This document shows positions 1 to 64,000 of a stretch of 64,000 nt of DNA, piece by piece (within the stretch, counting starts at the first letter, position 1; each line of letters opens with the position of its first letter). Source of the stretch: the human T2T-CHM13v2.0 reference genome, Homo sapiens; assembly GCF_009914755.1 (NCBI RefSeq), contig NC_060927.1; one strand, given 5' to 3'. The notes under the pieces are model-generated. The model did not search any database and was not told the DNA's origin. It saw only the letters and a program-made list of their open reading frames with translations. The translations under genes and the position numbers were made by a program.

Positions 1-705
1 TTTGTCTACTTTTGTAGCAAATGGTATGACAAAATGTATGTCTATGCTACTCTGTATATTGTAAGAGCAGGACTATATTCATAGTTGTCTGTCATATTTT
101 GCATCTTAATTTCTATTCTCCTTTCTCTTTAAGTCAGGAAGATGTCTCTAATACAGTCAAAATAAAACTCATTTAGAATTGGCCTGAAAAGTTATTCCCA
201 AATTTAACTGAAATAGTGAATTTAAAGAACTTTATAACTGATCACATATAACTCTTCCACAAAACTAAATTATTGTAACTTCATTCCTCAAATTAAGTTA
301 AATGAAAAAATATATATTAGAAAGCCCTGGGCAAGGAGTCAATGACTTTGGTATATCCTGCTTCCTGATTTAATCAGTTACTTTTTCCATGACCACAGGA
401 AAGTATTTCGAGTTCTGATTCTCTTTTTCTTTATCTTGAAAATATGATAAAAGGGATTATTGGATTGTTTGTGTCACACACAAGCAAGATGTCTAAGTAT
501 GTTGTTTACAAAGAGGACATAGTGGCAATGAATAAATTCATGGACTCTAGAAATTGAGGGAAGTAAGAGAGGTATTTTAAAGGCGTTAAAATGACACTTA
601 AATTTTAAAAGATTATTCTCCAAACAAATTTATTTTAATCAAAAGATTTTATTTTCTAACCTATAATTCTAATAATAAACAATAAGTAATATTTGGTCCT
701 GTACC

Positions 706-729
706 GTGTGTGTGTATGTGTGTGTGTGT
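706..729. repeat. (TG)n microsatellite
   Basis: gtgtgtgtgtatgtgtgtgtgtgt read directly. Confidence 0.9.
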
Positions 730-799
730 TCAATATTTAGGATTAATTTAGAGACAGAATATTTAAACACTCTTTCTAAGTGTCTTGAAAAATGGACCC

Positions 800-1290
800 T
801 GATACAACCCCTTGGGGGGATATTGTTTATGTGGGACCTGATCCAAGGAAGAGCAAATAAGGAAGTAGGAAAAGTGAGGCAGTGAAAGGAGAAAATATAA
901 TTATGGGTGAATTAACGCAAAGGTCACTTTTGTGACCACCTATAAATTTAATTCCACTGGAGACCCTTGAAGGAATAGTGCAGAGCACATTTCAGACTTG
1001 TTTCCTTGAGGATACATTTTTTGGGTAATATATCCACTAATGTCTACCTTTTACTGATTAAGCATTGACCATGGAGATGTGAAAACTCAGCACTTCCATA
1101 CTCTCTTCTTTGTGGTCTGAAGGACCCTCTATGGATCTGGAGAACACTCCCAGGCAGAGAAGCAGAGATGCAGGCTCTTGAGGAAGGAAGCCTTCAGCAT
1201 ACACATAAAAATTCCACTGCAGCTATAAAGAGCTTCCGGATGGGCAGAAAGGATACACATAGGGCGGGGAAACCACAGCATATGTTATAC
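800..1290 (-). mobile_element. Old ERVL LTR (LTR33-like), degenerate
   Basis: gatccaaggaagagc...aaagtgaggcagtgaaaggagaaa...ttccactggagacccttgaaggaatagtgcagagcacatttcagacttgt resembles the antisense LTR33 consensus as recalled; ends approximate. Confidence 0.5.
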
Positions 1291-3270
1291 AATTAAATGG
1301 ATAGCTGTATTTGCACTCTAATAATGAAAGTTAATGCAAGTATTATAAATTATGAGAATATAAAAATATAATTATATAATTTAGACATGGGAGAAAAGAA
1401 GAGGAAAATAATTTAAAACAATAAAAATGAATTTAAAATAACTAAAATATAGAATAAAAAACTGGGAGTTGGTTAGGTGGGAAAAAAAGGTAGAAGGCAA
1501 TGTATGTGCCCCATATTCTGTGCTTTTTCAGTCTGGGCTATCAGTACTTCTTTCTACAGTTGATGCATCCATAAATAGAGACATAAATGAATTATTTATC
1601 CTTATCATAGTAATTATGAGAAGAATTAAACTTGGAAATTTTAAACATGATTTCCTCTAGAGAGGTGGAGTGGAATTGAGAATTGTGAGCTGACAAAACA
1701 ATTTCTTACTCTTTTATATAATTATTTTCTAAACTCATGTATTTATATCGGATTGATTTTTTTTTTCTCAGAAAATTAAACTGCTAGGCATAGTGAGAGA
1801 AGTGAAGAGTATGAGATAACAGTGCATGATGATGACATAGTTTAAGCTTTAATATGGTCTCATGATTTTATAATACTAGGTCTTGTGTATGTCATAAAGG
1901 TTGTAGTCACTATTTCAAATATTTTCATGTAAAAATAATTAAAATTATTCTTAAATTAAGTGTTATTTTATAGAATATATTTGATATCAAAGAGTCATCA
2001 TAATTTAATTCATAAGCTTTGACTTCCTTCTGTTTTTACATCAATCATTTTAGGCTGAAAGTATTATTGTTTCAAACATTAGGTGGATCTACTGTACTGA
2101 AATTGGGACAGAAAACCAATTCTGTTTAAAGGTAAGAGCTATTTACCTTGGTGACACTGACACAATAATGAAATGGAAGGCAGTTGTCCCAATAATGACT
2201 CTTGATCAAACTTTATGTACAGTTTCCCAATAGGGCACATTTTATACTGTAGAATTCTTACAGAAAGAAAAAGCATTGAAGAGGCTGAGAACAGAGCAGC
2301 ACTGTTGGAATTTGTACTGACTACATGCTAGAAAATTACACACAGTAAGATTTAAATGGCTCATAGAACTTTTTCTGCTTCTTTCACACCTGCAATGTTA
2401 TTGTTTTTCTCTTGTGCAGTGGTGGCAGAAACACTATGTTTTTTAAAGTTATTAAGCAGATATTTATTTTAAAAATAAAATGTCAGATATTGTAGTAGTT
2501 GAAGACACTGAAATATTTTGATATTCGAAGTGATGGTTGAAACTAAGTAATTTCCTAAGTAACTTAGGAAAAGTCAATCCTTAAATTGACATTGTCATTA
2601 TTTAAATTCTGAAAATATTTCTTGATAATTTCCCCTTTTATAAAAAGTCAAAACAATAGAAGCAAGGCGGAATGGAAATCTATCCTTTCTCCCTCTCTCA
2701 TGCACCTCTATGATGTTCTTAGGTTAGGAGTCACTTCATTTTTAATTTTAAAATTATTACAAAGTTAACACAAGCATGCAGTTTTAAAAATATTAAGTGT
2801 TTCAGAAAAGTAAAATAATAAAATGTAATAGTATCCAATTCTACCACCGCCAACCCCACCTCTAACCCACAATCCAAATTTATAAATTGTTTATTAACTC
2901 TACTATTTGAAGTTTGATAATTCATTTAATTAACTTTATATCTACATTTATTTTTCAATCCTCTCCCAATATTTTCTTAGTTATATACTTTTTTCAGCTT
3001 TTTTTGGTCTTTCTAATTCTAAAATTTGTTTAAATCTCCATTTTCCTATCTATCCATCGTAAACTCATTACTCTAAACCTTGATTATCTACAAAAGGACA
3101 CAATTTCCACTCTTACTACTTTCTTGTTCAATCTTCCCTGCCCCTAAATTTTATCTGGTGTCCATTATATTTAACAATTATCATAGCCAAGATATTGACA
3201 TGCATGTGTATAATTAGTTTATCTATACAATTAATCTATGCTTTAACTATAATTTGATTTAAAAAATCAA

Positions 3271-4125
3271 TGTGATATGGTGACATAACAAGAAATATAT
3301 ATTTGATCTTCCTCTCTGGTTCTTGGCACAGAGTTTCTAAAATCTTTGTAACCTCAGGAGTGTTAAGATTGATAGGAGTGTAATTTTATATTCATAACAA
3401 GTCCCTTTTAATCACACCTGAGTTGGTGTCTGGAAGTTCCTAGATGACTTCAGGATGGGGCTGGTTGACAGAAAAAGCAATCATGTGATTAGAGGTTTGG
3501 AAATTTCAGCTCCATTCATGGGGGACTTCAGGGAGAAGAGAAATTCTGGGAGCTGCATTTATCACCTAAAGCCAATAATTTAACCAATCATGCCTAATTA
3601 TATAGTGCCTACATAAAAACCCTAAATGAAGGGATTCAGAGAGCTTTCACATTGGTGAAAGCATCCATGGGCTGAGAGAATGGCCCTAACTCTCTGGGAC
3701 AGAAGCTCCTGCCTTCAGGACCTTTCCAGACCTCTTCCTATCCGCCTCTTCATCTGGGTATTCTTCTGTATGCTTTATAATATCCTTGATTTTAAACCAT
3801 TCAATGTAAGCAAATTCTTTTTCTGCCTTTTATCAGCTGTTCTAATAAATTGTGAAACATAAGGAGGGTGACATGAAACTCCTAATGATGTGTAGCCAAT
3901 TGATCAAAAGTATGGATGGCCTGGACTTGTAATGGGCATCTGAAGCAGGAGCAGTCTTGTGAGACTGAGCCTTTATCCTGTGGGTTGTTACATGAACTCT
4001 GGATAGTTTGCATCAGAATTGAATTGAGTCTAGTTGGTTTCCAGTGAGTTCCAATAGTGGATGTTAATATGAGAAAACACCACACATTTCGTGTAAGAAG
4101 TTTTGTGAGTAGAAATGTATCATAG
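3271..4125 (+). mobile_element. MER21-family LTR
   Basis: Starts tgtgatatggtgacataacaagaaatatatatttgatct...cttggcacagagtttctaaaa; internal caggatggggctggttgacagaaaaagcaatcatgtgattagaggtttggaa and ctctgggacagaagctcctgccttcaggacctttccagacc are typical of MER21. Confidence 0.8.
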
Positions 4126-4744
4126 TAATAGTATTTGTCTCAAAAGTATGATTTGCTAGACTGGCTTTGAATCAAGGAAATGTGTTTTGGGAAGAGAAAT
4201 GATAAAAAGTCAGAAGATAATAGTTGGTTCCTGGATGAATACCTAGTCACCCATGGTATAAAACTGTAGCTGTACTGTAATCTGTTACTAAAAGTAAAAA
4301 TTATTGATTGAACTTAGAAGTGCTGGTAGACCTGGCTTTCATGTAGTTGGCTTATGGGATTTTTAAGAAAAAGTAAAATAGTAAGAAACATGTTAAACAT
4401 AAAATCCCTTTGTAATTGTTACCTGCGGTAGCTAAGGTGAATGATGCTAAAACAAGCTCAGATTTTGACCAGCCTAAACTTAAACCACTGGCCTCAAAGT
4501 TGACCACAAAGGAATAAATTATGCCAGGACAACAGAAAGTACCTCTAAGACCTCTAGTCACCACTAAGACAATCAAGGTGGCGGTGGTGGGTGGTGGTAT
4601 GAAGAAACTACCAAAACCAGGAGAGAAGAGTGTAAAAAATGTATCATTTTATAAACTAATATCATCAGCTTCTTTTTTGAAAGGAAAATTTATTAATGAA
4701 ATCTTTATTAAAATAAATTGTGATAGACTAATTTAAGGGAAATG
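4126..4744 (+). mobile_element. ERV internal (gag-like) remnant following the MER21 LTR
   Basis: Directly follows the LTR; decayed frames HPWYKTVAVL and PLRPLVTTK resemble the ERVL-type gag N-terminus. Confidence 0.5.
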
Positions 4745-5181
4745 TGTGTAAGCCCATTTCTGTTACTATAACTGAATACCTGAGAATGGGTAATCTATTA
4801 AAAAACTGAATATCCTTAAAGTTCTGGATGCTGGGAAATCCAACATCTAGAAGCTGCATCTGGTGAGGACCTTCTTGCCAGTGAGGACTCTGTGGAACCC
4901 CAAGGCAGTACAGGGAATCACAGAGTGAGGATGGTGAAGGTGAGAGCTTAGGTCTCTCGTCTTTTTTTTTATACAGCCACCTGTCCTAGTCCCACTCCCA
5001 TCACAGTCCATTAATTCAGTCACTTATTAATCTATTAATCAATGAATGGATTAATCTATTCATAAGAAATGAGCCCTGAGTGCCCAATTACCTCTTAAAG
5101 GCTCACTTCCCAATATTGTTACATTGGGGATTAAGTTTCAATATAAGTTTTGATGGAGCCAAACATTTAAAGCATTGGACA
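4745..5181 (-). mobile_element. MaLR solo LTR (MSTC/MSTD-like)
   Basis: gttctggatgctgggaaatccaacatc...catctggtgaggaccttcttgc...cattggggattaagtttcaatataagtttt matches antisense MST. Confidence 0.8.
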
Positions 5182-6907
5182 ATGTTTTTGGTTTTTAATG
5201 CTGCAGAGTAGAAGAGAATGCTTGGGTTGATAAACATCCTGTAGTTAGAGAAAATGATATTTGTGTGCTGTTTAGCCTATGACTTATTTTATTGAGTATT
5301 ATGCTTATAAAATTTGTTTAAGAGAGGAGACCAAGATGGCCAAGTGGAAGCAGCTGCAGTCCACAACACTCACAAAGAAGAACAAAAGCGTCGAGTGGGT
5401 ACAGCACCTTCAACCAAAATATCCAGGTACTTGTATTGGGACTGATCAGGGAAGCAACTCAACTATGGAGAATGAGGAAAAGCAGAGCAGGATGACAGCC
5501 CACCCAAGAGTGACACAGAGCCAAGGAAACACCCACTCCCAGCCAAGGAAGGTGGTAAGTAAATGAGCGACTCTGGGAAACCACACTTCTTCCATGGATC
5601 TTCACAAGCCTCAGATCAGGAGGTCCCCTTGTGAGCCCACACCACCAGGGCCTTGAGTCTGATACACAGAGCTGTATGGAGTCACGGCAGAGCATCTGCT
5701 CAGGCATGCACAGATACCCAGGAGCTTTACATACTCCTGGGATCCCTCACAAAGGTGACTGCAACTCAGGTAAGGTGGGACATCTGTACATACCCCTAGG
5801 AAGGGTGCCAAATCCAGGGAGCCAATCAGCATAGATCTGAGGTCCCCACGTCCATGGCACCTCACAAGATAAGACCCACAGGCTTGGAATTCCAACGAGC
5901 CACTGGCAACAAGTGGAACCTGCCTGAGGCAGGACAGAGCTCCCAATGTGGGGAGGGCGGGCCACCATCTTTGATGTTTGGTCCACTCTGTCGTTCCAGT
6001 ATGTGGCCTTTGGAGAGTCTAAATGTCCAGACAAGGAAGGGTCCCCCCAGCACAGCACAGCTGCTCTACCAGAACATAACCAGACTGCTTTTTTAAGTGG
6101 GACCCTATTCCATTCCTCCTGACTGCATAGGACCTCCAGGCCAGGGCCTCCAGCCATCCTCGCCTGCTCATATTCTACAGACAGAACTCTGATCTCTTCC
6201 TGGGACAGAGTATTTGGCAGAGGAGAGGGTCACCACCTTGCTTGTTTGGATGATGAAGCTCTTTTAGCCTGTAGATTTGGAGAGTCCAAGCTGATCAGGG
6301 CAGAGGTGGTTCCTCAGCATGGCATGGCTGTTTTGTTGAGGCACGGCCAGACTGCTTCTTTAAGTGGCACTCAGATCCTTTCCACTTTGCTGGATGGATC
6401 CTTTCAGCCAGGGCTTCTGGCTACCACAGCCCATATTCTATGGCCAACGGTTCTAATTTTTCCCTGGGATGGAGTGGCAAGGGGGTAGGGTGAACCATCA
6501 CCTTGGCTGTTTAGGGGTCTCAGCCAGTCCAGTCTATAGGCTTTTGAAAGCCCAAACCAATCAGTGACTGAAGGACTCCCCAACAAAACACAGCTGCTCT
6601 ACCAAAAAGCAGCCAGAATGCTTCTTTAAGCAGGACCTTAATCCCATTCTTTCTTACTGGGTGAGACCTCCCAACAGGGGTCTCCAGACACCTCCTGTGG
6701 GCACATTCAGGCTGGCAAAGGTAACTACCCCCTGGGATGGAGCTTCCAGAGGAAGGGGCAGGCTGCCATCTTTGCTGTTTCACAGGCCTCACTGGTGATA
6801 CCTCCAAGTACTAGAAAAATTGAGGCAACTAGAGTCTGGAGTAGACCCCCAAGAAACTGCAGCATTCCTACAGAAGAGTGGACAGAATGTTAAAAGAAAA
6901 AGAAACA

Positions 6908-7340
<433 letters not shown>

Positions 7341-9973
7341 TCAAAAATCCAGAGTGCCCACTTTCCTCCAAATGATCACAACACCTCTCCAGTAAGGGTT
7401 CCAAGCTGCAGTGAGGCTGAAATTGTTGAAATGACAAAAATGGGCTTCAGAATGTAGACAAAAAGGACTTTGCTGAGCTAAATCTTTGTTATGACCTGAA
7501 ATCATAACAAAGTTTTTTGGACCACACTGCAATCAAATTAGAAGTCAAGACTGCATGGAAATTGGACAAGCTGCTCCTGAACAACTCTTGGGTAAATAAT
7601 GAAATTAAGGCAGAAATCAATAAGTTTTTTGAAACTAATGAGGTCAAAGTTATAATATACCAAAATCATGGGATGCAGCTAAAACAGTGCTAAGAGGAAA
7701 ATTTATGGCACTAAATGCCCACATCAAAAAGCTAGAAAGATCTCAAATGAACAACATAAGATCACAACTAAAAGAACTAGAGAAACAAGAGCAAACAAAC
7801 CTCAAGCCTAGCAGCATACAAAAAAATAACTAACGTCAGAGCTGAACTGAAAGAGACTGACACACCAAAAAACCTTCAAAAGAATAAATGAATCCAGGAG
7901 CTTTTTAAAAAACAAGAATAATAATAAAATAGACAACTAGCTAGACCAATAAAGAAGAAAAGAGAGAAGATACAAATAAATACAATCAGAAATGAGTGAA
8001 ATATTATCACTGACCCCACAGAAATACAAACAACCAACAGAGAATAGTATACACACCTCTATGCACATAAACTAGGAAATCTAGAAGAAATGGATACATT
8101 CCTGGACACATACACCATCACAAGACTGAACCAGGAAGAAACCTCATCCCTGAATAGACAAATAATGAGTTCTGAAATTGAGGCAGTTATATAGCCTACC
8201 AACACAGCTGAATTCTACCAGAGGTACAAAGAAAATCTGGGTCCATTCCTACTGAAACTATTCCAAAAAATTGAAAAGGAGGGATTTCTGCATCACTCGT
8301 TCTATGAGGCCAGCATCATCCTGGTACCAAAACCTGGCAGAGATACAACAGCAAAAGAAAACTTCAGGCAATTCCCTTGATGAACATTAGTGCAAAAATC
8401 CTCAGCAAAATACTGGCAAACCAAATCCAGTAACACATCAAAAAGCTTATCCAACAGGATCAAGTAGAGACTTCAACCCCAGGATGCAAAGTTGGTTCAA
8501 CATACACAAATCAATAAATGTGATTCATCACATAAACAGAACTAAAGACAAAAACCACATGATTAGCTTAATAAATTCAGAAGAGGCTTTAGATAAAATT
8601 CAATATCGCTTCTTGTTAAAAACTCTCAGTTAACTAGGTATTGAAGAAACATATCTCACAATAATAAGAGCCATATATGACAAACCCACAACCACAGCCA
8701 ATATCATACTGAGTGGGCAAAAGCTGGAAGCATTCCCTGTGAAAACAGGCACAAGACAAAGATGACCTATCTTACCACTCCTATTCAACATATTATTGGA
8801 AGTTCTGGCCAGGGCAATCAGGCAAGAGAAAGAAATAAAGCATATTTAAATAGGAAGAGAGGAAGTCAAATTATCCCTGTTTGAAGATGACATGGTCCTA
8901 TATTTAGAAAACCCCATTGTTTCAGCCCCATAACTTTTTAAGCTAATAAGCAACTTCAGCAAAGCCTCAGGATACAAAATCAATGTGCAAAAATCACAAG
9001 CATTACTATACACCAACAACAGGCAAGTTGACAGCCAAATCACAAGTGAACTATCATTCATGATTGCTCCCGAAAGAATAAAATACCTAGGAATACAGCT
9101 AATGAGGGAAGTGAAGGAACTCTTCAAGGAGTACTAGAAACCACTACTCAAAGAAATCAGAGATGACACAAACAAATGGAAAAACATTCCATGCTCATGG
9201 ATAGGAAGAATCAACATTGTGAAAATGGACATATTACCCAAAGCAAGTTATAGATTCAATGCTATTCCCATTAAACTCCCATTGACATCCTTCACAGAAT
9301 TAGAAAAAACTATTCTAAAATTCATATAGAATCAAAGAGCCTGAATAGCCCAGGAAATCATAAGCAAAAAGAGCAAAGCTGAAGGCATCATGCCACCTGA
9401 CTTCAAACTGTACTACAGTGCTACAGTAACCAAAATAGCCTTGTACTGGAACAAGAACAGACACATAGACCAATGGAACAGAATAAAGAATGCAGAAATA
9501 AGACTGCACATCTGCAACCATCTGATCTTTGAGAGATCAAAACAAGCAGCAGGGAAAGGATTTTCTATTTAATAATTGGTGCTGGGAGAACTGACTAGCC
9601 ATATGCAGAATTTTGAAACTGGACCCCTTCCTTACACCATATACAAAAATCAATTCAAGATGAATTAAAGACTTAAATGTAAAACCCAAAAGTATAAAAA
9701 CCCTGGAAGAAAGCGTAGTCAATATCATTCAGGACATAGGCATGGGCAAATATTTCATAATGAAAATACCAAACACAGTTGCAACAAAAGCAAAAATTGG
9801 CAAATGGGATCTAACTAAACTAGAGAGCTTCTGCACAGCAAAATAAACTATCATCAGAGTGAACAGACAACCTACAGAATGGGAGAAAATTTTTGCAGTC
9901 TATCTATCTGACAAAGGTCTAATATCCAGAATCTATAAGGAACTTTAACAAATTTACAAGGAAAAAAAATTCC

Positions 9974-10335
9974 TGATAAGGTTTGGCTGTCTCTCCACCC
10001 AAATCACATCTTGAATTGTAGCTCCCGTAATTCCCTTGTGTTGTGGAAGAGACACAATGGGAGATAATTGAATCATGGGGGCAGTTTCATCCATACTGTT
10101 CTTGTGGTAGTGAATAAGTCTCATATGATCTGATGGTTTTATAAGGGGAAACCCCTTTTGCTTGGCTTCCATTCTTTTCTCTTGTCTGCCGCCATGTGAT
10201 TCATGCCTTTCGCCTTCCACCATGATTGTGAGGCCCCCACCCCAGCCACGTGGACTGTGAGTCCATTAAACCTCTTTCTTTTGTATATTTCCCAGTCTTG
10301 GGTATGTCTTCATCAGTAGCGTGAGAACTAATACA
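9974..10335 (+). mobile_element. THE1 (B/C-like) solo LTR inserted in L1 ORF2
   Basis: tgataaggtttggctgt...ccacccaaatc...ctaataca; L1 sequence resumes at caaccccattaaaaagtggg. Confidence 0.92.
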
Positions 10336-11419
10336 CAACCCCATTAAAAAGTGGGCAAAGAAGATGAACAGATACTTCTTAAAAGAAGGCGAAGCTGTGG
10401 AGAAAAAACCTGAAAAAAACCTCAACATCGCTGATCATTAAATAAATGCAAATCAAAACCACAATAAGATACCATCTCCTGCCAGTCAGAATGGTGATTA
10501 TTAAAAAGTCAAAAAGCAACAGATACTGGTGAGGTTGTAAAGAAAAAGAAGCACTTTTACATGGTTGGTGGGAGGGGAAATTAGTTCAGCCATTGTGGAA
10601 GACAGTGTGTTGATTCCTCAAAGACTTAGAACCAGAAATACCATTTGACCCAGCAATCTCATTACTGGGTGCATACCCAAAGGAATATAAGTCATTCTGT
10701 TATAAAGATGAGTGCACACTTATGTTCATTGCAACACCATTTACAGTAGCAAAGAAATGGAATCAACCTAAATGCCCATAAATGATAGACTGAATAAAGA
10801 AAAGGTGGTACATATATACTATGGAATACTATACAGTCATAAAAAAGAAGGAGATCATGTCCCTTGCAAGGACATGGGTGGAGTTGGAAGCCATTATCCC
10901 CAGCAGGAACAGAAAACCAAACACTTCATGTTCTCACTTATATGTGGGAGCTGAATTATAAGAACACATGGACAAATGGGGGGAAGCACACACTGAGGTG
11001 TGTCAGAAAGTGATTGGGTCGGGGAGGGAGAGCATCAGGAATAAAAGGTAATGGATGTGGAGCTTAATACCTATGTGATGGGTTGATCTGTGCAACAAAC
11101 CACTATAGCGTACGTTTGCCTATGTAACAAACTTGCACACCCTGCATATGTACCCCTGAACTTTAAATCACAGTTGAAGAAAAGAAGGAAAAAAAGAACC
11201 TGACCAGGTTGAATGGCAGCCTGAAAACCTAAGAGGCATTGCTCTGAGAGACATTTTGTTTTTATGACATGTTGATAAACTATTAATGGCCAAATGGAAC
11301 TCTAGTAATGTGCCAGTATCTTTTGACTCTTTTTTTTCAACCTACATCTACTACAAAGGATACCATTTAGGAAGGAAATTGTTAAACCTGCTTCCTACTG
11401 GGATTTCTATTCTTTTGGA

Positions 11420-11581
11420 GCCCTCCCCATGAATCTTTCAAAATCCTGTTATGAAAATATTGGCATTTTCTAGTGTGTACTTCAAAACTTTTTAGTCTCT
11501 ACCCATTCCCCAATTCCAAAGCTGCTTCCACATATTTAGGTATTTGTTAAGAGCAGCATCCCACTTATTGGTACCAATTTC
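11420..11581 (-). mobile_element. MaLR internal 5' leader fragment
   Basis: cttccacatatttaggtatttgttaagagcagcatcccacttattggtaccaattt is the MaLR-int start (antisense), abutting the LTR. Confidence 0.65.
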
Positions 11582-11956
11582 TGTCTTAGTTCTGGCTATC
11601 CAAGCAATTACCATACACTGGGTGGCTTAAACAATAGAAAATTATTTCTCACAGTTCTGGAGGCTGGAAAGTCCTATATTAAGGTGCTGACTGATTCAGT
11701 TTCTGATGAGAAAGCTTATCAAGGTGCTGACTGATTCAGTTTCTGATGAGAAAACTTTTTACGTGTGGCCATCTTTTTATTGTATCTTCACATGGTATAG
11801 AGCAGAGAGAGAGAGAAAGCAAGCTCTTTTGTTTCTCTTCTTATAAGAGCATTAATCCCATTCATGAGGGATTCATCTTCCTCATCTAGTTACCTCCCAG
11901 AGGTCTTACTTCCAAGTACCATCACACTGGGGGTCAGGCTTCAACATATGAATTTA

Positions 11957-14591
<2,635 letters not shown>

Positions 14592-16905
14592 TGAATTTAG
14601 AATGCAGGGACACAGACATTCAGTCTATAGTACTTGGTAATTTAGCTATATTTGTAAATGGAAGTCTAAATTAGGTAGATAAATATAGAATTGAGATTCC
14701 CCTGTCCTTGTATAGATCTATTTCCTAAACTGGTCCCCCCTTTAGGAACAGAACTAAATAACCATGTTGAGGTTACATCAATTGGCAACACCAGAATGTG
14801 TAGAGAAAGAGCAGAGAAATAAATTTGACATGAAAATGTAGTCCTTCAGTTAGCTACCCATAATTGTTTTCCATAATTCTATGGTCTACAAGGATTATGT
14901 AGCCTTGACATAATCTGGGGTCAAGGACAAGGTAATCAGTCAGTATTTAAAGTATTAAATTATTTTATTAATTGTATTAATTAAAAATATTTATTTTATA
15001 AATGTATTCATAACTAATGGATATTTTATTAGTTAATTTATTATTTTTTTTAGAGAACATGTATGAAAAAATGATAGTGCTACATAATCAATTTTTAGAA
15101 AGCCACTTCTATACTCACTTATATTTACACTCTTTACTCAGAGCTTAGGGCTTTTTTCCTAGGGAAGAATACTAATTTATCACTATTCTAAAAATTTGCA
15201 TTATTATTGCTTTATTATTCTTCCTCCATTTTTCCTAGGTCCTTTTTTAGCAGATACATTGTTTAATTAGAGGGAATTGGAAAGAAACAAATACTTAGTC
15301 AAACTGTAGTACTATACTCCTCCAATAACTTTTCAAGTTATTTTGATATTTTTAGGCCTAGAGAATTGTACTCTTTCACTAAATTGTGCAGTAAAGGGCA
15401 GAGAGATTCAGGATTTGAAAGAGAAGAGGCCGAGAAAGACCAGTTATAAAAAGAATTTGGATATTGGGGTTATTGCTTTAATGGGTGGCTAGCAGATGAG
15501 AAAACAGAAAATAGTTTATTCCTTCAAAATATCTTCAAAGTGATCATAAAATACATAGAATATTGTTTTCTTTATAGAGTTCCACACAGTTACATGTAGG
15601 TTTACCTGTACAATGAATACAGTCATGTAGAGGATATAATTCCATGGAGAAATGCTGTGTTGAAATTAAATTCTTCAAGTGTTCTATTTCTTGAACTATT
15701 TTTAAAAATTACTGAGGTTTCCAATTTATCGGCTATTTTCTATTTTTGCCTTCACTTTTGTCTTATGTAGACAAATATATTCTAAGTTCTCATAGATTTT
15801 TAGTTAATTCGTCAATTTCTTCTTTTAAAACTCTTGAGTAAGTCGTCATATACTTGTTTGATCCCATGACCATGACATTTTCTTCTTCATCGATGTCTGC
15901 AAACACAAAATATGGTTCCGTTTTTTTTAAATCACAGTATGTGCCAATACAAGTTTATTGTTCAGACCTAATTGAACTTATTTTTGTGGGGCTTCAGTCT
16001 ACGTTATTAAAGAATATTATTATCAATTAGTGTTATCTTCTTTCCCTTTTGAGGTCATTGGGAAAATCTGAGTAAACCCAGTGTGAGTTTGATGTGACAG
16101 TACTGTATACCATATCACAGTGGAACTTTCTGTTGCCCGGAAGTAAATGGAAAGCCTTGATGAACTTATAGAAAGGAGAAACATTCCTTTTCTTAATGTT
16201 AGAAAAATAACTCCATAGACTGAAATAGATATGGAAATAGAGTATAAGGAGGCAAAACTTGAAGCAGAAAACCCAAAGTGGGGCCTTTTTTAATGGGAGC
16301 TTATGGAACTAGGGGACCGTAATAACGGTGACACTTTTCATGCAAATGTGGCTGCAAGTTTCTAATAAAAAGAGACTGTTAAAAAGGGAAGCGCTTTGCC
16401 TTTATGGGGATTAGGAAACCTGTCATGAAGCTACTTTTTCTTAGTAAAAATCACTCTTCATATTTAATTACACAGTTGACTGGGGTGGTTTTGAGGATGT
16501 GAATACTGATGTACCCCTTCAAACTGCAATTTTGTTCCAGGATTCTATTCTCCCCTGTAGATTTCTTGGGATGATATTCTAGTTGGAAGGATATAGACCT
16601 GGATATTGTATGAGGGGTATAAACTTTCAGTTAACAATGGTGACTTTCTGTTATCTATTCAATTCCTCACCTGTTGAATAGCACTAATGCTATCTGGAGA
16701 AGGGATCTCAGTTTACGCAATGAGGTAGATTGGGCTAAAGGCAGTTTCATTCTACTGAGCAGTTTAAAAATGGCCGTGGGATACAGACGACCAATACTGT
16801 AACAGGTATAGTTATAGCTTCTCAGAAAGCCATTACTCACTCTTAAAATGGGCATTATGAAGTCAGATTCTGTCTTTCCATTGAATATGATAAAGGAAAC
16901 CTGTG

Positions 16906-17272
16906 CGCTGTAGAATGAATGTCTGTGTCCTCTCAAATTTGTATATTCAAATCCAAATCCCCAAAATGATGATATTAGGAAGTGAAGCCTTTGGGAGGTG
17001 ATTGGGTCATGAGGGTAGAGCCCTCATGAATGGGATTAGTGCCCTCATATAGGAAGCTCCAGGGACTTGTCTCACTTCTTTTCACCATGTGAAGAAATAG
17101 TAAAAAGGAACTCTATATGAACAAGAAGGTGGGCCCTTTCTAGACACTGAGTTGACTGATGCCTTTATCTTGGGCTTCAAGAGAAAGTCTTCAGAACGGA
17201 GAAATAAATGTTTGCTGTTTAAGTCACCAAGCCTATGGTATTCTGTTATAGAAGCCCAAATAAAACAAGATG
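16906..17272 (+). mobile_element. MLT1A/MLT1A0 solo LTR, probably nested in an older ERVL/MaLR LTR
   Basis: gaatgtctgtgtcctctcaaattt...gcctttgggaggtgattgggtcatgagggtagagccctcatgaatgggattagtgccc...ctatggtattctgttatag. Confidence 0.85.
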
Positions 17273-18987
17273 GTGTAGTACGGATTCTATGGGCAGCCTT
17301 TTTATGCACAGGAAAATGAGCGTTCTAATCTATGAAAGGCAGGTAAATGATAAGTAAAGCACCTCTCTTCTTAATGATCTGATGGAGCCACTGCTGAAAC
17401 AACTCATCCTACAGGGTAGATCCTACCTCTTTAGGATAATGTGTCTTTATTTTTCTGGGTCTTAGAATAGGCTTTCTTTTGAATACAATCAAAACATCCT
17501 AACTGTATTATAACTTTAACTGAAACTTTGCTTATCTAAGTCCCTATTTAGGTCTTATGGCCCAAAGTTATGCTTTTGTACAGAAAAAGAATACATGATA
17601 AGCCATTGTCAACAACCCGGCAATTGGGATCATCAATCAAACATTAAATCTCTCCTGAACTGATCATAAAATAAAACCGATTTAACAAGTGTATGAGAAG
17701 TAGCACTGAAAAATAAACTTTACACGTGTGTGTATGGTATATAATCTGTAAATATTCACCTGGTATCTGGGGACTTAATATAGTTTTAACAGAATTAAGG
17801 CCTCCTTAAAAGTGTCTTATTTTAAAACTACTACAAATTGTGAAAGAAAAAATTGCCAAGTTCAAGACCTGAGCATTTTAAATTAGTCATCCAATCAAAA
17901 CTCAGTGTCTGTCCAAATCTGCCAAATAAGTCTGTTCCAGCAGCCTTAGTAATTTTCTTAGTATATGGCATTGTTAATGTATTTTGAGATAATTTATTTA
18001 GCCCTGATTGTGTAACATTTTTTATAGCTAAAATATAGCAATGTGAAACAACAAATTGTCCATTTCATGCTGGGTAAATGATTGAAAAGAAAACCATACA
18101 ATCTATCTCACCCATAATTTTATCCATCAGTCCTTTTCAGAAAGCAACAATGGGAAATGCATGCCATGAATCTCTGTATACAGAAACTTTTTTTTGCAGT
18201 GTAGCTTTCAATATCACAGAATTTACACTATAAAAAAAACCTGTTTCTTCGTGTTAGATTTCAGCTGCGTGTGGTTCTACATTCACCTCTCTCACTCTGT
18301 ATCAGTCATCTTCAAAATGATGGTCATGGGTAGCATGTTTCCTAAGATATTTTCCTACATTTCTTCATGTATCTGACTATTCATAATTCTGGCAACAATT
18401 TTGATTATTTCTGAAAGCTCAAACTATTTCTAATTATCTCACTCATATTTGATGGTCAGCATGACAAGTGGTCATAAAAAGTACTTTCTGAATCATTCAG
18501 TAGTGTTCAGTTGCACTTGAGAAATCCTCCTAATGGCAGTGGCATACATGAAAAAGGAGGAAGCTGGATTAGATTTTGACATTGTAACTTCTCTAAATCC
18601 AACAGGACAGTCATTCCTGGTCTTTCTGTCAATTCTGAACAAATTTGTTTGGCGCCAAAATCAGTATTGCTTTTCTAATCAAGAAGCGATTGGAACATTC
18701 TGTCTTGCAGAGAGACACATCATTGACAATGAAAACACTAACTTAGAAGAAAATGAATCAACTTTAGGAATGAAGGAACTCAGTTGGATTTGCCTCAAGC
18801 CATTAAGCTTTTATGACAGTCAGTCACTAGATTTTAGAACACTAAGCCACCCTAAATTTATACATGTAAGAAAGAGCATTAAATTATTATATTCAAATGA
18901 TGTTTGTTTATAAATGGCATATAGTTAGAATTACTTGGCAATCTTGCCAAACACTATACTAAATACATTTTATTTTCTACAAAAATA

Positions 18988-19932
18988 TGATGCAGGATTT
19001 CTCTTAGGCAGTTTGCCTGGCTTGCAGCAGGAGATGCCCTCTCTACTTGGCCTGCCAGGATGCATATTGCTTGTACTCCAGCCTGCGGCTCCTGCAGCCA
19101 CCGTGACTGCTCACTCAGCACCTGGCAGGAGGGTGTGTGGGAGCAAGCAAGTGCAGGGTCTGGCTGGCTGTTCCAAATGCATGCACAAGGGTGGCTCCGT
19201 GCAGGGCTTGCGACTTGACTAGGTGTGCCTCACTGAGGGGAACATGGTGGTGCCCAGGCAGAGATGCCCATGACCCCAAAGCCCCAGAAAGGGTGTTACA
19301 ACATGCTAGTTAGCTTTTTAGTCTTGCCTCTGCAGCCCAACAGACAGCTGCATGTTAACAGCTTGGTTCAGCCCCTTGCCCCACTCTGGCTTATAGCTCT
19401 GGGACTGGCTCAAGTCCGTCATTGCTTTCTGTAGTGTAGGGCAGCTGCCCTCCACTGGCAGATGGCAGAGAGCAAGAGTATTATAGCTTTCTGAGTACCT
19501 GTGTTTGGTAGGTCCTGAATTTTTGTCCTGCATTCAAGAAGAATGAGGTCATGCTGACAATTGAAGGGCGATGAGGGTGGAGAATTTTATTGAGCAATGA
19601 AACAGCTCTCAGTGGAGAGGGGACAGAAAGGTGGCCTCCCATCTGAAGTCGTGTCATCTCCCGCCAGTGTGGCGGAGTCTGGGGTTTTTATAGGCACAGG
19701 ATGGGGGAGGGGCAGGCCGTTGGTAGTATAGGAAAAGGCAACATTTGATGGGTTAAAAATTATTATTCAGAAAGAATCAATATTGGAAAGGGCAGGCAAA
19801 CAAGAACAGAAGTTCTCACTCTGGGTCATGGCTTTCATCCAGAATCAGCAGGCTGTTTTTGGCTTGAAGGAGGGGTTTCTCTAGGTATGCACCCCTATCT
19901 GCGTAGGCATTGTATGGCTCCTGTCACTATCA
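18988..19932 (-). mobile_element. ERV1 solo LTR (MER52/LTR27/LTR28 group)
   Basis: TG...CA termini (tgatgcagg...cactatca); 4-bp TSD aata at 18984-18987 and 19933-19936; GC-rich; AATAAA and TATA on the - strand. Confidence 0.8.
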
Positions 19933-21009
19933 AATATAGATGATATCTACTTTACATGACCTTTCACATATGTTCACAAGTATCTCAGTCTGGAGATGAA
20001 TATCAATGATACTAAACATTTTCACATTGTGATTTAGATTGATATTTCCAATTAATAAAATTATTTTTTGTCTTTTTTGAAAAGCTGCACTTTCAGTTCA
20101 CTCTTTTCGAACAGAAAACGAAATTACCTAGGTATTAGGGATAGTTTAGCTTAATAATAAAAGTAGATTTATTTATTTTTACCAAAGGAGCATATTAATT
20201 TTGAAGATCAGATTGACTCATATAAATAGTGGAATAAACAATTTATTTTAAATTTGTTTTGCCTTCAACAATTATATAGACTAAAAGGGTTTTCCTTGAA
20301 AAGAATGAAGAACTGAGAGGAAATATGTGAAATTATAAATACATATTATCCTCAATATGGAATATCAGAAAAAAATTGATTATGCCTACAATGCAAATAT
20401 AAGCAAAGGAAACTGTTAATCACACCACTGTATTCTTGAAAATAAGCTTTGAAACTGACCAGCAGTTGAGTGCATTGATTGGCCGTATTTGTGCACACAC
20501 ACAGGTTTGTGTGCGCATGTGTGCATTTTAACTGATTACAAGAGATTTCAGATAAATACTGTGGTACTTTGTGTATTGTAACAGCTGTCAACAAATTATT
20601 ACTCAACCCTCGGTGACAAAGGCCCCAACTGTAATATGGTGAGCAAGGTGCTGAACTGCTATAAAAGACATCACAGAAAAAGAAAGTATTTTATCTTCCA
20701 ATGTCTAGATTTAATTTATTGTTTGGCACTCATCTCATACTCAGCTAACTAGCCACTAGCTGGTGGCCTCTTTTTTTAAATCTGTGAAATATTCTATTGT
20801 GAAAAAGTAATCTCATAAAAGTAGATGTAAATATAGTTCTTATAAGAATAATCCTTTAAATTTTTTTTCTAAATATAATAATAAGTATTTAGGTCTTGTT
20901 CATTGTATGCTACTAGATATCTAAAAGTTGATGGACATGTTCCTCATGTCACTGAATGATTACTTTCAAAGGTCAAAATACACTTTAAAAAATAAATATA
21001 GAATATTAA

Positions 21010-21995
21010 TTTTCTAGTCTGGGACGTAAGGAGCTTGGCAGTAATTACTTAGTTCTAACAACAAGTAAAAAGCTGAACAAACAGAAAAATCAACAATTCT
21101 TCTTGGAACCATCAGAGAAGTGAGCTCACAGGGCAAAGCACTGCCCTTAAAATTAGAAAGGCAAACAGGCACATACTGCAAAACACAACTTAGAGCAGAA
21201 ACACCTGAGCAGAAACCAGTACCAAGGAGGAAAACCTAAGCAAAATAGATAAATGGGGAGGGGAAAATAACCATTTTGAAATACATCAAGGCATTCTGCT
21301 CTTCTTAACAAGGCCTGCCCTCAAGAAAAACTACTTCACTTGGGCCTAATCTAATGGGATTTTATGAGATTCTAACTGACCTAGGGAAAGGAGAACACTT
21401 AAGTCTAGCTGATTTTAGCCTTCAACATGGAAGAAGGAAAATGCATAACCCCGTCACACTTTAGCTATGCTGAATCACCCAAGGGGAGGAGGGGGAATGA
21501 TAATCACTTGGAAAGTTTATAGTCCAGGAGCAAAGGCTCACTAAAACACTGAGATCTAATTATGGGACTAAAGAATGCTTTCCCTCTTCCCACAACTTAC
21601 CACATTACCAAAGGCCTATTTACCCCAGGTCCTTTCATCAAGTATATGATGTCTAGCTGTAAGAAAAAAAATTACAAGATTCACTAAAAGATAAAAAGCA
21701 CAGGTTGAAGAAACTGAGCAAACATCAGAACTAGACCCAGATATGACAAAAATGTTGGAATTATGAGATCAGTAATTATAAATATATATGACATTAATTT
21801 GTTGGGGATTTAATGGAAAAAGTAGGCAATGTGCAAGAACAGATGAATAATATAAGCAGCAAAAAGGAAATTCCAAGAAAGAATAAAAAAGAAATGCTAG
21901 AAATCAAAAACACTGTAATAGAAATAAAGAATGTCTTTGATAGGTTTATTAGTAGAGTAGACATGACTGAGGAAAAAAAGTCCTTGAGCTTTTCA
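21010..21995 (+). mobile_element. Ancient L1M 5'UTR plus ORF1 fragment
   Basis: ORF 21813 MEKVGNVQEQMNNIS...EMLEIKNTVIEIKNVFDRFISRVDMTEEK is the L1 ORF1 coiled coil; upstream resembles an L1MC/MD 5' end. Confidence 0.8.
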
Positions 21996-22029
21996 ACAGA
22001 AAGTTCAATTTACAATGGGTTTATCAGGA

Positions 22030-23510
22030 TGTACCCTGAGAAATATCTGTATTAAAAAATATGCATTCTAGGAAAAAAACAGATGTTAAATGTAAAGCTA
22101 GTACATATGCCTACTTGGTGAGTTTGCAGAACAGCAAAGTTGTTAATGTCATTGGAAGAAGGGAAGTGAAGAAAATGATAGCGAAGGGAGGGTATATAGC
22201 ACTTGTAGAACCTCAGGAGTCAATTTAAGAACTCAGCTTTTACTTTCAGTGAAATGTGGAGCCTTTGGGAGATTGAAAAAGAGAAGTGGTCAAGGTTCCC
22301 CATGGTTCCAGTATCAGAATCAACATTTAAGAAACAAAATTAGAACCAATAAGACCAATTATTGCAATAATCCTGGTGCAGTAAATTGGTGTTTTTAATC
22401 ATGTGTTAGTTGTGGTGGTAGTACGAACTAATTTGAATTCAGATATATTTTGTAGATAAAGCTGAGTTATTGCATATTGAGTGTCATAGGAAGAGAAAAA
22501 GTAAACGATGACTCCAAGAAATTTTGGCTAAGGAACTGTGAAATACTTTTTTCAGTTCCAGGAATAGAAAAATTGGAAAAGTAACACTATTCTTGGTGGG
22601 AATCAGTTCAATTACAAGTGTTAATTTTGTGAATCCTATTAGATATCCAAGTAGCTATGTTCAATAGGTGTGTGATATATGTCTACAGTTTCAGATACAG
22701 GTCTTGTCTGAACATGAGATCACTAAAAGTATAGATTAGAAAAAAAGAATACAAAAAGTCAGGGGATTGAATCCTGATTCCCTCAAATATTTACAAGTTT
22801 GCAAAACAAGGAATCAGCAAATGATACTAGACTGTATCATGAGTTAGGTAGTTATAAACCAAGAGAGTGATGTCTCAGAACCCAAATAAAGAAAGTATTC
22901 CAAGAAGAAATGAATAATCAAGTGTATGAAATGCTGCTTATCGCCAAAAATAAGAAGTGAATGAGACCTAGAAATTATCCATAGAGTTAAATAAAAAAGA
23001 GACTATTGGTTACTTAGGGTGTTTTCAGCACAATGATCACAATGGAAGCTTCTTTGGAGCATCTTTAAAGAAAAGGGCAGGAAAGAAATTGGAAGCAACT
23101 ACTTTGGAAATTTATACTTCAAAATAAAGCAGAAATATAGTTTAGTAAGTGAAGGTAGTTATTGGATTGAAGGGGCATTTTAAAAAAGTGAGATATGATG
23201 ACATGTTTATATTGATGAAAATGAGTAGAGAGGGAACTATTGATGATGCTGGGGATGATAACATAGAATAAAAAGGAGGGGATGAGTTCCGGTGTAAAAT
23301 TGAAGAAGTCAGTCTTACATCAAAGCATAAAATTAGCAAAAACATAATATGAAGCTGAAAAGCAGAATATATGGGAGTCGAAAGATGTGTTGGTAGGGAT
23401 AAGCAGAACCCCTTTTTCAGTTTGCTACTATTTTTTCAATAAAACAAGGATCAAGCTTATCAGGCAGGAGTGAAGAGGACCGAAAACATTTTGGGGATTT
23501 GAGGTAATTT
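22030..23510 (-). mobile_element. L2 LINE, degenerate
   Basis: Purine-rich antisense L2 hallmarks: gaacagcaaag, cttttactttcagtgaaatgtggagcc, ttgcaataatcctggtg, gatgactccaag, cctattagatatccaagt, atcaagtgtatgaaatgctgct. Confidence 0.7.
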
Positions 23511-23819
23511 AAACTACTAGACTACCTTGGCTTCTGTCCTATGCAGTTTATCTCTGAATACACAGATAATAAACTATTTTTCATTTTCTAAAATATCTAT
23601 AATAATCTTTTCAGCAAGATAAAAATGTGTGGGTTTTCGTTTCCCAGATTATTAAAAATGTTTATAACTTGCTAATTTAATTTTTGAGGTTGGATAAATA
23701 TAGTTCAAGACTTTGTTTCTCCTAATAGCATTTAAACACCCTTAAAGAGATTGATTAGAGATACTGGTGCTAGTACTTTAGGAACCAATTTTCCACCTTT
23801 TTAAAAATTTTATATTTTC

Positions 23820-24599
<780 letters not shown>

Positions 24600-24687
24600 A
24601 ATACATACAATTTAAAGTGATAAGAGTTATATAGGAATAAAATGCTAGTGCTGTGAATGAGCAAATTTAAAGTGAATGAATTTCACT

Positions 24688-24860
24688 GGGTTGGCACAGT
24701 GGCTCATGCCTGTAATCCTAGCTACTCTGGAGGCTAAGGCAAGAGGATCACTTGAGTCCAAGAGTTTGAGACCAGTCTAGTTAACCCAGCAAAACCCAGT
24801 CTCTAAAAATAAATATATAACTAAAAAAAATTTTAAAAATAAAAATAAATAAATAAATTT
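24688..24860 (+). mobile_element. FLAM / Alu left monomer
   Basis: gcacagtggctcatgcctgtaatcc...ggatcacttgagtccaagagtttgagaccag...tctctaaaaat with an A-rich tail and no right arm. Confidence 0.8.
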
Positions 24861-25814
24861 AAACAAAATATTTATCACAAATCTTGGTCACTTTGTCACT
24901 CAAAACTTTTTTTTTTTTTTTGGTTGTTTTGTTTTAGGTCATTGTTGCTATTCACCTGGATCAAAGCCAAAAAAACAAAACAATGGGCTAAATGACAAGC
25001 AGAGCTGAAGTCAGACTGTCTGAGTTCTGTTGTCATCTTAGAGGATACAGATGACTTTAATAATATTTAATTCCTTTGCCAGGCCTAGCCAGCATTTGGA
25101 AAATATGATGGGTATATTGTGTTATTTAAATTTAATTTCAGCTGGCAGCTCTGCTGTGCCATCTTATTAACTAGAGAACTACTTAGCAATATAAATCTCA
25201 GTAATGTCACTGATAGACACACCCACTTCCTTTACTTCACTGCTTGATGGGCAAGGAGCAAAAGTTAGTGAGAATCATATGTATGATTAATAAACTAGGA
25301 AGAGCTTAAAATAGCTACTGCTCTATACCACATGGGCTCCCATATATTAAGTAAAAAGGCAAAAAAAATACCCTGATGAGAGAGGTCACATTTTCTAAGA
25401 CCACTGGAGGAAGTGATAAAGCCCTATTATGTATGAATCTCCAGGAAATCCATTCTGTGTCAGAAGAGAAGAAGGCTTACTAACTTGTGACTGTTAGAAA
25501 TGTGCAGTCAGAATTTTCTTAATAAGCCGTGGAAGGAAGGTCAGAATATAACTACAAAGGAAAAATGTGATTAAAAATAACAGACAGGAAAGAAAAGTCA
25601 ACAATTCCTCTTGATTCAACTTAGTATCTTGATTTTATTCTCTCTTGTCACTAAGAGTAATCAGTTCACTGAACTCTGATCTTTTACTTTGTCCTCTGTA
25701 GGCTTGGCTTAACACACATTGAGGAAGCAGCCTAGACACAGCTTATATGGCTGGGCCCGAAACCACATGAAACCACCACCACCACAGCACTTGCTTTTGT
25801 GTTTTATGAACCTT

Positions 25815-25885
25815 TATACACATACACACACATATATCACATATAAATGATATATATCATATATATGGCATATGTGTGTATATAT
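25815..25885. repeat. (CA)/(TA) low-complexity tract
   Basis: tacacatacacacacatatatcacatat...gtgtatatat. Confidence 0.7.
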
Positions 25886-26040
25886 TCTTTTTTCTTCTCC
25901 ATCTTCAGTTCAAGAAAAACCTATCTTCCTCTCATCAAAGCAATGCATCAATATGAAAGAACAGAATCGCAACTTGAACAAATTGCAACAATCAGATAAA
26001 TAGTGAAAAACTAAATATTAGAAGAGAAAAGGGAAAGTGT

Positions 26041-26660
26041 TGATATAGGAGTTAAGAAGAAATTAGGCAGATAGTAAGGGTATGAGAGTCCTCAGTAAGG
26101 CTTTTCTTTTTAATAAAAGGCAACCCGCAAAACATTTCTTATCTAACAGAAAGCATCTTGAAAAATCAGAACTGCAAGCATTGATATGCAAATACCAGGG
26201 GCTGAAAGCCAGGTAGCCAGGTCCACCCAATATGGCATCTCCCACCCTCTTTTCCTTGTCACCACGTGTGCCAGGTGTCATGGCAGCCTCCAGATAAAAA
26301 TCACTTGTACAAGCATCATGGCCACCACCAGGTGGAGGCTGCATTTGCATAATAAAAGGCTACGGTGGGAGGGCCAGTCTTTTCACAGGCTATGTGAATG
26401 GCACACCTGGTCAAAACAATCCCCTGAGCCCTATGTAAGTCAATCATCACCTCCTCAAGCCTCTGTACAAACCGACTGTATTTCCCACAGTTCAGAGACC
26501 CTCTTTGATCGCTTTCTCAAATGAGGAAACTTTTTCCCTCTTCTTTTTCCATTAAACTTTCTGCTCCTGAACCCACTCCTCATGTGTGTCCCTGTCCTGA
26601 ATTCTTTCTGCACTGAAACCAAGAGCCAGGGTATATACCCCAGACAATGGAGCCATTTCA
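26041..26660 (+). mobile_element. ERV1 solo LTR (LTR9-family)
   Basis: tgatataggagttaagaagaaattaggcagatagtaagggt...gccatttca; 4-bp TSD gtgt at 26037-26040 and 26661-26664. Confidence 0.8.
26179..26193 (+). promoter_or_regulatory. Composite SOX-OCT motif CATTGATATGCAAAT
   Basis: Matches the SOX2-OCT4 composite consensus with a perfect octamer; second octamer ATTTGCAT at 26343-26350. Confidence 0.55.
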
Positions 26661-27989
26661 GTGTTAGTTATATAGATATAACAACATCAAGTAAAATTGT
26701 ATTTTATAATTATGATATTTTTAAAACAGAAAATTATTATTTAACTTTAGTATTGTAGGGATCACACATTTTCATTAAAATATCTGTACTTTGGAAAGAA
26801 CTGAGCTATTATACTAGATAGAAAACAGTAAAACTTGTACTTTTTAAAAAGTATACGAAAAAGAATGTCTTGAGGTTAAGCTGAAAATTTTTCTAAAACT
26901 ATGAAGAATTAGAAGTAATTATAAGTTAAATAGGCCACAAAAGGTGTGAGTTTTCAAACTATGTGAACAATAAGATTCAATTTAAAATAACTTGGCTTTG
27001 TTTTTCTGCTACCTAGTATTTGAGAACACAAAGAAATCTTGATTTTTATGTAATTTTCAAATTTAAAAATAAATTGCTAAAAGTTGCTTACAAAACTTTA
27101 AAAATCACTTTTTTGGCAGCATATGTTTAAGGAACTTACTATGTGATTAAGCTTTTCAGAATATGCTTTATTTCAACAGCACTCCTGGAAACTGTGGCCA
27201 TTTACTCAAAAAGACACAATAATAAGAATAGTTTACTTAAGAATATAATTCAAGCACCTCAGCATTCCTAATTATAAATATCTATTTTTCTGCTTAGAAA
27301 ATATTAGTAAAATATTGTTTTAAAAGAAGCAAAATCTTTTTAGACTTGTTTAAATAACTATTGTTTACCCAACACTTAACCAGTTCTGTTAAATATCTGA
27401 TCTAGTTACATTGGACTACTCTTGTACTTCAGGTTATATATTGATACATGTGAGAATTTAATCTGTGTTACTGTCTTATTCTGTTAGATAAGACAATTTT
27501 TCATAGTTTAAAATGACCCCATTTTATGATTTCTCATTTTGCAGTCTCAGTCATTATTAACTCTTTTTCTCTTTTTTCTACATTTAATTGGAAATAGCAA
27601 AGTAATCATATTTCTACTTCTCAAATTCTTCAAATTGTATTTTTATGTTTATTTAAAGGAAAAACAAAAATGAAAGATAATCTAAAACAAAATATTCTAA
27701 AACGTAGACACATCAGTCAGTATTTCCCTTTTCTTCTCTCCTCCTGCACATCCTGAAAATACAGCAGGGAGAAATAAAACAAATCAAACTTATTTTTAAT
27801 TCTAGAAAACAAACAATCTTCAGATTCCACACTTTTGTTTGATACACCAAAACATTTATGCTAAAAGGGCACACCAAAAACCAGGGAAAAATTGAGAACA
27901 TTCAAGAATGAATGTCAGGTGATAAAAATTTTCCTAAGGAAATCAAAGCAAGATGAATGGCATGAACATTGAATAATAAATTGTAGAAT

Positions 27990-28522
27990 GTATTAAAGGA
28001 CAAAATTACAAAAAAATTAGTTTAAAGATTTTGATTGACTTTATTGCAATTCTAAAATCAGGCAACAATTCATTCTATGAAACAGAAAGTATTCAGATGA
28101 GCTGAGAGGAGGGGGTGGACATCGTAGAGAGAGAAGAGCTGAAGAAGGCTGAGACAGAGAACACAAAATATATTAGTCATTTCAAAGTTATTTTTCTTGT
28201 AAGGCAGGGAGAGGGAGACAGAATAATAGAAAAATAACTGATAGATTAACATCAGATTACCTCAGGCTATTTCTTCTGTGTAAGGATTAAGGCAGAGGAA
28301 ATGTCATTGTCATGCCCTTTGAAGATATTAAACTGACTTGATGGGAAATTGACTATTATCTCTTTCTTCTGATTTCTCCAAGATCAGACAACAAGGTACC
28401 TTGAGTTTGGTGACGTGGAACTTTAGCATAAGTGACTCCATTTTTATTTTTAGTTTAGTTTACTGAGGCCTAGTGTAGAAACTCAGTCCAAAACAATTAC
28501 CTCTTATAATTTTTATTTAACA
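27990..28522 (-). mobile_element. ERV1 LTR (MER31/MER67 group)
   Basis: tttggtgacgtggaactttagcat...gtgactccattt...ggcctagtgtagaaactcagtccaaaacaat...tttatttaaca is the antisense LTR start. Confidence 0.7.
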
Positions 28523-28899
28523 ATTAATAGAATGAAATCTTTAATTATAAGGGAATTAGTAGTGGACAATAGGATGTAAGCATGCTACTAGTTCAACTGA
28601 CACAAAATTGGAGGTAAAGTGACAGGTGGCGGGAAATAAATCTGAGTAAATTTCTTGATTGCATTGTAATAGTTGAGTGCCAAAGCATAACATTAAGTTG
28701 GAGCAAAAGAAGTAGTAGAATGATTAGCATTTTTCAGCAGACCAACATTTATCACAAAAATATAATATTATTGGCTAATATGGTATGTTAGAGAAAAGAG
28801 AAGGGAATTAGAGAAAAGGAAATGTGCTAATTTTGCCACTGATTTAGAGAGAAAATTTTAAAACTATATGAAACTAAGAACTCTTACAGTTATTAGAGT

Positions 28900-29480
28900 A
28901 ATCATTGCAACAAAATGGGTACCCTTCCAAATATCTCAACAAACAGCAAGGAAACCAGACTTTTAAAAAACTATAAAAAAAGATTTTTTAAAATGACGGA
29001 CCTTAAAGCAAATATATGACACGCAGGGGGATTTCAAATCCTATTAAAAACGATTTTAATGTTAAATCACAAACAAAATCCAACTGTAGCTGCATTTAAG
29101 AGTAAATCTAATTCAAAGAAATGTTAAAAGTGTGATTTTAAAGAAAAAAGCAAAATGTATACAATAATATTCTACCAAAGTAGAAATCAATACCAAGGCA
29201 TTGAATAAATAAAGATGGACACCTCAAAATGCTGAAGGGTTTAATTCATAAAATGAAGTTATAAGAGTTGTGAATATTTATACACAAGTTATCCTGGCAA
29301 CAACAATCATAAAATACAAATTGTATGAGATACTAGGAGTAATATATAGGATGTATTATAGAGACAGTTTTATCTTTCTCAAGCCATGACTACTACAATG
29401 ATAAAATAAACAAAAACCTAATATGTAAGACATAAATGACATCATTAATAAAGATAATTGATGTTTATATAAACCATCTA
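28900..29480 (+). mobile_element. Ancient L1M ORF2 endonuclease-region fragment
   Basis: aatccaactgtagctgcatttaagag...caaagtagaaatcaataccaagg...aagggtttaattcat...gtgaatatttatacac follows the order of the L1 endonuclease sequence. Confidence 0.55.
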
Positions 29481-31911
29481 ATCTACTTACTTGTATCCAC
29501 TATACTTCTGGATCACGTACAGATTTGTCATCATAAAGTGCACAAATTTTGTATCCTATGTATTTTTTTACCTATTTGAATTTTTTCCTTTTAATTTTAT
29601 TACTTTTTCTTTTTCAACATTTTATTTTTGAATCCAACTCCTACTTTAAATTCTTCCACCCCAATGTATACCTAATTAAGTTATATCTGGGTTTTGGCCG
29701 TAACTTCTCAGTGATCATCCCACAGTATAATTATGCAGGGTGATGCAAGGATACTTTTGCCAATGTGTAATTCTTTTATGACCCCTTTCATAACCTTTGA
29801 GACTGCCTTATTTCTAACTACATTAGGTTCAGATTTCTCAACATGCCTTACGTGTTTCTCCAAAATTTATGATGAAACCTCATTTCCAGCTTCATCCTAT
29901 AATATTCTGTCATATTTGCTCTGTTCACTTCTAATCTTTTATTGCTTTCAGAATGTTTCACTCCGTTTCTGGGCTTTTTGCTTCCCCTTACGTTTCCCAT
30001 TTACTTTGAATTTTCTTTTCTTCTTTTCCATAGCTAATCCACCCAGCATTGTGCATTTATTGATACTCGGCAAAACTAGAATTTTTTGAGAACAACATAT
30101 TATATATTCTTCAAATTTGTGTAGTAAGTGTAATAAGACACAATACATTTATGTTAGTAAAGAATGGAGATAATAATATCTTAGGAGAGTAAAACTCTTT
30201 CTGTCTTTCTTCCATCCCACATCTCACTCCTCCACACTGTTACTCTCATCCAACTCTATGGATTGCACTCAGAGTTTCTTAGTTTTTTTTTTTTTTTTAG
30301 ACTAAGGGAGATATTGTTTGTACTCTAGGAGACAGAATCTCGTAGCTTAGACTAGGCTAGTGTTTATGTGGGAGTAATGGAGAAATGTATATAATAGATT
30401 TGAGAGAAATTTAGGATTTCACATTGACATACATTAGTTGTAGGTAAGATCTGGTAGTTCTTCAATCCTCTCTTGTTCTACACCCATATTTCCATCATAT
30501 TTCTGACATAACCTTTATTAAAGTGATGGTTATTACAAACCTCCATTTTACCTCCTTCCTAGTTTACAATTTATTTTAGCTTTCATTAAAATCACCAATG
30601 ACTTTATTGTAGAATTCAATGGTTATTGACTTTGGTAATTTTGGTCACACTATCACTCTTGAAACACTTGCAGTGAATATGAATACCAATTTAAAAATTT
30701 TTATGTGCAATAATATGACTTTATTTACTTCCTATTAATGACAACTTTACTTAATGTATTTCTAGACCTCATTTCCCCATACCAGTGGGAAAACAGTAAT
30801 AACCACTGTTACTACTTACAAAGTTCCCAACTCTCTTGAATTGTGACATAGTTTTTGTGACCTTATGCAGTGACAAGATATTTGAGACATGGGGGAAAAG
30901 GTGCTCCAATTATTACTTGATAGCAATTCTTATGAGTTGCCTTTGTGATGGCCCTAGTTCTTGTCTAAAGGACTTTCCCAAGTCTGGTGTCTCTCTTATT
31001 TTCCTATCTCAGTTGTAGTGCTATGTGTGTTACCACGTGGTGGGTTGCAGTATGTACCTGGGATCTTATTACCTCTACTTGGATACCATAAAAGGCAATT
31101 TGGAAATCCCTGCCCAATTATTTCTACTCTCTGGTCCCTTTCTTTCTTTTGCAACTCATGAAAAGACCTTGAATATGAAGGTCAAATATTTCTACCTTTA
31201 TGCCTTCTTTAGAAATTATTTTCTATGCCCACAGATTCCTACTTTCACCTCCTTTGTAACCCATCCCTTACTCTGCATTCCACCCCACTTCAGAAAAAAA
31301 GTAAAAATAAAAATAAAGTACTTTGACTTTTGAAGGACAAAAGGCAAAATGACACGCTATATACTGTTTATTTTAATCTGCTTCATACCTCCCTGGGGCT
31401 ATGAATGCAGGGTTAGATATATATTTGAATTAAGAGGAAGAGAGAAAGGTAGGACAATTGGTGAAAGTAAAAAAAAAAAAAATGTTATTATTTCACCACA
31501 TTTTTCTCCTACTTCTTTTGGATTCCTGGGAAGGTTTGTTTTTGTTTCTTAATGGGTGTATTTATTTCCTTATGCTTCACGTGATTGTTTTGATATTCTT
31601 CTCACTTTTAGGTACACTTTTATCTGCATACAACAGTTCTTCCTCATATTACATTTTATTTTATCTTATTTCTTTCTTAACCACTATAAATACACATTAT
31701 TATATGAGTAATGTCTTTCTTTAAAATTTGTTTTTAATGCAAACTTTCATGTTATATAAGTGTGTATCCATGAAAAACACATGATATTGAAATGTTCTTT
31801 AAAATAGATGCAATAATTTGTACTCCTAACAGAAACATTTTGATGCACCGTGTTATAACACATTATTGTCAGTCCTTCTTAATTTTGCTAATATTTTGGT
31901 TGTAAAGTGTT

Positions 31912-32935
31912 ATAGTTGCCAGAATTATAAAGATGACTCCACTTACAAGTGCCCTATGTTATTCAATCAAACACCAATCTAGATATAGCTGTGAACCAAG
32001 TTTGCGGATAAAATTGGGGTTGCTAAATAGCTGACCTTGACCAGGCACAGTGGCTTATGCCTAGTGTAACCATGCTAGCGTAATCCTAGAATTTTGGAAA
32101 GCCAAGGCAGATGGATCACTTGAGCTCAGGAGTTTGAGACCAGCTTGGGCAACATGGCAAAACTTTGTGTCAACAAAAAATTTAAAAGTTAGCTGGGTGT
32201 GGTGTGGTACTACAGGTGCTGGGCATGGTGCTGCACAAAGCCACCAGCTACTCCAAGGACTGACATGGGAAAATCACCTGAGCCTAGTAGGTTGAGGCTG
32301 CAGTGAGCAGTGACCATGTCACTGCACCAGCCCAGGTAACACAGTGAGACTTTTTCTTAAAATCAAGTCAAATAAAATAAAAATAATAAATCAATAAATA
32401 TATAAATTAATAGCTGTCCTTAAAATAGAGACATTATCCTGGACTATCTTGGTGGAGTCAATAAAATCACATGAGCTCTCAATATCAGAATAGGAAGGCA
32501 TAAGTTTGAGTCTGAGAGGTAGAGAGGCAGAGGAGAAAGATGAAGAAGGAAGGTGAGAAAAATTCAAAGCATGGGAGAGACTTGACCTGCCATTGCTGGC
32601 TTTGAATATGGAGTAAGGAGATCAGAAGTCAAGAAAGGTATGTGGCTTCTTGAAACTAAATGTTGCCCCGTTCCACAGTTAGAAAGGAAAGTAGAATCTC
32701 AATTCTACAGTCATAAGTAACTGACTTCACCCAATAATCTGAATGAGCTTGGAGGTAGTTGCTTCCCAGAGCCTCACATTAAGACCCCAGCCTGCCAACA
32801 CATTTCCACCATGTGAAACCCAGAACAGAGAAGCCAGTTGAGCTAACCCAAAAATTCTGACTTACAGAATTGTGAGATTTTTTTTTAACAATGAAGTTTG
32901 TGGCAATTTATTATAACAGAAAGTATAAAGCAGTA
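31912..32935 (+). mobile_element. MLT1D/E-type LTR split by an AluJ
   Basis: gttattcaatcaaacaccaatctag...agctgacctt | aaaatagagacattatcctggactatct...cttgacctgccattgctggctttgaa...aagtttgtggcaatttattataacag. Confidence 0.75.
32039..32405 (+). mobile_element. AluJ with internal micro-rearrangements
   Basis: gatcacttgagctcaggagtttgagaccagcttgggcaac and gttgaggctgcagtgagc; TSD aatagctgacctt / aatagctgtcctt. Confidence 0.88.
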
Positions 32936-33210
32936 TAATTTCATTATTGGCTTCGTTTGTATTTTCTAATTTCTGAGGTTATGCATATATCACATTAATT
33001 ATTAATCATTTATTTTCACCTCTATAGATTGTGCTTCACATATGTTGCCCATTGGGATTTTCTGCCTTTATCATATAGATTTATAAGAATTTCCTATATA
33101 CATTTTAAAATATTATTTATGAATTAAGAATATTAAAAAATAGTTTGCCATCTGTTTGCAAAATGTGTCTATTGTGCCCTTCATTAAACAGAATGTTTTA
33201 AGCTTTATGA

Positions 33211-33628
<418 letters not shown>

Positions 33629-33818
33629 TGAAGAAATTCACTTATATTATTCATATTGGTACTATATTTTACTTTTCATATTTAAGTTCTTCATCTACCT
33701 TCAGTTTGTCTCTTGTTGTATAAAGTTGTACTCTATTTTTTACACTAAATTTGAGTCAGTTCTCTTAAGCACTTTTTTTTAAACTAAATAGTATCTCTAA
33801 TGCTTTGCAATGTCTCTA

Positions 33819-34425
33819 TAGCAATGGTTCTCAAACTTTAGCATGGATCAGAATCACCAGGAATACTTGTGTATTGTTCAGGGTTCAATTAGAGAAGCAG
33901 GGATTTATTGCAGGAACTTGACCTTACATAATTGTGGAAGTTGGTTAAGCACTCTGCGAGACTGTTTTCTCTGTGTCTGCGGCTGAAACTTGAAGTTCGC
34001 AGGGCAGACAATCTGAAAGGAAGTTTTATGAGTTTTATGTAAAGCTGGAGAGAGCAAGAACAAGCTAGATACCTCAAACACAAACTGGAGATCATGAAAA
34101 GGGACTATCCCCACGAGGTGAGCCAGTAGGTCGGTGTCGAGATGTGTGATCTGCAAAATGGGTACTGTTTCAATCCCACCCTGGAAATCTCATACAAGAG
34201 TCTGTGTTATAGTCCTCCCTAATTATAAATTTACAGGAAAGAGATTCTGGGAAATTAGTTCAACCTATTCAAGTTTACATATTAAAAAGACACCACAGCT
34301 TATTAAACATAGATTGTTGGAGTGCAACATTAGTTTCCGATTTACCATTTCTGGGTCTTTGCATATATAAGTTCCCAGGAAATGTTGATGCTGTTGGTCT
34401 ATGAACTACATATTGAGAATTGGGT
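33819..34425. mobile_element. MER5A (hAT-Charlie) split by an ERVL-type LTR (~33868-34296)
   Basis: gcaatggttctcaaactttagcatggatcagaatcacc | ...aagttcccaggaaatgttgatgctgttggtc...acatattgagaa; the intervening block tgtattgttcagggttc...caccaca is MLT2-like. Confidence 0.65.
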
Positions 34426-34557
34426 GTATAACTACTATATGTATATAACTATCATAACAAGTCCCAGGTATGCCAATAATCTGTTAATTAAATTAATATG
34501 CCATGATAATATGTTTTACTCTTGGTTACTCTATTGCAAAACTACCTTAAATATTCA

Positions 34558-35035
34558 TGAGGTAGGTGGTGGGACTTGACTACAGAGGAAGGTCGCTGAC
34601 ACCAGACCAAATTAAGGACTAATTAAAACAGGGAAGTTGTAGAAGAAGAAGCTTTCCTTAAGACATGCCCACAAATGTGCCATGTCAGTTTACCATTGCC
34701 ATGGCAACACTCAGAAGTTACTGCTTTTTTTCACGGCCACAACCCAACGACTCAAAAGTTTCCACCATTTTTTCTAGAAATTTCTGCATAATGCACCCCT
34801 TAATTTGCATTTGATTAAAAGGGTGTATGACTGCAGAACTTCCTCTGAGCTGCCATGTTGGACACACTGCCTCTGGGGTATCCCTTTTCCATGAGGAGCA
34901 GTAGCTCTGCTGCTGCTGTATGCTGCTGCTTCAATAAAAGTTGCGGATTAACACCACCCTTGAATTCTTTCTTGGGTGAAGCCACAAACCACCCCCGGCT
35001 AAGCCCCAATTTGGGAGCTCACCTGTTCTGCATCA
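34558..35035 (+). mobile_element. MER41-family solo LTR
   Basis: tgaggtagg...gccatggcaac...ttcaataaaagttg...gctaagccccaatttgggagctcacctgttctgcatca; 4-bp TSD ttca at 34554-34557 and 35036-35039. Confidence 0.8.
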
Positions 35036-35099
35036 TTCAGAATACATATATTCACCTGTATTTCAGGATTACTATGTCAACCATTGCTGAATTTTTTTA

Positions 35100-37100
35100 T
35101 TAGGATACATTAATACTAAAGAAATATTTCTCTATTCAGCTCTTCTTTTCAGTAGTAGAGCCTACATTTTTAAATAATAGTTTTATGTATTACTTGTCAC
35201 ATAATTCCTATATACGTCTATTGCTATTAAGAATATTATATTTTCTAATATTTTTATTGCTATTAATTGATGCTGATTTTTTAATGTTAATGTTGTATCT
35301 ATCATATTGGTTATTTCATGATTCCAGCAGTTTTGTTCCTTTTTAATTTTAACTCTTCTGCTAATAGTGCAGAAATTTCAGATTGTGGTTTTAAGTTGCA
35401 TTTTCTAAACATCTAAATTCATTTTTCTGACATATAGATATTCTTTTTTTAAAAAAATGCCTATTTAGGTTTTTGGACCACCTTCTGTTTTCTTGACTGC
35501 TTCTGTTTTAGACTTTGATTTGTAGTTATTTTTATATATAATCATTTTTTATGTACATGTCTACAATTTTCTATTGCCATGTGGCTTGCATTTTTACTTT
35601 TATTAAAGTCTTGTCATGATTAGTTCTTACCCTTAAAACAAGCCAATATATTTTTTCCTATTATGATTACAATTTTTATGTCCTGTTTAGTAAATCTTTG
35701 CCTCTCTTGTGTTCATAAAACTGTTCTTCTATAGTTTCCTCTATTGCTTTATTTAGAGCTTTTGCTTTAAAGAAGTGCTGTAATTAGAGTTTACAGATAC
35801 TCAGACATCATGTTTCATTAGGACTAACATTGCTGTGAATTGAAATGAGAGAGTTTCTCATACTATAATATTTTTGTATGTGTGTGACAAACACTATTTC
35901 ATATGATATATTGTTATTTTTATATGCAGGTAAATGCACTTAAAATATTTTATTTAAAATTCTTACATTTATTTCTACAAATAAAATTAACCATAATTGT
36001 ATTTTCTTGTACTTTGTTTTTCAAGTATTGTGATCAAAATTATACTAACTTCATATATGTTGTTCAGCAGTTTTCTTTCTGTTTTTATTTCCAGGAAATG
36101 TAAAATAGAGTTAATCTATCCTAAATGTTTAGTAGAACTTGACTATAAAACTGTCTTTCTGTAGGTAATTTTTTTAAATGTAATTTCAAATATTTTAATG
36201 ATTCTTTTTCTATCTATTATTTTTAATTCACATTGGACTGATATCAGAATATTATTTTTCCCATTTTTCAGGATTATTTAGGTTACTAAATATATTAGGA
36301 TAGTATTTTTTATCAGTTTAATAATTTAATGATGTTTTCTTTTTTCTATATTTTCTTCATTACATTTTTGCCCTGTTGATTTTTTTTTATGATTTCCTTT
36401 TCACATTTTTCCCAGAAGTTAAAGTGTTTTTTAACAACTAATTGTATCAGTATTTGTTTTCTTTCTTTACTTCATTGTTTTCTGATTGTAGTTTATTCTA
36501 TTTGCTTTTTGTTGCATGGTTGCTTATTGTCTTTGGTTTTGTTTCTTCCATTAAATGACTAGCTAATTTATTTTTAGTGTTTTTTTTATTTTCTAACAAT
36601 TGTATTTAGGTAAAATATTTTCTTTTAAGTACTCTCTCAGATGCAACCAATACATGTTGACATATTACTACATTGTGTATTATTAAACAGATATTATTTC
36701 TTTCTTTTTTAAAATTTTTTATCCCTCTCATGGCAAGTGGACATATTTATAAATTTCCTCTATAATTCTTTTTAATCTATGAATTATGTAGTAGTACTTT
36801 TCATTTTTATTTTTCAAATGCTTGGGGTAATTTTTCTATCGTATTTCAAATTTTATTTTATTGGAGAGCAAAGAACACATGCTGTGTGATGTTTATTCCT
36901 TTGTGACTAAAGTGCATAATATACTTTTGAATTTTTTTTATATGCTCAAAATAAATACATGCCCTGGGTTTGTTACACAATACCATTTGTGATAATAAAA
37001 CATTTAATGCTCTTGGTTTTTCTTTGTTTGTTTTTCTAATTTCTAAAAAATAAAAAACCATATCTCTTGGCTATTTGTCTCATTATTTTTATCTTGCAAA
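35100..37100 (-). mobile_element. Highly decayed L1M fragments
   Basis: T-rich antisense L1 character, e.g. aaatgtttagtagaacttgactataaaactgtct and ttggagagcaaagaacacatgctgtgtgat. Confidence 0.5.
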
Positions 37101-38208
37101 AATCTGTTTAAGATCATATGATTATGTATATATGTTTTATCTGCCTACCAGTATCCTCAGATATATGCTACATTTGTTAATTCACCCAGAAAATAAAGGT
37201 AAACAGACATGTATTATACAATTTAGCAATCTACCTACATCTGTATGCATGTACTCTGCATTCCTCTCTGATGCAGTGGTTTAGATACACTGTTCTTATG
37301 CTGGTCAGCCCACAAACATGAGTACTGGGTAATATCACCTTTTCCTAATAAGGGCATTTAATCTTTCAATGATTTTCTTTTATTTTGCCACAGCATTCTT
37401 TTCTTTCTATTATATTATTTTATTTTGAAGAGACACCTGCTGGATTAGTTTATGTTAATGGCATAAAAAGAGCCATAACCAGAAATACTTGTAGGATATA
37501 TTGTATTTAAATAAGCTACCTGATTTCAACAAGGATATAGGGAATCTGGAGTTGTAAAAGCCACAAAGTGACATTTAACTAATACCGATACAATGAGAGA
37601 ATTTCCCCAATAAGTAGTCAGAAAAAACAGTAATATTCACTAGGCTTTAACTTAGATGTATTTCAGAGATGCTTAGTGATTTAGGGGTCCCATTTCCAAA
37701 ATTGTTGAGCACTTTGCTATTTTCTTATTAAAAAATATAAAAAATAGACAGTAACATTTGATTTGCTGAGCTATTAAAATAGAGATGCATGAAACATGGA
37801 AGACTAAACCTACAAAAATTGCTGAGTAATGTAACTCAGTAATTATATAACTGAGTTATGTAATTTGATTATGTAAACTCCAGAAACTTTATGGTGATTC
37901 ACTGAAAGACCCATTCTATGAGCCAATGCCTGTTCAAACTATTTATATTTTGAAGAAAATGTGGTATTTGAGTTACTGCTCTGGTCATTTTATTCAGTAA
38001 TTGAAAGAAAGCCTGCATTTTTGAGTGGAGAACAGAGGCAAGGGGATTTTGCAGCTTTTCAGGCACTCACTACCAGCAGACACAGTGGGGATCCAGGTAA
38101 GTAGTACACACTGACATCCAAGTGGTGGAAAGAAATTTGCAGCAGTCTGAATAGGAGAATCTTATTTTTGCCTAAGATTTAGAAGCAGAAACATCCTCCT
38201 TGGAAAGA

Positions 38209-38701
38209 AACTAGTCTCTTTTTGAGAATTGGTTTATCAAGAGATCATAACCAAGACTAAAGTTCTTACCATGGGTCAGCTACCGACCCTGCTGTGTTTC
38301 TCAGCAGGTTATGAAGAAATAAGAAATTATGGGAGCAAACAAAGCACACTGTCACCATGCCACATCTTTTCTTTTTGCTGACCCTCCCTCAATTTACACC
38401 TATGACCTCAGCCTCAGGGGGATTGTCTTATAACCCCTAAAATGAGAAGGAAAGAAACATTGCTGATAACATCAGAAGATATACTAACAACAACAACGAA
38501 AATAAAGCCAATTTGAAGATCAATAGAAGACAGAAAAATATTCCAGGGACCATAATTTTAGGTAATCACTTATTTAAATTTTGATTGTAATAAAATTCTG
38601 TTTGAAATAAATATCAACATAGATTAAATAGTGACTAAAAGCATGCGCTATTTGAAGGAGTAGTCAGGGCTTTACCACAAAAAATAATAGAGGAATGGTG
38701 A
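38209..38701 (+). repeat. Left arm of a ~495-bp inverted duplication
   Basis: Reverse complement of 39319-39812, e.g. aactagtctctttttgagaattggtttatcaagagatc vs gatctcttgataaaccaattctcaaacagagactagtt. Confidence 0.95.
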
Positions 38702-39063
38702 CTTGGAGGAATGGGAAAGATATACATGAATGGATCACTCACAATGGCCTCAAAGAGTATGACTATTCAGTTCCTAAATTAATGCACACCAAAAGAGTCC
38801 AGATAAAAATATAGTTTTTAAAACAAATGGGTCCAAGATCATAACTATGTGGTCAATTGCATTCAGTGAATTCCAGCTTTCATTCTACTTCTTTCTGTTA
38901 TTCTGTTCCTTCATTTCACAAAATGTATTATTTTATTAATAATTGATGTTATTTATTCTTCTGTATTTTTAATAAAAATATGAGCAAAATTTTCACACAC
39001 TAGTTTAGAGAAAATATTTTTATGTTTTATGTTTAGGACTTGCTGGACAAAGCTGAAACCTGG

Positions 39064-39853
39064 TGATATGGTTTGGCTCTGTGTCCCCACCCAAATCTTA
39101 TGTTGAATTGTAATCCCCAGTGTTGGAAGTGGGGCCTGGTGGGGTGATTGGATCATGGGGTTGGTTTCTGATGGTTTAGCACCATCATCCTACTGCTGTC
39201 TCGTGAGTGGGTTCACACAAGACCTGTTGGTTTAAAAATGTGTAGCATCACGCCCTTCACTCTCTTCCTCCTGCTCCCACCATGTAAGATGCACTTGCTT
39301 CCCCTCCTCTATTATAGATCACCACTCCTCTATTATTTTTTGTTGTAAAGCCCTTACTACCCCTTCAAATAGTCCAGGATTTGAATCACTACTCATGAAT
39401 CTATTTTGATATTTATTTCAAACAGACTTTATTATAATCAAAATATAAATGAAGTGATTACCTAAACTTATGGTTCCTGGGATATTTTTCTGTCTTCTAT
39501 TAATCTTCAAATTGGTTTTATTTTTGTTGTTGTTGTTGTTAGTATATCTTCTGATGGTATCAGCAATGTTTCTTTCCTACTCATTCTAGAGGTTATAAAA
39601 CAATCCACCTGATGCCACAGGTGTAAATTGAGGGAGGGTTAGCAAGAAGAAAAGGCGTCGTATGGTGACAAGTGTGCATTATCTGCTCCCATAATGTCTT
39701 ATTTCTTCACGACCTGCTGAGAAACACAGCAGGGTTGGGAGCAGACCCATGGTCAGAACTTTAGTCTCAGTTAGGATCTCTTGATAAACCAATTCTCAAA
39801 CAGAGACTAGTTACAGGTATTTCTTTATAGCAGTGTAAGAAGGAACTAACACA
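39064..39853 (+). mobile_element. MSTA-type solo LTR with its central-3' part replaced by the inverted copy
   Basis: 5' part tgatatggtttggctctgtgtccccacccaaatc...cttgcttcccct (to ~39305); 3' end caggtatttctttatagcagtg...ctaacaca; TSD cctgg / cctga. Confidence 0.88.
39319..39812 (-). repeat. Right arm of the inverted duplication
   Basis: Colinear reverse complement of 38209-38701; ~21 differences in 193 bp aligned by eye. Confidence 0.95.
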
Positions 39854-40406
39854 CCTGAGTAAAAAGAAAAGGCTTGGAAGTTACAGATTAAATAGTAAAA
39901 GATTTATCTTCAAAGAGTATGTGATTATGTTTTAAGTTGAATGATGTGAAAGACATGTCAAGGATTGTCCACCTGGAGATACTTCTCATATCTTCCCTTG
40001 GGGACATTTATTTACACTATAAAGTGTAAAACCCCAGGATTTCTTCTTCTCCTCCTAAGGAGATTTGTTTATATTAGCAAAGTATGGTTTTCCACTCTCC
40101 CTCTGATGGGAAGTTTTCCGAATAAGCTATCTTAAGGAGTCATCCAGATTCACAATGTCAAGTTTCTGAATTATAGCAGAGACCCCAGAAGTATTTCCAG
40201 CAAAGCATGACTCTCAGCAAATTGTCTTGCAAAAGGGAAATTGGGACACAAGGGAATTGCCACAATTGTTTTTGTATGCTAGTAATAATAAATGTGTCCT
40301 TGGCTCAAAAATATTTTGTCTACATTCAGGATAATATGAATAAATACAGGTATTAAAAACGATGTTTGTGTACATATTTGTTTATATGTCTCCTGTTTTC
40401 TTGCAC

Positions 40407-40735
40407 CAGCTGTTCTCAAACTTTTTGTCCTGGGAACTCTTTAAACACTAAATGATTATCAAGGACTTCAAAGAGCTTTTGCTTATGAGGATTATATCCC
40501 TGCCTTATTAGAAATGAAAACATAATTTTTTTAATATTTATTAGTCAATTAAATAGCCCATAATAACATATTTCATGTTAATATAAAGCATATATTTTAT
40601 GTACAATATGATATTTTCCAAAAAAACAGAAGAATGGCATCATTTTGAATATATATCTATTTGAAAAAGGAAAGGCTTTGTTCACTCTGAAAAGGTCAAA
40701 CTTATACCCAGATGTCCACGGACCACACTTTGCAA
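40407..40735. mobile_element. hAT-Charlie DNA transposon derivative
   Basis: cagctgttctcaaactttttgtcctggga...caaagagcttttgcttatg...gtccacggaccacactttg, Charlie-type termini. Confidence 0.6.
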
Positions 40736-41498
40736 TTAAAGACATTTTCACATTTTTTCAATTAAAACCACATTTTTTCAATAAAAAACACATTTTTCAA
40801 TTAAAAATATATCTCATATTTCACTCCATGTGAGTATATAGATATAATTCTCATTTTTAAAATTGAGAAAAAAATTACTTAACAGTAAAATATACAAAGA
40901 TTGAATACAATTTACTGTATAGCATACAATTGTGTATCCAATACCCCAATTAAGAAAAACAAACAAATAACATTACCATAATTTCAGAATGTTATCTCAT
41001 GCCTGTTCTATTCAATGTCCAAGAGCTATAACTAACTTTTTATTAGTCTACTTGAAAGTCATATAAACGAAATCATACAAATTTTTTTGTATAGTTTCTT
41101 TCACTCAACATAATATTTTTGAGATTTCTCCATGTTGATAGGTATATCTGTAGTTCACTTAATTTTAATGGTGAATTGTTTCTCACAGGATGAATATATT
41201 GCAGTTCATTTATTAATGAATTTATTACAGTTCATTCTCTCATGGTTGGACATTTAAATTTTTTCAATTTTGTGCTCTCTTGGAAAAGCTGCTATAAACA
41301 TTTGTGCAAGTGTTTTTATATATTTATTTTAAAATTTATGATAATTAAATACCAGAAGTGGAATTACCGATCCATAGGGTAGGTGTACATTTGTTTTGAT
41401 AAGAAAGTGCAAAATAGTTTTTCAAAGTGATAGCCCCATTTTACACTCCCACCAACAATGTATAAGAGTTCCAGTTCTCTGCTGCCCCACCCTCTGGC

Positions 41499-41706
41499 TT
41501 TGGTTTTTGGTTTTTGTTTGTTTGTTGTTTTCAGACCGGGTATTGCTCTGTCACCCAGTCTGGAGTGCACTGGCACAATCATGGCTCCCTATAGCATGGA
41601 ACTCCTGGGCTCAAGCTTAAACTTCCTAGTAGTTTCCACATCAAACTTCCTAATAGCTGAGACCACAGGCATGTGCCACCATACCTGGCTAAATTTTTCT
41701 TATTAA

Positions 41707-41740
<34 letters not shown>

Positions 41741-41861
41741 TTGTAGAGACAGAGTCTTGCTTTGTTACCTAGGCTGGCCTTGAACTTCTGGCTTCAAGCT
41801 ATCTTCCCACCTCAGCCTCCCAATATGCTAGGATTACAGGTGTGAGACATCTCGCCCAGCC
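41499..41861 (-). mobile_element. AluJ, antisense, with an expanded (TTA)n middle region
   Basis: aactcctgggctcaagc; (tta)n at 41700-41740; cttcccacctcagcctcccaatatgctaggattacagg. Confidence 0.88.
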
Positions 41862-43273
41862 CAGTTGCTCCACTTTCTGGCAATTATTTGGTGTTGCCAG
41901 TATTTTAATTTCAGCCATTCTAATGGGCATAAAATTGTATTTCATTGTTTCTAAAATTTGCACTTTCTTAATGACATAGGTTAGGGCCTAACAGGGGAAG
42001 GAAAAAACAAAAAGTATTTGGCCAGAGACAAAGCAATAAATACATTTTAAACTCCATATAGCATTTTTGACTAGATAACTGAAAATATACTAATGAATAA
42101 GTAGAATATGTATGTGACTGTGATACAACATAGTGAGAGCAACTGCAGGAAATATCTGACATCCCTAGGGCTAGAGGAATAGAAAACATAAATTAGAATT
42201 ACTAAAAATTAAAATTTGGGACCTGAGCCCTGTGAAGATAAAATGGAACACTCTTTGAGAGATGTGTTGCTGATGCCTCTGAGCCACAGAGAGTGTCGCT
42301 GTGGATCTGGACATCTGAAGCGGGGGCATAGCCTGCTGGGACTGGTGACTCCAATATGAAGCATGAACAAATTTGTTTAATAAGAGTATGGTAAAATAGC
42401 GCACTGGATTCAGATGCCACAATGGGAAGAATTTGAGAAAATGTTGAGAAAATGTTGAGCAATTTGAGAAAATGTTGCTAAGGTAATAGACAGAAACTGC
42501 AAGCAGATAGGAAGCTCACAGTGGACATGCAGAAAACAGAAGAAAAAAAAATTGTTCCCTTTTTTTTTTCTCCAGCCTTGGAATCTATCATGACCTATGG
42601 GAAGAGGTTAACCTAGAACCAGCTCAAAAAGCGGAAATGTGGTATGCACCATATGCCTAGCAATTGCTCCAGTGCTATAAGGTCTAAGAAACAGTAAGTT
42701 AATAACTAAGAAGGGCCAATGAGACTGAGCATATTTTTATGTTCTTAAAATCCATTTATAACTTTATTTCTGAAGTACTTAAGATTGTTTTCCATTTTTA
42801 ATTTTGTTGTATTTTCGAGGAGTTCTTTATATATTCTGTTTTATGTCATTTGACATATTTGTATATTGCAATTATATTTTCCCAGTTTGTGGCTTGCTTT
42901 TTCATTTTCACAGTGGTGTCTTGAGGAGCAGTTTTTAATTTAAATGTAATCTGTTTTATCAATAATATTTGTTTAGAAGTAAACTTATTTTGTGCACTGT
43001 CTGATAAATGTGTAGTTTCCATGGTTATAAATATATTCTTTTGTATTATTCTGAAAATATTGTAGTCTTACTATTTATGTTTAGGTTTATGACCCATCAG
43101 AAATAAATATTTTTTGTATTTGGTATAAAGTAGGATTTTCAGGTAATATATACTCATTGTTATCTAGTTGTTACAGCAATATTTGTCAAAAATATTTTCT
43201 TCATTGAATTTTCTTGTCATTTTTATTGAAAATTAATTGACCAATTATGTGTGACTTTTTTTCTGGATTATCT

Positions 43274-43670
43274 TGTTAAAAGAAAAACTTGAAATGAATT
43301 AAATTGACAGACTTTATTTGAAACAAGAGCAATTCATGAATTGAGCAACACTTAGAACCAGAGGAGGTTCAAAGACCTTTGCCCAACAGAGTGAGCAGTG
43401 AGCTCTCATAGGTGAACAGAGCAGCAAAGTAGAGAAATCACCTAATTGACCACAGCTAGGCATCTGCCTTATTTGGGCATGGTGTAAGTTGTTGACTGCG
43501 TATGATTGACTAAAGCCCAACTGCTTGCAATTGACTGAAATTCAGCTTTTTGTTATACTCCTCGTTATCTTTTAGTTTATTCACTTACTAAGGTAAGTTG
43601 CAAGTTGTTACAAAGGAGCTCAAAAAAAGGAGGAACCCTCAGGATAATAGCCTCCTGCTGCTTTGATGAA
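43274..43670 (-). mobile_element. ERV1 LTR (MER57-like)
   Basis: tgttaaaagaaaaactt...aattaaattgacagactttatttgaaacaagagcaattcatgaattgagcaacact is the antisense MER57 3' end. Confidence 0.65.
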
Positions 43671-43821
43671 ACATTCTATTCTATTCCATCAATATACATA
43701 TTTGTTATATCCAACACCACTTTGATTTGTATGTGCACTGGTATGTTTAGATTTAAGGTGGTGTCAAAATTAGGTGTCGTGAGTCCTTTAAGTTAATTTT
43801 CTTATCAAAATTGTTTGAGTT

Positions 43822-44113
43822 GGCCTGGCGTGGTGGCCCACACCTGTAATGCTAGCACTTTGGGTGGCCAAGGTGGGCATATCACATGAGGTCAGGAGTT
43901 TGAGACCAGCCTGGCCAACATGCTAAAAACTCATATCTAATAAAAATGCAACCAGTAGCCAGGCGTGGTGGCACATGCCTATAATCACAGCTACCCAAGA
44001 GGCTGATGCATGAAAATCGCTTGAACCCAGGAGGCAGAGGTTGCAGTGAGCCAAGATTGTGCCACTGCACTCCAGCCTGGGCAACAGAGCGAGACTCTGT
44101 TTCAAAAAAAAAA
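43822..44113 (+). mobile_element. AluSx/Sz
   Basis: Full dimer; TSD aaaattgtttgagtt / aaagttgtttgggtt. Confidence 0.93.
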
Positions 44114-47100
44114 GTTGTTTGGGTTAATTTTCACAGAAAGTCTGTTGGGATTATTTTTAATCATTTGGAAAGAAATGAGTTTTTAAATTAATAAGCATAG
44201 TATATTTCTTCATTACTTTGGGTGCTTTAAATATCTTTTGGTAATATTTGTATTTTTCATTGCAGAGAACCTTTACATTATTATTAAATTATTTTTATGT
44301 CTTTCATGTTTCTATGTGACTGTATATAGTATTTCATGATAGTTATTTCACTGCCAGTATACAGAAACACAATTACCTTGCATGTATCGGCCTTTTATAC
44401 TTTGACCTTGCTAAATTTATCATTTAGGTCTATTTGTTCTTTTCTATTCCATAGTCTGGTTTTCTATGCACATAGCAATGTAATCTATAAACAACGACAG
44501 TGTTTTAGTTTGTTTCTTAATCTCTGTCTTTTTCTTTTATCATCTTTATGAAATTTTAATCTACTTCACTGACTAGTACCTGCAATGTTAAATTGGCAAG
44601 TGCAGAAATTCTTTCACGGTTATGAATTTTAAGGGGGAAATGGTGAAAGGCTTATTAATTAATTCTGCAGGCATTCAATTTTGCAAATACTTCTTTTTCT
44701 GCATTCATTGAGATGATCTTATGATCATAAGATTTGTTCTTTGTTTCATTGTTTTCAAAGGACTTTATTTAATTGGTTAATTTTCAAATGTTAAACCAAT
44801 GAGATGTTTTGTCTTGCTTCAAAAAACTATAAGCAAGACAAAAAAAAAGGAAATAAGCAACATAAAACGCATTTTTATTCAGTGGACTGATGACATAAGA
44901 TTGTCAAAATGTTGATAATTAGGAGATTTGAATGATATGTTCACGACTGTATTTTAGAGTGTTTTCTTTATTTATATATAATCAAAACCCCTTCCAGAGA
45001 ACAATATTGCCCAGTTGGAATATCAGTAATTCTCTTTCACCTATTTCATTCTCATTAAGATAACAAACAAACTGTTCATGTTTTCAGGAATATTAGTTAT
45101 TCTTCTGTTCAGTCGGATGGACTGGTTACTGCCACTTTTGTTACTACATCTTGACTGCAGTGGCAATCAAGAATTAATTTATCTTATGGTTCCATACTAC
45201 GAAGCATTAGGCAACACCTTGGTGGCCAATTGTTTAAATTGTGAAGCTTACATTATTTATAGGACATTGACTTTTTAACAGTGGAACAAATCCTTATTTG
45301 GGTAATTTTTGTATTCAAATCTGCAGACATATTTTATCAATCTTTCAACACTTTATCAGTTTTCAATTAATATTTTATTTCTTCTTTAAGAAAGTCAAGG
45401 ATGAATGCTATCACTTAACACTTGCTTAGGAATTTAAGTGATAAATGCATTTATCTTCTTGGCCAATATTTTGAAAAACCTTAAATCAATTTAATGAAGT
45501 TTTTGTCATCTGTGCTGACTATTTCAGTCTTGATTAATGTGTCTATTGATACAGGTCTATGCTCATTGAAATAGACTTACACAACTATTTAAGATCTCCT
45601 TTCTTCTTTCTTTTTCTTTCCATCTTTATATGTATATTGCAGAAAAATATTGTTAAATTTGATTCATATCAATGCAATTATAATGTAAATCCAATGTAAC
45701 ATATTTAAGGATCATAAATTTGATGAAACATTATATCTTACAAATTATGTTAATTATCTTAAAGTCATATGTATTTAAAGGCTATGCTCATATTTGCAAA
45801 TAGAAACTACAAAAAATTGTTCAAGTCCAACTATGAATTTCTGTCTTACATAATATAATATTAATAAATTCTAATACTATAAACTTTGAAAAGAAGAAAA
45901 TGTTCTTATATTCTATAACAATAAATTTAAGACTTAAAATAATTAATTTAATTAATTAAATGAACTTCAAATAATTGCAGTATCAAACTATATTCTTGAC
46001 AGGTCGACCACAAAGGGAAACAGCTAAGTTCACCTTACTCTCAATAAAATAATTATATTTCCTTTGTAGTTGCTTTTACAATTTTATTGGGACCGTCAAC
46101 ATAATATACGGCTCATCAAACACCTGCCAGCAAAAAATACATTTACATAAACTGTAAACTAGTTAATTCCTTAAAGAGCCCCATGACTTTTGACACATTA
46201 TGCTATAGAATCTAATAAAATTGTATTCTTTTCTTTGGAAAAGTATTTCTTTACCAGTATAAAATCAGTGCTTTACATTGAAAAGATGATCTTTGTTCTT
46301 TATAAACTATGAAATAATGCTCTGAGAAAAAACACCTAATTATGGTAAATGTCTGCTCAACACCATCATGCCATTGTACCCAGTATTTCCAAATTGCTGG
46401 ATATAAGTTCAATAAATATATATTCAAAAGTCTACAGCCTTTTTTGAATTGCCTTTTTGCTTTTGTTGATATAGCTCTTTAGCTCTGATTCTCAGTGTTT
46501 GTTTCTAATACCAGCTAATTATTTGTGAATTAGACAGAAAATACATATAACTTAAATAATATTGACTGGATCCTTTATTTTTCTTGTTTCTCCACCTGTC
46601 TGGATTATCATACCCTCAGCTTCTGCTTCATTCAAATACCCTAAAGCAATAATAATGTTTTCACATAATGTATATCTCCCCCAAAGTTGCGTGCGACCCT
46701 TTCACTCCTGGTGATTAGTTTTTTGTTGTTGTTGTTGTTAAATCAGACATTTAGTTAGTTTTCTTCTCAATTATTTTATAGGCAGCTTTATCTTTTTCCC
46801 ATTCGAAATAATTTCTTTCCTTTGGCATGCTGAACAAAGATATTTTCAGAACAAGAAACTTGGATAATGACTGTGTTTTTCAAGCCTTAAAATTCACTGC
46901 TGTTTTTGGATTGCACATAATTGGATTTATTTCTATGGCCAAAATCACTTGCAAAACTATCAATATTTTATAAAAAGTAGTTCTATCTCTTACTAAATTC
47001 AATAATATTCAGAAATGATGAGCAGATGCTGCTTTCACATTATTTAATAGCATATTACAATCCCACATCATCATGTATATTCTCAAAACAATTGCAGAGA

Positions 47101-47526
47101 GCAAGAAGTAACAAAGCAAGTGTGTAGTTTTTATTAGGGTATTAGGAATAAAAATTGGCATGACAATACACTGTTTTAGGTTCATTAGAACAGTTCTTCA
47201 AATTGTATGCACTAAGATGAATAACCTATCATATCTCAGATAACTGTGGTGAACGAAGTACATAGGAACAGTTTGCCTCAGCATAAATAGTATACATGTG
47301 AATTAATTACTTTTTTCCTGTAAAGCAGCATCAGAAACATTTAGAATAAGGCTGTTATAATAATTTAATCATAATTGATTCAAGGAAAATTATTAATCAT
47401 ATTAGGTGCTCTTCAATAAATCCACATTTATAGTTTTGGGGAAAGTTTTCTAAATGCACTTGTGCTTAAAAGTGTGATACCTTCAGCTTAAGAGTATGTA
47501 AATTCCTCATTTTTTAAATCAAGTAC

Positions 47527-48013
47527 ATTTGGCCCTTGAACATTGCAGAGACTGGGGCGTCAACAGCTTGCATAGGCAGGAATCCATGTATAACTTTTGA
47601 CTGCCTCAAAACTTAGCTGCTAATAAGCTACTATTGACCAGAAGCCTTGCAGACAACACACCCAGTAGATTAACATGTATTTTGCATGCCATCTCTATTA
47701 AATACTGTATTCTTACTAGAAAAAAGAAAATGCCATGAAGAATATCATAAGAAAAATATATTTACTATTTAGTAAGTGAAAGTGGATCATCATAAAGATA
47801 TTTTATTATTTTATTTATTTTTTGACTTTTAGGTTCAAACATGTGCAGATTTGTTAGATAGGTATCATAAAGGTCTTCATCTTTATGGCCTCTCTGTTGA
47901 GTAGGCTGAGGATGAGGAGGAAGAGGAGAGGTTGGTCTTGCTGTCTCAGAGGTGGCAGAGAAGAAAGAAAATCTGAATATTACTCAAATTTGTGTTGCTC
48001 AATGGTCATCTCT
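47527..48013. mobile_element. Tigger2a-like TcMar DNA transposon
   Basis: ta-catttggcccttgaaca terminal repeat; atccatgtataacttttgact...ctactattgaccagaagcctt; gaggaggaagaggagaggttggtcttgctgtctcag; degenerate opposite terminal repeat. Confidence 0.8.
47798..47863 (-). mobile_element. Tiny 5'-truncated L1P 3'-end insertion
   Basis: T-rich tail plus gacttttaggttcaaacatgtgcagatttgttagataggt; TSD atcataaag at 47789-47797 and 47864-47872. Confidence 0.7.
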
Positions 48014-48443
48014 ATTTATAAACTACACTGATAGACCCCAAATACATTCAATTTACTTTATTTAAAAATTCATTTTAAAAAATCTTAAAAAAATACTTCT
48101 CCTATGTATCACAAGTAACTGCCTCTTGTATGTTACTGATCGAGTGTTGCTCAAGCAGCCTGTATGTTGTAATTTAGTCCAGAACAAATCTCTACTTTTC
48201 ATGAATACAAATTAGCAATTCAAATCTTCAATCTCTTTGAATTTTCTTTAGGAACTAGATACTTTGGGAAATTTCACCTGTAAATAATATAAGCTAAGAA
48301 TATATATTGCAGAATCAACTTTAGAAAAATGTTGTGCTCAGTTTTTCTTAGATAAAATTTCTCTGCATAAACTTTCAAATGTAAATTGGTCTCTTACTTG
48401 CTTACATACCCCTTTCTATGCATTAAGAAGAATTATGCTTGCT

Positions 48444-48865
48444 GTGGTAGGCAGTACCCCCCCCCCCCATCCCACAAATATTTTACTTTGCATGCCTACA
48501 TGGTAAAAGGGACTTTGCAGTTGTGATTAAGGTTAAGGACCTCAAGATGAAGGAATTATCTTGGAATATTCTGCTGGCCCTAATCTAATCATGTGGGTCC
48601 TTAAAACTGAAGAACCAGTTTCAGCTGTGGTCAGAGAAAGAGAATGAGGATTGAAGAGGGTCAGAAAGAATGCATATGACCTTCAGGCATTGGAAAACTC
48701 AAGAAAATGGATTCTCCCTAGAACTTCCAGAGGAGAATGCAGCCCTGTCAACACCTTGATTTTAGCCTAGTAAACACCATTTCAGACTGCTGACAACCAG
48801 AACTGTCAGATAATAAATTTTTATCATTTAAAGCCACTACGTGTGTTTAGTGAAAGAAACTAAGG
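48444..48865 (+). mobile_element. MLT1D-type LTR
   Basis: tgtggtaggcag...catggtaaaagggactttgcagttgtgattaaggttaagg...gattctccctagaacttccag...tttaaagccacta. Confidence 0.85.
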
Positions 48866-48869
48866 CCTC

Positions 48870-51150
48870 CACAAATGCAGCTGAAATAAAGAATTCAACT
48901 AATATTCATCACTCGGGTATTTAAAAATTCATTCCAGATTCCCTTCATCTTCAACTAGGACTGCTGCTAGTCTGGATGGTTTAACTGGTGGCTTGACCCA
49001 GCCCCACATCCCTGAGGAGTTTGAGGCAACTGATACCATGCACTTCTTAGTCTCTAATTGCTTTACTTGTCCACTTATCATCAAACTTTGGGCAGTACTA
49101 AATGACTTAATGAATCTACTTGGCTCCAAATTATGTATCCCACAGTATGTAATCACACTTCTACCTCCTTCTGATCAGGGTCAATTGTGCTGGCAGAATG
49201 ACAATTCATTTTCTTTCCTGCTGGTCTGTTGACATAAGTAGTCTAAAGTTATATGGTAGAAGATGAGATTTCCCTGGTGGAATATTTTTTTTTTCCTATA
49301 AGAATAAACACTTGCAGGCCCGCAGGGCCTAGATTTGTGGGATAAGAAGCACAATTTCTTCAAGTGACTGAATTGTAGTTATGATAATTAGTGTCATTCT
49401 TATTTCCATCTCTTAATTCCCAGTCCTATGTCATCCTCTCAGGTATCATCTCTAAGTTTGCACTTTAGCTCTACCTTCTACAGGCCGTTCCAGTGTTCTA
49501 TCAGGCAAGCAGCATCTGAGCAGTATAGTATTGGATAGGGCCAGTAGATGGAATATGACAGTCATGTGACCACTCCTGCAAGTCCTTTGCCATACAATAG
49601 AGACCATGAGTTGGTGAGATGTTGTTGTGGACCCTTATTGGTAGATCAAGCACTTTGTAAGCCCTCAGATAAGAATTTTCTGAAGCTCTATGAGCAGGAA
49701 AGGTAGACCTACATCCAGAATATGGATATATTGCATTTAAGATGAATCACTCCCTTTTCCAGAAAAGAAAAGATTCAAAGTAATCAAATCCCCAAATGTA
49801 CCTGGTTGACATTCTGGAGAGATGTTACCATTTCAAAGACTTAGTGTTAGTCTGCTCCTGGCAAATTAACACCAGCAGCAGTAACTAGATTCATAGCCAT
49901 GGAGTGGGAGGTCATATTGTCAGGTCTAAGAATAGCCACCATTCCTGCCTCCGTGGATAATGCATTCATGTGTTTATTAGGCCAGCACATGAATGAATTT
50001 ATTAGGGTGGCTGATGACAGAATCTGGCTGGTATAAACTAGTTGAGTCATTTTATCTACTTGGTTGTTTAGCACCTCTTCTAAGAAGGATGGTATCTGGT
50101 GGGCTATACATGGGCTATACAAAGTTTCTTTGACTTTATACCCACTCCTCTGAGTCTTTCAATCCCTTATTCTACTGTCTGGCAATGAGGTGCTGGCATT
50201 TTATTTATTTATGTATTTTTCTATCTTTCTATCCATTTATTTACTTATTTATTTAAGAGACAGGGTCTTACTCTGTCACCAGGTTGGAGTACAGTGGTGA
50301 GATCATAGCCACCTCAGCCTCCCAAGTAGCTAGGAGTTAGGACTCTAGGTGCACTGCACCAGGCCAGGCTGCTTTTTTGTTTTTGTTTTGATTTGTTTTT
50401 TTGGTGTTTTCCAAGCAGGTCTAGAATTCTTGGTCTCAAGTGATCCTCCCTTCTCAGCCTCCCAAAGCACTGGAATTGCAGGTGTGAGCTGCCACACCGC
50501 AGCTAATGCTGGCATTTTTACTTCACTTAATGTGCACCATTTTTACTCTAAATTCCCAAGAGTCATAATAACAGTGAGTTCTCACCCTGCCCTGGAGTCA
50601 CATTGTTAACACATTGTTAAATTCTGTATCCTAAGAAAGTGCTCACATATTTATCAACTCTCTCTCTTTAGCACATTGTAGAGCAGTAAGGAGTGGGCTA
50701 CACCCTCAAACTCAGAAGATTAAAGGCAAGTTGTTCAATGGATTCTCAGGTTTTACCTATATCATGTCTAAGGGTCCACTTTCTTCTTGGTGTATGTGAC
50801 GTGCAGGTCTGATAATTCAACCAACTCTGGAGATCTGCCCTTATGATAATGTCTTTGTCTTGGAATGCTACTTTTCTGCCCTCTAGTTGGAGGAAATGAG
50901 ATTCTCTTCTTAGGTTTCCAGGGAGGCCTTCTGGCTTTCACTCTTAGCATTTAATTGCTAGATAATCACCCTCAGCCTTTTGTTTTCTTTTATTAAAGTA
51001 TCTATTGCCCCTAGCAACAACCAACTAATTCTACAGTTCCTGTAATAGCTTTTTCTCATATTTCTGGAGCCTGATACATTTCACCTTCAATGCACATTCA
51101 CTTTCACTAGTATATCATCTCTACTTATCACCATTAAAACTTCTAACAAT
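48870..51150 (-). mobile_element. ERVL internal remnant (ERV3-16A3/ERVL-like pol: RNaseH-integrase)
   Basis: - strand peptides EEVLNNQVDKMTQLVYTSQILSSAT and AKDLQEWSH...YWPY...AACLIEHWN match ERVL RNaseH/integrase motifs (cf. HPEAAGLIERWN); frameshifted. Confidence 0.75.
50203..50504 (-). mobile_element. AluJ, antisense, internally deleted
   Basis: gagacagggtcttactctgtcacc...ctcaagtgatcctcccttctcagcctcccaaag; TSD tgctggcatttt at 50191-50202 and 50507-50518. Confidence 0.85.
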
Positions 51151-51193
51151 TGCGTTATTGCTGTGGCAGGCCACCAGAAGGTATTAGAGCTCA

Positions 51194-51254
51194 CAAAAAC
51201 AAAACAAAACAAAACAAAAAACAACAAAAAAACCATAAAAACAAAAACAAAAAC
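51194..51254. repeat. (CAAAA)n simple repeat
   Basis: caaaaacaaaacaaaacaaaacaaaaaacaac... Confidence 0.85.
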
Positions 51255-51302
51255 AGAAATAACACTTTACAACGTGCTTCCTCGAACACTTCTGGCACTA
51301 AC

Positions 51303-51725
51303 TGTGATAGGTCTGGTGCTCTGGGAAACAGGCCGTGAAAGGGAGATCTGTGTCCAGGAAATTAATGGGAGTGCATTAGGAAGAAACAACTGTACTGAAG
51401 AGAGGGAAGCAGAATAGGGGAACAGAGCAGTTCTGCTGCAATGCAGTCAAAACAAAGACCTCCTCTGATCCCACAGGAAATTCTGAAGTCAGCAGGGCTC
51501 TTTAAAGTTGTCGAAATTTAGGCCAACTGGCCGAATTTTTGTATTCTTACATTGATCAGTCACTGGATATAGGAGGTAATGCATCCTTCAGAGAAGCAGA
51601 TTCTTTAGATGGCGTCTTGGAAAGAGACTCAGCTGTGAGTTCTCAGTAGGGAATATACCTGGGAGCCAAGGAAATGAGTGCCTCCCTCTTCAAAGGTAAT
51701 CTGGGTAGTTGGTGCTCTGTAGCAC
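51303..51725 (-). mobile_element. LTR16-like ERVL LTR, likely the 5' LTR of the adjacent provirus remnant
   Basis: ctgggaaacagg...gggagtgcattagg...gggaagcagaatagggg...ctgcaatgcagtc...atcccacaggaaattctgaag resembles antisense LTR16. Confidence 0.65.
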
Positions 51726-53122
51726 ACATTCCAGAGTTTTAGACCAATATATGCTCAAACTTCAATATGAGCTTCAATGTATGCTTTATTTTTTCTTAGC
51801 CTACAAATTATTCAATTAAAAAAATACACAAATTTCTACATGATACGTTTGTGAAAAGTAAGCTGTTTCTCTCTGGTTGAAAGTTGTGTTCTACTTTTTA
51901 ATTTAGGAATATTTCATGAGTATTACTGATCCTTAAATGAGAGTAGACTGATTCAGGTCTGCAATTTATCGCTAAAGAATGAAGTTGATTTTTCTTTGGT
52001 CTTTCTTCCCTATTTACTTATTTATCGTAAGAATCCTTCTCTCAGATCTTCAACTAGAGCACTCATTCTATGCACATCCCCTAGTCAAGTTTTTTTTTTT
52101 TTAATCACTTAGGTCTCATGACTGTGATGACTTAGGCAGATACTTTTTATGATATTATAAGGGATATAACTTGAAGTAGCTTGTGCTTGGAATTTCAATG
52201 TATCAGAGAATGAATGTAGAGCAAAATATGTCCCTCTGATTATCTAATAGTTCTTTGAGGCTTAGCACTTTACCTTTGCTAATTTCCCCAAATATGCAAC
52301 TTCACTCATTATTCACTTCCATAATTGCCTAGGTAGCATTTCTAAGATTTACACTTACATATTTCTTGTAGAAGAGAGGCAATAATGGGTTGTAGTGCAG
52401 GGTGAAAAAGACCTAATTACCTGGGAAATTTTGTGAACATTAGTGAAAAGCTTCCCATCAGGTCAACTGGGAAAACATCACTCATTGGATAAAATGATAA
52501 TATGTGAAAGTTGTAAGAGTTTAAATTTTCTACACAACATTGCTTGGGTTTCATCACTTTTGTGCCAGAGCCCACAATTTCAACTTTATTAAATAAAATG
52601 TTCTCAGTGTTCCTGGCATAATTGACTAATATGCCTGTTTTCCTGGGCATTTGAACCTCTGAATCTATGTGTTTTCATAAATATTTTAATGAGATCATAT
52701 GAGAGATTACAAAGCAGGTATTAATAGCATATATTGGAAGCCTCTGTATCCTTTTAAAAATGTTAAAATAAATAAAAAAGCATAAAGAAAATAATATAAA
52801 AGACATAATAATTATTTAGGTTGTAAGAAATAGAAATACACACATCTTACTCAAGAAAAAAACTCTGGTAAATTTTAGGCTTGAAACTTTATTACTGTTA
52901 ACCTTCACTTCATAAGTGTGCTGGAAAGTGCATTATTCAAGCAGTCTGACATAGGTTAACAAGACTTAGTTTTTCTCTAAGCAATGAGAATATCATTTCT
53001 GTTTATCTAAAAAGATAAACTATAAAAGTCGTATAAATTTTAAGGAAAATAGAAATACTCAAAAATTAACAGGATTGATAGAATTTTGCCAGCTATAAAA
53101 CAATAGGATTAAAAAAGGCCTT

Positions 53123-53176
53123 TTTGAATCCGGTGTCTGGTGTCTGAGGGGTTTTGTCCCTGGCTCATCCAGACCA
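53123..53176 (+). mobile_element. U5 end of a HERV-E/LTR2-like LTR
   Basis: aatccggtgtct(ggtgtct)gaggggttttgtccctggctcatcc...ca followed by tttct and the Glu PBS tggttccctgaccgggaa, as in the recalled HERV-E LTR-leader junction. Confidence 0.7.
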
Positions 53177-53181
53177 TTTCT

Positions 53182-53242
53182 TGGTTCCCTGACCGGGAAT
53201 TGAACCCGGGTCGTGGCGGTGAGAGCGCCAAATCCTAACCAC
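53182..53242 (-). tRNA. tRNA-Glu(CTC)-derived sequence, 5'-truncated (~14 nt missing), CCA encoded; not a functional tRNA gene
   Basis: - strand gtggttaggatttggcgctCTCaccgccacgacccgggttcaattcccggtcagggaaCCA; 57/61 match to tRNA-Glu-CTC as recalled, 3 of the 4 mismatches are CpG transitions; anticodon at 53221-53223. Confidence 0.92.
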
Positions 53243-53987
53243 AGGTATAATAATAATAAAAAAAAAAAAGAACAGAATTAACAAAGTTACTAGATAAATA
53301 CACACACACGTGCTCACACAATAAAAAAAAAAGGCCTTAGAGTCTCACATTTCAGAGTTGCAGAAAGGCAGCAAGTTGTTGAAGTTTAATAGGGAGAGCA
53401 TGATTTGGGAAATGAGAAAATATATAATGATGATAAGAAATCTTTACAGAGTGAAGCTGCTTGAACATCTTTCCATAATTTAAAAATAAGACTAGAAATA
53501 TTTTCCTCTGGTTTGTAGTGGTAATAACTTACTGAACTCTGGCCCTCCTATATTGGTGAGATTGGAATGTCAAAACAAATTATATATCATATGGTTTTCA
53601 TTGTCAAGATATAAACAAACACTAAATATTTCTAATTTTGGCATAATCACCCAGTCATGTGTTACAATTTTTTTTTATTTTTGTATAACATCTTCAAAGT
53701 TAACTGTGCCAAAAAAAAGTAATATAAAAGTGAGGGAAAAGTAAAACGTTGCTTTAAATAATAATCACAAAAATAGTACCTTTTGTGTGTGATCTAATTA
53801 CATGGAAATTTTTACAATGGTTAAATACTTAATTCAACTAAAAAGGCAAGTATTCTTAATATTCTTATCATTTTCCCCTAAACCAACCCCAAAAAATTAA
53901 TCTAGAGTAAAATTATAGTAATAAAATGTCTTTAAAACCAGTCACCTGATCTAGATGTAATTGTATCACACTCTGTGGTACAATTTA

Positions 53988-54310
53988 TTTTATTTTATTT
54001 ATTTTATTTTATTTTTTATTTTTTTTTTTAGAGACAGAGTCTCACTCTGTCACCCAGGCTGGAGTGTACAATCTCAGCTCATGGCAACCTCTGCCTCCTG
54101 AGCTGAATGAAGTGATTCTCCTGGCTTAGCCTCCTGAGTAGTTGGGATTACATGCACCCACCAGGACGCCTGGCTAATTTTTGTATTTTTAGTAGAGACG
54201 GGGTTTTGCCAGGTTGGTCAGGCTGGTCTTGAACTCCTGACCTCAGGTGATCCACCCTCCTTGGCCTCCCAAAGTGCTGGGATTACAGGTGTGAGCCACC
54301 GTGACTGGCC
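53988..54310 (-). mobile_element. AluSx/Sz, antisense
   Basis: Full dimer, (TTTTA)n tail; TSD tgtggtacaattta at 53974-53987 and tgtgatacaattta at 54311-54324. Confidence 0.93.
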
Positions 54311-54669
54311 TGTGATACAATTTATTATGATGTTTTTAATCTGGGTAGAGTTTATTTTTATTATTATAATCATAGAGATAGAAAAATATAGATGCTTATA
54401 AATATATATATATTTTGGAGAAACTTAGAGAACTTATATATATATACACATGTTTTTATATATGTATGAATACTCTGCTTAAGGTGATAATTACTTTTTC
54501 TAAGGATACAAATTGCAAATTCTTTTCAGGATATTTTATTAAATCAAATTCACTTTCTCTAAAAGAGAACTTCTTGTGTTATCTTACTTGTATTTGACTA
54601 TGAAGGGAAAGCATTTGTTTTAGGAAGTGATTAAAATCATTATTATCACTAAAATACAAATATAATATT

Positions 54670-54865
54670 TATTAATACTTTAATAGGCTTATATGTGTTA
54701 GGCACCATTCTAATTGCTTTATATTTATTAACTATAAATTACATTAACTTATCTAAACTTCAGAATAGCTCTTTGACATAAGTACTAAAAGTATCCCCAT
54801 ATTACAAATGATGAAACTGAAGAAGAAAGTTTAATTACTCCGTCAATTTTTCAAAGTTGGTAAAT
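54670..54865 (-). mobile_element. MIR SINE
   Basis: tatgtgttaggcaccattctaa...tatccccatattacaaatgatgaaactga is the MIR core. Confidence 0.75.
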
Positions 54866-54904
54866 ATTTGTAAAATACTACTACTACTACTACTAATAAT
54901 AATA

Positions 54905-55075
54905 AATTGGCTGGTCTTTGTTCCCTGTTCCTGAGAGTAAGCCTAGAAACCCTTGAAATTTCCATAATTATAGGTGTTTCTTTGTGATTCTCAGTGAGCC
55001 ACTCAGACAATACTTAATAGGTCATGTTAAAAAGCTGACCCCTGGATAGTTTATGCTAAATAGATAATTCCGGAC
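54905..55075 (+). mobile_element. MER21/MER77-like LTR fragment
   Basis: ggtctttgttccctgttcctgagag...aaacccttgaaatttcc...agtttatgctaaa. Confidence 0.5.
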
Positions 55076-58000
55076 AGTTTAAATCCATCTCTCTATTTTG
55101 CTCTATTTTGATAGGTTGATTTTATTGAATAAAGAATAATGTATGCATACCATAGAGTCTATTTTTGTGTGTTAAAAATTGTCATATTCCTATTTTGGAG
55201 AAATTTAGAGAACTTTGAAATTCTAAGTATATACCCCCAAAAGACACAGTGCTACTTTAGGCTTCATGATTATGCGGCACGTATCTTTGTCTTTGAAGAC
55301 CTCAGAGGAACATAACTGAAAAGAGTGACAAGAGTTAATTGACAAGGATATACTACTTTTCAGGGTTACAGAAATTCAAGAAGCACCTCTCTTCATCTGG
55401 AAATATGTTATATGCAGGGGAGGCAGCTACTGCCTTCTCCCTTCATGAGGAATAAAGAAAATTTAACCAACAAAAAGCAAAATAAGCAAATTGTAGAATC
55501 GAACAAAAGAGTAAACTTTGAAATATATTACTACACTTTAAGAGCTCATTTGCACTTTGATTCCACATGGGAGAATCCTCATGGGAAAATTTGCTAAGTC
55601 TCATTCGTATCATTAAAGGGTCTAATAGCTTATATAAATTTTTTCAATAAAATGCAATAATAAATAGTTTATAGTAAGTGGCTTTACTTAAATTTAGCCA
55701 GGAGAATTTTACTGTGCTTTCTTTTTTTTCTTAAAGAGATTTATTATTTTATTGTCATTTAGTTATTACTGTGGGCGTATTTTCTCATGTCCTCGAGTCC
55801 AGTAAAACTACAATCATTAAATAAATTAATCCCTAAATAACAATTATATAAGGCATATATATACCTACGGTTATCATTACTGATTTTTTGCTACATTACT
55901 TTAAAATGTCTATTTAAAAATTAAAATAAAAAGTCCTGCACAAGAGACAATAAAAAAAATAGGTGACCAGAAAGAATATATGCAAAATATTTCTATGAAC
56001 ATGAATGTTTGGAGCCATTCAAGGTACTAATACAACTATTTTAAACACACAAAAAGGTTTAGTCAACTTACAAAGATTTGAGAGGAGTTTTCATCCTAAT
56101 AACATTGTTTCGCTCTTACCAAAATTAATTCAGGATAAGAATCCACATGAATCAATAGTAGGTATCCAACTTGAAATGAAGTGATTGCTTTAATGATTTC
56201 CAATACATCACATCTTATTATATTAGGTTATGACAGGTTATGCTGTGCTTCATTGGGTTACATAATATCATTTTGAATATAACTCTAAGTCTATCTAATA
56301 TAAGATGATGAATCAGGAAATAAAATGACAAGGAATCATTTACTTCTAGCTCCTAAATTAGATTTTTCTGTCCACACAAAAGGGAAGCAAAGAAATCGAA
56401 ATGGCTTCCAATAAGGTTTTCTCATTCTTGTCAGTGAGCACTAACCAACTACTGTCCTTAGTTCACTATGGGTAGAAATGTCTGCTGTTCCTGTAAGAAT
56501 TGACATAAATGAGATAGCTTCTCTGCAAAAAGCATACATCTGACTCTCTATCAGTTGAATGTAGCTATAATCCTGTCAGAAACATTCTCTCAAATTTGAG
56601 GAATCAGAATATTGCATGTAAAAATTATTATATAATCTGAGGATACCAAGGAGACTTGCTGTGATCATATTATAGTATATTTTATGTGAAGAAACAAATT
56701 TAATAGGCATGTATAATAAGACTATAATAATCAGCATGTAACTCGCAGAATGTGGTTCTGTGTATATTCTGCAATGTGAACATAGGATGTAGAAAATTGA
56801 AAAACGGTTTTTTAATTGAAAAGAGAACATGTTTTATCTAGTTTAAAAATGACTCTAGTTTCACAAATAATTAATATGAAATGTATTCCAACATGGTGGT
56901 AGTAAAAGTCTCATCACTAGAAAAATGTTAATTTTTATTGCTTATGTAGGGAAAGACATAATCTTAAAGGGCATGTGTCCAAAGGTCTTATAGATAACTT
57001 TGTGAGAAAGATATGTCAGTGGATTACTGGTGCTGAAATGTTAAAAGCCTTAATATAAGTGAAAGAAAATGTGACACTTAATCAGTCCAGGAAAAAGAGG
57101 TTAGAATCAATGTATTTTAATTTAGCTGATCCTGTATATTTCTAATAGGCCTTCCCAAGCTGCACACCCATTAAGTGTTAAGATTTTATCAATCTACAGA
57201 GGTGAAAAAGTAGATGGATCTCATCATGAATTCAACATAGTTACCCGGAGATACAGTAGATGTTGGTGGTAAAATGCCATGATTGCGTCAACCTCTGCTT
57301 AGTTCATCTATAAGTTAGAAAAAGCTATGAACATTAAATGACCAAATTTTATTTGTTGGCCCAAGTTGGAAAAGACAAAAAAAAAAAAAGAATCATCTGT
57401 CATAGTTTTTATGCTATAAAAGAGTATATACTTTTAATTAATGACTTTACCACTGTTTACAAAATATACTTGTCATCAGAGAAGCTATTTACGGATTTTG
57501 ATTTCTAAAATGTGTTTTTAAGAACATTTAGGTGCAACAAAAAACAAAAAATACAGGTGTGGTCTGGATAATATTGAATAATACATCTGCTTCTCTCTTC
57601 TAGTTGGAATGTGCTAGTTTGACTAATAATTAATAAAATAACAAATAATTATACTCCTTTAGGAAGATAAATTAATATTATTTTCAGCTTATAGAATAAT
57701 TTTAGCTTCAGTGTTCTGGCTACACTCCAAAACAGATGATACCATTCTATCCAGTAAAAGTCCTGGTGTGGTTTAAAAGTGATGTTAGTCTTCACTGCAT
57801 TAAAATAAAATTGGTAGAGAATTTTGTATTGTCCAACCTAAGGATAACATCATTTGAAAAACGGTTAAACCAAATACCATGCCATTTGCAAAGCGTCAGG
57901 TAATTCTTTTAGATAGAAGACACTGGGAAAAATTTAAGGGCTTATAAATATCTTAACAAAATGGGAATTTTGCTGTTATGCAAAATTATGATGTTGAAAA

Positions 58001-59115
58001 AACAAGAGGTTTCAAAAATACATTACCATATGAGATTTACTTTTCCTTTTCAATCATTTCATATTGTCTCAAAGGTGTACTAAGCTGCTGAATTACTAAA
58101 AGTTAGCTCCACTTGCATTTTTTAACTTGTATTAAGTTTTAAAATGAATAGGTGCATCTGTTAGCTGATTCAAGTGATATAATTTATCATCCATGTGAAC
58201 CCATCAGGGATATATTACTCATTTGCAGAAGACAGATACTCTATGTTGAAAATCCTAGACATCACATCTAGTAACATTGCCTACTTTTTTACTCTTATGC
58301 CATCTGTGCAGAAACAGAAAAATAGTTTTTCTCTATATAAGTTCAGCAAGGACAATTAGCCAGAAAAAAAGGAAACTTGCTGGTTATTGTGTCTGAATTT
58401 TTTTTTTTTTTTTTTGAGCTTTTAGTCATAGCTTGGTTTTCTTTACAAATTATATAGGAAATTTTATTTTTCTCTTGTCTTTCCCTTGTATGTTCATTTT
58501 TAAATTTGCTACATATTATTCTTCCTTTCTCTCTCTCTCTCTTTATATTTTTTTGTTCCTCCCTCTCCCTCTCTCTTGCACTCCACCCTCAGGTTTGTTA
58601 ATGGTACCTAACAAAAAGGTCGTGCTTAATTATTTACCTAATTGGTTTATGCAGTTCCAATATTAAGAAGACTAGGAACAAATTTGATGAGTCATGGTAC
58701 TTATGTATAAGGCTCCACAATAAATATTAAGTTATTTTCCGGAGATTGTTCTTTGTTAAACAGGCACATAGACTAAACATTATTAAATTGTGACTTGAAA
58801 AATACACTAAGCTAATGTTTATGAGTCTAAATGAGCAAAACCATTTTCATTGCAAATTAACCAAGATCCAGTATATTAAGATAAGAGCAACAAAAAATTC
58901 AGGAAGAATCAGTGCCAACCAAAAGTAAAACTATATACGGTATCCTATACTTCTGTACTGCTATGGAAACAGAATACAGTCTTCAAAGAAAAACAATGTT
59001 TCACTTTGAACATTTGCCAAAGAATGTTCCATTCCATTAGACAAAACTATTGATTGGATATTGAAATCCAATAGTTGCTTTCTGTTCAATAAAATGATTT
59101 ACTAAATGGGTTTGT

Positions 59116-59181
59116 AATATATATACATATGTTTATATACATATATACACACAAATATGTGTGTGTGTATTTATATATATG
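59116..59181. repeat. (TA)/(CA)/(TG) compound microsatellite
   Basis: atatatatacatatgtttatatacatatatacacacaaatatgtgtgtgtgtatttatatatat. Confidence 0.8.
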
Positions 59182-59386
59182 ATATCAGTATCAATCCAAA
59201 TTAATTTAACAAAAAAGCTGTGAATTAAGATGTAATCATAAGGATGAATAGTAGTTTAGGAAATAATTCTATAAGGTAGTATAAAATATTAAACAACATG
59301 GAAAAAATTTTTCTACAAACATTACAAGTTCTTGGCAAATGTAGTATTCAAAATGTGACAGAATATACAAAGCAGTAACTAACAGG

Positions 59387-61584
59387 TGTTTTAGTCCATT
59401 TTCACACTGCTGATAAAGACATACTCAAGACTAGGTAATTTATGAAGGAAAGAGGTTTAATGGACTCACAGTTCCACGTGGCTGTGGAGGCCTCACAATT
59501 GTGGCAAAAGGAGGAAGTCACATCTTACATTGTGGCAGACAAAGGAAATCAAGAGCCAAGCAAAAGGGGTTTCAAACCCTTATAAACTTATCAGATTTTG
59601 TGGGACTTATTCACTACCATGAGAACAGTATGGGGAAACAGTCCCCATGATTCAATTACCTCCCACAAGTGAGAATTATGGGAGCTACAAATCAAGATGA
59701 GATTTTGGTGGGGACACAGCTAAACCATATCACTCTGCCCATGGCCCCTCCCCAATCTCATGTCCTCACATTTCAAAACCAACCAACCAGCCTTCCCAAC
59801 AGTCCCCCAAACTGTTAACTCATTTCAGCATTAACTCAAAGGTCCACAGTCCAAAGTCTCATCTGAGACAAGGCAAGTCCCTTCTGCCTATGAGCCTGTA
59901 AAATCAAAAGCAAGTTAGTTACCTCCTATATACAATGTAGGTACAGGCCTTGGGTAAATACACCCATTCCAAATGGGAAAAGTTGGCCAAAGCAAAGGGG
60001 CTACAGGCCCCATGCAAGTCCAAAGTCCAATGGGGCAGCCAAATATTACAACTCCAAAATGATTTCCTTTGATTCTATGTCTCACATCCATGTCACACTG
60101 ATGCAAAAGGGGGGTTCCCATAATCTTGGGCAGCTCAGACTCTGTGGCTTTGCAGGGTACTGCCCACTTCCTGGCAGCTTTCACGGACCAGCATTGAGTG
60201 TCTGTGGCTTTTCCACATGCACGATGCAAGCTCTTGGTGGATCTACCATTCTGAAGTCTGGAGGACAGTGGCCCTCTTCTCACAATTCCATTGGGCAGTG
60301 TTCCAGTTGAGATTCTGTGTGAGGGATTCAATCCCACATTTCTCTTCTGCACTGCCCTAGTAGAGGTTCTCCTCCATGAGGGCCCCCACCTCTGCAGCAG
60401 ACTTCTGCCTGGACATCCAGGGATTTCCATACATCCTCTGAAATGTAGGCAGAGATTCCCAAACCTCAATTTTTGACTTTTGTGTACCCAAAGGCTCAAC
60501 ACCACGTGGAAGCTGCAGAGGCTTGGGGCTTGCACAGCCAGAGCTGTACCTGACCCCTTTTAGCCATGGCTAGAGCAGCTGGGACGCAAGGCACCAAGTC
60601 CCTAGGATGCACACAGCAGGGGCCTGGCCCAAGAAACCATTTCTTCCTCCTAGGCCTCCTGGGCTATGATGGGAGGGGCTGCCGCAGAGGTCTCTGACAT
60701 GCCCTGGAGACATTTTTCTCATTGTCTTGGAGATTAACATTTGGCTCCTTGTTGGTTATGCAAATTTATGCAGTCAGCTTGAATTTCTTCTCAGAAAATG
60801 GGTTTTTCTTTTCTATTGCATTGTCAGCCTGCAAATTTTATGAACTTTTATGCTCTTTTCCCCTTTTAAAACTGAATGGTTTTAACAGCACCCAAGTCAC
60901 CTCTTCAATGCTTTTCTGGTTAGAAATTTCTTCTGCCAGTCTCTTTGCTAAATCATAGCAAAAGTAATTTTTACTCCAGTTCACAAGAAGTTCCTCATCT
61001 ACATCTGAGACTACCTCAGCCTGGATTTCATTGTCCAGATCATTATCAGCACTTTTGTTAAAGCCATTCAACAAGTCTCTAGGAAGTTCCAAACTTTCCC
61101 ACATTTCCTTGTCTCCTTCTGAGCCCTCCAAACTGTTCCAACCTCTGCCTGTTACCCAGTTCCAAAATTATTTCCACATTTCGGGTATCTCATCAGCCGC
61201 ACCCCACTCCTGGTACCAATTTACTGTATTATTCCATTTTCACACTGCTGATAAAGACACACCCAGGTCTGAGTAATTTATAAAGAAAAGAGGTTTAATA
61301 GACTCACAGATCCACGTGAGTAGGGAGGCCTCATGACCATGGTAGAAGGCAAAAGTTACATCTTACATGGCAACAGACAAGAGAGAATAAGAGCCAAGTG
61401 AATGAGGTTTCCCTTCATAAAACCATCAGATCTTGTGAGACTCTTTCACTGCCAAGAGAACCGTATGGGGTAAACCGCCCCTTGATTCAATTATCTCCTA
61501 CTGGATCCCTCCCACAACATGTGGGACTTATGGGAGCTACAATTCAAGATGAGATTTAGGTGGAGACACAGTCAAACCATATCA
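59387..61584 (-). mobile_element. Two-LTR THE1 (MaLR) element: LTR 59387-59732, internal 59733-61224, LTR 61225-61584
   Basis: Both LTRs tgt.tta.tccattttcacactgctgataaagac...aaaccatatca; internal aagcaagttagttac and ccactcctggtaccaatttac; TSD acagg at 59382-59386 and gcagg at 61585-61589. Confidence 0.93.
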
Positions 61585-63239
61585 GCAGGATGTTTTAGGA
61601 AAGAAAAAATTAATTTTTTTAAATTAACAAGGAAGTTACCAAATCAATGGATATTTCCTTTTTCTTAGTAATGTTTCATTGGAACACAGGGTTTCTTAGA
61701 AGATAAAGTTTTCTTACTCAAAATATTTAAAATCAAATATCATCAGTTTTTGTTTTGACTAAGGACAAAACAGTAAGAAAAGTACAAGATCTATGTAGAT
61801 CTTACCTTTAGTACACAAAGTTATTCCTACCTGATTCACGTAATAAATCAGGGACACATGTGTTAGACAAAACAAAGAGAAGCTAGGTATCACAACAACA
61901 TAAACACTAATTGATATTAAAGCATAGCTTTTGTTCCTGTAAACATGCTATTTTAAAGGCAGCTTTCCTCTTTAACTTAGGTGGTTCCCTTTTAAAATAT
62001 GTGAATATAAGTGAAAACCAAATGATCCATGTAATTATAAATTTTTATCATCATCTTTACTCTATTTGTATAAATCCCAAAGTAGACCTGAAATAAGAGT
62101 AGATATCTATATAAAAATCAGGAAAGCTGTGGTATACTTTTATCCTCTGTCACTCAGGCTAGTTAAATTTTTATTTCTAATAATCATTAAGTTATACATT
62201 TATACAAAGAGATACATTATAAAATTTTAAGTATATCATAATTATTGACAGTGAGGTGGACAGGTAGTACGCATAAGTGAAAAATCAATTATAATGAATC
62301 ACAGATATTATGGAAATTTGAGATTGTCATGTGAGAAAGGAAATATTTGAAGCAGGTCTATGTGATCCCTCTTTACCTGTGGGGATGCTGCACAAAAGGA
62401 AAAAGATCTGGTCCAATCCCTTTGCAAACATACTAATAACAGTCTTCCTGGTAAACACACATACGTGGCACTTAGTGGTGGCAGAATTCTTATATTTGTA
62501 ATGCTTTTGCCATATGTACCTAGCCTGTTCACGACTGCTTGTAGAAAATAAACATCACATTTTAAGATTTATTGTGTAACTGCTTATAAAATATGATATA
62601 AACTATGCAATTATCAGCATGTAAGTTGTAAATATTTCATGAAAAAAATAGCTCCCTTTTGTGTAAATGATACTCTGCATTCATCCCTTAGGGTCATGTA
62701 TGCTAAAACCAAACCATAGTACATCATAATACAAGAAGAAACAACCTGAGGAGCAAAGATGGTAGTTCTGTACTTCATGCTTCCTCTATGGATCACAATT
62801 ACTGTTATCTCTTCAATTTTGAAATTGTTAGTCAGCTTTGGTACTGGTGAAGAGCTCCAGTTTTTGTGGGATTTAACAATCTGAGGTTCTGAGTTTTCTC
62901 AGGTTGGCAATTTGGCTTCAAGGAGGGAATTACAGCTTCATTTTGAAGCTACTTGAGAAAAGCAATTACACTGTATTTACATATATTGTATATTTTTGGG
63001 GATTGTAATTGGAGGATTAATGGAGATTATAAGATTTAATACTCCAAATCCATCTACTTTTTAGCACTATCATTGTAGCGTAAATAGTGTAAAAGCCTAA
63101 GCGAGTAATTCTTATGTGTAAATAGGTATATATCAATACTTTAGAAGAAGAGATGAGACTTTATTGATAGTACTTTTTCATTTCCTGTGCCATTTTATCT
63201 AGTTTAGTAGGTCACTAGTTGGGCCTGTGAAGGATATTC

Positions 63240-63560
63240 AGCAAATAAATAACAGATATGAGTTGATTTTTCAAATGAATATGTCCTGTGCCTCGTGGAG
63301 AAGATAAATTGCAGAAGAATATAAACATAGGCAAGGAGAATAGCTGGCAGGGGTCAAGGTGAGGACTAACTTATTGATGAGAGAATTGATATGAGATTTA
63401 TATACAAATATGTTTGAGAGGTGTAGAAATATTATGAAGGGATTGGCAAGCTGTTGGATGTTGAGATTACGAATAAGGGTAAAGTTCAGGATGAATGTGG
63501 GTGTTTATTTTTCATAAGTAATATTTTTAGACAAGAGAGAAAAGAATTATAAGAGTTCTA
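63240..63560 (-). mobile_element. L2 fragment
   Basis: gtggagaagataaattgcagaag...ggattggcaagctgttggatgttgag...aaagttcaggatga is antisense L2-like. Confidence 0.5.
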
Positions 63561-64000
63561 GAATGCCATATGTTTCTCGGGTTTTTTTCATGCATTTTAT
63601 TGGTATTGAGAATGGAAAGAGGGAGTTAGAAAATCTATCCTCAGTCTTAAGGAGCTAGTCAATGTGAATGGCTCTTAAACATAAATATTCACATGACCTG
63701 TTGACATCAAGCTTCTCTTTAGCTGCAGCATAGATACTGTCAGCAACCCAGTGGAATATGAGCTCTTTTGAAGGTATATCAATCACTTAATCTACTGGCA
63801 GATGCCTGAAAAAGTAAGTGTGTATGAGAACGTGGAGCATAAGGACAGGACACATCACCCTGAAAAGTCAGAGGAAACTCACATGACAAATACAATTCCA
63901 AAAAACAGGACACTTTAATATAAATAAGAGGAACAGGAAACAGGGAGGACTCAGATGGGGTTTTATAGCTAACATTTTTTGAAAGCACAGGCAATAGTAC

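What the first reader, a model, noticed from the sequence alone, without database searches (positions are those of the whole stretch)
53111..53270. LTR U5 fused through the PBS to most of its primer tRNA-Glu: fossil reverse-transcription intermediate or proto-SINE
Seen in the sequence: ~55 nt resembling the HERV-E/LTR2 U5 end, then tttct, then the 18-nt Glu PBS (53182-53199). Instead of entering the viral leader, complementarity continues 43 nt further through the T arm, anticodon arm and D arm of tRNA-Glu(CTC) to 53242. An A-rich tract follows (53247-53269). I see no other HERV-E sequence in the window. Established knowledge: RT normally copies only 18 nt of the primer, stopping at m1A58, and encoded CCA marks a mature-tRNA origin. 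Inference: this is an integrated copy of tRNA-primed minus-strand strong-stop DNA, or of plus-strand read-through on an unmodified primer. That is the structure once proposed as an origin for tRNA-derived SINEs. On the - strand it reads tRNA head (intact B box GGTTCAATTCC, damaged A box), U5 body, then a T6 Pol III terminator (53116-53111), a ~130-nt unit antisense to HERV-E U5/PBS.
Basis: partly seen in the sequence, partly recalled or inferred. Interest (0 to 1): 0.8.

Follow-up and report, generated by a model that had tools for sequence, protein, structure and literature searches.

The report
Retrocopied tRNA-Glu plus retroviral U5 fragment
This is a dead 200-base insert, placed by the LINE-1 machinery, that copies a short RNA joining tRNA-Glu to the end of an old retrovirus's repeat; that junction first arose elsewhere, when the retrovirus copied its whole tRNA primer by mistake.

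Summary
Window 53119-53181 matches the U5 end of HERV-E-type LTRs. The 18-nt Glu PBS follows (53182-53199), and tRNA-Glu(CTC) complementarity continues to about 53246, nearly the whole tRNA with a 9-nt gap.

It is not a singleton, and it is probably not a primary reverse-transcription product:
- Nine loci in this genome carry LTR, PBS and the complete 75-nt tRNA-Glu complement fused into gag. A 9-nt microhomology marks the junction, and about 0.6 kb of leader and gag start is missing. The primer read-through therefore happened once, in the founder of a proviral lineage.
- An exact 21-nt U5/PBS signature ties the window copy to that lineage.
- The window piece lies inside a 204-nt insert (53123-53326) with LINE-1 hallmarks: a 12-bp target-site duplication, a TT/AAAAAA nick site and an A tail.
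- The insert also holds a 58-nt piece of an unrelated old LINE-1 sequence in the opposite sense, as twin priming would produce.

Two further solitary copies on chr2 lie within the same bounds (tRNA 5' end to the LTR's A-run). One is listed in print as a tRNA-Glu/LTR2C/L1PA5 chimera.

The likely template is an antisense, Pol III-type tRNA-Glu-CCA-antiU5 RNA. This part is inferred. The locus is inert.

The parts
53111..53122 (+). 5' copy of the 12-bp target-site duplication AAAAAAGGCCTT. It is preceded by TT (53109-53110), giving a LINE-1 endonuclease-type TT/AAAAAA site.
   Evidence: repeat D3: 12 of 12 bases identical to 53327-53338; only 2 of 269 A>=5 runs in the window are followed by GGCCTT, and they are these two. 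Only 11 exact 12-mer repeats with 50-400 nt spacing occur in the 64 kb.
53119..53181 (+). U5 end of an LTR2C-type (HERV-E group) LTR, in ERV sense. Its first 4 nt (CCTT) overlap the duplication, a microhomology. It holds a 7-nt tandem duplication at 53132-53145.
   Evidence: best local scores against L068 (51/63) and L067 (48/61); the 21-mer 53168-53188 occurs exactly at only one other place in the genome, the chr2:96.06 Mb provirus. The name LTR2C comes from the RepeatMasker annotation of the sister locus in Table S3 of PMC13174262.
53182..53199 (+). 18-nt primer-binding site complementary to the 3' end of tRNA-Glu, including CCA.
   Evidence: Identical or nearly so to the PBS of canonical copies (16-18 of 18).
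53200..53246 (+). Continuation of the tRNA-Glu(CTC) complement through the T arm, anticodon arm and D arm to about nt 2 of the tRNA. There is a 9-nt gap between 53242 and 53243.
   Evidence: alignment with tRNA-Glu-like genomic copies L009 and L012; 54 of 58 bases identical to L012.
53182..53247 (-). tRNA-Glu(CTC) pseudogene as read on the minus strand (RefSeq TRE-CTC12-1). The D arm/A-box region is damaged by the gap, and CCA is encoded.
   Evidence: ARAGORN. Rfam tRNA 23.1 bits against a gathering score of 29.
53247..53269 (+). A-rich tract (ATAATAATAATA followed by an A run) between the two pieces of the insert. Its origin is open.
   Evidence: In one search the alignment to the chrX locus is only weak here.
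53265..53322 (+). 58-nt piece 93% identical to chrX:117381681-738, an old LINE-1 ORF2-like region, sense on the plus strand. It is followed by an A run.
   Evidence: 2 candidates, 2 scored, and chrX is the only other match; the window flanks do not match that chrX locus. The ORF2 likeness is recalled from the translation and was not tested against a library.
53323..53338 (+). A4 tail remnant (53323-53326) plus the 3' copy of the target-site duplication (53327-53338).

Best explanation
Step 1, elsewhere and earlier. An LTR2C-type HERV-E-group retrovirus copied its entire tRNA-Glu primer during plus-strand strong-stop synthesis. The extended 3' end then landed on a 9-nt match (CACCAGGGA) in gag instead of on the PBS. 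The result was a proviral lineage that reads LTR-PBS-whole tRNA complement-gag and lacks about 0.6 kb of leader and gag start.

Step 2. On the antisense strand of such proviruses lies a complete tRNA-Glu gene, then CCA, about 70 nt of antisense U5, and the T-run that is the complement of the LTR's AATAAA+A-run. A short RNA with these bounds was picked up by the LINE-1 machinery at least three times. A Pol III transcript of about 150 nt is the likely form of this RNA; this is inferred.

Step 3, at this locus. LINE-1 endonuclease nicked the minus strand at TTTTTT/AA, and that end primed on a polyadenylated RNA carrying an old-L1 piece (53265-53322 plus A tail). The staggered plus-strand end (...GGCCTT-3') primed by 4-nt pairing on the tRNA-sense RNA at AAGG and copied it to its 5' end. 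This left U5-PBS-anti-tRNA on the plus strand (53123-53246). Joining of the two cDNAs produced a 204-nt insert flanked by a 12-bp duplication.

The insert is an inert pseudogene. What is shown: the family, the junction microhomology, the duplication, and the bounds of the three copies. What is inferred: the polymerase and the order of priming.
For: The proviral family:
- Nine loci cover the whole 301-nt LTR-tRNA-internal probe (41 rows from 40 of 645 candidates scored, 41 rows from 40 of 830 candidates scored).
- Five of five canonical relatives have the internal block 682-694 nt after the PBS and read ...CACCAGGGAAAC... 48 nt before that block. The extended copies have the block 123 nt after the PBS (7 of 9 printed; L069 was seen; L064 was checked only by identity).
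- The deleted stretch includes the gag start; a canonical copy gives Gag_MA and Gag_p30 matches.

Link between the window and the family:
- The exact 21-mer 53168-53188 occurs only in the window and in the chr2:96.06 Mb provirus. The nine 2-mismatch hits are all unrelated sequence, and the reversed control gave 6 hits.
- The window also shares TTTTTGAAT with L068; L067 reads TTTTTAAAT.

LINE-1 marks:
- A 12/12 duplication and a TT/AAAAAA site. Only 2 of 269 A-runs are followed by GGCCTT.
- An A tail.

The bounds of the unit:
- chr2:205.84 Mb runs from the A-run to 3-5 nt past the tRNA 5' end. It is fused to an L1 3'-end-like piece plus A-rich tail, inside a split Alu with a 12-13-nt duplication.
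- chr2:11.58 Mb lies wholly inside the unit, has no tail and has a 10-nt duplication.
- The pattern scan found 43 matches. Nine have the tRNA-type continuation: 6 proviral, 2 solo, and the window.

A DNA-encoded template for the chr2:205.84 Mb copy:
- It carries the family's own change at tRNA position 1 plus gag-derived flank (CCAGGGGAAC) and the subfamily's C-to-A change in the tRNA part.

Print:
- Table S3 of PMC13174262 lists tRNA-Glu:1-75(+)/LTR2C:439-501(-)/L1PA5 at hg38 chr2:205.35 Mb.
- The same paper reports that tRNA pieces in L1 chimeras are mostly antisense to the L1 and proposes twin priming (passages).
Against: - Pol III transcription of the unit was not observed. Only one of three copies ends at the T-run.
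- ARAGORN finds a tRNA in only 1 of 9 present-day proviral copies, so promoter integrity at the time of retroposition is assumed.
- The window copy's tRNA part carries no family-specific change, and its tRNA 5' end is too damaged to show a leader. A cellular tRNA primer joined to antisense U5 DNA is therefore not excluded for this copy.
- The U5 identity of the window to family members (79-83%) is no higher than to some canonical LTRs (L029, 86% local). The link rests on the 21-mer signature.
- The A-rich tract 53247-53269 is not accounted for.
- The 58-nt partner is an internal old-L1 piece, not an active L1 3' end.
- The near-palindrome 53106-53131 (I6) is unexplained.
- No empty site from another primate could be examined.
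Confidence: 0.68

Rival explanations
1. A tRNA-primed minus-strand strong-stop DNA, or a plus-strand read-through product, of a replicating HERV-E was captured directly into the chromosome at this site. The locus would then be a primary fossil of a reverse-transcription intermediate.
For: - The encoded CCA, U5 directly joined to the PBS, and the long tRNA complement are all present.
- The window's tRNA part is 54/58 identical to a genomic tRNA-Glu-like copy and shows no family-specific change.
- LINE-1 reverse transcriptase could in principle copy a tRNA-DNA hybrid by the same priming.
Against: - The same U5-PBS-tRNA join is encoded in nine proviral loci, and the window shares an exact 21-nt signature with one of them.
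- None of the three solitary copies carries R sequence beyond the A-run, which strong-stop DNA must have.
- The sister copy on chr2 carries provirus-specific bases at and beyond tRNA position 1.
- The 12-bp duplication, TT/AAAAAA site and A tail are LINE-1 marks, not integrase marks.
Confidence: 0.12
2. An ERV-sense Pol II transcript of the extended lineage was 5'-truncated and retrocopied by LINE-1, with 53247-53269 as its A tail. The chrX-like piece would then have been added by a template switch or by a later insertion into that tail.
For: - The plus strand reads U5-PBS-anti-tRNA followed directly by an A-rich run.
- The whole insert is in plus orientation relative to the duplication and the A tail.
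- Microhomology at 5' junctions is also usual for plain 5'-truncated retrocopies (recalled).
Against: - The proviral copies have no A-rich stretch after the tRNA complement on which LINE-1 could prime.
- The end of the copy coincides with the tRNA 5' end. That is the natural end of a tRNA-sense template, not of an ERV-sense RNA.
- The two other solitary copies also lie within the tRNA-to-A-run bounds, and one of them is fused in tRNA sense to an L1 3' end.
Confidence: 0.12
3. A remnant of a full provirus of the extended lineage that was reduced to about 125 nt by later deletions.
For: The sequence belongs to that lineage.
Against: - An exact 12-bp duplication hugs the insert.
- No other ERV sequence lies in the 64 kb.
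- Both ends fall at the same landmarks as in two independent copies.
Confidence: 0.04
4. An ordinary tRNA-Glu retropseudogene whose flank resembles an LTR end by chance.
For: RefSeq lists it simply as a tRNA pseudogene.
Against: Matches of 101-128 nt spanning U5, PBS and tRNA part have E-values of 7e-26 to 7.5e-13 against 7 loci.
Confidence: 0.01

Closest known systems
tRNA/LINE-1 chimeric insertions (Cell Genomics 2026, PMC13174262; passages and Table S3 were read)
   Same: A tRNA piece lies antisense to an L1-type piece inside one target-site duplication, and twin priming is the proposed mechanism. The chr2 sister copy appears to be one of the 21 rows, listed as tRNA-Glu + LTR2C + L1PA5. That equivalence is inferred from its structure; no liftover was done.
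   Different: In that paper most tRNA pieces are halves (nt 1-37) of free tRNAs. Here the tRNA is near full length and carries CCA plus 60-70 nt of antisense retroviral U5. The partner in the window is a 58-nt internal piece of an old L1, not an L1 3' end. The window locus is not in that table. In the passages I saw, the main text does not discuss the LTR2C tail.
Tailless retropseudogenes of tRNAs and other small RNAs (Schmitz 2004, seen only as cited in PMC3747384; Noll 2015, PMC5322556, abstract and passages)
   Same: These are 3'-truncated copies of a Pol III-type RNA that lack an A tail at the RNA's own 3' end and are flanked by duplications. Priming is by likeness between the target and an internal stretch of the RNA. 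The chr2:11.58 Mb copy fits this fully, and the window's U5-side junction fits it (4-nt overlap).
   Different: The template is a composite tRNA-retrovirus RNA. The window insert also carries a second, polyadenylated piece.
tRNA sequences captured into retroviral DNA in culture. These are Colicelli & Goff 1986 (tRNA between the LTRs of circular MLV DNA) and hairpin-induced tRNA-mediated recombination in HIV-1 (Konstantinova 2006). Both are known to me only as described in PMC12220202. Related is the m1A58 stop of plus-strand strong-stop DNA (PMC8599865).
   Same: Reverse transcriptase copies most or all of a tRNA into viral DNA. PMC8599865 states that read-through past positions 58 and 54 gives a plus strand that no longer matches after transfer.
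   Different: Those are laboratory molecules or short-lived variants. Here the product became a germ-line proviral lineage now at nine loci, rescued by a 9-nt match in gag.
Strong-stop DNA model for the origin of tRNA-derived SINEs (Ohshima et al. 1993; only the title was seen, in a reference list; the paper is not held; the content is recalled)
   Same: The unit is a tRNA head joined through CCA to antisense U5.
   Different: No R region is present. The join is encoded in proviruses and was most likely re-expressed from DNA. Only three copies exist, and no LINE-derived tail is shared among them.
LTR retrotransposons that carry small-RNA genes: Cassandra, Helenus and Ajax (PMC10886601, abstract and passages)
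   Same: An LTR element carries a tRNA-like Pol III-type gene.
   Different: In those elements the tRNA-like part sits inside the LTR in non-autonomous TRIMs. Here it sits after the PBS, is the primer tRNA itself in antisense, and lies in a gag-truncated gammaretrovirus-like provirus.

Membership tests
HERV-E group / LTR2C-type ERV fragment | PBS complementary to the 3' 18 nt of tRNA-Glu | tested here: met
   53182-53199. That HERV-E uses tRNA-Glu is stated in PMC4379568.
HERV-E group / LTR2C-type ERV fragment | Flank homologous to the 3' end of LTRs that precede gammaretrovirus-type gag | tested here: met
   Canonical relatives carry Gag_MA and Gag_p30. The family name LTR2C was not tested against Dfam or Repbase; it is taken from the RepeatMasker label of the sister locus.
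LINE-1-mediated insertion (target-primed reverse transcription) | Target-site duplication of 7-20 bp flanking the insert | tested here: met
   12 of 12 bases, 53111-53122 = 53327-53338. Rarity shown.
LINE-1-mediated insertion (target-primed reverse transcription) | Endonuclease-type nick site TT/AAAA and an A tail before the 3' duplication | tested here: met
   TT at 53109-53110 before the A6 run, and an A run at 53323-53332. The consensus site is recalled (Jurka 1997, listed in the references of PMC3747384).
LINE-1-mediated insertion (target-primed reverse transcription) | Empty site in species that diverged before the insertion | not testable with these tools
   No other primate genome is held.
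Twin-priming chimera | Two pieces in opposite sense within one duplication, with microhomology at the internally primed junction | tested here: met
   tRNA-sense lies on the minus strand and the L1-like piece plus A tail on the plus strand. CCTT overlaps at 53119-53122. The filler at 53247-53269 is not explained.
Minus-strand strong-stop DNA copy | tRNA + antisense U5 + antisense R up to the cap site | tested here: not met
   None of the 3 solitary copies holds LTR sequence beyond the A-run.
Functional tRNA gene | Cloverleaf above curated score, intact A and B boxes, no encoded CCA | tested here: not met
   Rfam 23.1 bits against 29. There is a 9-nt gap in the D arm and CCA is encoded.
SINE | Pol III head plus a body amplified to many copies by a partner LINE | tested here: not met
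   Three solitary copies were found. These scans are lower bounds: 40 candidates were scored per DNA search, and the pattern allowed at most 3 mismatches.
Pol III transcription unit (antisense of the proviruses) | Internal tRNA promoter, first T>=4 run downstream as terminator, and an RNA of matching length | tested here: inconclusive
   The full tRNA and a T5-T8 run about 70 nt after CCA are present in the copies printed. One solitary copy ends exactly at that run and starts 3-5 nt before the tRNA. The RNA itself and polymerase occupancy cannot be tested here.

The most novel reading that the evidence does not exclude
A germ-line retroviral lineage was founded by complete read-through of its tRNA-Glu primer, rescued by a 9-nt match in gag. 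It thereby acquired a whole tRNA gene on its antisense strand. That gene, with the LTR's poly(A)-signal complement as terminator, made a tRNA-Glu-CCA-antiU5 Pol III RNA. LINE-1 then retroposed this RNA at least three times, by three different routes: a template switch, a tailless insertion and twin priming. This would be a natural, arrested instance of how a tRNA-headed, retrovirus-tailed SINE could be born. It resembles the old strong-stop model, but the route runs through a provirus rather than through a free intermediate.
Probability: 0.35. Interest if true: 0.65.

Novelty: new variant of a known kind. Interest (0 to 1): 0.45.

Why it matters
For this locus, very little: it is an inert 200-bp retrocopy annotated as a tRNA pseudogene.

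The wider picture it led to has some value:
- It gives a fixed, datable genomic record that a retroviral reverse transcriptase can copy an entire primer tRNA and still yield an integrated, heritable provirus. Cell-culture work (PMC8599865) treats that outcome as a dead end.
- It shows that such a provirus offers a ready tRNA-type transcription unit whose product LINE-1 can move.
- It explains why tRNA-Glu 'pseudogenes' sit next to LTR2C ends in annotation.
- It explains an odd tRNA+LTR2C+L1PA5 row in a published chimera catalogue.

It does not show an active element or any function.

Tried and rejected
- The idea that the target site is itself the same old L1 region as the 58-nt piece (a long duplication or homology-driven event) was rejected. 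Relaxed BLAST of window 52000-54500 against the chrX locus found only the 58-nt match plus Alu-to-Alu hits.
- U5 percent identity does not separate family members from canonical LTRs (69-86% for all). I relied on the 21-nt signature instead.
- The marks GGGG and TGCTCC, which I first took as family-specific, also occur in the canonical copy L029. They are not used as evidence.
- ARAGORN on the 11 related loci found a tRNA in only one, L062. Rfam reached the gathering score only in L062 and L092.
- Independence of the nine proviral loci was only partly resolved. The four chr8 copies stay 88-92% alike to the locus edge and are probably segmental duplicates. Others lose collinearity 0.86-1.4 kb upstream, but tandem repeats in U3 blur the LTR start.
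- Searches for a printed description of the extended lineage found none. These searches cover open-access full text only; Repbase, Dfam and Repbase Reports could not be consulted.
- Ohshima 1993 is not held.
Full report
**The observation.**
On the plus strand the window reads as follows:
- TT, then AAAAAAGGCCTT (53111-53122);
- LTR-like sequence to 53181;
- the 18-nt tRNA-Glu PBS (53182-53199);
- further tRNA-Glu complement to about 53246;
- an A-rich tract (53247-53269);
- 58 nt of other sequence;
- an A run, and then AAAAAAGGCCTT again (53327-53338).

ARAGORN calls tRNA-Glu(ctc) at 53182-53247 on the minus strand. Rfam's tRNA model gives 23.1 bits, below its 29-bit gathering score. Aligned with tRNA-Glu-like genomic copies, the complement is nearly full length, with a 9-nt gap between 53242 and 53243.

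**Not a singleton.**
The window's own assembly could be searched. With 53111-53345 as query, 40 of 203 candidates were scored. The 40 rows were:
- 1 self match;
- 7 rows spanning U5 + PBS + tRNA part;
- 4 rows spanning U5 + PBS only (canonical LTR-leader junctions);
- 27 rows covering the tRNA part only (taken as tRNA-Glu genes; not checked with a tRNA finder);
- 1 chrX row matching 53265-53322.

Probes of 301 nt from two of the seven loci recovered nine loci that carry LTR end, PBS, the whole 75-nt tRNA-Glu complement and a shared internal sequence. These are chr2:71.06, 96.06 and 159.34 Mb, chr3:128.42 Mb, chr13:40.67 Mb, and chr8:6.82, 7.80, 7.83 and 12.98 Mb (41 rows from 40 of 645 candidates scored, 41 rows from 40 of 830 candidates scored). 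The four chr8 copies stay 88-92% alike to the edge of the fetched loci and are probably segmental duplicates. The others lose collinearity 0.86-1.4 kb upstream of the PBS. The number of independent integrations was not settled.

**How the lineage arose.**
In five of five canonical relatives the PBS is followed by a normal leader. A conserved internal block lies 682-694 nt after the PBS, and 48 nt before that block they read ...CACCAGGGAAAC.... That region is the N-terminal part of gag: a canonical copy gives Gag_MA and Gag_p30 matches.

In the extended copies the block lies 123 nt after the PBS (18 + 57 + 48). The tRNA complement, which ends ...CACCAGGGA in the genomic tRNA-Glu-like copies, runs straight into ...AACTTAG... 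of gag. All copies share this same junction, so the event happened once.

The simplest reading, which is inferred, has three steps:
- Plus-strand strong-stop DNA read through the whole primer tRNA.
- Its 3' end paired with the 9-nt match in minus-strand gag DNA rather than at the PBS.
- The resulting provirus lost about 0.6 kb of leader and the gag start.

Cell-culture work says read-through past tRNA positions 58 and 54 yields a plus strand that no longer matches after transfer and cannot be integrated (PMC8599865, passages). Here a chance match rescued it.

**Solitary units.**
Besides the window there are two solitary copies.

(i) chr2:205.84 Mb.
- It lies inside an Alu that it splits, with Rfam SRP hits on both sides.
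- A 12-13-nt duplication flanks an L1 3'-end-like piece with an A-rich tail. That piece is 87% identical to window 11953-12068.
- The L1 piece is fused, in the same sense as the tRNA, to tRNA-CCA-antiU5.
- The unit starts 3-5 nt before the tRNA and ends at the A-run of the LTR's AATAAA region.
- Its tRNA part carries the family's own change at position 1 with gag-derived flank, and the subfamily's C-to-A change. Its template was therefore read from a provirus, not built on a cellular tRNA.
- Table S3 of PMC13174262 lists tRNA-Glu-GAG:1-75(+), LTR2C:439-501 of 501(-) and L1PA5 at hg38 chr2:205354230-474. The build is the same, so I take it to be this locus. No liftover was done.

(ii) chr2:11.58 Mb.
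- It is 100 nt long and lies wholly inside the unit.
- It has no tail and a perfect 10-nt duplication.

A pattern scan across the U5/PBS/T-arm join (at most 3 mismatches) gave 43 matches and 0 in the reversed control.
- Nine continue as tRNA: 6 proviral copies, these 2 solitary copies and the window.
- The other 34 continue with leader-type strings. I inspected only four of them (L029, L093, L094, L096).

None of the three solitary copies has LTR sequence beyond the A-run or proviral sequence more than 5 nt beyond the tRNA.

**The window insert.**
- The 12-mer AAAAAAGGCCTT flanks 53123-53326 exactly.
- Only 2 of 269 A>=5 runs in the window are followed by GGCCTT, and they are these two. Only 11 exact 12-mer repeats with 50-400 nt spacing exist in the 64 kb.
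- TT precedes the 5' copy, which gives a LINE-1-type site, and an A run precedes the 3' copy.
- The ERV piece overlaps the 5' copy by CCTT. This is genuine U5 sequence in L067 and L068.
- The 58-nt piece 53265-53322 has a single other match, chrX:117381681-738 at 93% (2 of 2 candidates scored). That chrX site lies in sequence whose translation looks like old L1 ORF2. This is my recollection of the motif and was not tested against a library.
- The window's flanks do not match that chrX locus.

These features fit twin priming:
- The minus-strand T-run primed on a polyadenylated RNA.
- The plus-strand ...CCTT end primed on the tRNA-sense RNA at AAGG and ran to its 5' end.

PMC13174262 reports that tRNA pieces in L1 chimeras are mostly antisense and proposes this mechanism.

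**Link to the lineage.**
- Percent identity of the 63-nt U5 does not discriminate.
- The 21-mer 53168-53188 is found exactly only in the window and in the chr2:96.06 Mb provirus.
- The nine 2-mismatch hits are unrelated sequence, against 6 hits for the reversed control.
- A 30-mer with up to 3 mismatches hit only the window.

**What remains open.**
- The polymerase was not shown.
- The A-rich filler is unexplained.
- There is a near-palindrome at 53106-53131. The target is 12/13 like the RNA's own sequence next to the priming site (I6).
- The date of the insertion is unknown.
- It is unclear how a lineage without leader and gag start spread.
- It is unknown whether Repbase or Dfam already hold this form.
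- My literature searches found no description. They cover open full text only.
- I read the spreadsheet supplement mmc3 of PMC13174262 in parts 1 and 2 of 3. I did not read its other supplements, nor those of PMC5322556, which may list the chr2:11.58 Mb copy.

**Verdict.**
The locus is an ordinary dead retrocopy of an unusual template.

Noticed in passing
L061-L069 (chr2:71.06, 96.06 and 159.34 Mb; chr3:128.42 Mb; chr13:40.67 Mb; chr8:6.82, 7.80, 7.83 and 12.98 Mb): A proviral lineage reads LTR-PBS-complete tRNA-Glu complement-gag. The junction lies at a 9-nt match (CACCAGGGA), and about 0.6 kb of leader and gag start is missing. Two sequence subfamilies exist.
   Followed up: partly
L061-L069, upstream of the PBS: LTRs of this lineage are alike for 0.86-1.4 kb upstream of the PBS but match canonical LTRs for only about 360 nt. 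Many off-diagonal hits indicate tandem repeats in U3.
   Followed up: partly
window 53106-53131: A near-palindrome with 14-nt arms, 93% complementary. It is formed by target DNA on the left and genuine U5 on the right. The tRNA-sense RNA would therefore be 12/13 identical to the plus-strand target beside its priming site. It may be chance, or a sign that site choice depends on RNA-target pairing.
   Followed up: no
L092 (chr2:11584662-761, minus strand): A tailless 100-nt copy with a perfect 10-nt duplication, TGAGTAGGAT. The target resembles the U5 stretch just beyond the copy's end.
   Followed up: partly
window 53132-53145: A 7-nt tandem duplication (GGTGTCT twice) inside the U5 piece. It is absent from all related copies aligned.
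   Followed up: no
L008 (chrX:117381681-738): The only other genomic match of the 58-nt partner piece. It contains a CA-rich stretch shared with the window. A GATAAA hexamer lies 24 nt before the point where the window copy turns into an A run, so it may be a weak poly(A) site.
   Followed up: no
window 11953-12068: Matches, at 87% over 116 nt, the L1 3'-end-like piece of the chr2 chimera. It lies at the start of a masked repeat block.
   Followed up: no
chr1:160.58-160.73 Mb of the assembly (rows): About two dozen tRNA-Glu-like matches are spaced about 7.4 kb apart, which suggests a tandem tRNA gene array.
   Followed up: no
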